Assembly: GCF_902713615.1 (NCBI RefSeq)
Contig: NW_024055744.1
Coordinates: 2,461,936-2,525,935 of the forward strand
Origin: Scyliorhinus canicula
Taxonomy: Eukaryota
Length of the DNA stretch: 64,000 nucleotides
Reading direction: 5' to 3'
The position numbers were made by a program, and so were the translations under genes. The notes beneath the pieces were generated by a model, which was not told the origin of the DNA, did no database searches, and was given only the letters and a program-made list of their open reading frames with translations. This document shows, piece after piece, positions 1 through 64,000 of this stretch (position 1 is its first letter; each line of letters starts with the position of its first letter).

Positions 1-1015
1 CCTGTATTCAGCATTCAAATTCGACCTTCCAAAATGAATCATTTCACATTTATCTAGGTTGAACTCCATCTGCCACTTCTCAGCCCAGCTCTGCATCCTG
101 TCAATGTCCTGTTGTAACCTGCATCAGCCCCCAACACTATCTACAACTCCCCCAACCTTTGTGTCATCGGCAAACGTACTAACCCACCTTCCACTTCCTC
201 ATCCAAGTCATTTATTAAAAACAATAAAGGGCAGAGGTCCAAGAACAGACCCCTGCAAGACACCACTGGTCATCGACCACCAGGCAGAATACTTTCCATC
301 CACTACCCGCTGTATTCTATTGGCCAGCCAATTCTGTATCCAGACAGCCAGATTTCCCTGTATCTCATGCCCCCTAACTTTCTGAATGAGCCTACCGTGG
401 GGAACCTTATCAAATGTCTTACTGAAATCCATATACATCACATCCACTGCCCAACCTTCATCAATGTGTCTCGTCACATCCTCAAAGAATTCAATGAGGC
501 TTGTGAGGCATGACTGACTATCTTTAATCAAACTATTGTTTTCTAAGTAATCATAAATCCTATCTATCACAATCCTTTCCAATAATTTGCTCACCACAGG
601 CGTAAGACTGATGGGTCTGTAATTCCCAGGGATTTCCCTATTCCCTTTCTTGAACAAGGAAACAATATTTGCCTCCCTCCAAACATCTGGTACTACTCCA
701 GTGGAGAGCAAGGACACAACGATCATCGCCAATGGCGCAGCAATCTCCTCCCTCACTTCCTGTAGTAACCTTGGGTATATCCCGTCAGGCCCAGGGGACT
801 TATCTATCTTGATGCTTTTCAAAATTTCCAGCACATCCTCCTTAATGTCAACCTGTTCGAGTCTATCAACCTGGTTCACACTGCTCTCATGAGCAACAAG
901 GTCCCTCTCTCTCGTGAATACTGAAGCAACATATTCATTTAGGGCCTCTCCCATCTCCTCACACTCGTAGAATGAGTTCCGTCCACTATCCCTGATCAGC
1001 CCTACTCTCAGGATA
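1..1015 (-). mobile_element. CR1-clade LINE ORF2 (RT) fragment, degenerate
   Basis: ORF 208..1035 has KSPGPDGIYP, NYRPISLT, YMDFSKTFDKVPH and GVLQGSVLGP; the homology continues to the window start. Confidence 0.9.
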
Positions 1016-1036
1016 TTGGTGCCTGAGATGAACATT

Positions 1037-1200
1037 TGAACTGTTTCGCACAGTCCTCATATTTCCACATGTTCTCCATGATGCCTGTGTCCTGTGTCTC
1101 TCCATGTTGGATGAGCAGTTGAAGCCTCATCCACACAGGACACGTGCATGGTGTCTCTCTGCTGTGAATGGTGTGATGTCAAGCTTTGTAACTGGTTCCA
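1037..1200 (-). pseudogene. Remnant of ZNF cassette leader and first finger
   Basis: Reverse strand reads ...ggagagacacaggacacaggcatcATGGAGAAC..TGGAAATATGAGGACTGTGCG, homologous to the MEKPWKC start of the intact genes. Confidence 0.65.
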
Positions 1201-2030
1201 GTTATTATCAGACAGATGGGTGACTGCTAGGAAGGGCAGGCAGGCAGTGCAGGAATCCCCTATGGCTGTCCCCCTCTCTAACAGGTATACCGTTTTGGAT
1301 ACTGTTTGGAGGGATAGCCCAGTGGGGAAACCAACAACAGCAGCCTGAACAGTGGCACCACAACTGGCTCTGCTGCTTAGCAGGGGAGGGCAAAGTGCAG
1401 GAGAGCGATAGTTATAGGGGACTCAATAGGAAGGGGCACAAATAGGTGCTTCTGTGGACAGGAAAGAGACTCCAGAATTGTATGTTGCCTCCCTGGTGCC
1501 AGGGTCCAGGATGTCTCTGAACGAACACAGGACATCCTGAAGGGGGAGGGTGAACAGCCACAGGGATATCTTCCGGGACAGGTAGAACCTGTACAAAAAG
1601 GACGTGTTGCATCTAAACTGGAGTGGCACCAATATCCTGGCTGCGAGGTTTGCTCGAGCCATTCGGGAGGATTTAAACTAGTATGGGGGTGGGAACCAGT
1701 GCGCAGAAGGTCTAATAACTGAAGGGGAATTGGAGAACAAAAATAAGAGAACCACATCACCCTGTCAGCTCAAACACAGTGGTTTGAAGAGTATTTGTTT
1801 CAACGCCAGAAGTATAGCGGGGAGGCAGATGAACTTTGAGCACTTATTAGAACTTGGAATTACGATGTTGTGGCTATCACAGAGACATGTTTAAATGAAG
1901 GGCCGGATTGGCAGCTGAATGTTGGAGGATACAGATGCTTCAGGAAAGATAGAGAGGGATGTTAAAGGGGTGGGGGAGTAGCATTACTGGTTAAAGAGAA
2001 TATTATAATATTATGAAGGGAAATATACTG
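1200..2030 (+). mobile_element. CR1 ORF1 (esterase region) and ORF2 endonuclease start, degenerate
   Basis: DRWVTARKGRQAVQESP and IVIGDSI..CCLPGARV, matching the ORF1 of the element at 10572-11299; then CFNARS and DVVAITET. Confidence 0.8.
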
Positions 2031-2033
2031 TAA

Positions 2034-2365
2034 ATAGAACATAGAACAGTACAGCACAGAACAGGCCCTTCGGCCCTCGATGTTGTGCCGAGCAATGATC
2101 ACCCTACTTAAACCCACGTAACCCGTATACCCGTAACCCAACAATCCCCCCATTAACCTTACACTACGGGCAATTTAGCATGGCCAATCCACCTAACCCG
2201 CACATCTTTGGACTGTGGGAGGAAACCGGAGCACCCGGAGGAAACCCACGCACACACGGGGAGGAAGTGCAGACTCCACACAGACAGTGACCCAGCCGGG
2301 AATCGAACCTGGGACCCTGGAGCTGTGAAGCATTGATGCTAACCACCATGCTACCGTGAGGCCCC
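2034..2365 (-). mobile_element. HE1-like tRNA-derived SINE, young copy
   Basis: tRNA-like head with GGTTCGATTCCC B-box and a CR1-type tail ending in (TTCTATG)n; nearly identical to 12123-12478 and 17422-17768. Confidence 0.85.
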
Positions 2366-3105
2366 TGTCAAATGTCAAAACTCCGAGGAATATAGAAAGT
2401 CAGAGAGAGCTGTGTGTGCATGTGCACAGATCTTTGAAGTTGGCAGCACAAATGGACAAGTTACTCAAGAAAGCAGACGGATTGCTTGCCTTCATTGGAC
2501 AGGGCATCAAGTATAAAAACTGGCAAGTCATGCTGCAGTTGCATAGAACCTTGTTAAGGCCACACTTGGAGTATTGTCCACAATTCTGGTTGCCAGAGTA
2601 CCAGAAGAATGTGGAGGCTTTGGAGAGGTGCAGATGAGGTTTACCAGGATGTTGCCTCGTCTGGAGGGCGTTAGCTATGTGGAGAGGCTGAATAGACTCG
2701 GACTGTTTTCATTAGAAAGACGGAGGTTGAGGGGTGACCTGAAATAGGTCGACAAGATTATGAGGGGCATGGATAGAGTGGATGGGCAGGCACTCTTTCC
2801 CAGGGTGGAGGGGTCAGTCACCAGGGGGCATAGGTTTAAGGTCTCTGGGCAAAGTTTAGAGGAGATGTACGAGGCAGGTTTGTTTACGCAGAGGGTGGTG
2901 AGTGCCTGGAACGCATTCCCAGGCGAGGTTGTAGAAGCAGATACATTAACGGCGTTCAAAAGGCATCTTGACAAACACATGGATAGGATGGGGTTAGGGA
3001 TACGGCACAAGGAAGTGCTGAACGTTTTGCCAACGATTGGTATCATGACCGGTACAGGTTTGGAGGGCCGAAGGGCCTGTTCCTGTGTTGTATTGTTCTT
3101 TGTTC
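2366..3105 (+). mobile_element. CR1 3' end
   Basis: LRPHLEYCPQFW and TRGHRFKV..FTQRVVSAWN, followed by a 3' UTR tail. Confidence 0.85.
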
Positions 3106-3119
3106 AAAGACCCTGTTCA

Positions 3120-3345
3120 ATGTGGGAGAAACAGTTCCCGTGTTTGGAATGTGGATGACGTTTTAGCCGATGGTCTGACCTTTCGAACAATATGTAGTCA
3201 CACTGGAAGAAACCTTGGAAATCTGGGTACTGTGGAATAGATTTAATCAGAGCTGGAGATTCATCAACATGTTTACACTGAGGAGTGACCATTAATGTTC
3301 TCCGTGTGTGGGAAGAGATTCACTCAGTTCTCCAGCCTCACTTCA
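3120..3345 (+). pseudogene. Degenerate C2H2 finger remnants
   Basis: EKQFPCLECG, aaaccttggaaatctgggtactgtgg (WKC finger) and tgtgggaagagattcactcag, with stops and frameshifts. Confidence 0.65.
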
Positions 3346-3713
3346 TCATGGTCAATCTGTACTGGACCGTTTCCAAGTGCAGTATATCTTTCCTGAGGTT
3401 TGGTGGCCAGTACAGAACACAGTTCATGGAGGAAAGACAGCAGGAATATCTCTAATCTGTGATTTACAAGGACACATTCTTGGTTCCCAGCAGTTACGTT
3501 TCTTCAGTTATTTCTTCATTTTCCCTAAACTACCCTGCCTGTTAATTCTATTATTTCTGATAATTCCATTACTGTAGCTATAAACATCACACATTAGAAT
3601 TTAATCTGTTCCATTATTCACTCTGGTTTAAGTTTATGTTGAGGTTAATAACAGACAAACTCTGTCCCCTCCCCAATCCGATTACAGTTTCCCATGAGTG
3701 GATTCTGTGGAAT

Positions 3714-3889
3714 GGAATGTCTTATCAACGTTTCCATGGTGACCTGTCTGCAGTGAAGGAATGTCTAATCAGCGTTTCCATGGTGACCTGTCTGCAGGTT
3801 AGGAATGTCTGATCAGCGTTTCCACGGTGACCTGTCTGCAGTGAAGGAATGTCTTATCAGCGTTTCCATGGTGACCCGTCTGCAATGAA
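3714..3889. repeat. Tandem repeat, 4 x 44 bp
   Basis: Unit ggaatgtcttatcagcgtttccatggtgacctgtctgcagtgaa starts at 3714, 3758, 3802 and 3846. Confidence 0.95.
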
Positions 3890-4339
3890 GCACCTGTTTG
3901 AGTTTCTAACTCAGACGAAACTTCTCTCTCCCATAACACACATTATATCAGACATTAGATGTCAATGTATTTCAGCCACGTTATGTTAATGTCTCCAAAA
4001 CCCTAAAAAGAGTTCAGATACACAAATGTTTAAATGTGGGAGGACAAGTTGATAAAGTGTTTCAAATACACATGGGATCCAAGGTTTTATAATTCTGGGT
4101 GTAGAGTACAAAAGGACAGAGGTCATGTAAACCTGGACAAATCATTGGTTAGGCTGCAGTTGGAATATTAGATCAGGTTTTGGGGATATTACACCAGGAA
4201 ACATGTCAAGGCCATGGAGAGGGTATAGAAGAGATTCACTGAGATGATCCCAGGGAAGAGAGGATTTAGTTACCAGGACAGATTAGAGAAACTGGGATTC
4301 TGTTCATTCAAACAGAGGCTGACTGGAGATCAGAGGGAG

Positions 4340-4615
4340 GGGGGTTGATTCCGGCCTCGGGTGACTCTGTAGGGTTTGCACTTCCTTCCCGTGTCTGCGT
4401 GGGTTCCTTCCGGGTGCTCCAATTTCCTCCCTCAGTCCAAAGATGCACAGGTTAGGTGGATTGTCCATAATAAGAGACTTCCCCTGAGTGTCCAAAGGTT
4501 AGGTGGGGTTCTGGGGATAGGGTGGAGGAGTGGTCCTGAGTGGGGTGCCATATTGGAGGGTCAGTGCAGACCCGATGGGCTGAATGGCCTCCTTCTGCAT
4601 TGTAGAGATTCTATG
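4340..4615 (+). mobile_element. HE1-like SINE, diverged and 5' truncated
   Basis: Core gggtgctcc..ttcctccc.cagtccaaagatg..caggttaggtggattg and tail ggcctccttctgcattgtag. Confidence 0.75.
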
Positions 4616-4691
4616 GAACAGAAAAAGACACATGAAATATCAAGCAGACTACAACAATGTTCAGGATTCTCACTGTCCCTCTGGGCCTGCA

Positions 4692-4756
4692 AGGGGGGTG
4701 GGGGGGGGGGGGGGGGGGGGAGAGGGGGGGGGGGGTGAGGGGGGACAGTGGGGGGA
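4692..4756. repeat. G-rich low-complexity tract
   Basis: Long interrupted poly-G run. Confidence 0.9.
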
Positions 4757-4869
4757 CCGGTGATGGTTTCTCTTATCTCTGAATGAAATGTTATTTTTAA
4801 AGTGAAGGGTGTCTGTACTGGAGAATCTGAGTACCAAGTGCCAGCTTGAACCATTCTCCAATCAGTTCC

Positions 4870-5060
4870 AGCACAGCTCCCTCTACGTTGCCCCATGAAA
4901 CACTCCCAAGGCTGATACAAAATGGTGTTAAAGAGTAAATCTCCCTCGATGATGTCCCCATCAAACACTCCCATGATCGGTATAGCACAAGGTTGGGTAC
5001 AATGTAAATGGTCCTCTGCACTGTCCCCATCAAACAGTCCCAGGACAGGTACAGCATACC
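4870..5060. repeat. Diverged tandem repeat, about 65-69 bp x 3
   Basis: Core (t)ccccatcaaacactccca recurs at about 4891, 4956 and 5025. Confidence 0.7.
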
Positions 5061-5939
5061 TTCTGGAAATCCAGATAAAGCACATCTACAGGTTCTACCT
5101 GTTACTTCCTCAAACATCTTGCTAAATTAGTCAATCACGATTGATTCCCTGAACCCCATTTTCAAACACTGTGTCAAAAGAAAATTCAAATCTCCTCTAC
5201 CCCTCTGGCTCCTTTGCCAATTTCCTTAGACGGACTCACTTTCTGTTAAAGAGCCTGTCAACCACTTTCCCGAAAGTGAACAAATTTAATCAGGAAAAGT
5301 CCAACAAATTCAAATATTTTCAGTTTAAAAGTTTATTGATGAAATAGAACATGGTTAAAAAAACTGACGGAAAATTACTTGAGGATCAAAGACAATCAGA
5401 GTAACAGGATGTTCACAATGTTCTGGACCCAAATAGTTCCCTTCAGCTCCTCTGTACCCTGTCCCCGTGACTCCCCGCTTTGGACACGGGGGCACTGAAC
5501 CCTGGGGTCACGTCACTATCAGTACCGGTCACCCTCTCCCATAAAGGTCAGCAACGTCTTAGAAAAAATCAAACTCCCAGTCAACAAATTGAAGGATCAC
5601 ACGACAGGACTTCAGGTTTTATGAGTTTTAATACAACAAACAAACAAACTAGAAGCTACTTTCAGTCAGAACCCTACACATTAAACTATAAACTAGAACT
5701 TTGCCCTTTTTCACAATCTAGAAATACACTCCACGATTATAGTTACTCTGCCTTATAAATTGAAACTTAATTGTCTCAGAACCTGTCCAAAGTGATGATT
5801 CATTCCCGAGGTTCATTTACTTCAGTTCTTCAACCAAGACACCGAGGAAAAAAAAGGGAGAATAGAATAGAATGTGAACTAGCAAAATACATGAAAATGG
5901 AGAGTAAAAGTTTCTCTGGCTACGTAAAAAGGACATACT

Positions 5940-6445
5940 GGTGCTGGAGGGTGTGCAGAGGAGATCCATTACGTTAATCCCAGAGCTGAAGGGGTTGGAT
6001 TATGAGGAGAGGTTGAGTAGACTGGGACTGTACTCGTTGGAATTTAGAAGGATGAGGGGGGATCTTATAGAAACATTTAAAATTATGAAGGGAATAGATA
6101 GGATAGATGCGGGCAGGTTGTTTCCACTGGCGGGTGAAAGCAGAACTAGGGGACATAGCCTCAAAATAAGGGGAAGTAGATTTAGGACTGAGTTTAGGAG
6201 AAACCTCTTCACCCAAAGAGTTGTGAATCTATAGAATTCCTTGCCCAGTGAAGCAGTAGAGGCTCCTTCATTAAATGTTTTTAAGGTAAAGATAGATAGT
6301 TTTTTGAAGGATAAAGGGATTAAGGGTTATGGTGTTCGGGCCGGAAAGTTGAGCTCAGTCCATAAAAGATCAGCCATGATCTCATTGAATGGCGGAGCAG
6401 TCTCGAGGGGCCAGATGGCCTACTCCTGCTCCTAGTTCTTATGTT
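5940..6445 (+). mobile_element. CR1 3' end
   Basis: YEERLSRLGLYSLEFRRMRGDLIETFKI..TRGHSLK, followed by a 3' UTR. Confidence 0.9.
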
Positions 6446-6479
6446 CGGCTCAAAGGTTTGTCCATTCCAGATAGAGTCA

Positions 6480-6920
6480 GAAGAATTTAGAATGAGGAAC
6501 AGAGATCTCGACAGCCACCTCATTCAACACTCTGGGATGTAGATCATCAGCTTTTGGGGATTTATTCACTTCCAACCCCATTAATTTTTCCAGTGCTATT
6601 TTTTCACCACTACTAATCTCTGCCAGTCCCTTGGTTCTCTGGTGTTTTGGGGACAATTTCTGTATCTTTCTCTGTGAAGACATTCACACATTGTTTATTT
6701 TCTCTGCCATTTCCTTACTCCCCATTATAAACTCTCCTGTCTCTGCCTGGAATGGACCCACATTGGTCTTTGCTAATCTTTTCCTTTTCACATTCATGTA
6801 GAAGCTTTTCCAGTCGGTTTTTATGTTTCTCACCAGTTTGCTCTCATCAGTTTCTTGGTCCTCCTTTGCTGAATTCTAATGGCTCTCATGGAATCTTTAA
6901 CTTTTCTTGTTCGCCACGGT
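6480..6920 (-). mobile_element. CR1 ORF2 fragments, degenerate
   Basis: LEKLMGLEVNKSPKADDLHPRVL, homologous to the CR1 ORF at 38847. Confidence 0.7.
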
Positions 6921-7007
6921 TACATTACTTTTCCTGTTGGGTGTTTGATCCTTAAAGGAATCTATATTTTGAAATATATTTGTATATATGTGAAATACAA
7001 CTTGCAA

Positions 7008-7215
7008 AAATCCCAGAGGACCACAGGCTGCTCTCCCCTTCGACAGAGAGCTGACTGGAGGTAATTTAACCCAAGGGTCAGCACACCTCAAGCGACGGGC
7101 CTGGTTGAGAAGGCGGGGCCTTCATGAATAAACCCAGCCAGTACGAGAGTTGAATCCTCACTGTTGGCCTTGCTCTGCATCACCAACCAGTTGTCCAGCC
7201 AACTGAGCTAACCAA
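7008..7215 (-). mobile_element. tRNA-derived SINE of a second family
   Basis: Minus strand begins GGTTAGCTCAGTTGG (A-box) with a B-box-like segment; a related body fragment lies at about 15645-15720. Confidence 0.6.
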
Positions 7216-7465
7216 CCCCTGATAAATTAGGTATTCCCTGTACCAATCAGTTTCCCAGTCCACCTCAGACAACTTGCCCCTCATAACCTGATAGTTTCCT
7301 TCTGTGAGGAACACCCAGTGGCGTGCAGAGGTCTGGTGATGCCCGGGGCAAATCTTGATTGTATGCCCCAAAGCCCCACGTAAATATTTCATTAAATATC
7401 ACCAAAAAACCTATAGAAAACGTAGTTGCACCCGTTCTAGAGCTATTCACTAACCTCTTTATCTT

Positions 7466-10400
7466 TAGAACATAGAACGATACAGCGCAGTACAGGCCCT
7501 TCGGCCCTCGATGTTGCACCGACATGGAAAAAAACTAAAGGCCATCTAACCTACACTATGCCCTCATCCAATAAACTTTTAAATGCCCTCAATGTTGGCG
7601 AGTTCACTACTGTTGCAGGTAGGGCATTCCACGGCCTCACCACTCTTTGCGTAAAAAACCCACCTCTGACCTCTGTCCTATATCTATTACCCCTCAATTT
7701 AAGGCTATGTCCCCTCGTGCTAGCCACCTCCATCCGCGGGAGAAGGCTCTCGCTGTCCACCCTATCTAACGCTCTGATCATTTTGTATGCCTCTATTAAG
7801 TCACCTCTTAACCTTCTTCTCTCTAACGAAAACAACCTCAAGTCCATCAGCCTTTCCTCATAAGATTTTCCCTCCATACCAGGCAACATCCTGGTAAATC
7901 TCCTCTGCACCCGTTCCAAAGCTTCCATGTCCTTCCTATAATGAGGCGACCAGAACTGTGCGCAATACTCCAAATGCGGCCGTACTAGAGTTTTGTACAA
8001 CTGCAACATGACCTCATGGCTCCGGAACTCAATCCCTCTACCAATAAAGGCCAACACACCATAGGCCTTCTTCACAACCCTATCAACCTGGGTGGCAACT
8101 TTCAGGGATCTATGTACATGGACACCGAGAGCCCTTTGCTCATCCACACTACCAAGAATTTTACCATTAGCCAAATATTCCGCATTCCTGTTATTCTTTC
8201 CAAAGTGAATCACCTCACACTTCTCCACATTAAACTCCATTTGCCACCTCTCAGCCCAGCTCTGCAGCTTATCTATGTCCCTCTGTAACCTGCAACATCC
8301 TTCCGCACTGTCTACAACTCCACCGACTTTAGTGTCGTCTGCAAATTTACTCACCCATCCTTCTGCGCCCTCCTCTAGGTCATTTATAAAAATGACAAAC
8401 AGCAACGGCCCCAGAACAGATCCTTGTGGTACGCCACTCGTAACTGAACTCCATTCTGAACATTTCCCATCAATTACCACTCTCTGTCTTCTTTCAACTA
8501 GCCAATTTCTGATCCACATCTCTAAATCACCCTCAATCCCCAGCCTCTGTATTTTCTGCAATAGCCGACCGTGGGGAACCTTATTAAACGCTTTACTGAA
8601 ATCCAATACACCACATCAACTGCTCTACCCTCGTCTACCTGTTCAGTCACCTTCTCAAAGAACTCGATAAGGTTTGTGAGGCATGACCTACCCTTCACAA
8701 AACCATGCTGACCATCCCTAATCATATTATTCCTATCTAGATGATTATAAATTGTATCTTTTATAATCCGCTCCAAGACTTTACCCACCACAGACGTTAA
8801 GCTCACTGGCCTATAGTTACCGGGGTTATCTCTACTCCCCTTCTTGAACAAAGGGACCACATTTGCTATCCTCCAGTCCTCTGGCACTATTCCTGTAGCC
8901 AATGATGACCTAAAAATCAAAGCCAAAGGCTCAGCAATCTCTTCCCTGGCTTCCCAGAGAATCCTAGGATAAATCCCATCAGGCCCCGGGGACTTATCTA
9001 TTTTCACCTTGTCCAGAATTGCCAACACTTCTTCCCTACGCACCTCAATGCCATCTATTCTAATAGCCTGAGTCTCAGCATTCTCCTCCACAATATTATC
9101 TTTTTCCTGAGTGAATACTGACGAAAAGTATTCATTTAGTATCTCGCTTATCTCCTCAGCCTCCACACACAACTTCCCACCACTGTCCTTGACTGGCCCT
9201 ACTCTTACCCTAGTCATTCTTTTATTCATGACATACCTATAGAAAGCTTTTGGGTTTTCCTTGATCCTACCTGCCAAAGACTTCTCATGTCCCCTCCTTG
9301 CTCGTCTTAGCTCTCTCTTTAGATCCTTCCTCGCTTCCTTGTAACTATCAAGCGCCCCAACTGAAACTTCACGCCTCATCTTCACATAGGCCTCCTTCTT
9401 CCTCTTAACAAGAGATTCCACTTCTTTGGTAAACTACGGTTCCCTCGCTCAACCCCTTCCTCCCTGCCTGACTGGTACGTACTTATCAAGAACATGCAAT
9501 AGCTGTTCCTTGAACAAGCTCCACATATCCAGTGTGCCCAACCCTTGCAGCCTACTTCTCCAACCTACACATCCTAAGTCATGTCTAATGGCATCATAAT
9601 TGCCCTTCCCCCAGCTATAACTCTTGCCCTGCGGGGTATACTTATCCCTTTCCATCACTAACGTAAAGGTCACTGAATTGTGGTCACTGTTTCCAAAGTG
9701 CTCACCTACCTCCAGATCTAACACCTGGCCTGGTTCATTACCCAAAACCAAATCCAATGTGGCCTCGCCTCTTGTTGGCCTGTCAACATATTGTGTCAGG
9801 AAACCCTCCTGCACACATTGTACAAAGAACGACCCATCTAATGTACTCGAACTATATCATTTCCAGTCAATATTTGGAAAGTTAAAGTCTCCCATAACAA
9901 CTACCCTGTTACTTTCGCTCTTTTCCAGAATCATCTTCGCCATCCTTTCCTCTACATCCCTAGAACTATTAGGTGGCCTATAGAAAACTCCCAACAGGGT
10001 GACCTCTCCTTTCCTGTTTCTAACCTCAGCCCATATTACCTCGGAAGAAGAGTCCCCATCTAGCATCCTTTCCGCCACTGTAATACTGTCCTTGACAAGC
10101 AGCGCCACACCTCCCCCTCTTTTGCCCCCTTCTCTGACCTTACTAAAACACCTAAACCCCGGAACCTGCAACAACCATTCCTGTCACTGCTCTATCCATG
10201 TCTCTGAAATGGCCACAACATCAAAGTCCCAGGTACCAACCCATGCTGCCAGTTCCCCAACCTTATTTTGTATACTCCTGGCATTGAAATAGACACACTT
10301 CAAACCACCTACCTGAACACTGGCACCCTCCTGCGAAGTCAAATCTGTGCTCCTGACCTCTATACTCTCAATCTCCCGTACCCCAAAACTACAATCCAGG

Positions 10401-11400
10401 TTCCCATGCCCCTGCTGAATTAGTTTAAACCCCCCCAAAGAGCACTAACAAATCTCCCCCCAGGATATTGGTGCCCCTCAGGTTCAGATGTAGACCATCC
10501 TGTCTATAGAGGTCCCACCTTCCCCAGAAAGAGCCCCAGTTATCCAGAAATCTGAATCCCTCCCGCCTGCATCATCCCTGTAGCCACGTGTTTAATTGCT
10601 CTCTCTCCCTATTCCTCATCTCACTATCACGTGGCACGGGCAACAACCCAGAGATAACAACTCTGTTTGTTCTCGCTCTGAGCTTCCATCCTAGCTCCCT
10701 AAAGGCCTGCCTGACATGCTTGTCCCCTTTCCTACCTATGTCGTTAGTGCCAATGTGGACTACGACTTGGGGCTGCTCCCCCTCCCCCTTAAGGACCCGG
10801 AAAACACGATCCGAGACATCACGTACCCTTGCACCTGGGAGGCAACATACCAAACGTGAGTCTCTCTCGCTCCCACAAAATCTCCTATCTGTGCCCCTGA
10901 CTATTGAGTCCCCAATTACTAATGTTCTACTCCTTTCCCCCCTTCCCTTCTGAGCAACAGGGACAGACTCCGTGCCAGAGGCCCGTACCCCATGGCTTAG
11001 GGTACCTGCACAGACTGCTTCTTCCCAGTCCCTCTTACAGTTACCCATCTATCTCCAGTCTTTGGTGTAACTACTTCCCTGAAGCTCCTATCTATGACCC
11101 CCTCTGCCTCCCGAATGATCCGAAGTTCATCCAGTTCAAGCTCCAGGTCCCTAACACGGTTTTTGAGGAGCTGGAGTTGGGTGCACTTCCCACAGATGAA
11201 ATCAGCAGGGACACTGACGGCGTCCCTCACCTCAAACATTCTGCAGGAGAAGCATTGTACTGCCTTCCCTGACATCACCTCTAGATTTAAAAAAAACAAG
11301 AAGAAAAAGAAACGAAGAGCTTACCTGATATTCCCTCAAACCCTGCTCCCGGTGAAAAGTAAGCAAATTTAAAGGCACTCACTCACCTTCACGACAGGCC
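7466..11400 (-). mobile_element. Near full-length CR1 LINE with ORF1 (CxxC..CxxC, coiled coil, SGNH esterase) and ORF2 (APE + RT), frameshifted
   Basis: ORF1 pieces 10997..11299 and 10572..11048 (VIGDS, HIGTND); ORF2 pieces from 10184..10438 down to 7551..8606 (GDFNFP, SDH, KFADD); (TTCTATG)n tail. Confidence 0.95.
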
Positions 11401-12122
11401 CCAAGCTGCCTCTAGGTCATCTCTAAGGTATAGGACGGCTGCCTGAGGTTAAATTGCGCTGTAAGAGTTAGTCAATTTCCCCTTAGCGCTGGGATTCTAG
11501 GGATATTGTTCTCTTCTTCAGTCATTTTGCTTTGCAGCAATGGGTGAGATGTTATGTCTCGAAAGTTGTGCCTCCCTCCTCTGCAACCCCCATGGAGAAG
11601 GATAAGAGCAGCAACGTCATGGAAATACTGTTATGACCCTTGTGGAAACAAACTACAAACAACCCAACTAAGACCAATATACAAAACTTCACTTTTATAT
11701 TAGCAATCACACCAAAATCAACGTAAATTAAACATGAATTAACAGGAAAATTGCAATAATATGACCGATAAATTACACATAGCAGATACAAAGACATATC
11801 TCACACATTTCTCAGTCAGCCCATTCAGCACGTATCACATTCATTTCAGCCACAATATCCTTCAAAACGTTGAACTTCTTCAAATCAAATTCCATCTTCA
11901 TTTCTCTAAAGCTTTAGTACCAAGTCTCATCAAACAACGGCATTACTTCACCCAATTTCCACAAATATAATTTTCACAGTCGACACATTTCCAGATCCCT
12001 TCTTCTTCACAAAACCCTGGTCATGTGGGGCCTGATTGTGCACTATGCCAGTGCAGAAAGGGTCCCCAAATCCAGATATAAAGCTCTGTTCAAGATCCGA
12101 GCTCCAGCAGCTTGCAGTCAAG

Positions 12123-12478
12123 TAGAACATAGAACATAGACCAGTACAGCACAGAACAGGCCCTTCAGCCCTCGATGTTGTGCCGAGCAATGATCACCCT
12201 ACTCAAACCCACGTATCCACCCTATACCCGTAACCCAACAGCCCCCCCCCCCCCTTAACCTTACTTTTTTAGGACACTACGGGCAATTTAGCATGGCCAA
12301 TCCACCTAACCCGCACATCTTTGGACTGTGGGAGGAAACCGGAGCACCCGGAGGAAACCCACGCACACACGGGGAGGACGTGCAGACTCCGCACAGACAG
12401 TGACCCAGCCGGGAACCGAACCTGGGACCCTGGAGCTGTGAAGCATTTATGCTAACCGCCATGCTACCGTGCTGCCCC
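12123..12478 (-). mobile_element. HE1-like SINE, young copy
   Basis: Full head to tail, nearly identical to 2034-2365. Confidence 0.88.
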
Positions 12479-13248
12479 TGTCTCTGAGAATCTCCCATTT
12501 ATAGGACCCTGGGCTTTAAGTATAAAGGGTAAGAGGGCAAAAGTTAAGAGGCCATGATGAATCTTCATAAAATACTGGTTCTGTCCCAAATGGGTGCCCC
12601 TGGCCCAAATGTCAAATTCTGGGCACGACAGTTTAGTAAATTGACAACTATAGAGAGGGTGCAGAGAAGAGTTTAAAAATGGATCAAAAGATAAAGATAA
12701 AGAATAAATAAAACTCACCCATGGTGGCATTGATTGCCGTTGATTCGGGAGATTTCGCGCCCTTTTTGTTCACCAGGCGCGCAGGCGCACTCTGGCCGAC
12801 CGCGGTGCGTGCTCCGTTCTCTTCACGCTGCTGCCCCCATCCAATCGATGCCCGGGGCCAGCGCACCGTCGGCCCCCCCCCTCTGCACGCCACTGGGAAC
12901 ACCCAGATAAACAAAAGAACCATGCAACCACCAGGGCCCATCTCCATGGCAACGTGGCACGCTTTGGAGGGTTTGAAACAGAAATGGAAAGAACATATCT
13001 TCACACTTGCAAACACCCTTCCACCCTTGTGATCCTTGTGCAATTTGAAGCCAGGTATTAGCAACAAGGCTCAAAGAGCATCAGCCCACTGGAGGCAAAG
13101 TGGTGAGACTGGCCAGTCCAGCAGAAAGAAACCCTCCGACCATCCCCACTGACCACCTGTCAGAATGAACAAAATGCAGCCCTGGGTGTAGAGTAGAAAC
13201 AATAACAGCAGAATCCAACCCCTGTAATCATTTGTGAAATTGTTGGTG

Positions 13249-14067
13249 TCACAGAAGGTCCAATGAAACATGTAATCCCGTCTCATGTTGAGAAGTGGAC
13301 GGCGTCTCCCCTGTATGAACTCGCTGATGTCTCCTCAGGTTGGATAATTGAGTAAATACTTTCCCACAACGAGAGCAGGTGAATGGCGTCTCCCCAGTGT
13401 GAACTCGCTGGTGTGTCTGCAGGTTGGATAACTGAGTAAATCCTCTGCCACACTGAGAGCAGGTGAGTGGCCTCTCCCCAGTGTGAATTCGCTGGTGAAT
13501 CCGCAGATGGAATAACCGAGTGAATCCCTTCCCACACGGAGAGCAGGTGAATGGCCTCTCCCCAGTGTGAATTCGCTGATGTTTCCGCAGGGTGGATGAA
13601 TCAATAAATCCCTTCCCACACTGAAAGCAGGTGAATGGCCTTTCCCCAGTGTGAACACGTTTGTGTCCCCGCAGGGTGGATAAGTGTGCAAATCCTTTCC
13701 CACACTGAGAGCAGGTGAATGGCCTCTCCCCAGTGTGAACTCGCTGGTGTGACTGCAGGGTGGATAGCCGAGTGAATCCCTTCAAACACTGAGAGCAGGT
13801 GAATGGTTTCTCCCCAGTGTGAACTCGCTGATGTATCTGCAAGGTGGTTGAATCACTGAATCGCTTCTCACACTGAGAGCAGGTGAATGGCCTCTCCCCT
13901 GTGTGAACTCGCTGGTGTGTCTGCAGATTGAATAACTGAGTGAATCCCTTCCCGCACTTGGAGCAGGTGAACGGCCTGTCCCCAGTGTGACTGCGTCGAT
14001 GAATCTCCAGCTTAGATGGGAATCTAAATCCCTTCCCACAGTCCTCACATTTCCATGGTTTCTCCAT
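13249..14067 (-). CDS. C2H2 zinc-finger protein ZNF-A, 9 intact fingers plus a decayed 10th, no effector domain
   Basis: ATG at 14067 (MEKPWKC), TGE(R/K)PF linkers, open frame; upstream acceptor ttttacag|G with exon start at 14415. Confidence 0.85.
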
Positions 14068-14584
14068 GTTGTGTGTCTCCAGGTTGTACAATCAGTTGAA
14101 GCCTTGTCCGCAGATACAACACGAGTATGGTCTCTCCCAGCTGTGAATGTTGTTATGTTTTTCAGGCTGTGTAACTGGTTAAAGCTCTTTCCACAGTCAG
14201 TTCACAGGAACACTTTCACTCGGGTGTCTGTTGTGTGGGTCTTGGTGCTTTTCCAGTCACACTGATGGTTGAAATCTTTAGCTGACAGTTCGGAAAAAGG
14301 TTTCACCTTCTAGATTCAAAGGTTGGAGATATTCAGGTTCCAAGGAATCGAGTAACTGTCAGATTGAGACGTGACGATTGAGATTTCTGTCTGTAATTCT
14401 TCCTCATCTAATATCCTGTAAAAACAATTTACAAAATTCATCACTGTCAGTACAGGATAGAAACTCAGAACAGACAATTCTAGTTTCTATGTGACATTTT
14501 TTCCTCTCCCTTATTCCCTGAAAGCTGTAAATCTCCATCCCACACACTCTCCCTCCATTCTCATTCTGGTGTATCGCAGTTGAG

Positions 14585-14810
14585 TAGCACAGTGGTTAGC
14601 ACTGTTGCTTCACAATTCTAGGGTCCCAGGTTTGATTCCCGGCTTGGGTCACTGTCTGTGCGGAGTCTACACAGGTCCCCATGTCTGCGCGGGTTTCCTC
14701 CGGTTTCCTCCCACAGTCCGAGGACATGCAGGTTAGGTGGATTGGCCATGCTAAATTGCCCCTTAATTGGACAAAATGAATTGGGCACTCTAAATTTATT
14801 TTTAAAATAG
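14585..14810 (+). mobile_element. HE1-like SINE, short-tail variant
   Basis: gtagcacagtggttagcactgttgcttcac head and core, ending gggcactctaaatttattttt. Confidence 0.8.
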
Positions 14811-15027
14811 AAAAAAAAGTCTCGATGAACCAGAGGAGAGAATCCTGAACGTTCAGCAAGATGCCTCCGTCGAAATTCAATCCTTTGAAAACCAGCCGAG
14901 TGGCTGGCGGAGGTACTGGAGGATTTGGAGAACCGAGGGTCAGAGAAAGAACATCTGAGTCATTGGCCTGTCAGAAGGTGTGGAGGTAAGGCTCCCATTA
15001 GGGTCTTTGAGGACCGGCTGCCATGCT

Positions 15028-15340
15028 GGGCGCCATGGTAGCACAATGGCTAGCACTGTTGCTTCACAGCGTCAGGGACCCCGGTTCAATTCCCAGCTTG
15101 GGTCACTGTCTGTGCAGAGTCTGTATGTTCTCCCTGTGTCTATGTGGGTTTCCTCCGGGTGTTCCGGTTTCCTCCAACAAGTCCCAAACAAAGACGTGTT
15201 TGTTAGGTGAATTGGACATTCTGAATTCTCCCTCTGTCTACCTAAACAGGTGCCGGAATGTGGCGACTAGGGGATTTTCACAGTAACTTCATTGCAGTGT
15301 TAATGTAAGCCTCCTTGTGAGACTAATAAAGATTATAATG
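15028..15340 (+). mobile_element. SINE with HE1-like head and an alternative 3' tail
   Basis: HE1-type head and core joined to ccggaatgtggcgactagggg..cacagtaacttcattgcag..taataaagattat. Confidence 0.75.
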
Positions 15341-15719
15341 AATGGGCCAAAGGCCCTCTTTCCGTGCTGTAAAATTCTACGACTCTAAAGATAGAGGTGG
15401 TATAGGGAGGGAGGGAATGACTTTATAGAGAAACTGCCAAAACCAGAACATTCACCAGCTCTAAGGACTCACTTTAGCTCCCTTTCCAATCTGAAAGCAG
15501 CCTGAGCTGGATTTACATTCCCCTTAATTCATAATTGCTGGGTGATAATCCTGTACTTCCTTACCTCACACCACTGTGACAGCACCTTCACTACACAGAC
15601 TGCAGCAACTGACCAAACATCACCTTCCCAGTTATTCCTGAAGGCACCGCCTTCCCAACCTGGCCCCTTGCCTGAGGTGTGGTGATCCTCAGGTCACATC
15701 ACCGCCGGTCAGCTCTCTG

Positions 15720-15860
15720 TCCCGGGACCAGGCCCTGCGTCACAGCCACCAGCTTGGGGAAGCAGAGCGCATGCGCTGGCGTCTTGGTGACGCAACACCT
15801 GGTGGGCGGGACCTGAAGGTTTCTGTTCCCAGCCGGGTCCTAGTGCCCCACGATAAAATT
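15720..15860. promoter_or_regulatory. Candidate CpG promoter, possibly bidirectional
   Basis: GCGCATGCGC (NRF1-type), TGACGCAA and GGGCGG motifs, between the leftward ZNF-A and the rightward cassette remnant at 17290. Confidence 0.5.
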
Positions 15861-16949
15861 GTAACAGGTTGTTTAAATGTTTCACCCACCCCCTGGCTGA
15901 AGCTGATGTTTGCAGGCTGGAGGTGCCTCTGGATTACGTAGACATTCAGTGTGAGAGGCTGCAGCTTCTATATAGCTACCTGAAGGGGGGTTTTCAAAGG
16001 TTGATTACATTTCGTGGTCATTTTCAGTTCATTATCAGGATGTTTGCGTGATATTTTCTTACCCTCAGTGTTTTTTCTTTATTTAAAATACATTCCAGCC
16101 GCAAGCTTAATGGTGATTTTTAACGGATGGAAGGTTATTTATTATCACACCCTTTCCCTGGATATTTGAACATCTCAGTCTCTCGTCTCTTTCATACTCA
16201 CTGACACATACACAGGAATTAGGTAAAGGTCAAGTTGAAGCTATAATGATGAAAATGAATGTAGACTGCAATCTTTACATCGCTGCAGGCCTGTTGTCTT
16301 CTTGTTTAGCTGATCCTTTAGTTGGAGTGAAGCATTTTTAGAAACAAATAATTCTCATGAGGCTCTGAAGCTTCTTGTAGATGAATAGCCAGGAGGTTGG
16401 TTCTCAGGTGGGCTTGGAAGCTGGAATAAGTTCAGTCCTGTGGCTGCACTGGGAGACATTCAGCTCTGCTGGTTCAGCTGGTTCCTGGTGCTTCAGATGC
16501 TTCTCACACACACATTTGCTTTGGTTAGTGTTTATTATACTTCATCCCTGACAATTAACTGTAGGGTTAAAACTCTGAGACCCAGAACACCCCGATACAA
16601 TAGCAGTTTACGATGCTCACTCATGCGTATCTCTGTCCCAATTCGAGCTCATTCTCCTGTGTTCAATATGGCACTTGGAGATCAACAGTCCTGAGATTTC
16701 ATATTCCTCAAATGCTGGTTCATCCGGACACAAGGAGACATTTAAACTTCACAGGTGGCTGCAACGTTTCCTTATTCAGGTCCATGTTTAAATAAATATT
16801 GGTCACAGAATCGAATATTACCCACAGTTTAATGTCCATAATAAACTGTTAAGTTGCAGCCACCTTGACAGAGTTTGTGGATCTTACAGTCTATCACATC
16901 TAGTATCCTTGTGCTGAACGTGACAAACTGAATCTACTCTTGGGTCTTA

Positions 16950-17190
16950 TTAAAACAGTACATTGTAGCTGGATGAGGACCTTGGAGCGGTGGGGGGTGG
17001 GGGGAGGGGGGGGGGGGGGGTTTACTCTGGCTGCCGACTTCTGTTCCGTGGTCTTGTCTATTCCCAGTGGCCCTGCAGAGGGAGCATGCGATATCCACCG
17101 GAATGCTTGATGCCTTCCACAACCAGTGGATACCTCAGTGGACAGAGTGTTTCAGAGACACTGGGAACAATATTCTGGTTCAGTTAGGAA
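16950..17190 (+). mobile_element. Tx1-like LINE 3' end relic
   Basis: CRLLFRGLV..ALQREHAISTGMLDAFHNQWIPQ aligns with the C-terminus of the Tx1 ORF2 at about 37740-37870. Confidence 0.7.
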
Positions 17191-17289
17191 GGTTCCCTAC
17201 ACTTTTGTCGGGGCTTCTAGCTGATTTTGGTCTTCTATTTTGGCTGGACCACATGCTTGGGGAAAGCAAGAGAGGAAAGAAGGTTTGAT

Positions 17290-17967
17290 AGAAACTAGAA
17301 TGATCTGTTGTGAATTTCTATCCTATTCTTACAGTGATCATTGTTGTAAACTTCTTTTTCAGGCATTAGAACGGGAGGATTGGCAGCTGAGCAACTCGAA
17401 CCAAATATAACATCAAGATCTGGGCAGCACGGTAGCATGGTGGTTAGCATAAATGCTTCACAGCTCCAGGGTCCCAGGTTCGATTCTCGGCTGGGTCACT
17501 GTCTGTGTGGAGTCTGCATGTCCTCCCCGTGTGTGCGTGGGTTTCGTCCGGGTGCTCCGGTTTCCTCCCACAGTCCAAAGATGTGCGGGTTAGGTGGATT
17601 GGCCATGCTAAATTGCCCGTAGTGTCCTAAAAAGTAAGGTTAAGGGAGGGGGGGGGGTTGTTGGGTTACGGGTGTGGGGTGGATGTGTGGGTTTGAGTAG
17701 GGTGATCATTGCTCGGCACAACATCGAGGGCTGAGGGGCCTGTTCTGTGCTGTACTGTTCTATGTTCTATCTGACAGTCACTCAATTCATTAGGATCTAA
17801 ATATCACAAACTGTCAATGTGCTTGTCTGTTCTGACTGTGGGAAGAGATTTCAAACATCAGTGTGACTGGAAAAGCCCCGAGACCCACACACACACCTGA
17901 GTGAAAGTGTTCCAGTGAACTGACTGTGGAAAGAGCTTCAACCAGTTACACAGCCTGAAAAATCATC
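17290..17967 (+). pseudogene. Truncated ZNF cassette (acceptor and leader only)
   Basis: Acceptor ttttcag at 17362; leader fingers at 17822-17965; interrupted by a SINE and cut off by a CR1 fragment at 17968. Confidence 0.7.
17422..17768 (+). mobile_element. HE1-like SINE, young copy, TSD atct
   Basis: Full-length copy flanked by atct on both sides. Confidence 0.88.
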
Positions 17968-18539
17968 TTGTTTCCTCTTGTGGGAGAGTCTAGGACCAGA
18001 GGGCATAATCTCAGAGGAAGGGGTCTCAAATTTAGAACCGAGATGAGGAGACATTTCTTCCATCAGAGGGTAGAGAATCTGTGGAATTCTTTAGCTGGGC
18101 AATCCTTCTTTATCTGGGAATCAAACTGTTGTCTAATTGTCCCAGCATTTACCAGGCTCCCGTGAAGTACTCCAGCTGCTATTTTAATGCAGACTTCAAC
18201 AATCTATTTTCAGTAGGTTTCTATTCAATTATTTCATTGTGACTGTCACATAACCACATTTGCAGTCTGGAAACTTTAACCAGCTGTTTTACATTCAATC
18301 AGGAACATCACAGTTTTACACCAATCTCTGATTTTACAGAACGTTTCCATCATTCACCATTGTTCTTCCTGACTCTAAACACAGTTGTAAAGGAGCTTCT
18401 GTTCCATGCCCAGGAACTCTGAACCATGGAAGAGAACAGCTGGGATATATTCCACTCACACCTCAGGATTAACCCACACGAGGACTTTGCTGACAGTGAA
18501 GAAAGATGAAATAGACCAAAGTGTTGTTTGTAAAAGTAA

Positions 18540-18713
18540 AGTAAATCGCTTATTGTCATGAGTAGGCTTCAAATGAAGTTACTGTGAAAAGCCCCTAGTC
18601 GCCACATTCCGGCGCCTGTTCGGGGAGGCTGTTACGGGAATTGAACCGTGCTGCTGGCTTGCCTTGGTCTGCTTTCAAAGCCAGCGATTAGCCCTGTGAG
18701 CTAAACAGCCCCT
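18540..18713 (-). mobile_element. Short tRNA-derived SINE (family B)
   Basis: ggggctgtttagctcac head, GGTTCAATTCCC B-box, ccggaatgtggcgactagggg tail. Other copies at 21497, 26390, 30701, 58757, 60057 and 61553. Confidence 0.8.
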
Positions 18714-18982
18714 CTCAGTGTGACCCTGAAGGACTGTGTCCAGGCTGAAGTTCTGTTCCTGCCGTATGATTCTCCCCAGATTGTCCTTTCTGAGCTACAG
18801 ACAGGTGATGTTAAACACAAGTGGAAAAGACAAAAACCTGCAACGTTTCAAACCAAGCTGATTTATTTCACATTTATTCAGAATATTAAACCTCATCAAC
18901 AGATGAAAACAGTCACAGTGAAACTGATTCACTGCTGAACATGATTAACAGCATCAATAAAGGTAGAATCCAAAATTTGTAG

Positions 18983-20074
18983 TCACTTGTGAACTCGCTG
19001 GTGTGTCAGCAAGTGGGATGACTGAGTAAATCCCTTTCCACAGACATTACAGGTGAATGACCTCTCCCCAGTGTGAATGCGATGATGTTTCAGAAGATAA
19101 GATAAATGAGAAAATTCCTTCCCACATATGGAGCAAGTGAACGGCCTCTCCCCACTGTAAACTCTCTGGTGTGTCAGCAGGTTGGATGACTGACTGAATC
19201 CCTTCTCACACACAGAGCAGGTGAATGGCCTCTCCCCAGTGTGAACTCGCTGGTGATTCAATAGGTTGGATGAACGAGTGAATCCCTTCCCACACACTGA
19301 GCAAGTGAACGGTCTCTGCTCACTGTGAACCTGCTGATGTGTCAGAAGGTTGTATGAACGTGTGAATCCCTTCCCACATTCAGAGCAGGTGAACGGTCTA
19401 TCCCCTGTATGAAGTTGCTGGTGTATCAGAAGGTTGGATGAATTAATGAATCCTTTCCCACAGTCAGAGCAGGTGAATGGCCTCTCCCCAGTGTGAATTC
19501 TCTGGTGGTTCAGTAGGGCAGATGGACGGCTGAATCCTTTCCCACACACAGAGCAGGTGAATGGTCTCTCCCCAGTGTGAGCATATTGGTGTGTTAGTAA
19601 ATCCTTTTTGTTTTTAAAGCTCTTCTCACAGTCAGGACAATTAAAAAATGTGTTATCAGAGTGAACAGGTTGATGTGTCTGCAGGTGGGATGACTGAATG
19701 AATCCTTTCCCACACAGGGAGCAGGAGAACGGTCTCTCTCCAGTGTGAATAAGTTGACGTGTCAGCAGATCCTTTTTACATTTAAAACTCTTTTCACAGT
19801 CAGGACATATAAATGGTCTCTTATCAATGTGAACAAGCTGATGAGTCACAATGTGGGATGACCGAGTGAATCCCTTCCCACACCAGGGCAGGTGAATGGC
19901 CTCTCCTCAGTGTGAACTCGTTGGTGTGTCAGAAGGTTGTATGAATGGGTGAATCCCTACCCACAAATGGAGCAGATGAACGGTTTCTCCCCAGTGTGAC
20001 TGCGACGATGAACTTCCCGTTGTGATGGGTAACTGAATCCCTTCCCAGTCCGCACATTTCCACACTTTCTCCAT
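18983..20074 (-). pseudogene. ZNF-B, probable pseudogene with about 13 finger units; the last 10 are in one ORF
   Basis: ATG at 20074 followed by a 2-nt deletion in finger 1, TAG at about 19957 and a further frameshift; 18983..19849 stays open; acceptor at 20400. Confidence 0.75.
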
Positions 20075-20694
20075 GGTGAGGGGTCTTTATGTCTCTCCTG
20101 GTTGAAGCTTTGTCCACACACAAATAAGCGTTTAATTTCTCCCTGCAGTGAATGATGTGATACTCTTTTTGAGGCTGTGTAACTGGTTAAAACTCTCTCC
20201 ACAGTCAGTGGACTGGAAAACTCTCAATGGGGGTGGGTCTCGGTGCTTTTGCAGTCACACTGCTGAAACAGAACAAACCCTTCTCCTTCCAAATTCAAAG
20301 ATTGAAGATATTGAGCTCTTAATGAATTGAGTGGCTGTCAGATTTCGATATGATGTTTGGTTTGAGTTTTCTGTTGGCCAATCCTCCACTTCCAATATCC
20401 TGTAAAAGGAGTTTACAAAACCCATCACTGTCAGTGGAGCATATAAATTCTGAACAGACAATTCTAGTTTCTCTGGAACATTTTTCCCTCTCTTGTTCCC
20501 CCAAAGCTGTAAATCCCCGTCCCACACACTCTCCGTCCTCCCTGGGCTGAAATCCAAACCCATCTCACCATCTCTTTCCTCCACTCCCAATTTTCTCCCT
20601 CCCTCTCCTCTGCCTGGGTTCAGTTCTCCAGCTCCTGTCTGCAGACTGACAATAAAACCAATGGGTCTTATTGGGGGGTTTGGGTTCTGACCAT

Positions 20695-21160
20695 TGTCCC
20701 CGCTCGCGGCGGCTCTCATTCAGCCTCTGGGAGCCGCACTCACTCTCACTGCGGCTGCGCTCAGCCCGGAGCAGCAACGCGCATGCTCCACACAGAGAGG
20801 CCACTTCCGGGGACGGGGCAACTTGCGCCTGCGCGTTCTGACTCCTGAGCATTCTGACTCCTGAGATGGAGATAGGGCGCATTCGGCCTCGCCGGGCATT
20901 CCGGGTAGCCTTATCTGCCATTATTCCATTTTATTCCTCAGGGTGATAAATTGGTTCCGGCACTTTTGATGACGTTCGTTGTTTGTACCGAATGTGCCAG
21001 CCGCATCGGTGATTTTCTCTCTGATCGGCCCCTGTTAACGGCTGTCATCTGTTTCGATGGCGATATGCAGCAGGGCGCCTGCGCGGCCGCCATCTTTCTC
21101 AGCGGAAATGTGCAGCAGGGCGCATGCGCGGGCATCCAGGAACCGGAAGCCGGAAGAGAG
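20695..21160. promoter_or_regulatory. CpG-island promoter, probably bidirectional
   Basis: GCGCATGC and GCGCCTGCGC motifs, ETS-type CACTTCCGG and CCGGAAG, YY1-type GCCGCCATCTTT at 21086; ZNF-B lies to the left and a cassette remnant to the right. Confidence 0.7.
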
Positions 21161-21380
21161 AATCTTGTGAATTTCTTTCCTGGACAGAGAATGAAATTCC
21201 TTTGGAAACTCATTTAGAAAGAGGAGGATTTGCCAACGGGAACTTCAAACCAAACATCACATCACATCATCCTCTGACTGAGTTACTCGATTCATCAGGA
21301 GCTGAATATCATTGGGAGGTAAAATGGTTTGTCTGTTCTGTCTGAGGACAAAGAGTTCAGATCAGAGTGACTGGGAAAAT
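21160..21380 (+). pseudogene. Orphan ZNF leader remnant
   Basis: gtgaatttctttcctggac..ttagaaagaggaggattt..caaaccaaacatcac..tttgtctgttctgtctg..gtgactgg. Confidence 0.6.
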
Positions 21381-21496
21381 TTAAATGACCATTCCGGGTT
21401 AAATTTGAGACTAATTACACCGATCACATTGGGGAAGTTAAATAATTTGCTGTTGTACTCATTTGTATGCAGGTAAATTTGGAAATGTCCGCATTA

Positions 21497-21680
21497 GGGG
21501 CTGGTTTAGCTCACAGGGTTAATTGCTGGCTTTTAAAGCAGACCAAGCAGGCCAGCAGCACGGTTCGATTCCCGTACCAGCCTCCCCGGACAGGCGCCGG
21601 AATGTGGCGACTAGGGGTTTTTCACAGTAACTTCATTGAAGTCTACTCGTGACAATAAGTGATTTTCATTTCATTCATTC
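21497..21680 (+). mobile_element. SINE family B
   Basis: Full copy ending in (TTTCA)n. Confidence 0.8.
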
Positions 21681-22583
21681 ATTAGCATACTTGGCAGCTA
21701 AACTGGGCAAACTGTTGACCTTGTTAGTAGTGAGAGTTACTATCCGGGTTTTTATTGAAGTTTGTTGTTCCTGTTGCATTTCATTTAGCTCACCGTGGCT
21801 GCAAAGTAGGTATTCAGCCTAATCTCAATTTCCAGATTGTGGTCTGTAGCTTTTTAAGTTACATCAATTAAAATGTCTATCGAAATACTTTACAAATGTT
21901 CTGAGGGTTTCTGTCAGCATGTCACAGATCCTGACCACCCTCTAAACCACCTAGTCCTTCCCTAAATCTCTGCCCCCTTTTATATGTATCCCTCAACCAA
22001 AGGGAATAGGACCTTCCTATCCAATCTATATAGATCACTCAGAATTTAAAAAATACATACATTTATATCTTTTTCCAATTAAGGGGCAATTTAGTTTTGC
22101 CAAGCCACCTGACCTACACATATTTGGGTTGTGGGGGTTAGGGTTGGGGCACACAGATAATGGGAGAATGTGCAAACTCCTTACAGACTGTGACCTGGCG
22201 CCAGGATTGTACCTGGGTCCCCAGCATGCAGGCACACAGCCACTGTGCCACCATGATCCCCCAGAATTTTATACATTTAGAATAATCTTAATTATTGTCA
22301 CAAGTAGGCTTACATTAACACTGCAATGAAGTTACTGTGAAAATCCCCTAGTCACCACACTTTGGCACCTATTCGGGTACACAGAGGGAGAATTCAGATT
22401 TCCAATTCACCTAACAAGCATGTCTTTCAGGACTTGTCGGAGGAAACCCAAACAGACACTGGGAGAACATGTAGACTGCGCAGACAGTGTCCCCAGTGGG
22501 AATTGAACCCAGCACCCTGGCGCAACAGTGCTACCATAAACAGTTCAGCTCAACTCAATATTCTCAGATTAAAGAAGCTGAAG

Positions 22584-22656
22584 CGCCCAAAGTGGGTCTT
22601 GAACCCACGGCCCTGGGATTAAGAGTCCCATGCTCTACCGACTGAGCTAGCTGGGC
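22584..22656 (-). tRNA. tRNA-Lys(CTT)-like gene, possibly a pseudogene
   Basis: 73 nt, GCCCAGCTAGCTCAGTCGGTAGAGCATGGGACTCTTAATCCCAGGGCCGTGGGTTCAAGACCCACTTTGGGCG; anticodon CTT; C7:T66 mismatch; no T4 terminator nearby. Confidence 0.85.
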
Positions 22657-23699
22657 TGCTTTTCAAAATTTAATTTTGGTCTCCCCTCAGTCTTTTCTGT
22701 TCCAAAGAAAACAGCTCCAGTTTATCCAAACTTTCCTCAGAGCAAACATTGTCAATTTCTGGCTGATGTTCTTAAATCCCCTCTGCTCTCTCTGGTGCAA
22801 TCTTCCTGTGCACAGGAATCCAGCTCTGGCCTACCTAGTCCTGTCCTGCCATTTATCATGTAATCCTTTGCCTTGTTTTCCCTCTAGCTTTCTTCCTTAT
22901 TCCTCAAGTGTTCAATCATTTTTGTGTCACAGGTAAACTTCTTCTTCATGTTCCTACATTTAATTTCAAATCAATGATGTAAACCAGGAGTGAAGGGCCC
23001 AGTACCGATTCCTTGGAAACCGGCACTGGAAACAGCCCTTTGATTTTCTCTGTTCTTTATGGGATGTGAGTGTCACGGGCAAACCAGCTTGGTTGCCTAT
23101 TCCTAATTGTCCTTAAACTGAGTGGTTTACTAGGCAATTCAAAATTAACGACATTTCAGTGAGTTGGCCAGATCAGGTAATGCTGGTGCAGACTTGATGG
23201 GCCGAATGGTCTGCTTCAGCGCTGTAGATTCTATGATTAATTCTGACCATGGGTCACTGTCTCTGTCGAGTTTTCCTGCATCTGCGTAGATTTCCTTTGC
23301 GGGTGCTGTGGTATCCTCCCACAGTCCAAAAATGTGCAAATTAGGTGGATTGGCTGTGCTAAATTGTCCCCGGGAGGTGTTACGGGGATAGGGTGGGGAA
23401 TTCGCCAAGGTAGGGTGCTCTTTCAGAGGGTTGCTACAGACTTCATGGGTCAAATGGCCTCCTTCTGCACTGAGGGGATTCTATGATTCTACATTGGATG
23501 CAATGATGTGTTCACTCACACACACTGCAGCCTGACTCTTGTTGGAGCAGACACTGTGTTTGTTACTCTCAAAGTGAGTGAATCCGTTGCTGTTTCTCCT
23601 CTGGGCCCCATCTCCACTATTATTGTCTGATTGTCCCACTGAGACTCTCACTGTTATTATTGGACAATCAGCCAGTCAGCCTGAGCCTGTGGCCACTCT

Positions 23700-24110
23700 C
23701 TTCATCTGGAAACGTCACAGTGCCCGGGTGATTGACGGCAGCTCCCGACCAATTGGAAGAGGAGGGGCGGGATTAGAGGACAGACCAGGAGCAGCTAGAC
23801 CTCCAACCAATCGGAATGAATGAGGGGCGGGGCCCACTGTGATTGAAGCATGCGCAGTGTGGGTAATGGCAATGGAGAAGAGCGTGTTGTTCAGATCTGA
23901 AATCGGTGAGAGGCGATTAACAATATGGAGGGAGCAAGAGATCGTGGGAGCCGGCGGAAACGTCGTGTAAAACTGTTGTAAGCTACAATCCTCGGGCAAG
24001 TTTCCGGGACCCCGTTTGTACCGAGCGGAGCTGCAGCTCCTCATTTAGGCTCGGGTTAACGGGTTATTGGATGTGCAGGGCGCATGCGCATTTCTCATCT
24101 TTGTCGGGGC
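23700..24110 (+). promoter_or_regulatory. ZNF cassette promoter module and first-exon region
   Basis: gattgacggcagctc-CCAAT-GGGCGG-CCAATCGG-GGGGCGGGG-GCATGCGCAGT, homologous to 38185, 38575, 51395 and 51675. Confidence 0.7.
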
Positions 24111-24179
24111 GATGTTTCAATGAGTGGGAGGGGCTTGTTCCCCATTGTTCAGAATGGAGACAACTTGTCCATCAAACTG

Positions 24180-24870
24180 GATTAGTCTTTCAGTCCCAAT
24201 GTCTTATTGATGATGCAAGGCGGTGGCAGAGATGGAAAGAAAAGGAAGCCAATCCTGCTCTCCGGATTTCACTATCTCATTGGACATCCTGCCCCATGTG
24301 TCCAAAGCTCTGCGGCTCTGTTCAGCCACATGAAGACCCAGGGCAGAAACTCACAACCCTGAGTCAACATCACCCTCAAATCAGGGGACTGCTGATGACA
24401 AGAGGGTCAGTGTGCAGCGGGGGCATGAGCGGTCATCCTGGACACGGAGCAGGAGGGGAGAATGTAGTGAATTTCTCTCCTGGACTGACGGTGATTACTT
24501 TTGGAAACTCCTTTTCCAGGGGATTAGTAGGGGAAGATTTACACACAGCAAACTCAAACCAGAAGAAATGTTTATCTTTCCTGAATTTAATTTCTGGACT
24601 GACAGTGATGCCTTTGTAAACTTCTTTCACAGGGGCTTAGAAAGGGATTCACAGACAGGAAACTCACAACCAATCCTCACATCAAATTCTGACAGCACCA
24701 TTTGGGTTATCAGGACCTGGAGATTATCGACCTTTGTGTGTCAGCATTGAGTTCAGATCATTATCACTCACTGTATAAAATGTCTACCTCCAATCTCCCC
24801 TGCAGATCTTGCTCACAATCTTAAATCTATGTCCCATAATTCTTTTACAATTTACTGATGGGGAACAGAT
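24180..24870 (+). pseudogene. ZNF cassette 5' region: RTE relic and doubled acceptor module, no coding exon
   Basis: Acceptors at 24519 and 24632; colinear with 55485-56160. Confidence 0.6.
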
Positions 24871-25659
24871 TTATTTATCTTTTTCCTGGGTTCGCTGTTG
24901 TCGTTTCCGGTGCCTGGGTCATGCCAGATGGTCCGTCCAGATTCCACTCCGTTATTGTGTATTTATAGCGGTTGAATGGGCTTGGACCAGTCCATTTCCA
25001 GATCCAGTACACAAGTGAAGTCTCCGCCAAGCATTGATTGATGTGTATCCAGATCTGGGATAGATCCAAACTATATTTTTAAGAATGCCACATCGCCCCA
25101 GTTAGGGGCTTAGCCATTCACCAACACCACCAATGTACCTGCCAACGACCCACTGACCACCACGTATCTCCCATTAGCGTCCGCAATGATCCTGGTGACT
25201 GAAAGAGGAATCTGTTTATTGATTAGAATTGCAGCACATCGAGCCCTTCCGTCAAAGCCCGAGTGAAACACTTGGCTCCCCCCTCCGCAGTCCGGTCTGA
25301 TCTCTAACCCGTGAGTGAGTCTCCTGCAAGAACATCACACCAGCATTTGGATTCTTTCAGTGAGCGAAAACACTCGACCCCTTCACTGTTCCACCCAATT
25401 CCCTTGCGTTCTAGGTGAGCAGCTGAATCAAGGGTCTCTGCACCAGCCGCCATCACGGAATCAGCCATTTCCACTGTGAGGGACTATCCAGCAAATCTTC
25501 AAAAAGTACAGGCCAAGGGTCCACCCAAGATGGCCGCCGTGCGCACACATCTTCAGAGTAAAACAAAAACAGTTTTATAGTCATCATCAGCAAACTAACC
25601 CCCCCCCCCTATTTTTCATCAACTCCCCACCTAGACACACACAAATTGAATCCAAAAGC

Positions 25660-25692
<33 letters not shown>

Positions 25693-26225
25693 AGCCGAAA
25701 CTGGGTCACCAGCTGCAGCTTCACCCCCCCCCCCCCGCAATCTCACTCCCAGTCACCAGCTGACTGCTGGCAGGGCAGCTTCTCTCAGGACAACAAGAAA
25801 ATAAAAACAACGATATTGCCCACTTCGAGGATAAAACATATTTCAGAATGCAGTAGACTCAATTTCCAACGGGAGCCATCACCGCCCCCCCCCCCCCCCC
25901 TCCTCTCATAGATCAACGTTGTGCTTTGTAAAGAAAATCTCGCTTCATCCCCACACAGGAAAACAGATCCTATCAGAAAAAATGTCAAAAACTATATCCA
26001 GGATATCACAACACCCATCCTACCCCACACGAATGTAGATCTTGTCCAATACAGATAACTGGACCCCAGTCCATGCTTTACAATAAAGGCATTCGCCTCC
26101 TCCACTATCTCCAAATGGAAGTCTTTGGACACATTTGTAACCCGCAGCTTTGCCGGGTAAACCACCCCGAATCAAACTCCTTTCTCACACAGAGCAGCCT
26201 GAACCTTATTAAAGGCCACTCACTT
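24870..26225 (-). mobile_element. L1-clade LINE fragment (ORF1 C-terminus, G-rich spacer, endonuclease start)
   Basis: Minus strand gives AFNKVQAAL..FGVVYPAKLRVT..EEANAF at about 26080-26220 and VMFLQETH..VFHSGFDGRAR..ILINK at about 25210-25350. Confidence 0.75.
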
Positions 26226-27480
26226 CCTCACCAGCTCGGCTCCCACATCCTGGTAAATCCTCACTCGGAAAACTGAGTGAATCCCTTCCCACACTCCGAA
26301 CAGGTGAATGGTCTGTCGCTGGTGTGACTGTGGAGATGAGTCCCCAGCTCACATGGGGACTTGAATCCTGCCCCACAGTCCCCACATGAAAAATGAAATG
26401 AAAATCGCTTATTGTCTCGAATAGGCTTCAAATGAAGTTACTGTGAAAAGCCCCTAGTCGCCACATTCTGGCACCTGTTCGGGGAGGCTGGTACGGAATT
26501 GAACCGTGCTGCTAGCCTGCCTTGGTCTGCTTTCAAAGCCAGCTATTTAGCCCTGTGCTAAACCAGCCCCTGTTTCAGCATGCTGCTGGTGTCCTTGTCC
26601 CCCTCCACGTTTGACGATCAATTGAATAATAAATAATAAACTTTATTAGTGTCACAAAAAGGCTTACATTAACACTGCAATGGTTACTGAGAAAATCCCT
26701 CAGTCACTGCACTCCGGCGCCTGTTCGGATACTCGGAGGGAGAATTCAGAATGTTGGAATGTGGTGACAAGGGGCTTTTCACAGTAACTTCATTGAAGCC
26801 TACTCGTGACAATAAGCGATTTTCATTTCATTTTTTTTTCATTTCAAATCACCAAATATGCACGATTTTTGGGACTTGTGGGAGGAAACAGGAACACCCG
26901 GAGGAATCCCACACAGACACTGGGAGAACGTGCAGACTCCGCACAGACAGTGACCCAAATCGGGAATCGAACCCGAGTCCCTGGTGCTGAGAATCAACAG
27001 TGTTACCCGCTGTGCTGTTGTGGCGCCCTTGTCCCCACAGAGAGCATGTGTACGGTCTCTCCCCGCTCTGAATGGAATGGTGTTTTTTCAGACTGTGTAA
27101 TTGGTTAAAGCTCTTTCCACAGTCAGTTCACTGAAACACTCTCACTCGAGTCGAGTGTGTGTGTATCGGGTTTTCTTACAGTCACACTGATCTTGGAAAA
27201 TCTTTCCCTATGGACGGACCAGACAAACGTTTCTTCTTCCACATTCACAGGCCAATGATATTCAGGTCCTGATGAATGGACTGACTCTATTAAATCTTGT
27301 TGTGAAGTTTGATTTGAGTTTCTATCTGTAAAGCCTCCCCTTCCAACCCCCTATAAAAGGAGTTTACAAAAGCCATCACCGTCAGTCCAGGATAGAAATT
27401 CTGAACAGACAATTCTAGTTTCTCTGGAACATTATTCCTCTCTTGTTCCCCCATAGCTGTAAATCCCAGTCCCACACACT
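26225..27480 (-). pseudogene. ZNF pseudogene (acceptor, leader, first fingers), fragmented by SINEs and truncated by L1
   Basis: Acceptor at about 27352, leader at 27030-27350, finger remnants at 26225-26390. Confidence 0.7.
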
Positions 27481-29221
27481 CTCCCTCCTCCCTGGGCTGA
27501 AATCCAAACCCATCTGCACCGTCTCTTTCTTTTTAAAAATTTAGTGTACCCAATTCATTTTTTCCAATTAAGGGGCAATTTAGCGTGGCCAATCCACCTA
27601 CCCTGCACATCTATGGGTTGTGGGGAGAAACCCACGCAAACGCGGGGAGAATGTGCAAACTGCACACGGACAGTGACCCAGAGCTGGGATCGAACCTGGG
27701 ACCTCGGCGCCATGAGGCAGTAGTGCTAACTACTGTGCCACCATGCTGCCCTTCTGCACCATTTCTTCCCTCCACTCCCAGTTTTCTCCCTCCCTCTCCT
27801 CTGCCTGAGTTCAGTTCTCCAGCTCCTGGCTGCAGACTGACAATAAAATCAAAGGGTCTTATTGGGGGTTTGGGGCCCCCAGTGGGTGTTTGTGAATCCT
27901 CCCCGCCCACCTGCCAGGGTTTCCTTCCTTGCCATCGGAGAGACCTCTGATTTATTGTTCTCCCTTGTGGTCCAGGTCTCTCCCTCAGCTTGACATATTG
28001 ATTTGTCTGGCGAAAAGGATGGTCTCTTTCCTAATGTTCACAATTAAAGGGGTGGGTTCCCATGGAGATGTTTGACATTTCAGGGGACATTAAATTAATA
28101 GTGGACAGAGATATGTCTGGTGTTGTTACATGGTACAGATTAGATATATTATTTATGGTTCTGTAATAAAATATATTTATTATGATTTCTCTTCTTTTAA
28201 TATAAGATTGCAGCTCCGTTATAGATTTCCAGTCATCTCTTCCCTCAGAGGGTTGTTAATCTCTGGATTTCTCTTCCACAGGGACCAGTTGTATCTGGGG
28301 GTCATTGAATATATTGAAGCACAAGTTAGACAGATATTTTATTGACAATGGAGTTAAGAGTTATGGGGAACAGGTAGGAAAATAGAGTGAAAGCTGAGAT
28401 GAGGTGGGATCTCTTCACTCGAGGATGTGGTGAAGCTTTGGAATTCTCTATCCCAGAGGAATGTGGAGCCTCGGTCATCAGGGATGTTCAAGACAAATAT
28501 TGATAGGTTTCTAGATATTGAGGATATCGAGGGATATGGGGACCGTGTGGGGAGAATGGTGCTGAGGTAGATCGGCCAAGGATCTCATTGAATGGTTAGC
28601 ATTGAATGGCCTTGCTCCTAATAATCTCTGTGTCCTGGTCAGGAAGCAGTGAGCTGAGCTTGGATCTGTCAATCAACATGAATCAGCACCTTCAGGAGAA
28701 TTGGGAGGGTGAATATTAGATGCAGCAGAGTGAGAATGGAGGGAGATTGTGTGTGATGGAGATTTACAGCTTTTGGAGAACAATAGAGGAAATAATATTT
28801 CATAGAAACTAGAATTGTCTTCTGAGTTTTTATCGTGTACTAACAATGATGATTTTTGCAAATTGTTTTTAAAGGATATTGGAAGAGGAGGAATTATAGA
28901 CAGAAATCTCAAAGGTCATGTCTCAATGTGACAAACTCAGTCGATTCCTTTTGATCTGAATATCATTGGTGAGAAGGAGAAATGTTTGTCCAATCTGTCG
29001 GCTTCCAAAGATTTTAAGCACGAAAAGCACCGAGACTCACACAACACACACCCGAGTGAGAGTGTTCCAGTGAACTGACTGTGGAAAGAGCTTAAACCAG
29101 TTACACAGCCTGAAACAAACATCACACCATTCACACTGAGGAGAGACAGTGCACATATTCTGTGTGTAGACAAGGCTTCCACTGATTGTCCAATCTGGAG
29201 AGACATGAGGAGACCCAAAAC

Positions 29222-29836
29222 ATGGAGAAACCATGGAAATGTGGGGACTGTGGGAAGGGATACAGATTCCCATCTGAGCTGGTGACTCATCGACGCAATC
29301 ACACTGGGGAGAGGCCATTCACCTGCTCTGTGTGTGGGAAGGGATTCACTCGGTTAACCATCCTCAAGTCACACCAGCGAGTTCACACTGTGGAGAAACC
29401 ATTCATCTGCTCTCAGTGTGGGAAGGGATTCCAATACTTAACCAACCTACGGATCCATCAGCGAATTCACACTGGTGCGCGCCCGTTCACGTGCTCTCAG
29501 TGTGGGAAGGGATTCACTCAGTCATCCAGTCTGCAGAGACATCAGAAAGTTCACACTGGGGAGAGGCCATTCGCCTGTTCTGTGTGTGGGAAGGGATTCA
29601 CAGAATCATCCAGCCTGCAGAAACATCGGCGAGTTCACACTGGGGAGAGGCCATTTACTTGCTCCCTCTGTGGGAATGGATTCACACGGTTATCCAGCCT
29701 GCAGAAACATCGGCGAGTTCACACTGGCGAGAGGCCATTCACTTGCTCTCAGTGTGGGAAGGGATTTACACAGTTATTCAGTCTGCAGCGACATCAGCGA
29801 GTCCACGCTGAGGAGAGGCCATTCACCTGCTCTTAG
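29222..29836 (+). CDS. C2H2 zinc-finger protein ZNF-C, 7 intact fingers, truncated
   Basis: ATG at 29222 (MEKPWKC); TAG inside finger 8; the rest of the array is replaced by a CR1 tail at about 29850; acceptor at 28874. Confidence 0.7.
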   Translation: MEKPWKCGDCGKGYRFPSELVTHRRNHTGERPFTCSVCGKGFTRLTILKSHQRVHTVEKPFICSQCGKGFQYLTNLRIHQRIHTGARPFTCSQCGKGFTQSSSLQRHQKVHTGERPFACSVCGKGFTESSSLQKHRRVHTGERPFTCSLCGNGFTRLSSLQKHRRVHTGERPFTCSQCGKGFTQLFSLQRHQRVHAEERPFTCS

Positions 29837-29904
29837 TGTGGGAAGGGATTACATAGAAATATTGGCAATAGGAGCAGGAGGAGGCCATTTGGCCCTTTGC
29901 GCCT

Positions 29905-31530
29905 TGTAATTGAAAATATAGAAAGACGTGTCATTTGGAACATGGAAGTTTGGTAATACCTGATTTAAGAAACATAAGAGAAGATAGGGAAAAATCCCAC
30001 GAAGGGTTAACAGCAGCTGCCAGGAGAGGATTGTAAAATGCAGATAGCTTTGGTCAAGCAGGCTTAGCAAACAAAATAAGCAGGTCTTTCAAGACACAAT
30101 CAGTGAATTTTAGTATACAGCTAAAAGCAATGTTTCGAACCTCCTTTTTTTAGTTGGGTAAGCAGATGGAAAAGAGTGGATGAGGTTCAGCTGAATTAGG
30201 TGACCAGTGTTTAAATGTGAGGCAAATCTTTTAAACTCACCACCAATTGAATCTTTAGTATAAAGCTAAAAACAATATTTCATACCCTCCTTGAAGTTAT
30301 GCAGCTGGAAAAGAATGGATGAGGTTCAGTTGAATTAGGTGACAATTCTAGGTGTGACATTTTGCTGACATTAGGTGAATATGGAAAGCTGGAGACAATG
30401 TGTCTACAAAAACATAAATTAGACCCAAATCAAAGTCAAAATTATGAGCTGGGGACACAATTTGATAAATCTATAGAAATGGCAGAATCAAACATCACAC
30501 CACGTTGAAATCAAAGCATTTTGAACATCATAAAGGAAACAATGTAATTAGAGATCTATGAGATGAGGTCATGCTCAAAATGAATACTTAGTCACGTTAG
30601 AAACTTTTAGATTATAGGTACCTTTTACAATCCAAGTGAAATAAAAATTACTTTACAATATAGTAATTAAAACTTTAACTGTTAGAAAGATATATAAACG
30701 AGGGGCTGGTTTAGCTCACTCAGCTAAATCGCTGGCTTTTAAAGCAGGCCAGCAGCACAGTTCGATTCCCGTACCAGCCTCCCCGGACAGGTGCCGGAAT
30801 GTGGCGACTAGGGGCTTTTCACAGTAACTTCATTGAAGCCGACTCGTGACAATAAGCAATTTTCATTTCATTTCAAACGCTGAGAAAGGAGCAGAGAAGA
30901 AACAAGAGTCAGCTCAGAGTCAGCTCTCATAGCTCGGTCATGGGAAAGGGACAGAGCAAAGCAGCCGAGCTGAAACAGCTAATATATCTAATGAAGACCA
31001 GAATTTAGAGAGGAGGCAGAGTCAGCTCAGAACCAGCTCTCATAGCTCAGTACATGGGAAAGATGGAGCACAGTAACCGAGCAGAACAGCTAATACATCT
31101 GAGGAAGACCAAAAGCTAAAGAAGAGTGATTGTCAAGGTGGGCCTGAAGGTCCCTTCACCCAACCAGGAGAATCAAGAAGCAAAATCTTTTTACTTTTCT
31201 GTAAAGGCAGTGATTGCATCTTTTTAAAAGAAGAAATATAAGAATAAAATAACTTAAAAGTTTTAACCTGACACAGTGGTTATTACAAAGCCTACTTTAC
31301 TTAGCAATGCAGGACCCAGGATGCTACTAAACTGGTAAATAGGTAAAATTCTTCTGTGATGGTATGGGTTATACCGGGGGATAACTTGAAAATATAGTTT
31401 GACCTGAATATCACCCACCTAAGTCTGCATCAGAGTCAGGGAATGAGAATCCCTGTTCACCATTTAGAATATCGACACTTTTTGGTATGGGGGGGGGAGT
31501 TCTAAGAATAGTGGTATGTTTTTAACTTCA
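29905..31530 (+). mobile_element. Long solo LTR (TG...CA, 4-bp TSD gcct)
   Basis: gcct|TGTAATTGAAAATAT...ATGTTTTTAACTTCA|gcct splits a CR1 tail; internal direct repeats; TATATAAA at about 30691; AATAAA at about 31243. Confidence 0.75.
30701..30875 (+). mobile_element. SINE family B nested in the LTR
   Basis: Full copy flanked by aaacg, inserted just after the TATA box. Confidence 0.8.
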
Positions 31531-31739
31531 GCCTGCTCTGCAATTCATTATGATCATATCTTATCATCCAACTCTTTTCACGGTGACTTCATTGCAGTGT
31601 TAATGCAAGCCTACTTGTGGCAATAAAGATTATTATTGTTATTATTAATAAGATGTGCAGGGTAGGTGAATTGGCCACGCTAAATTGCCCCTTAATTGGA
31701 AAAAAGAATTGGGTATTTAAAATTTTTTAAAAATCATTC

Positions 31740-32690
31740 ATCTGTCTTGTGAATATCTGGGCCCAAGCACCGATCCCTGCGGTACCCCACTAGGCACGGC
31801 CTGCCAGTTTGAAAAAGACCATTAATTCCTCCTCTTTGTTTCCTGTCTGCCAACCAGTTCTTTTTATCCATCTCAATACACTACCACTAATCACATGTGC
31901 TTTAATTTTACACACTAATCTCTTATTTTACTTTGTCAAAAGCCACCTGAAAATCCAAATATACCACATCCACTGGCTTCCCCTCGTCAACTCTACCAGT
32001 TACACACTGGAAGAATTCCAGTCGATTTAGTCAAGCATGATTTCCCCGTCATAAATCCACGCTGACTCTGCCCGATCCTGCCACTGTTTTCTCAGTGCTT
32101 TGCTATAAAATCTTTGATAATGGATTCTAGAATTTTCCCCACTGTCGATGTCAGGCTTACTGGCCTATAATTCTCTGTTGCTCTCTCATTTCAAATAGTG
32201 GGGTTACATAAGCCACCCTCCAATCTCCAGGAACTGTTCCAGAGTCTATGGAATCCTGGAAGATGACCACCAATGCATCCACTATTATTACAGATTTACA
32301 TGGGGATCGGTTAGCTCTCCATCCATCAGAATCTCCTTCTATGCCTTTCTCCCTCATGTATGTGTCTAGCTTTACGTTCAATGGATTCATGCTGTTCACC
32401 TCAACCACTCGCTGTGGTAACGAGTTCCACATTCTCACCACTCGCTGGGGAAAGAGGTTTCCACTGAAATTCCTATTGGATTATTGAATCCCTTCATAAT
32501 CTCAAAGACATCCACCAGGTCATCCAACAGTCTTCTCTTTTCCAGAAAAAAGCAGCTCCAGCCTTTCCTGAGTGTTAAATGCTCTCAGTTCTGTATATTA
32601 TTAATCTTTGTTGCACCTTATCTAGTGCCTCTATTTCCTTTTTCTAAATGGAGATCACCAACGGTGACACAGCTCCCAGTGTAGTCGAAC
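31740..32690 (-). mobile_element. Old CR1 fragments
   Basis: DALVVIFQDSIDSGTVPGDWRVAYVTPLF and VVRMWNSLPQRVVE. Confidence 0.7.
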
Positions 32691-34097
32691 CATCCAGGGA
32701 ATTATAGACCTGAGCTTGACGTCAGTGGTAGGCAAACTGTTGGAGAAGATACTGAGGGATAGGATCTATTCACATCTGGAAGAAAATAAACTTATCAGTG
32801 ATAGGCAGCATAGTTTTGTGCAGGGAAGGTCATGTCTTACAAACCTAATAGAATTCTTTGAGGAAGTGAGAAAGTTAATTGATGAGGGAAGGGCTGTAGA
32901 TGTCGTATACATGGACTTTAGTAAGGCATTTAATAAGGTTTCCCACGGCAGGTTGATGGAAAAAGTGAAGTTGTATGCGGTTCAGGGTGTACTAGCTAGA
33001 TGGATAAAGAACTGGCAACAGGAGACAGAGAGTAGTGGTGGAAGGGGGTGTCTCAAAATGGAGAAGGGTGACTAGTGGTGTTCCACAGGGATCCGTGCTC
33101 GGACCACTGTTGTTTGTGATCTACATAAATGACCTGGAGGAAGGTATAGGTGGTCTGATTACCAAATTTGCAGATTATACTAAGATTGAGGGGGTTGCAG
33201 ATAGCGAGGAGGACTGTCAGAGAAAGTCAGAGAATACAACAAAATATAGATAGATTGGAGAGTTGGGCAGAGAAATGGCAGATGGAGTTCAATCCAGGCA
33301 AATGCGAGGTGATGCATTTTGGAAGATCAAATTCAAGAGCGGACTATATGGTCAATGGAAGGGTCTTGGGGAAAATTGATGTGCAGAGAGATCTGGGAGT
33401 TCAGGTCCATTGTTCCCTGAAGGTGGCAACGCAGGTTGATAGAGTGGTCAAGAAGGCATACGGCATGCTTGCCTTCATCGGATGGGGTATTGAGTACAAG
33501 AGTAGGCAGGTCATGTTACAGTTGTATAGGACTTTGGTTCGGCCACATTTGGAATACTGCGTGCAGTTCTGGTCGCCACATTACCAGAAGGATGTGGATG
33601 CCTTGGAGAGGGTGCAGAGGAGGTTCACCAGGATGTTGCCTGGTATGGAGGGTGCTAGCTATGAAGAAAGGTTGAGTAGATTAGGATTGTTTTCGTTGGA
33701 AAGACGGAGGTTGAGGGGGGACCTGATTGAGGTCTACAAAATTATGAGAGGGCTGGACAGGGTGGACAGCAACAAGCTTTTCCCAAGAGTGGGGGTGTCA
33801 GTTACAAGGGGTCACGATTTCAAAAAGTGAGAGGGGGAAAGTTTAAGGGAGATGTGCGTGGAAAGTTTTTTACGCAGAGGGTGGTGGGTGCCTGGAATGC
33901 TTTACCAGTGGAGGTGGTAGAGGCAGGCACGATAGCATCATTTAAGAAGCATCTAGACAGGTATATGAATGGGCGGGAACAGAGGGAAGTAGACCTTGAA
34001 AAATAGGAGACAAGTTTAGATAAAGGATCTGGATTGGTGCAGGCTGGGAGGGCCGAAGGGCCTGTTCCTGTGCTGTAATTTTCTTTGTTCTTTGTTT
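32690..34097 (+). mobile_element. 5'-truncated CR1 (RT to 3' UTR), frameshifted
   Basis: [22 protein letters not shown] and RPHLEYCVQFW; tail (TTCTTTG)n. Confidence 0.9.
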
Positions 34098-37000
34098 CCA
34101 GTTCTTTTCTATCCTTCTGGATGGAAAGTACGGGGTGTGCTTCCTGCAGGAAACCCACGCCATTCCGGGTGACGAAGCTCAGTGGACCCTGGAGTGGCAA
34201 GGAGGAGTCTTCATGAGTCACCTGGCCCCACGTTCGGGCGGGGTGGCTATCTTGTTGGCTCCACATTTTCAGCCGGAGATCTTGGGGGTCAAGGAGCCAG
34301 TGCCAGGCCGTCTGCTGCGCCTGAAGGTCCGTGACAGGGCAGTGCTGATCCACTTTATAAACGTGTACGCTCCGGCAGAAGGACCGCAGCAGGCGACTTT
34401 CTTTCGAAAAGTGTCCACTCTTCTTGGTACCATTGCGGTGGGCGAGTGCATTGTCCTCGGAGGAGATTTTAATTGCACCCTCCAGGACAAGGACCGTGGT
34501 GGAGTCCAGCGCAGCTCGGCGGCGGTGGTGAAGTTGAGGGACCTGGTTAGGTCCTTTGATTTGGTGGACGTCTGGCAGACTCTCCATCCTGAATTGCGGG
34601 CGTACACCTATGTGCAGCCTCCGTTCAGAGCGTCCAGAATCGACCGTCTTTACATTTCCAAGACGTACTTGCCCAGCGTTCCGACGGCTTCCATGGAGCA
34701 GGTGCCGTGCTCGGATCACCACCTGGTGTGGGCGGGGTTCGCTCCGTCCCGCGCTCAGACACGGTCCACGCACTGGCACTTTAACAACCTCCTGCTGGAG
34801 GACGAGCAGTTCCTGGACTCATTCCGTCATTTCTGGGCTGGCTGGAGAAGGAAGCGGGGTGGCTTCCCCTCCTTGAGGCTATGGTGGGATGTGGGCAAGA
34901 CTCACGTCCGCGCCCTCTGTCAGGGTACACGAAGGGGTCTATGGCGAGGCGGAACTCCACGATCGCCAAATTGGCTGAGGAACTCCTCGATCTGGAGTCA
35001 CGTCTTGCTCAGCCCGATGAGGACCCAGCCCTGCGGCTGGTGTACAGAGAGAAGAGGGGCCACTGCTGGACCTGCAAATTGCCGGGTCCCGTGGCGCGTA
35101 GGTGAGGTTGCGGATCCGTGCCCTGATGGATATGGACCGCGGCTCCCCCTTCTACTCGCTGGAAAGAGGACACTGGGCCCGTCGGCAGATTTCTACGCTG
35201 CTGGCCGATGACGGGTCCCTCGTCTCGGATCCGGAGGGGGTCAGGACCCTGATTAGGGATTTTTATTCCAACCTCTTCTCTCCGGATCCGTCCAGCGAGG
35301 ACACTTGCAGAGTTCTGTGGGAGGACCTGCCGCAGGTCGGCCCGGACGGCGCCGGGAAGCTCGATGATCCCATCAACCTCCAAGAACTGACCAGCACCCT
35401 GGACAGTCTGTCACGGGGGGAAACCCCAGGGCTGGACGGGCTGACCGTGGAGTTCTGGGACGTCCTGGGGAGCGACTACGTGGGGGTCCTGGGGGAATGT
35501 ATGTGACCCGGGAGATGCCCCTTTCGTGGCGCAGGGCCGTCATTGCCCTGCTGCCCAAGAAGGGGGATCTCCGCCAAATTAAGAACTGGTGACCGGCCTC
35601 CCTCCTCAGCACAGACTACAAAATCGTTGCCAAGGTGCTGTCTTTATGCCTTAGCCCCGTGCTGGACCACATGATCCACCCTGACCAGTCCTACACAGTC
35701 CCGGACCGCACAATATTTGATAACATCCACCTGGTCCGGGACATTATTCATTTCTCCCAGAGGACTGGTATGTCGGGCGCCTTCTTGTCTCTTGACCAGG
35801 AGAAGGCGTTCGACAGGGTGGGGCACGAGTATTTGCTCGGGACTCTGCGAGCTTTCGGGTTCGGGATGCATTTTGCCGCCCGGATCCGATTACTGTACGC
35901 TGCCTCGGAGTGTCTGATTAAGGGTAACGGGTCCCTGATGGCGCCCCTTCACTTTGGGAGAGGACTGCGTCAGGGCTGCCCCCTGTCTGGCCAACTTTAT
36001 TCTCTGCTTGGATTCTTTCCTGTGCCTCCTGCAGAGGAGGTTAACGGGGCTGGTTCTGCGCGAGCCGGACATGGAGGTGGTCCTCTCAGCTTACGCTGAT
36101 GACGTGCTTCTCATGTTCACTGACCATGGTGACCTGCGGAGGATGCAAGAGTGCCAAGCTGTCTACTCCGCCGCGTCTTCCGCACGGATCAACTGGGCTA
36201 AATGTTCTAGACTCCTGGTCGGTCCGTGGCAGATGGACCCCCTCCCAGAGGAGCTCAGGCCCTTCAACTGGAGTCGGACCAATATCCTGTACTTGATAGT
36301 CCATCTTTGCCCGGCAGAGGAAGCCTGGCCGGCGAACTGGCAGGAGCTGGAGACCAAGGTCACCCCTTGCCGGGGATGCTGGACAGGACGGCTCCGAGTG
36401 CTGTCCTGCAGGGGTCGAGTTCCCGTCATAAACGAGCTGATTGCCTCCATGCTGTGGTACCAGCTGGTCACTTTGACCCCTCCCCCTGATTTTGTCCCAC
36501 GCATCCAGAGAACCCTGCTTCGGTTCTTCTGGGACAAACGATTGCACGGGGTCGCTGCGGAGGTGTTGAATCTCCCGATTGCGGAGGGCGGTCAGGCGCT
36601 GGTGTGCCTTCGCACCCAGATTGCGACTTTCCCCCTTCAGACTCTGCAGCGATACCTGTACGTCGAGTCTCCTCCACGATGGTGTGCCCTGGCGACGTAT
36701 TTCTTCTGCCAGGTGCACGGCCTGAACTATGACGTGCAGCTCCTGTTCGTTGACCAGCAGGGTCTTCGGAACTCTTTGTTGGCGCTGCTCATCTTGTACC
36801 AGGACCTCCTCAAAGTCTGGAACATGGTCGCCACGCGCCGCAGCTCTCCCCTGTCAGGAGCACTGGCCCTCGCGAGGGAGTCGCTGCTCAGGAATCTGCA
36901 CCTCCACCAATTTGCATTCCAGTGGCTGGCGGAGGGGAGGGCTGTGGATGCCGGGGTGACCAGGATTGGGGACGCGCTGGGCGGCGGAGGGCAGGCTGGC

Positions 37001-38000
37001 TGACACCCCACAAGCTAGCCGAGCGCGGGGCAGTGTCTGTCTGGTACATGGCCAATGCCATCCAAGGCCTCAAAACGGCCGTGCTCGTCCCCGCGGGCAT
37101 ACTGGAGCTAAAGACGGTGTGGTTGTGCGGTGGCATCCCGTCTGAGCGGACCCCTGCTCGGACAGAATTTCACATTGGTCCCCGGCCCCTACGCACCCGC
37201 CGGGCGCCGGCACTGCTGCCTCATGCAAATACCCTCCGTGGCATTTTGCACTGCACGGAGGGGTTGCCTGTATGGCCTGCTGTTGCACACCTTCCACCTC
37301 CTTCCTCTTGCCCGCCGTCTGGAGACGCCTTGGCGTGCCTCATTGCCGTCTGGCGGCGGAGGTCCCTGCTGGGGGTCCCTCTCTTGAGGCGTCATCCCCA
37401 TAAAACTTGGGGACCTGGGGTGGAGGGTGCTGCACATGGCAGTGCCGTACAACTATCGGATTCACCACTTCGCGGCTCTGCCAGAGACCTGCTCCTTTTG
37501 CGGCCTGGTGGAGACTGTGGAGCATGTTTATGTTGTCTGTCCCAGGCTGCACTCCCCCTTTGATTTCTTGACAACGTTGTTGTTGAGGTTTTGTTTGCAC
37601 TTCAGCCCCAAGCTCCTGATCTATGGACATCCGGTGCGGCGAGGGGCAGGGAAGGCGGAGGACGTCCTCGTGAACCTGCTCCTGGGCCTGGCCAAACTAG
37701 CCATTTATCGGTCCAGGCAGCAGGTGAGCAAGGGGGTCGTCCAGCCCGACTGTCTGCTCCTCTTCCGAGGCCTTGTTCGTGGCCGGCTGTCCCTGGAGAG
37801 GGAGCATACGGTGTCCACGGGCACACTGGAAGATTTCCGTGCTCGGTGGGCACCGCAGGGGTTGGATTGATTTATCGACCCCGATTTTCACACTCTAATT
37901 TGACGGGTTTTAGATAAGTTTCTGTTCCCTTTCTTGTTCCATTTGGGTTGTGCTTCACTCGTTGTTTTAGCAGCACTCCCTTCTTTTGTTTTATCCATTA
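34098..38000 (+). mobile_element. Tx1/L1-clade LINE ORF2 (APE, RT, CCHC), degenerate
   Basis: FLQETH, GGDFNC, SRIDR, SDH; LDQEKAFDRV, GLRQGCPLS, AYADD; CSFCG..ETVEHVYVVC; T-rich 3' UTR. Confidence 0.92.
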
Positions 38001-38169
38001 TTTACTTTATGTTCTTTTGCTTAGTTCTTTTCACACCCAGCATCATGCTAAGGCAGATGCTGGCTTAATCCTGCACATGAACATAAATGTGCCGGTCTCA
38101 AAACTGACAAAAAAAACCGAACATCAACTAAAGTAGCGAAGGCCCAAAACAGCTTCAGTGAAACCTCCC

Positions 38170-38700
38170 AGCCGAGCCCAGCATCGGCACTGCGCATGCC
38201 CCAGCTCACAATGCCCAGGGAGTGGTTGACGGCAGCTCTTGTCCAATAGGAAGAGAGGGGCTGGACTGGAGGATCGAACGGAGTGGCTTGTCCTCCAACC
38301 AATCGGAGTCAATGAGGGGCGGGGCTGGGCACCGGTTTTCCCACGTGATTGGAGCATGCGCAGTGCCGATGACAGGTGACGATTCAGGCGGTATGATTGA
38401 AATACTCCGCTGGTCATATCCCGCCCGCTGAGGTATGAGGGAGGGATGGAGCCGGTGGATGGGTCGGGAGGTTTCATAAACACTCTGTGTGGGCCCCAAT
38501 CCCCGAATACGAAGCTCGGATACGACAGTTGAACTGGCGAACGCTGCTCGGGCTTTTCCCCGACAGGCCCCGTTGGCTGGGCGCATGCGTAGGGAGCGAG
38601 AGGCCTGGCTTTGCTCCGCCTCCCATTCACTCTGATTGGCTGGAGGACCAGCAGCTGTCGGTCAGTCCTCCAGCCCCGCCCCCTGGGCTGGAGCAAACCC
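38170..38700. promoter_or_regulatory. CpG island with two face-to-face promoter modules
   Basis: Forward module at 38185-38365 and inverted module at 38575-38690, each with CCAAT, GC box and GCGCATGCG. Confidence 0.65.
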
Positions 38701-38829
38701 TTCAGCTTCATCCCACAGACAGAAATCTTCCAACACCAGGTTAAAGGTTTGTTTCAAATCAATGACACTGCTCCTTCCTCAGGTGAATAAAGAGGTATGT
38801 TCTCTAAACATATATATAGACAAAGTCAA

Positions 38830-40800
38830 AAGAGAGAGCCTATAATGTGGCAAAGAGTAGTGGGAAGTCAGAAGATTGGGAAGGCTACAAAAACAAACAG
38901 AGGATAACAAAGAGAGAAATAAGGAAGGAGAGGATCAAATATGAAGGTAGGCTAGCCAGTAACATTAGGAATGATAGTAAAAGTTTCTTTAAATACATTA
39001 AAAACAAACGGGAGGCAAAAGTAGACATTGGGCCGCTCCAAAATGACGCTGGTAATCTAGTGATGGGAGACAAGGAAGTAGCTGAGGAACTTAATAAGTA
39101 CTTTGCGTCAGTCTTCACAGTAGAAGACATGAGTAATATCCCAACAATTCAGGAAAGTCAGGGGGCAGAGTTGAATATGGTTGCCATCACAAAGGAGAAG
39201 GTGCTAGAAAAACTAAAAGGTCTGAAAATTGATAAATCTCCAGGCCCAGATGGGCTACATCCTAGAGTTCTAAAGGAGATAGCTGAAGAAATAGTGGAGG
39301 CGTTAGTTATGATCTTTCAAAAGTCACTGGAATCAGGGAAAGTCCCCGAGGATTGGAAAATCGCTGTTGTAACCCCCCTGTTCAAGAAGGGAACAAGAAA
39401 AAAGATGGAAAATTATAGGCCAATTAGCCTAACCTCGGTTGTTGGAAAAATTCTAGAATCCATCGTTAAGGATGAGATTTCTAAATTCTTGGAAGTGCAG
39501 GGTCGGATTAGGACAAGTCAGCATGGATTTAGTAAGGGGAGGTCGTGCCTGACAAACCTGTTAGAGTTCTTTGAAGAGATAACAAATAGGTTAGACCAAG
39601 GAGAGCCAATGGATGTTATCTATCTTGACTTCCAAAAGGCCTTTGACAAGGTGCCTCACGGGAGACTGCTGAGTAAAATAAGGGCCCATGGTATTCGAGG
39701 CAAGGTACTAACATGGATTGACGATTGGCTGTCAGACAGAAGGCAGAGAGTTGGGATAAAAGGTTCTTTTTCGGAATGGCAACCGGTGACAAGTGGTGTC
39801 CCGCAGGGTTCAGTGTTGGGGCCACAGCTGTTCTCTTTATATATTAACGATCTAGATGACGGGACTGGGGGCATTCTGGCCAAGTTTGCCGATGATACAA
39901 AGATAGGTGGAGGGGCAGGTAGTATTGAGGAGGTGGGGAGGCTGCAGAAAGATTTAGACAGTTTAGGAGAATGGTCCAAGAAGTGGCTGATGAAATTCAA
40001 CGTGGGCAAGTGCGAGGTCTTGCACTTTGGAAAAAAGAATAGAGGCATGGACTATTTTCTAAACGGTGACAAAATTCATAATGCTAAAGTGCAAAGGGAC
40101 TTGGGAGTCCTAGTCCAGGATTCTCTAAAGGTAAACTTGCAGGTTGAGTCCGTAATTAAGAAAGCAAATGTAATGTTGTCATTTGTCTCAAGAGGCTTGG
40201 AATATAAAAGCAGGGATGTACTTCTGAGGCTTTATAAAGCACTAGTTAGGCCCCATTTAGAATACTCTGAGCAATTTTGGGCCCCACACCTCAGGAAGGA
40301 CATACTGGCACTGGAGCGGGTCCAGCGGAGATTCACACGGATGATCCCAGGAATGGTAGGCCTAACATACGATGAACGTCTGAGGAGCGTGGGATTATAT
40401 TCATTGGAGTTTAGGAGGTTGAGGGGAGATCTAATAGAAACGTACAAGATAATGAATGGCTTGGATAGGATGGACGTAGGGAAGTTGTTTCCATTAGCAG
40501 GGGAGACTAGGACACGGGGGCACAGCCTTAGAATAAAAGGGAGTCACTTTAGAACAGAGATGAGGAGAAATTTCTTCAGCCAGAGAGTGGTAGGTCTGTG
40601 GAATTCATTGCCACAGAGGGCGGTGGAGGCCGGGACATTGAGTGTCTTTAAGACAGAAATTGATAAATTCTTGATTTCCCGAGGAATTAAGGGCTATGGG
40701 GAGAGAGCGGGTAAATGGAGTTGAAATCAACCATGATTGAATGGTGGAGTGGACTCGATGGGCCGAATGGCCTTCCACTCCTATGTCTTATGGTCTTATA
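38830..40800 (+). mobile_element. Young 5'-truncated CR1 with an uninterrupted 625-codon RT frame
   Basis: ORF 38847..40724 is open through KFADD to the C-terminus; tail tatgtcttatggtcttat; no endonuclease domain. Confidence 0.93.
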
Positions 40801-41215
40801 AGAGGACAACACAAGGTATACAATGTAACTACATAAACACCGGCATCGTATGAAGCATACATGGTGTTGTGTTAATGAGGTCAGTCCATAAGAGTGTCAT
40901 TTAGGAGTCTGGTAACAGGCCCGGGTTACCGGCCGCCATCTTTACAGAGGACAAGGTGCTGCAGGATGCATGTGCTGCGAGCCTGGACCGGATGCCAACT
41001 CTCCAGGATTGACTGACTGGAGTCTCCAGGATTTTATTTTATTCGGAGTCACTGGCTGGGCCAACATTTATTGCGCATCCCTAATTTCCCTTGAACTGAA
41101 TGGCTTTCTAGACCATCTCGGAGGGCATTTAAAGAGTCAACCTCATTGCTGTGGTTTGGAATCGTGTCGGCTAGACCAGGTAAGGATGGAAATTTTGTTT
41201 TCCATTCATTCACGG

Positions 41216-41970
41216 CAGTGTTCTTCAAACTTTTATTCCGCGGATCCATTTTTACCAACTGGCCAACCTTCGGGCCCCAACCCAACCGATATTCGCGCTG
41301 CACACCAGCCGGCCTTCGTGACGCACGCCAGCCGACCTGCACGACCCACCATTTTCTCTTACCTTGTTTGCTGCTGACAAAAATGGAGGAAATAGTTTTG
41401 GGTCCCTTTGGCCCTCGTACACGTTCCTCCAATGGAACCTGTTGGATGAAGGTGAAGCCTTCCGGTGTCGGAAAATATAGAGTCTCCATCTGTCCAAAGT
41501 TCTGCATGTTTTTTCTGTAAATTTTTACAAAATAAATCCCCCTGAACTTATTTTAAAAAATGAAATGAATAAAAACCACTCCAGAACTTGTAAAAGAAAA
41601 AGTTGCAACGGTTTTTTAAAAATGGAGGCAACACTGCGCATGCATGCCTGTTTATCGGCACGCATGCGTATTCTGCGAGCATGTAAAAACATCGGCCGCA
41701 TTGCGCATGCACGCACGATGATCAGGCACGCATGTGCAATGCAGCCGATTTTTTTTTTACATGTTCGCAGAATATGCATGCGCGCCGGTCATCGTGCAGC
41801 AACTTTTTTTAACAGGTTTGCGGCCCCTTGCAGCCGGCATTATTCAAAGCCGGCTGCTGCACAGGAATTTGAGCGATCAGGAGCGTCGCGATCAACGGCT
41901 ACATGACCCTTCCGACATACGCCCGCGACCCCCACCCCGTGGGTTGCACCCCCGACTTTGAAGAACACTG
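41216..41970. mobile_element. Non-autonomous hAT-type DNA transposon (MITE)
   Basis: TIRs CAGTGTTCTTCAAA / TTTGAAGAACACTG; 8-bp TSD attcacgg at 41208-41215 and 41971-41978. Confidence 0.92.
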
Positions 41971-42524
41971 ATTCACGGGATGTTGGTGTCGCTGGCTGGG
42001 CCAGCATTTATTGCCCTTCCTAATTGCCTTTAAACTGAGTGCATCTCAGACAGCACTTTAAGAGTCAACAAGCTGACTGTGGATCTGGAGTCACGTGTAG
42101 GCCAGACCAGGTAAGGATAGAAGATTTCCTTCACTGAAGGACATCAGTGAATCAGATGGGTCTTTACAGCAATTGACAATCGTTTCAGGGTCTTCAGTAG
42201 ACTTTAATGAATTCAAATGTGACCTTCCTTCTTAAGAAGATTCATGTCTGGAAAATCATTAGGACAGTAAAGAAGATTTTTATGTAATTTTCTTTGACCA
42301 TTTCTCTTCAGTGGATATAAAAATTTTGAAAATGGGATAAAGGTCGTTTGGCTGACAGTCAATCACTGTCCTGTAAGGTAATGAGTCCTTTTGCTTCCCA
42401 ATTGGCCGAGGAACGCAGTGTGTCACAAGGATGGATGTGTTGACCGATTAATGGCTGGAGGAGGGGGGCAGGTCATGTGATCAAATCTCCAGGAATACAT
42501 TTGATCAAAGTTGGTGAGGAGAGA

Positions 42525-42775
42525 ATGTTGTGAATTTCTATCCTAAACTGACAGTGAGGTTTCTGTAACTTTACAAGATACTGGAAGTGGAGTTTGAACA
42601 GACGGGAAACGCAAACCAAACGTCACATTGCGATCTGACAGAGTCACTCGATTCATCAGAACCTGAATATCAGCAGCATCTGGGTGTGGAAGGTAAAAGG
42701 TTTGTCTGTTCTGTCTGTGAGGGAAGATTTCAGGTCTCAGGGTGACTGGAAAATCCCCGAGATTCACAAACCCTG
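42525..42775 (+). pseudogene. ZNF leader/acceptor module upstream of ZNF-D, possibly a non-coding exon
   Basis: gtgaatttctatcctaaactgacagtga..ttacaag|atactgg..caaaccaaacgtcac..tttgtctgttctgtctgt..gtgactggaaa. Confidence 0.55.
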
Positions 42776-43714
42776 GTTCGGCCAAACCTGGAGAACTGTG
42801 TTCAGTTCTGGGCAACAAACCTGAGGAAGGATAGAATGGCCTCGGAGGGAGTGTAGCACAGATTTACCTGAGTGATATCTGAACCCCCGGGGTTATATTA
42901 GACATGATAGCACAGAGAATGGCATTTGGCCCATTGAATCCATGCTAGCTCTTTGGAGCAATCCAGTCGGTCCCATTCTCCTGCTCTATCCCTGTTTTCT
43001 TTTGAAATCAAATGATTCATTGTGTCTATTTTCAAACTCCCTGATAGGCAGCGTTTCAGGTAATTGCCGCTCGCTGTGTAAAAACATATCTCATATCACC
43101 TCATTACTCCTGTACCTTTTACATACAAACTAGGATCAGGCCACTCGGCCCCTCGAGACTGCTCAGCATTCAAAAATATTGTGGCTGATCTCATTCTAAC
43201 CTCAACCCCATATTCCTGCCTACCCCTGATAACCTTTCACCCCCTTGCTCATCACGCTCTGCCTTAAAACTATTCAAGGACTCTGCATCCGCTGCCTTTT
43301 AAGGACGCGAGTTCCAAAGTCTTATAACCCTCAAGAGAATAAAAAAATCCTAATTTCCATCTTAAATGGGCGACTCCTTATTTTGCCACAGTGACCCCCG
43401 TGTCCCAGATTCTCCCACAAGAGGAAACATCCTGTCCACATCCACCCTGTCAAAACCCTTCAGGGTCTTATATTGTTCAATCCAGGTTTTACCCAAAACT
43501 TTAAATCTGTGTCCCGATTGCTTGTACGATCAGTGAATGGAAACAGAGTTTCTTTGTCCACCCAATGGAAATCTGGCATAATCTTGTGTCCCTGAATCAG
43601 ATCTCCCCTCAACCTCCTTTGCTGGAACCATTCTGGTAAATCCCCTCTGTACCTTCTCCAAGAACCTTCACATCCTTCCTGAAGAGTGGTGACCAGAGCT
43701 GTATAAAGATTCAT

Positions 43715-44062
43715 AGAATAGAATTAGAACGATAGAATTCCAACAGTGCAGAAGGAGGCCATTCGGCCCATCGGGTCTACACCGATTCCCTGAAAGGGCA
43801 CCCTGCCTAGGCCCACACCCCTACCCTGTCCCTGTAACCCCATAGCCCCACCTAACCTGCACATCCCTGGACATTAACGGGCAATTTATCAAGGCCAATC
43901 CACCTAACGTTCTCTTCTTTGGATTGTTGGAGGAAACCTGAGCACCGGGTGGAAACCCACGCAGACACGGGGAGAAAGTGAAAACTCCACAGTCACCAAG
44001 GCCAGAATTGAATCCGGGTCCCTGGCGCTATGAGGTAGCAGTGCTAATCACCGTGCCACCAG
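43715..44062 (-). mobile_element. HE1-like SINE
   Basis: Head ggtggcacggtgattagcactgc, core and CR1-like tail. Confidence 0.75.
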
Positions 44063-44463
44063 AAGCATAGTTTCAGTATCAATATTACTCTTGATGAAGC
44101 TCAGATCGAATTTGCTTTGCCAACTACTCTGTTAATATGTCTTGTAGATATACAAAATCCACCTTCGCCTCTTTCTCTCTCCTCCCAAAGAGGCCAGTTG
44201 GGTTTTATAACAATCCAGCAGTTTTCATGGTCACTTTTTCCCAGAGCCGGCCCCACAAGTGACTCGATTCATTCAGCTAAATTTCACAACCTGCCTTTGT
44301 GTTTTTGTGGGTTCTCTCTCATTCCCTATTTTCTGTTTTTAAATCAGTTTCACAGGGTGTTCGAAGGGGAGGATTCAAAATCCGGAAACTCAAACCAAAC
44401 ATCACATCAGGATCTGACAGAGCCCTCAATTCATCATCCCCTGAATATCAGCGGATTTTGAAC

Positions 44464-45666
44464 ATGGAAGGAAAAAGCATTGTTCACAGTGGGGAGAAAC
44501 CGTACATGATTTGTTTGTGTGGACGAGGATTCGCTCTATCAGACCTCGCAAGCCACAAATGCAGACACACCGAGGAGAAACCGTGGAAATGTGCGGACTG
44601 TGGGAAAGGATTCACTTCCCCCTCCAAGCTGGAAACTCATCGACGCAGTCACACTGGGGAGAGACCCTTCACCTGCTCCAAGTGTGGGAAGGGATTCACT
44701 CAGTCATCCACTTTGTCCACACACCAGCGAGTTCACACTGGGGAGAGACCATTCACCTGCTCCAAGTGTGGGAAGGGATTTTCTTTTTCAACCCACCTGC
44801 TGAGTCACCAGCGAGTTCACACTGATGAGAGACCGTTTCATTGTCCAGACTGCGGGATGTGCTATAAAAGTTCTGGGGAACTGATTCGCCATCAACGTGT
44901 TCACACTGACGAGAGACCGTTTAGGTGCTCTCCCTGCGGGACTGGGTTCAGACAATCATCTGACCTCACTGTGCATCAGCAAAGTCACACTGGGGAGAGG
45001 CCATTCACCTGCTCAGAGTGTGGGAAGAGATTCACTCGATCATCTGACTTGCAGAGGCACCAGCGAATTCACACTGGGGAGAGGCCATTCAGCTGCTCCA
45101 AGTGTGAGAAAAGATTCTTGCGATCATCTGACCTGGAGAAGCACCAACGAATTCACTCTGCGAAGAGAACATTCACCTGCTCCAAGTGTGGGGAAGGATT
45201 CACCCAGTCATCCGACCTGCTAAGTCACCAGCGAATTCACACTGATGAAAGACCGTTTCAATGTCCAGACTGCGGGAAGAGCTATAAGAGTTCTGGGGAA
45301 CTGATGCATCATCAACATGTTCACACTGATGAGAGACCGTTTAGGTGCTCTCATTGTGGGACTGGTTTCAGGCGATCATCTCACCTCACTGTACATCAAC
45401 GAATTCACACTGGGGAGAGGCCATTCACCTGCTCCTGGTGTGGGAAGGGATTCACTCAGTCCTTCAACCTGCAGAAGCACCAGCGAATTCACACTGGGGA
45501 GAGGCCATTCACCTGCTCCCAGTGTGGGAAGCGATTCACTGAGTCATCTGCCCTGCAGAAGCACCAGCGAGTTCACACTGGGGAGAGACCGTTCACCTGC
45601 TCCAATTGTGGGAAGGGATTCGGCACTTCATCCCACCTCCTGAGACACCAACAGTGCCACAAATAA
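44464..45666 (+). CDS. C2H2 zinc-finger protein ZNF-D, 13 intact fingers plus 1 degenerate N-terminal finger
   Basis: Acceptor tttcacag at 44355; first ATG in the exon at 44464 ([13 protein letters not shown]); open frame to TAA. Confidence 0.88.
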
Positions 45667-45849
45667 CTGCAGTAATTGAATTTTGCTGTTACTCACATTC
45701 AGGACTGAACCATGTTCATTTGGGTCTCTTTCTGCTCATTTGCAGGGGCTAATATTCTGGCTAAAAGTCAAAAAAATTAAATTTGTGTTAAATGGGCACT
45801 GTTGAAACTTTTTAATATCTCTGACACAAGTTAGCTCCTTTTGAAGTAC

Positions 45850-46400
45850 TCTCGCTCTCCCCTGTCTCTTCCATCCTCACCCCCAACATGAAGTGTGAGG
45901 TGCTTGTGGAGCTTCTTTGTGACTGAGATTGAGTCAATCCGATCAGCTGCCTCTGCTGCTTCCCTCCCTTCCACGTGCCCACCAGACCAAACTGTCTCTA
46001 AATTTCATCCTCTCCCGAGCCCTGAACCCACATCTTTCTCTAGTTTCTCTCCCATCTCCCCTCATGCCCTCTCAGAGCTCTTCTTGTCCATGAGACCCAG
46101 CTCCTGCTCCATCGACCCTATTCCCACTGAGCTACTGATCAGCCAACTACCCTGTGTCCACGGATATTGTCAACATTTCTCTCTCTTCAGGTACTGTCCC
46201 TCTGTCCTTCAAATCTGCCATCATCACCCCCTCAATAAAACAAACCCTTGACCCTGCCATCCTTACAAATTACTGCCCCATCTTCAACCTCCCTCTCCTC
46301 TCCAAACGCTTTGAATATGTTGTCACCTCCCAAATCCTTGCCCATCTTTCCCAGAACTCCTATGTTTGAATCCCTTCAATCAGGTCTCTGCCCTGTCACA
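45850..46400 (+). mobile_element. L2-clade LINE fragment
   Basis: PSSCSIDPIPT and SLSSGTVPLSFKSAIITP..LDP..NYCPIFNLPLLSK. Confidence 0.75.
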
Positions 46401-46780
46401 GTAATGAAATACAAGAGACAAACAGAATCTTACCTGGAGAGAAAGACAGACAATTTGGGAACTTAGATCCAACACAGAAATGTTAATAAGACCAGAAGAC
46501 AAGGGTAGCAGCACAGTCATTATCGAGAGACAACAATACCTGCTGGAGACGGACAGACAACTAAACAACACAAATCACAACACCAAGCTCCCTCGATCAA
46601 TCTACCCGAGACAGGAAGGAGAATTGGAGACAGACTGGAAGAACTCAAATATTCCAGACACATTAACCAAAAACAACAGCTGGAACCAAGGGAGTTGTAC
46701 CGGCTCCCTAAAATACCCAAACACATGGACAGGACCAGGGAAATACCACCAGACAGACCCATTGGATCAGAGTGAATCCT
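46400..46780 (+). mobile_element. Penelope-like element ORF fragment
   Basis: LIRPEDKGSSTVIIERQQYLLETDRQL resembles the PLE 'ADKG' motif region upstream of the RT core. Confidence 0.65.
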
Positions 46781-46784
46781 GCAG

Positions 46785-47110
46785 ATTCATAGAATTTACA
46801 GTGCAGATGTAGGCCATTCAGCCCATCGAGCCTGCACCAGCCCTCGGAAAGAGCAATCTACTTAAGCTCATGACTCCACCCTATCCCCATAACCCAGTAA
46901 CTCCACCTAACCTTTTTTGGACACTGAGGGGCAATTTAGCATAGCCAATCCACCAAACCTACACAGCTTTGAGCAGTGGGAGAAAACTGGAGCACCTGGA
47001 GGGAACCCACGCACACATGTGGGGAATGTGCAAACTCCACACGGTTACCCTGGAATTGAACCCAGGTCGCTGGAGCTGTGAGGAAGCCGTGCTAACCACC
47101 GTGCCACCAT
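46785..47110 (-). mobile_element. HE1-like SINE
   Basis: Head, core and tail are all recognisable. Confidence 0.75.
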
Positions 47111-47369
47111 GTTACACCTGTGGCGGGAGAAACAGATTTGGAAACACTTTGTGGATCCGCAAACCCATCACCATCATTGTCAGCTCCCTGGTTTGCAGCT
47201 GCGGAGCTTCTCCCTCCCTCCCGGGAACAGGCCCAGGTTAACGGGCACCATCCTGCTTCACACACTGGAGGATGGTTCACATCACAGGAGGGGGGAGGGG
47301 GGATAATAAATAAGAGCTGACACTTTGCACTCAAATCAATGAGGAATCTGATCTCTGGCAAGGAAGGGA

Positions 47370-47700
47370 ACCCGGGCAGGTGGGCGGGAGGATTCACAAA
47401 CACTCGCTGGAGGCCCCAAACCCCCCAATAAGACCCATTGGTTTTATTGTCAGTCTGCAGACAGGAGCTGGATAACTGAACCCAGGCAGAGGAGAGGGAG
47501 GGAGAAAACTGGGAGTGGAGGAAAGAAATGGTGCAGATGGGTTTGGATTTCAGCCCAGGGAGGAGGGAGAGTGTGTGGGACGGGGATTTACAGCTTCGGG
47601 GAATGGAGAGGAAAAAATGTTCCCGAGAAACTAGAATTGTCTGTTCAGAATTTATATGCTCCACTGACAGTGATGATGTTTGTAAATTCCTTTTACAGGA
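47370..47700 (+). other. Conserved ZNF cassette upstream module and splice acceptor
   Basis: aataagacccattggttttattgtcagtctgcagacaggagctg..gggtttggatttcagcccaggg..ttttacag|G (47698); same module inverted at 20400-20690 and 27350-27930. Confidence 0.75.
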
Positions 47701-48298
47701 TATTAGAAAGGAGGATTTACAGATGTGAGACTGAAACCAAATGTCATCTGACAGTCACTCAATTCATCAGGACCTGAAAATCCTCAGACTTTGAATGTTG
47801 AAGGAGAAACGTTTGTCTCTTCTGCCTGTGAGAAACAACTTTAAATACCAGTGTGACTGGAAAGATATCGGGACCCACACAACACACACCCGAGTGTGTG
47901 CAGTTTCCAAGAGCCGGTGCAGACTCGATGGGCTGAGTGGCCTCCTTCTGCACTGTAAATTCTATGATAATCTATGATTTTCTCGAGAGATGCCTTTTAT
48001 TTTCGGGAGTTAATTTTTGGTTTCCAGGATCTCTTTTTCCACTCTCACTGACTCCTTTATTAAGTGATGTAGTCACGTAATCACATTACTGTCTGTATTT
48101 GTGTTGAATATTTTTTGAGTTTACTTCTTTTTGTAGATAAGAAAGCACAAAGTTCAGTGAATTGACTGCGGAAAGAGCTTCAACCAGTTACACAGCCTGA
48201 AGAAACTTCACAGCGAGAAGAAACTGTACACGTGTCCTGTATGTGGAGAAGACTTCAACTGATCATCCAACTTGGAGAGACACAAGGACACAGGCACC

Positions 48299-49222
48299 AT
48301 GGAGAAACCATGGAAATGTGAGGACTGTGGGAAGGGATTCAGTTATCCTTCCCTGCTGGAAAACCATCGGCGCAGTCACACTGGGGAGAGGCTTTTCACC
48401 TGCTCTGTGTGTGGGGAGGGATTCATTCAGTCATCTGGCCTTTGGTCTCACCAGCGGATTGACACTGAGGAAAAGCTATTCATCTGCACCTCCTGTGGAA
48501 AGAGGTTCAGGCATTCTTCAGCACTCACTGTACATCAACGCACTCACACTGGGGAGAAGCCGTTCGTCTGCTCCGAGTGTGGGAAGGGATTTACTCAGTC
48601 TTTTCACCTGCTGTCTCACCAGCGTGTTCATAGAGGTGAGAGGCCGTTCACCTGCTCTGTGTGTGGGAAGGGATTCACTGGATCATCCCACTTACTGTCA
48701 CACCAGCGTGTTCACATTAAGGAGAAACCATTCAGCTGTACTTCCTGTGGAAAGAGTTTCAGACAGGCATCCTCCCTCATTGCACACCAGCGGCTCCATA
48801 CTGGGGAAAGACCGTTTACTTGCTTTGTGTGTGGGAAGGGATTCACAGTTTTACCCATCCTTCTGAGACACCAGCGAATTCACACTGAAGAGAAACCATT
48901 CAGCTGCACGTCCTGTGGAAAGAGTTTCAGGCAGTCATCTAACCTCACTGCCCACCAACGCACTCACACTGCGGAGAGACCGTTCACATGCTCAGTGTGT
49001 GGGAAGGGATTCAATCGGTCGTCCAACCTCACTGCTCACCAGCGCGTTCACACTGGGGAGAAACCGTTTACCTGCTCAGTGTGTGGGAAGGGATTCGCAA
49101 AGTCTTTCAACTTGCTGGCACACCAACGCACGCACACTAAGAGACCATTCAACTGCTGTGTGTGTGGGAAGGGATTCACTCAGTCACGATGCCTCCAGAG
49201 ACATCAGCAAGTTCATCAATGA
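48299..49222 (+). CDS. C2H2 zinc-finger protein ZNF-E, 11 finger units (10 intact)
   Basis: gcaccATGG Kozak context at 48299 (MEKPWKC); open frame to TGA. Confidence 0.88.
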   Translation: MEKPWKCEDCGKGFSYPSLLENHRRSHTGERLFTCSVCGEGFIQSSGLWSHQRIDTEEKLFICTSCGKRFRHSSALTVHQRTHTGEKPFVCSECGKGFTQSFHLLSHQRVHRGERPFTCSVCGKGFTGSSHLLSHQRVHIKEKPFSCTSCGKSFRQASSLIAHQRLHTGERPFTCFVCGKGFTVLPILLRHQRIHTEEKPFSCTSCGKSFRQSSNLTAHQRTHTAERPFTCSVCGKGFNRSSNLTAHQRVHTGEKPFTCSVCGKGFAKSFNLLAHQRTHTKRPFNCCVCGKGFTQSRCLQRHQQVHQ

Positions 49223-49539
49223 CTGCAGGGATTGGATTCTGCTGTTGTTGCTGTTGTTTAGTGTTGACGGTCTGACAATATTTTGTTCCTGCTGGTGTGA
49301 ACCCCTATAACTGCTGGAACTTAATATGCTGAAAATGTCATTTATTGTGGGGGCTACAATGTCTATTTCCATCTGTGATCTTTGCTCTTAATTCAAGAAC
49401 TCTCAGCAGAAACCTGTTTAGAATAAATTTATGAACTTTTGCTTCAATTCTAAACCAATCTTTGATGTAAAATCTACAATTCAGCGTCTGAAAGATCCAA
49501 CTGCAGAGCTCAAAATATATTTTTTCAATGGCTCTTCTT

Positions 49540-50470
49540 GAGATTTTCTCGAGAGCTGCTTTGATGATTTTAGGGAGTTAATTTTTGGTTTCCAGGGTCT
49601 CCTTTTCCACTCTCACTAACTCCTTTATTAAGTGATGTAGTCACGTAATCACATTACCGTCTGTATTTGTGTTGAGTATTTTTTGAGTTTGCTTCTTTTA
49701 GTAGATAAGATAGCATAAATATCAAAGACTGTGTACATATTAAATGTTTTAAATTGGAATCTATAAATAAGATGTTTTGGTTAATTTATTTGAAAAGGAA
49801 ACCCCCTTACTCCATTTCCAAAATGAGAATTCAAACTATTTGACTCAAGGTAACTGAACAGGTGCCGAGTGTTTATTGGATCAGACGGTGGAGCAGGAAA
49901 AACTCACCCGATTCTGATCTTCATTGTGTGGATTTACATTCAAAACCCATCGATAACCTCACTACACCCACTGAGATCAGCTACTCTTCCTTTGGATGCT
50001 CTCATGATAGAACTTTTGTGGTCCTTTTGAGGATGAAATCATGCTTCACACCTGGTTCTGAAATACTATCACTCTGTGTGTAAGGTATTCCTGGGATAAA
50101 ACATAGTTCTACATCTTGTCACCTAACACAAATTCATATCGTCACCCGAGTCCCAGATTTAAATGTGATTGTCCAGTCCAGAAAACATATAGAAATTGAC
50201 CCCGTTAAATCTGATTCAACAAGCTACAAGAGATAGTTTGTGTTGTTCACAATGATGACAGTATCAACCTTCTCCCTAACCTAGCCTAACCCTTCCGCTG
50301 AACAGGGAGACTCCTTGTTCAGATGGTGACATTTCCTGTCTGCCCAGTTAGAGAATCATAGAATTTACAGTGCAGAAGGGAGACCATTTGGTCCATTGCG
50401 TCTGTACTGGCCCTTGGAAAGAGCACTCTACTTAAGCCCACACTTCCACCCCATCCCAGTAACCCCACCT
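49540..50470 (+). repeat. Local segmental duplication, copy 1
   Basis: Near-identical to 58933-59830; its first 175 bp or so also occur at 47977-48150. Confidence 0.9.
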
Positions 50471-50688
50471 ACCCTTTTTTTGGACACTAAGGGCAATTTA
50501 TCATGGCCGATGCACCTAACCTGTACATCTTTGGACTGTGGGAGGAAACCAGAGCACCCAGAGGAAACCCACGCAGACACGGGGAGAACGTGCAAACTCC
50601 GCACAGACAGTGACCCAAGTCGGGAATCAAACCTGGGATCCTGGAGTTGTGAAGTGACAGCGCTAACCACTTTGCTACCATGCAGCCC
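50352..50688 (-). mobile_element. HE1-like SINE
   Basis: Full-length copy. Confidence 0.8.
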
Positions 50689-51091
50689 ATATTCCTTTAA
50701 GCCCTTGAATTGTTTGTGAATTGTGTCACGTGTAGACCTGACTGGGTAAGGATGGCAGTTTTCCTTCCCAAAAGGACATGAGAACCAGATGTGTTTTTAC
50801 GACAATTGATCCATGATCACAATATTTTTATTGAAATTAAATTCAGCCGTGGTAGGATTCAAACTCCGGTACCATTATAATAAAAAAAGATGATTTGTGG
50901 CATTAACTCAGCGGGTCTGGCAGTATCTGGAGAGAGAAAAATAATGAACGTTTTGAATCTCCTTCAGTACTTTCTGATTTTATTAGATTTCCAGCATCTG
51001 CAGTATTTTGCTTTTATTATCCCAAAATCATGTCCCTGGCTAACTGGATTGCTTGTTCACTGCTCCCTAAGAGTCTGCTGCCCTTGTCTTT

Positions 51092-51210
51092 CACCTGAGG
51101 AAGGAGCATTGCTGCAAAAGCTAGTGATTTGAAACAAACCTGTTGGACTTTAACCTGGTGTTGTAAGACTTCTTACTGTGCTCACCCCAGTCCAACTCCG
51201 TCACATCTTG
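51092..51210 (+). mobile_element. Penelope-type terminal repeat with a mutated hammerhead motif
   Basis: CACCTGAGGAAGGAGCATTGCTGCAAAAGCTAGTG (GAAA changed to AAAA) followed by the same tail as at 58612. Confidence 0.7.
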
Positions 51211-51389
51211 TCTTTACAGACGGTGGTGGCCTGGGGTTGGAAGCTCCTGCTTGGTGACTTGCCTCATTTCAGTGACAAATGTTGAAACGTTTTCTCCAGA
51301 CCGTCAGGGTGTCATCTGTTTAAAGCCACAAACAGAAAGGTCCAGTTTTCTCTTGGAGTTTGAGACAAATCAGCTTCAAAATGATGCAG

Positions 51390-52030
51390 AGTGTCAGCCA
51401 ATGAGAGAGATCCGGGCTCAGCCCCGCCCCTCATTCACTCTGATTGGTTGGAGGGTCAGCCGCTCCTGCTCAGTCCTCCAGATTCTTCCCATTGGTCCGG
51501 AGCTGCCGTCAATCACTTACCGACATTGTGATCTGGCGCATGGGCAATGCAGTTGCTTGATTTTAGTGCGCAGGTGCAGTTTGGAGCAAGGGTGACGTCG
51601 GCGCTTGTTTGTCCCGGAGAAGCGGAGTCAGCGTCAGGCGGGGGATGGGAGGATTTGGAAACCCTTTGTGGATTGACCAATAAGAGTAGAGGCTGTACTG
51701 GAGGATCGACCGAGAGCGGCTGGTCCTCGAACCAATCGGAGTGAATGAGGGGCGGGGCCGGGCTGTGATTGAAGCATGCGCAGTGTGGGTAATGGTGATG
51801 GACAGCGGCTCCCAGTTCAGATTGACGGGGCGGAGGGAGCGAAGAAGCCGCGCGGTGGGCGGAAACGCTCCGTGAACATGTTGTGTGAGCCGCAAATCCG
51901 GGAAAAGAGGTTACCGGACCCAATTTGTACCGAGCGGAGTTGCAGCTCCTCATGTTCGGTCTGGGCGAACGGCGGGGTGTAGCGCACCAGGGTGCACGCG
52001 GAGCCACCATCTTTGTAGGGGGTGCTATCC
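51390..52030. promoter_or_regulatory. Back-to-back promoter modules in a CpG island
   Basis: Inverted module at 51395-51555, forward module at 51675-51790, TGACGTC between them; the downstream part is homologous to 23860-24060. Confidence 0.7.
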
Positions 52031-52150
52031 ACAATGCTACCGTGCTGCCCCTTTTGGGATGTTTTTTAGAAGGAGACTGTTTTGGGAGGAGCCAAAAAGA
52101 AAATGCTGGAAACTCTCAGCAGGTCTGGCAGCATCTGTAGGGAGAGAAGA

Positions 52151-52470
52151 GGGCAGCACCGTAGCACAAGTGGATAGCACTGTGGCTTCACAACACCAGG
52201 ATCCCAGATTTGATTCCCGGCTTGAGTCACTGTCTGTTTGGAGTCTGCACGTTCTCCCCGTATCTGTGTGGGTTTCCTCCGGCTGCTCCGGTTTCCTCCC
52301 ACAGTCCAAAGACGCGCAGGTTAGGTGGATTGGCCATGATAAATTGCCCTTAGTGACCAAAAAGGTTCGGAGGGGTTATTGGGTTACGGGAATAGGGTAG
52401 AAGTGAGGGTTTAAGTGGGTCGGTGCAGACTCGATGGGCTGAGTGGCATCCTCCTGAACTGTATGTTCTA
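52151..52470 (+). mobile_element. HE1-like SINE
   Basis: Full-length copy inside an inverted-repeat element spanning about 52090-52868. Confidence 0.8.
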
Positions 52471-52497
52471 AACAAGCTAACGTTTTGAGTGGTCATC

Positions 52498-52748
52498 TGT
52501 TTTAAGTAATGGGTTAAGAGACATTGCAATTAGCTGTCTCATTTATGTTAAGTGTTCAATGATTGTCTCATTTATGTTAAGTGTTCAGTGATTGACACTG
52601 ATATGTAAAGGGGCTTTAGGTGGACTCTGGAGCCTGTGATGATCTGTAGAGTTCTGTGCAGAGTGAGTTTGAACCATTAAAGGTATGTTGGTGAAAAAGG
52701 AGCTGAACTCTTGTCTCTTCATACAACAGCATCTAGTACATGCTAACA
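52498..52748 (+). mobile_element. Probable small solo LTR
   Basis: TGTT...AACA termini, atc(t) duplicated at the flanks, internal tandem duplication of about 30 bp, ATTAAA. Confidence 0.55.
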
Positions 52749-52896
52749 ATCTGGACTCAAAACGTCAGCTCTTTTCTCTCCCTACAGATGCTGCCAGATA
52801 TGCTGAGATCTTCCACCATTTTCTTTTTGGTTTCAGATTCCAGCACCCACAGTAATTTGCTTTTATCCAATGGTTTGGGAAGAGTTTGTTACCCAA

Positions 52897-55471
52897 CATA
52901 GAACATAGAACATAGAACGATACAGCGCAGTACAGGCCCTTCGGCCCTCGATGTTGCACCGACATGGAAAAAAATCTAAAGGCCATCTAACCTACACTAT
53001 GCCCTTATCATCCATATGCTTATCCAATAAATTTTTAAATGCCCTCAATGTTGGCGAGTTCACTACTGTTGCAGGTAGGGCATTCCACGGCCTCACCACT
53101 CTTTGCGTAAAAAACCCACCTCTGACCTCTGTCCTATATCTATTACCCCTCAATTTAAGGCTATGTCCCCTCGTGCTAGCCACCTCCATCCGCGGGAGAA
53201 GGCTCTCGCTGTCCACCCTATCTAACCCTCTGATCATTTTGTATGCCTCTATTAAGTCACCTCTTAACCTTCTTCTCTCTAACGAAAACAACCTCAAGTC
53301 CATCAGCCTTTCCTCATAAGATTTTCCCTCCATACCAGGCAACATCCTGGTAAATCTCCTCTGCACCCGTTCCAAAGCTTCCACGTCCTTCCTATAATGA
53401 GGCGACCAGAACTGTACGCAATACTCCAAATGCGGCCGTACTAGAGTTTTGTACAACTGCAACATGACCTCATGGCTCCGGAACTCAATCCCTCTACCAA
53501 TAAAGGCCAACACACCATAGGCCTTCTTCACAACCCTACCAACCTGGGTGGCAACTTTCAGGGATCTATGTACATGGACACCGAGATCCCTCTGCTCATC
53601 CACACTGCCAAGAATTTTACCATTAGCCAAATATTCCACATTTCTGTTATTCTTTCCAAAGTGAATCACCTCACACTTCTCCACATTAAACTCCATTTGC
53701 CACCTCTCAGCCCAGCTCTGCAGCTTATCTATGTCCCTCTGTAACCTGCAACATCCTTCCGCACTGTCTACAACTCCACCGACTTTAGTGTCGTCTGCAA
53801 ATTTACTCACCCATCCTTCTGCGCCCTCCTCTAGGTCATTTATAAAAATGACAAACAGCAACGGCCCCAGAACAGATCCTTGTGGTACGCCACTCGTAAC
53901 TGAACTCCATTCTGAACATTTCCCATCAACTACCACTCTCTGTCTTCTTTCAACTAGCCAATTTCTGATCCACATCTCTAAATCACCCTCAATCCCCAGC
54001 CTTCGTATTTTTTGCAATAGCCGACCGTGGGGAACCTTATCAAACGCTTTACTGAAATCCATATACACCACATCAACTGCTCTACCCTCGTCTACCTGTT
54101 CAGTCACCTTCTCAAAGAACTCGATAAGGTTTGTGAGGCATGACCTACCCTTCACAAAACCATGCTGACTGTCCCTAATCATATTATTCCTATCTAGATG
54201 ATTATAAATCGTATCTTTTATAATCCTCTCCAAGACTTTACCCACCACAGACGTTAGGCTCACCGGCCTATAGTTACCGGGGTTATCTCTACTCCCCTTC
54301 TTGAACAAAGGGACCACATTTGCTATCCTCCAGTCCTCTGGCACTATTCCTGTAGCCAATGATGACCTAAAAATCAAAGCCAAAGGCTCAGCAATCTCTT
54401 CCCTGGCTTCCCAGAGAATCCTAGGATAAATCCCATCCGGCCCCGGGGACTTATCTATTTTCACCTTGTCCAGAATTGCCAACACTTCTTCCCTACGCAC
54501 CTCAATGCCATCTATTCTAATAGCCTGGGTCTCAGCATTCTCCTCCACAATATTATCTTTTTCTTGAGTGAATACTGACGAAAAGTATTCATTTAGTATC
54601 TCGCTTATCTCCTCAGCCTCCACACACAACTTCCCACCACTGTCCTTGACTGGCCCTACTCTTACCCTAGTCATTCTTTTATTCCTGACATACCTATAGA
54701 AAGCTTTTGGGTTTTCCTTGATCCTACCTGCCAAAGACTTCTCATGTCCCCTCCTTGCTCGTCTCAGCTCTCTCTTTAGATCCTTCCTCGCTTCCTTGTA
54801 ACTATCAAGCGCCCCAACTGAAACTTCATGCCTCATCTTCACATAGGCCTCCTTCTTCCTCTTAACAAGAGATTCCACTTCTTTGGTAAACCACGGTTCC
54901 CTCGCTCGACCCCTTCCTCCCTGCCTGACTGGTACGTACTTATCAAGAACATGCAATAGCTGTTCCTTGAACAAGCTCCACATATCCAGTGTGCCCAACC
55001 CTTGCAGCCTACTTCTCCAACCAACACATCCTAAGTCATGTCTAATGGCATCATAATTGCCCTTCCCCCAGCTATAACTCTTGCCCTGCGGGGTATACTT
55101 ATCCCTTTCCATCACTAACGTAAAGGTCACCGAATTGTGGTCACTGTTTCCAAAGTGCTCACCTACCTCCAGATCTAACACCTGGCCTGGTTCATTACCC
55201 AAAACCAAATCCAATGTGGCCTCGCCTCTTGTTGGCCTGTCAACATATTGTGTCAGGAAACCCTCCTGCACACATTGTACAAAGAATGACCCATCTAATG
55301 TACTCGAACTATATCTTTTCCAGTCAATATTTGGAAAGTTAAAGTCTCCCATAACAACTACCCTGTTACTTTCGCTCTTTTCCAGAATCATCTTCGCCAT
55401 CCTTTCCTCTACATCCCTAGAACTATTAGGTGGCCTATAGAAAACTCCCAACAGGGTGACCTCTCCTTTCC
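52897..55471 (-). mobile_element. Young 5'-truncated CR1 with uninterrupted ORF2 remainder, TSD tacccaa
   Basis: tacccaa at 52890-52896 and 55472-55478; nearly identical to 7466-10015; open frame from mid-endonuclease to the stop at 52992. Confidence 0.95.
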
Positions 55472-55484
55472 TACCCAAGACAAC

Positions 55485-56160
55485 CATCAAACCTTTGAGT
55501 CCCAATGTCTTATTGTTGAGGCAGAGATGGAAAAGAAGAGAAAGACATTCTGCTTTTCAGTTCTCACTACCTCTTGGAACATCCTCCTCCATGTGTCTAA
55601 AGATCTACGACCATGCCCAGTCATATCAAGAACCACCTCAGAAACTCACAACCTTGAGTAAAGGCCATCCTGAAATTGAGGTATGGCTGATGACAATGAG
55701 GGTAAAGTGCAGCAGGGAGTATGAGCTGTCATCCTGGCCCAGGGAGCAGGAGGGGAGAATGTAATGAATTTCTATCCTGGACTGACAAGGATGAATTTTG
55801 AAAACTCCTTTTACAGGTGGTTAGAAAGGGAGGATTTACACAAAGCAAACTCAAACCAGCAATAGGTTTATTTTTTTCCTGAATTTCGATTTTGGACTGA
55901 CAGATGGCTTTTGTTACTTTCATTTTCAGGGTATTAGAAAAGGATTTGCAGGCAGGAAACATAAAGAAAACCTGACATCAAACTCTGACAGCATCACTCG
56001 ATTCATCAGGTCCTGGATATTATCGCACTTTCAGTGTAAGAATTGAGTTCCAAGACATTACCACTCACTGTAAAATGTCTTCCTCATATCGCCCTGTAGA
56101 TCTTGCTCCAAATCTTAAATCTGTGTCCTGAAATCCTTTTTACAATCAGCTAGTAGGAGC
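55485..56160 (+). other. ZNF cassette 5' region of ZNF-F (RTE relic, doubled acceptor)
   Basis: Acceptors at 55816 and 55929; colinear with 24180-24870. Confidence 0.6.
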
Positions 56161-57000
56161 AACGTTACTTTAGCTACTTTACTGAGACCAATCAGAAACT
56201 TGAACACCTCTATCATTCTCCTTTGCTCCAAGAAGAACAACTGCAGTTTCTCCAACCTAACATTGCAACTAAAATCCCTCATTCCTGGAACTAATCTGGT
56301 AAGTCTCCCCTGCACTCTCTCAAGGACCATCACATCCTCCATAATGTGTGGTGATCACTGGTTTGCACAGATCCAGATGTTCAGTCTTCCTGTCTGTGAT
56401 GTCATCAGGCACCTCCAGTTGCGTGACGACATCATCCCCGTTCTCAACTGGGAGATTTTTCCTCCGACTCTAGAGCTTCTGATATCTTTCCAGCTGCAGG
56501 CGACAGTGGGAGATTTTAATATGGAAAACAGTGAAACTGCTTCACAGCTAAGTATGTCTGAGCATTTATCAATACCTTTGAGCTTTTAGTGCTCTGCTCT
56601 GTTACCTGTGAGGGGTTCCATGTCTCTGGGGCTGGTGTGACCCTTGGAAAACAATGCAAAACTCCGTGGGGAGAGGGACAACCACCTGTCGACATATAAA
56701 ATCCCTTCTCTCTCTTTCTCTCGCTCTCCCCCTCCCCCACCCCCCTCTGGAAAACCAAGATTCACGTTAAAATCTGGCAGTGACTTAGTTCATCGAGACC
56801 TGAATGTAAGTATTTATGTTTGATCTGCGGTTCAAGAATTAAACACCTGTGTAGCTGGAAATAGCGAAGAGCAAGATTTGCAAACAAGGATGTGAATGTT
56901 CCATTAAAATGTTGCTTAGCCGAGTCCCAATGTAGGTCAGTGAGCATAGGGGTGATGAGTGAGTGAGTGGGACTCCAGTTTGGCAGCTTCCCTTCCCTGA

Positions 57001-58280
<1,280 letters not shown>

Positions 58281-58516
58281 ATTGGATTTTGTTGGGAATG
58301 ACATTCATGTCTAAACCATATTCATTGGAGTCTGTTTTGCTGATGTTGATAAACTTCAGCTAAGTTATATATTCTGGATAAAAATCAAACATCTGTTTTG
58401 TGTTAAATGTAGTCTGTTAAGTTTTTTTATGATGTGGAGATGCCGGCGTTGGACTGGGGTGAGCACAGTAAGAAGTCTTACAACACCAGGTTAAAGTCCA
58501 ACAGGTTTGATTCAAA

Positions 58517-58551
58517 CACGAGCTTTCGGAGCGCAGCTCCTTCCTCAGGTG
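58517..58551 (-). ncRNA. Minimal hammerhead ribozyme motif
   Basis: CAC CUGAGGA A GGAGC UGC GCUCC GAA AGCU C GUG. Confidence 0.7.
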
Positions 58552-58576
58552 AATGAGGAATTCACCTCATTCCATT

Positions 58577-58611
58577 CACCTGAGGAAGGAGCTGTGCTCC
58601 GAAAGCTCGTG
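58577..58611 (+). ncRNA. Minimal hammerhead ribozyme motif
   Basis: CAC CUGAGGA A GGAGC UGU GCUCC GAA AGCU C GUG: CUGANGA and GAAA core, stem II, palindromic AGCU in place of stem III, CAC/GUG stem I. Confidence 0.72.
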
Positions 58612-58932
58612 TTTGAATCAAACCTGTTGGACTTTAACCTGGTGTTGTAAGAGTTTCTTTGAAGGCCTCCCTCAAGCTGTCTGCCGTCTCCACCTCTCAG
58701 CACTGATTAAAGATACTTGTTAAAATCTCCCTCTCCATTCAAGATTGTATCCATTTAATGAAATGAAAATCGCTTATTGTCACGAGTAGGCTTCAATGAA
58801 GTTACTGTGAAAAGCCCCTAGTCGCCACATTCCGGCGCCTGTCCGGGGAGGCTGGTACGGGAATTGAACCGTGCTGCTTGGCCAGCCGTGGTCTGTTTTA
58901 AAAGCCAGCAATTTATCCCTGTGTGCTAACCT

Positions 58933-60228
58933 GATTTTCAGGAGTTAAATTTAGGTTTCCAGGATCTTCTTTTCCACTCTGACACCTTTATTAAGTGATG
59001 TAGTCACGTAATCACATTACCGTCTGTATTTGTGTTGAGTATTTTTTGAGTTTACTTATTTTTGTGGATAAGATAGCACAAATACTAAAGACTGTACATA
59101 TTAAATCTTTTAAATTGGAATCTGTAAATAAGATGTTTTTGTTAATTTATTTAAAAAGGAAAACCCCCTTACTCCATTTCCAAAATGAGAATTCGAACTA
59201 TTTGACTCAAGGTAACTGAACAGGTGCCGAGTGTTTATTGGATCAGACGGTGGAGCAGGAAAAACTCACCCGATTCTGATCTTCATTGTGTGGATTTACA
59301 TTCAAAACCCATCGATAACCTCACTACACCCACTGAGATCAGCTACTCTTCCTTTGGATGATCTCATGATAGAACTTTTGTGGTCCTTTTGAGGATGAAA
59401 TCATGCTTCACACCTGGTTCTGAAATACTATCACTCTGGGTGTAAGGTATTCCTGGGATAAAACATAGTTCTACATCTTGTCACCTAACACAAATTCATA
59501 TCGTCACCCGAGTCCCAGATTTAAATGTGATTGTCCAGTCCAGAAAACATATAGAAATTGACCCCGTTAAATCTGATTCAACAAGCTACAAGAGATAGTT
59601 TGTGTTGTTCACAATGATGACAGTATCAACCTTCTCCCTAACCTAGCCTAACCCTTCTGCTGACCAGGGAGACTCCTTGTTCAGATGGTGACATTTCCTG
59701 TCTGCCCAGTTAGAGAATCATAGAATTTACAGTGCAGAAGGGAGACCATTTGGTCCATTGCGTCTGTACTGGCCCTTGGAAAGAGCACTCTACTTAAGCC
59801 CACACTTCCACCCCATCCCAGTAACGCCACCTCCCCGGGGAGGCTGCTCCCTAAGAGTCTGCTGCCCTTGTCTTTCACCTGAGGAAGGAGCAGTGCTGCA
59901 AAAGCTAGTGATTTGAATCAAACCTGTTGGACTTTAACCTGGTGTTGTAAGAGTTTCTTTGAAGGCCTCCCTCAAGCTGTCTGCCGTCTCCACCTCTCAG
60001 CACTGATTAAAGATACTTGTTAAAATCTCCCTCTCCATTCAAGATTGTATCCATTTAATGAAATGAAAATCGCTTATTGTCACGAGTAGGCTTCAATGAA
60101 GTTACTGTGAAAAGCCCCTAGTCGCCACATTCCGGCGCCTGTCCGGGGAGGCTGGTACGGGAATCGAACCGTGCTGCTGGCCTGCTTTAAAAGCCAGCGA
60201 TTTAGCTGAGTGAGCTAAACCAGCCCCT
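58933..60228 (+). repeat. Local segmental duplication, copy 2 (mosaic)
   Basis: 58933-59830 matches 49565-50470; 59844-59950 matches 51060-51168; 59912-60180 matches 58612-58880. Confidence 0.9.
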
Positions 60229-60559
60229 ATGGGCAGCACGGTGGCACAGCGGTTAGCACTCTGCCTCAGAGCGCCAAGGTCCCAAGCTCGATCCTGGCTC
60301 TGGGTCTCTGTCCGTGTGGAGTCTGTACACTCCCTCTGTCTTTGCATTGGTTTTGCCCCCACACCCCAAAGATGTGCAGGGTCAGTGGATTTGCCACGTT
60401 GAATTGCTCCTTATTTGGAAAAAAATTAATTGGGTACACTAAATTTATATATATATAAAAAGATTTTGTCCATTTACCCTAATAACAGCCGACGTGACTC
60501 AATGTCATTTTCTTCTTTCTGATACTTCGGAAGCACCGAGGGATGTTTTATTACATTAA

Positions 60560-61375
60560 GACCATAATAGAAGGAGAAGAATAAGGCCATTCAGCCTATC
60601 CAGTCTCCTCTGCTATTCAATCATGGCTGATCTTTTTCTCATCCCCAGTCTCCTGCCTTTTCCCCATAACCCCTGATCCCCTTATTAATCAGGAACCTAT
60701 CTATCTCTGTCTTAAAGTCACTCAGTGACTTGGCCTCCACAGCCTTCTGCGGCAAAGAGTTCCACAGATTCACTCCCCTCTGGCTGAAGAAATTCCTCCT
60801 CATCTCTTTTAAAGGATCGTCCCTTCAGTCTGAGGCAGTCATCTCTGGATCTAGTTTCTCCTACTAGTGGAAACACCCTCTCCACGTACACTCTTTCTCG
60901 GCTGCTCAGTATTCTGTAAGACTCATCCTTCTAAACTCCATCGAGTACAGACCCCGAATCCTCAACTGCTCCTTATGTGACAAGTTCTTCATTCCAGGGA
61001 TCATTCCTGTGAACCTCCTCTGGACCCATTCGAAGGCCAGCACTTCCTTCTTTAGATATGGGGCCAGAACTGCTCACAATATTCTAAATGGGGTCTGACC
61101 AGAGCCATATACAGCCTCAACATTACATCCCTGCTCTTGTATTCGAGCTCTCTCGACATGCGTGCTAACATTGCATTTGCCTTCCTCACTGCCAAGTGAA
61201 CCTGCATGTTAACCTAGAGAATCCTGAACTAGACCTTCAAACTCCCTTTGCGCTTCTGATTTCGAAGCCTTTGTAGAAAATAGTTTATGCCCCTATTCTT
61301 CCTTCCAAAGTGCACAATCTCACACTTTTACACTTCTGCAGCCTCCCTGCTTCCTCAACACTACCTAGCCCTCTG
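60560..61375 (-). mobile_element. Old CR1 3' portion
   Basis: Reverse 3' tail followed by degenerate C-terminal ORF2 sequence. Confidence 0.75.
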
Positions 61376-62492
61376 ATTGGCTAATGAGGAGAATGGGGAT
61401 GAGAAACATATTAGCCACGATTCAATGGCAGAGCAGACCCGATGGGTTAAATGGCCTAATTCTGCTCCTATATCTTATGGTGTGGATGGTGTATCGCCAC
61501 CAATGTTATCTTCCGAAAATGCATCTTTGCTTATTTTCAGCTTCTGAATCCAGGAGTTGGTTTAGCACAGGGCTAAAGAGCTGGCTTTTAAAGCCGACCA
61601 AGGCAGGCCAGCATCACGGTTCAATTCCCATACAAGCCTCTCCGAACAGGCGCCGGAATGTGGCGACCAAGGGCTTTTCACAATATCTTCATTTGAAGCC
61701 TACATGTGACAATAAGCGATTTGCATTTCATTTTTATTTCATTTCAGACTCCTCAACCTGCCTGTACTGCACCACTGAACCCACAATCTGTGACTGAGCG
61801 CTGAGGGTTCTCTTTGTCCTATTATACAATTCTACTCAGTTTCAGTCTTAGATTCCTTGGTAGCTGAGAGTCAGTTTCTTTTCTCTGTTTTCCTTTTCAA
61901 TGAGTGGCTGTCTCTAAAAATACAAGATTCCAAAACACACCTCTTGGCTTGAACCATCACATCAGCACTTGGAGTGAATGACTGGGCTGAGGTCTATCTT
62001 GGATAAAAACACAAGGATCACTTGTCATCACAGAATCCTAAAAGTTTCCAGCACAGAGGAGGCCATTCAGCCCACCATGTTTGTACTGGCTGAGAATGAG
62101 CTATTCCCTAGTCCCTGTAATATGGTGACCAGAACTATACTTCATACTCTAGCTGTGCTAAACTGGTGTTTTTTAGGTCCAGAATAACCACCCTCCCGCC
62201 TCTCATTGACTTCAGTGTGATGGAAATCGACAGTTGGAACCTGCCAACATTTGACAGATATTTACAAATTATTTGCGGGTTTCTTACAATCGGGATTTTT
62301 CTCTGTTCAATTCCCTCAATGTGTTCGATAACAGACTGACTTTCGCCTGTGAATATCCAGCTGGATAATTGGGCCCTGATGAACACATCCTTCTTCAACT
62401 TGTTGACTCTAAATATTGAATCCTGTGGTTTCAGATACCAGATAATATAGAGCTTGGGGCGAAAGGGATCAAAGGATATGAGGGAAAAGCAG

Positions 62493-63002
62493 AGGCGAAA
62501 GAGGCCGGTGTTCTGGCCTTTGCGTCCCTAGTCGCCCGGCGGAGGATCTTGCTCCAATGGAAGGATGCGAGGCCCCCAAGCGTGGAGGCCTGGATCAATG
62601 ATATGGCGGGGTTCATTAAATTGGAGAAGGTGAAATTTGCCCTGAGGGGATCAGTACAAGGGTTCTTTAGGCGGTGGCAGCCTTTCCTAGACTTCCCGGC
62701 GGAACGGTAGGTAAATAGGCCGGCAGCAGCAGCAACCCGGGGGTGGGGGGGGGGGGGGGGGGGGGGTGGTTTGGATCGGTGGGAGGGAGAACTGTGTACA
62801 TGGGTTTGGGGGATGTGGCGGGTGTTATCTCTTTCCCTTTTGTTGTTTGGGTGTTCTTTTGTGTTTTTTTTTCTTTTGTTTGTAGTTGTTTTTGAAGTTA
62901 GGTGGGTGTTGTTCTTGGGGTGTTACCGCGGTTGTTTTGTTAATAGAGTTGAGATGTTTATATTTTGTAAAAATTTCAATAAAAATTATTTTTTTTTAAA
63001 AA
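62493..63002 (+). mobile_element. 5'-truncated L1-clade insertion, 13-bp TSD gagggaaaagcag
   Basis: VLAFASLVARRRILLQWKD..W..EKVKFALRG..FFRRWQPF, G-run, AATAAA; TSD at 62480-62492 and 63003-63015, splitting a CR1 tail. Confidence 0.88.
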
Positions 63003-63199
63003 GAGGGAAAAGCAGGAATCGGTTACTGAATTGGGAGATCAGCCATGATCATCATGAATGAGGCGCAGGCTCGAAGGGCGAAATGGCCACTCCTTCAATT
63101 TTCTATATTTCTATCATCAAGCTCCCAACAACAGATTGTCTTTTGCTGACTTCATTAACAGCTCTGCAATAATACAGAGTACAGTGATCCCATCCGGAG

Positions 63200-63930
63200 A
63201 ACAGGGATAATGTTGGGGTCAACTCCTCATTGTTCGAGTATGTCCAAGCTGACATTAATTACATTGGTTTCTGTGGATCCTATTGTGACTGAGGGTCTGA
63301 TGTGGGACGACATGGACGTCCACATAACTGGCAGTTTATGTTGTTGTTGGTGCTCAGGGGAAACCTTTGTAGCTGTTCCACTTCTGGTCTTTGTCTGGGA
63401 ATGTCAGATGTTATGAGTTTGTTGTTGATGGTCCTTGAAACAAACTGAACCAAATTCAATCTTGCTTCCACATGGACTGGTCGATTGCAGTCTTTTCCCA
63501 GAGAGGTGGTCTGCAGTGCAGACGTTTGTAAGGATCCTATTTTGGATATCCTTGTATCATTTGTACTGACCACTGTGATGTTGTTTGTCCTGAGACAATC
63601 CCCATTGAAGGTCTGCTTGGGGATTTTATAGTCATCCATGTGGGAGACATGACCTGGCTGCCAAGTTCAATGTTCTGGAGGATGGTCTCTATGCTGTTGA
63701 GCCCAGCACAATGGGGAACCTGGTTGTTTTGAGATTTTTCTCCTGCTATTGAATTTTTATGATGGTCCTCAGGAGTCTTTGCTGAAAGAGTTCCAGAGCT
63801 GTAGCTCCTATAGCATCCCCAGGATTCCGCTCCACACAGCAGGGTGGGAAGGGCAGTGGCCTGGGAGATTTTGATTATAGTCCTCAGTTTAACGTCATGC
63901 TGCTTCCCGACTCAAACAGAAATAACGCAG
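63200..63930 (-). mobile_element. RTE-clade LINE 3' relic
   Basis: MDDYKIPKQTF and a terminal CQLCGRPC..SHNRIH zinc motif. Confidence 0.65.
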
Positions 63931-64000
63931 TGGATTCAGAGCTCGATTCCACAGGATATACAGCACAGCAACAGACCATTCAGCCCATCCAGTCCCTGCT

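Follow-up and report, generated by a model that had tools for sequence, protein, structure and literature searches.

Organization of the cluster

The window, by which we mean the whole 64-kb stretch of DNA analysed here, has a GC content of about 45-50% and holds debris of LINE reverse transcriptases, SINE-like repeats and C2H2 zinc-finger exons on both strands. It is a tandem cluster of Krueppel-type C2H2 poly-zinc-finger genes of two types. Copies D and F belong to the intact type, and the dead-leader type comprises copies A, B, C and E together with the remnants R1, R17, R27 and R42. The copies surrounding E are the following:

44464-45663: copy D, intact type, with a live first finger, a TEEKPWKC linker and 13 Pfam zf-C2H2 stretches
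~57.0-58.2 kb: copy F, intact type, with a TAG after finger 1 and more stops downstream
13249..14415, - strand: copy A, with an uninterrupted 348-nt dead leader and a 272-codon frame of 9 fingers, the last finger being frameshifted
28875..29836, + strand: copy C, with a dead leader, an AAG acceptor and TGA1 deleted; 7 fingers, with a stop inside finger 8
18983..20460, - strand: copy B, a pseudogene in which the leader and the first three post-ATG fingers are broken, leaving a 288-codon finger array without an ATG

The zf-C2H2 stretches are tandem C-x2-C-x12-H-x3-H units joined by TGEKP-like linkers, and Pfam counts 10 of them in E and 9 in A. Applied to the frames of the window, Pfam returned finger families only, and no KRAB or other effector exon was identified there. 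None of the five frames of the window had an exact match in the protein collection, and the only Rfam match at the gathering threshold in the whole window was a tRNA at 22584-22656.

Copy E was annotated feature by feature:

47637..47698, + strand: conserved intron tail that holds a branch-point-like CTGAC, a stretch of pyrimidines and ttttacag, the proposed 3' splice site
47699..47796, + strand: older 5' part of the exon, common to the intact-type copies D and F (K80 between copies 0.27-0.49)
47797..47799, + strand: site of the ancestral start codon, GTT in E
47809..47896, + strand: dead finger 1, with TGA at 47854-47856
47897..48154, + strand: E-specific 258-bp repeat insertion, parting dead finger 1 from dead finger 2
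48155..48226, + strand: dead finger 2 and linker, with TGA at 48158-48160 at the site of the first Cys; the His pair is gone through a 9-nt deletion
48182..48201, + strand: nearly invariant 20-mer within dead finger 2, a conservation island
48227..48298, + strand: dead finger 3, in which an ancestral Arg codon (still AGA in F) reads TGA (48260-48262)
48299..49222, + strand: reading frame of E from the linker ATG, 307 codons and 11 fingers, finger 2 without its last His
49223..49550, + strand: probable 3' UTR; RNA depth is about zero beyond ~49600

The insertion consists of a SINE-like piece (47898-47974) and a fragment (47976-48151) with 92% identity to two other places in the window, 49542-49719 and 58934-59082. 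Dead finger 3 is the counterpart of the live first finger of D-type genes. The intron tail aligns in all copies, in D and in three loci from outside the window (L001, L002 and L005, see below), and an NCBI gene model of Heterodontus francisci (P0124) splices onto the corresponding site in a neighbouring copy. The acceptor at 47698 in E is putative.

Shared stops, a lost start and an ATG in a linker

The original prediction described a 5' leader built from three inactivated zinc fingers with TGA stops at equivalent positions in several paralogs. Every coordinate given for these stops holds base by base, and the stops fall in the same columns of the alignment: 47854, 48158 and 48260 in E, 14257, 14202 and 14092 in A (- strand), 29071 and 29183 in C, 17864 and 17916 in the 17.8-kb remnant, and 27130-27128 and near 27184 in the 27-kb remnant. 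In the 300 nt 5' of the proposed acceptor of E, the same region is 87-92% alike in B and R27 and 69-77% in A and C. Since the copies are alignable paralogs, intron tails included, a chance likeness of the TGA positions can be excluded. The set has a few exceptions, in that C has lost site 1 by an 11-nt deletion, B reads TCC at site 2 and carries a deletion over site 3, and site 3 reads TGC in the remnant at 1035-1215. The first stop lies in the helix of finger 1 (..QTSV*LEKH..) and is kept in 11 of the 12 alignable copies. The second was said to replace the first Cys of a CxxC pair, which is borne out by the TGC at this site in the Mustelus-type copies L001 and L005. At the third site the predicted AGA was found in F, at ~57.3 kb.

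The translated leader that was quoted with these stops is the family consensus and does not describe E itself, in which finger 1 is frameshifted and has an additional TAA and the 258-bp insertion follows. The finger periodicity of the leader is recognisable, although broken by stops and frameshifts and placed outside the reading frame; between TGA2 and TGA3 the match to Pfam zf-C2H2 reaches 22.9 bits, slightly short of the cut-off of 25.2.

The ancestral start is an ATG in D (LNMEGKS) and F (KMKGKS). It has been replaced in the dead-leader copies by GTT (E), CTA (A), TTG (B) or GTG (R27 and R42), and the old start was therefore lost as well. The ATG at the head of the remaining frame does lie in a former TGEKP linker, as had been proposed, and within a strong Kozak context (ACCATGG or AACATGG). 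Its counterparts are ACT GGG GAG AAA (TGEK) in F and ACC GAG GAG AAA (TEEK) in D, and it is retained in all eight copies that reach it. We infer that translation of the dead-leader genes starts at this AUG.

Decoding of the TGAs, by readthrough or as selenocysteine, would keep the three fingers in the protein. Such decoding would fit the alignment of TGA2 with a Cys codon (TGC in L001 and L005) and the observation, made already in the original prediction, that TGA2, TGA3 and the ATG of E share one frame. However, TGA1 and TGA3 are not aligned with Cys, every copy has indels that break the frame, those of 1, 2, 5, 8 and 11 nt setting the copies off from each other, and in E an in-frame TAG and TAA precede TGA2 in a frame that has no ATG. 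No SECIS element was found by Rfam in the whole window (gathering threshold) or in 47600-49700 (E<=1), which covers the 3' UTR of E, and the dead fingers have no excess of changes at third positions. Readthrough had been ranked as the less likely alternative, and because the frames differ between copies and E is without an in-frame start before TGA2 it is here rejected; that the TGAs are decoded at all is hardly conceivable.

Copies in other sharks and a single origin

A word search with the whole protein returned generic zinc-finger proteins only, ordered by their number of fingers, and shark matches were obtained with the first live finger as the query. Annotated proteins starting with MEKPWKC were found in Mustelus asterias, Chiloscyllium punctatum and Pristiophorus japonicus. 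A protein model of H. francisci reads ..LNVEGES followed by LERDKDTRTMEKPWKC, and this sequence implies that the model splices around the dead fingers. At the level of DNA, M. asterias (L001) has the same acceptor and leader with TGA1 and TGA3, and a Mustelus-like metagenome contig (L005) is in the same state, whereas site 2 is TGC in both. In H. francisci (L002) the acceptor, all three TGAs and the ATG are present. This species has two more truncated leader copies that include the finger 1 stretch, one with TGA1 and the other with AGA at that site. The region upstream of the C. punctatum gene (L003) is GC-rich with poly-C and holds no fossil fingers. The D type is also found outside the window, as a protein beginning MEGKS (P0131) is annotated in Cetorhinus maximus with the ATG and the live finger 3 kept. 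One further candidate locus, L006, is a eukaryotic metagenome scaffold with no relation to the family and was set aside, and the 23-mer of the ATG region had no match among the metagenome contigs scanned. Repeats common to the window and L001-L003 are at most 87% identical.

The species are interleaved on the tree of leaders. The Mustelus copies (M. asterias and L005) group with A and C with a support of 0.97, R42 groups with the H. francisci copies with a support of 0.94, and the full H. francisci copy lies close to the centre, its branch being very short. The TGAs, the lost start and the linker ATG are common to at least six copies of the window and to copies of M. asterias, the Mustelus-like contig L005 and H. 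francisci. The same TGAs and the same ATG across species, in copies that interleave on the tree, argue for one old inactivation, and the earlier suggestion that the fingers were inactivated once, before the family expanded, is thereby corroborated. Because of this interleaving, the founder event must be older than the divergence of two or more orders of sharks, and duplication had begun by the time they diverged.

Rate of change in the leader

The same prediction held that the dead fingers were kept as an untranslated region, possibly as an element controlling translation. For most of the leader this finds no support. On the tree of eight copies the number of parsimony changes per column is 0.94 in the leader and 0.78 in the intron tail, so that the leader does change at the intronic rate or faster, an outcome that the prediction had itself named as telling against it. 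In the first live finger the rate is about half that of the leader, with 0.32, 0.64 and 0.59 changes per column at codon positions 1, 2 and 3. Pairwise K80 distances range over 0.18-0.54 in dead finger 1 and 0.19-0.38 in dead fingers 2-3, next to 0.07-0.31 in the intron tail and 0.09-0.23 in the first live finger. The dead fingers have taken up similar numbers of changes at each former codon position, and no codon-position bias is left. The leader also tolerates frame-breaking indels in number: those between copies measure 1, 2, 5, 8, 9, 11, 12, 22 and 37 nt, to which the insertion in E is added, and R27 has a large deletion in its leader while that of C has lost the TGA1 stretch.

Candidate control elements were equally scarce. 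Upstream ATGs number nine in E (four without the insertion), one in A and four in C, and no conserved upstream ATG or reading frame is common to these three leaders; a recurrent ACG to ATG change at a CpG is confined to C, L001 and L002. The leaders of A and H. francisci do not fold in excess of their shuffled versions (z-scores +0.31 and +1.13), and the region of finger 2 has a consensus fold of only -2.6 kcal/mol with no compensatory pair or covariation. The dead fingers thus behave as leader sequence that for the most part drifts freely. Slow substitution has been reported in cartilaginous fishes (PMC8455134), and this slowness suffices to account for fossil fingers that are still legible.

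A conserved 20-nt island

The exception to this drift is the 20-mer at 48182-48201 in dead finger 2. It is unique within the window and identical in seven of ten copies from at least three sources. It has undergone 3 changes where 18.7 are expected, and with 13 sequences and the non-CpG rate 5 changes where 21.8 are expected (P 1.8e-5). After correction for 345 windows P is about 0.006; this significance is lost when third-position rates serve as the null. None of the column permutations reaches the conservation of the 20-mer. Ten of its bases are complementary to the TGA1 stretch, and the resulting helix occurs in the predicted folds of the A and H. francisci leaders. The helix shows no covariation, and the chance of such a coincidence, assessed post hoc, is about 0.1.

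One may ask whether the leader, or a core of it, is kept to control how the truncated genes are translated or what becomes of their RNA. The nearly invariant block, its 10-bp complementarity to the TGA1 stretch in both folded leaders and the retention of TGA1 in all but one of the alignable copies speak for such control. On the other hand, the remaining parts of the leader drift at or above the intron rate and have suffered the indels, the deletion in R27, the loss of the TGA1 stretch in C and the insertion in E. No upstream ATG is shared, no Rfam family is matched, and neither covariation nor excess folding is seen. Moreover, D-type genes and the MEKPWKC gene of C. punctatum do without fingers 1-2, and the island and its helix carry the statistical reservations given above. 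Taken together, we regard control by the leader as very unlikely. Since the island is unexpectedly conserved, a small functional core is nevertheless conceivable, and it is improbable rather than fanciful that this core of dead finger 2, possibly paired with the TGA1 stretch, has been exapted to act in cis on the truncated genes. Were it true, the island could form an RNA helix or a binding site for a protein or a small RNA that tunes translation or stability, and part of a fossil would have been kept by selection across shark orders while the remainder decayed.

Constraint on the finger arrays

In contrast to the leaders, the arrays behind the ATG are constrained. A and C differ at 115 positions in 612 nt of array (204 codons) with zero indels, as against nine gap events in ~490 nt of their intron and leader, and the arrays of A, C and E have no indels besides one codon. 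The 60 amino-acid differences between A and C are clustered on helix positions, and none affects the C, C, L, H, H or linker P residues. The dN/dS ratio is 0.44 between the M. asterias copy and A and 0.45 between the M. asterias copy and C, with a dS close to the leader distance. The corresponding comparison of E with A and C was discarded as a test of recent constraint, because its dS of 0.85-1.0 is far above the leader distance and because shifting the arrays of E and A out of register leaves them almost as similar. As register barely affects likeness, the ratios for these pairs reflect old history or exchange between arrays.

Most of the copies examined are nevertheless broken beyond the leader. 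Within the window this applies to B, C, R17, R27, R42, R1 and F. In other sharks the H. francisci copy has a frameshift after finger 2, finger 7 of the M. asterias copy is interrupted by a LINE, and the C. punctatum frames are decayed. The frameshifted last finger of A and the missing last His in finger 2 of E also speak against live genes. Since B keeps its 288-codon array without an ATG, that an array is open says little by itself about function.

It could accordingly be argued that the whole dead-leader subfamily consists of pseudogenes, the founder having been dead already when segmental duplication multiplied it. On this view the linker ATG and the open arrays would be leftovers, kept by slow mutation and through exchange with arrays that are live. 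Breakage is visible in most copies, and the long open array of B has no ATG. Furthermore, the differences are spread nearly evenly over codon positions (28/45/42 for A and C, 25/29/34 for the M. asterias copy and A), E has many upstream ATGs, and frames of the window are absent from the protein collection. Against this stands the behaviour of the arrays. There are 0 indels in 204-272 array codons while the leaders of the same copies have about one per 55 nt, no zinc ligand is changed among the 60 amino-acid differences, and the dN/dS of 0.44, well under 1, corresponds to ~54 non-synonymous and 36 synonymous differences where 68 and 22 are expected. In addition, no copy that reaches the ATG has lost it, and the family is found in at least two shark orders. 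A subfamily dead from its founding is in our view unlikely, although it deserves to be kept in mind, and the same holds for leftovers maintained by slow mutation and exchange. Under the preferred reading, in which the arrays kept evolving as genes, A and E may be live genes.

Transcripts across the leader

RNA was assessed in two oligo-dT stranded runs, and the reads have the sense orientation of the plus-strand genes. For the most part they share no more than 95-99% identity with the reference, and 71% and 65% of all aligned reads continue into unlike sequence. Paralogs elsewhere therefore contribute heavily to the reads. A total of 47 reads (4 and 43 in the runs) join 47896 to 48155, with the ends TG..TT, which is not a splice. 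The direct joining of 47896 to 48155 indicates that an insertion-free allele or a twin copy of E is transcribed, and dead fingers 1 and 2 are contiguous in these reads. Another 224 reads from paralogs match from 48299 on and have a C-like tail of dead finger 3 fused to ATGGAGAAACC. About 20 reference-matching reads (run X24) cross 48292, and sense polyA+ reads cover the frame of E. The dead-finger leader is hence found in polyA+ RNA, continuous with the ATG, and unspliced RNA and cross-mapping may contribute to this signal. No RNA joint onto 47699 is listed in the data, so the acceptor in E is a putative one, and read depth over 47200-47599, the supposed intron, equals that over the coding part.

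Origin of the dead-leader genes

The reading that we consider probable is that of a birth-and-death cluster, whose founder lost its start and three fingers, restarted at a linker Met and left a fossil leader that is transcribed but unneeded. In the subfamily founder the upstream ATG would have changed to a non-start codon, and a TGA would have arisen in the helix of finger 1, a second from TGC or TGT at the first Cys of finger 2 and a third from an Arg codon in finger 3. In the linker before the fourth finger, a change from TGEKPWKC to TMEKPWKC would have created a Met codon in good Kozak context as the first usable start. All later duplicates would then have inherited the dead leader together with the linker start, and the dead fingers would remain transcribed within the leader. 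Their persistence would be owed to the slow change of shark DNA and not to any need for them. Behind the ATG, the finger array would have kept evolving under selection in at least some lineages, while many copies have died since.

Evolution of C2H2 zinc-finger clusters by birth and death, with tandem duplication and pseudogenisation, is standard, and the relocation of the start to a downstream in-frame AUG after an N-terminal nonsense mutation is a general mechanism. The shark cluster conforms to the former in its tandem copies with intron flanks, its many pseudogenes, and the fast change at DNA-contact residues next to conserved zinc ligands. It departs from it in that no KRAB or other effector exon was found in the shark genes of the window and in that the founder was truncated at its N-terminus. 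With start relocation it shares a first in-frame AUG after the last stop, in strong context, which heads the remaining frame and is the predicted start here.

Degenerate zinc fingers are known from the arrays of vertebrate poly-zinc-finger genes and have been reviewed for the KRAB zinc-finger genes (PMC2865497). The 3' UTR of human ZNF252, for instance, holds eleven fingers, complete and degenerate, after the stop codon (PMC2865497). As in fossils of the ZNF252 type, recognisable finger units of the shark genes have been placed outside the frame of a transcribed zinc-finger gene by stops in a duplicating cluster, and they drift without obvious function. They differ from such fossils by lying at the 5' end and not in a spacer or 3' UTR, by the additional loss of the old start and the use of a linker Met, and by being common to a subfamily across orders instead of confined to one gene. 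The shark case is the 5' counterpart of stranded 3' UTR fingers, with leader fossils and a linker-born start throughout the subfamily.

The fossil-finger leader is in these terms a tidy and fairly ordinary instance of gene-family turnover. It opens no new mechanism, which only the conserved island would do if it were functional. Its value is that of a dated multi-species example in which the loss of N-terminal fingers was survived by means of a linker-born Met start, and it illustrates the length of time over which dead coding sequence can still be read in shark genomes, which evolve slowly. As regards annotation, frames starting with MEKPWKC in shark assemblies have fossil fingers in front of them, and models in which splicing bypasses the stops, P0124 of H. 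francisci among them, are probably artefacts.

Sequence similarity around the proposed splice acceptor

The similarity among three zinc-finger copies of the dead-leader type, E, B and the remnant R27 near 27 kb, drops abruptly close to the proposed acceptor. Upstream of it the copies are alike (K 0.07-0.12), whereas their leaders, the stretches between acceptor and linker ATG, are divergent (K 0.29-0.47).

Upstream regions compared:
47356-47700, E
20273-20684 (-), B
27749-27934 (-), R27

This sharp mosaic boundary suggests either gene conversion or a constrained upstream exon or promoter. Sense polyA+ read depth upstream of the acceptor equals that of the coding part, with reads cross-mapping heavily from paralogs.

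Repeats and mobile elements

E and the intact-type neighbour F are each followed directly downstream by a long copy of an approximately 900-bp repeat; over 911 bp these copies share 96% identity. The leader of E carries an inserted 176-bp fragment (47976-48151) corresponding to the start of the same repeat.

49542-50474, long repeat copy downstream of E
58932-59836, long repeat copy downstream of F

Long reverse-transcriptase open frames of LINE type are also found in the window:
52992-55505 (-), 837 codons
38847-40724 (+), 625 codons
7551-9421 (-), 351 and 299 codons

Two of the long frames are near-identical, which suggests recent activity of LINE elements within the zinc-finger cluster. The single Rfam match at gathering threshold in the whole window is a tRNA-like sequence scoring 60.6 bits (22584-22656 (-)), which may represent the 5' part, or head, of a SINE derived from a tRNA.

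Array integrity and gene models

The array of copy B comprises 288 codons and ten mostly canonical fingers (18983-19849 (-)). Its frame has no ATG at any position and three fingers upstream of the array are frameshifted, showing for how long a dead array can keep an intact look in this genome.

In Heterodontus francisci (locus L002, 3001-27322), the NCBI gene model P0124 is a chimera of two copies. Its upstream piece is the initial 100 nt of a truncated leader copy (about 6350-6460); this is joined to the end of dead finger 3 in a second copy 20 kb downstream, and the stop codons are therefore skipped. The annotated Mustelus asterias protein P0122 (locus L001, 3560-4340), which begins with MEKPWKC, passes at finger 7 into part of a LINE reverse transcriptase; the remaining finger array resumes past the insertion, where 4343-5154 matches copy A of the window.
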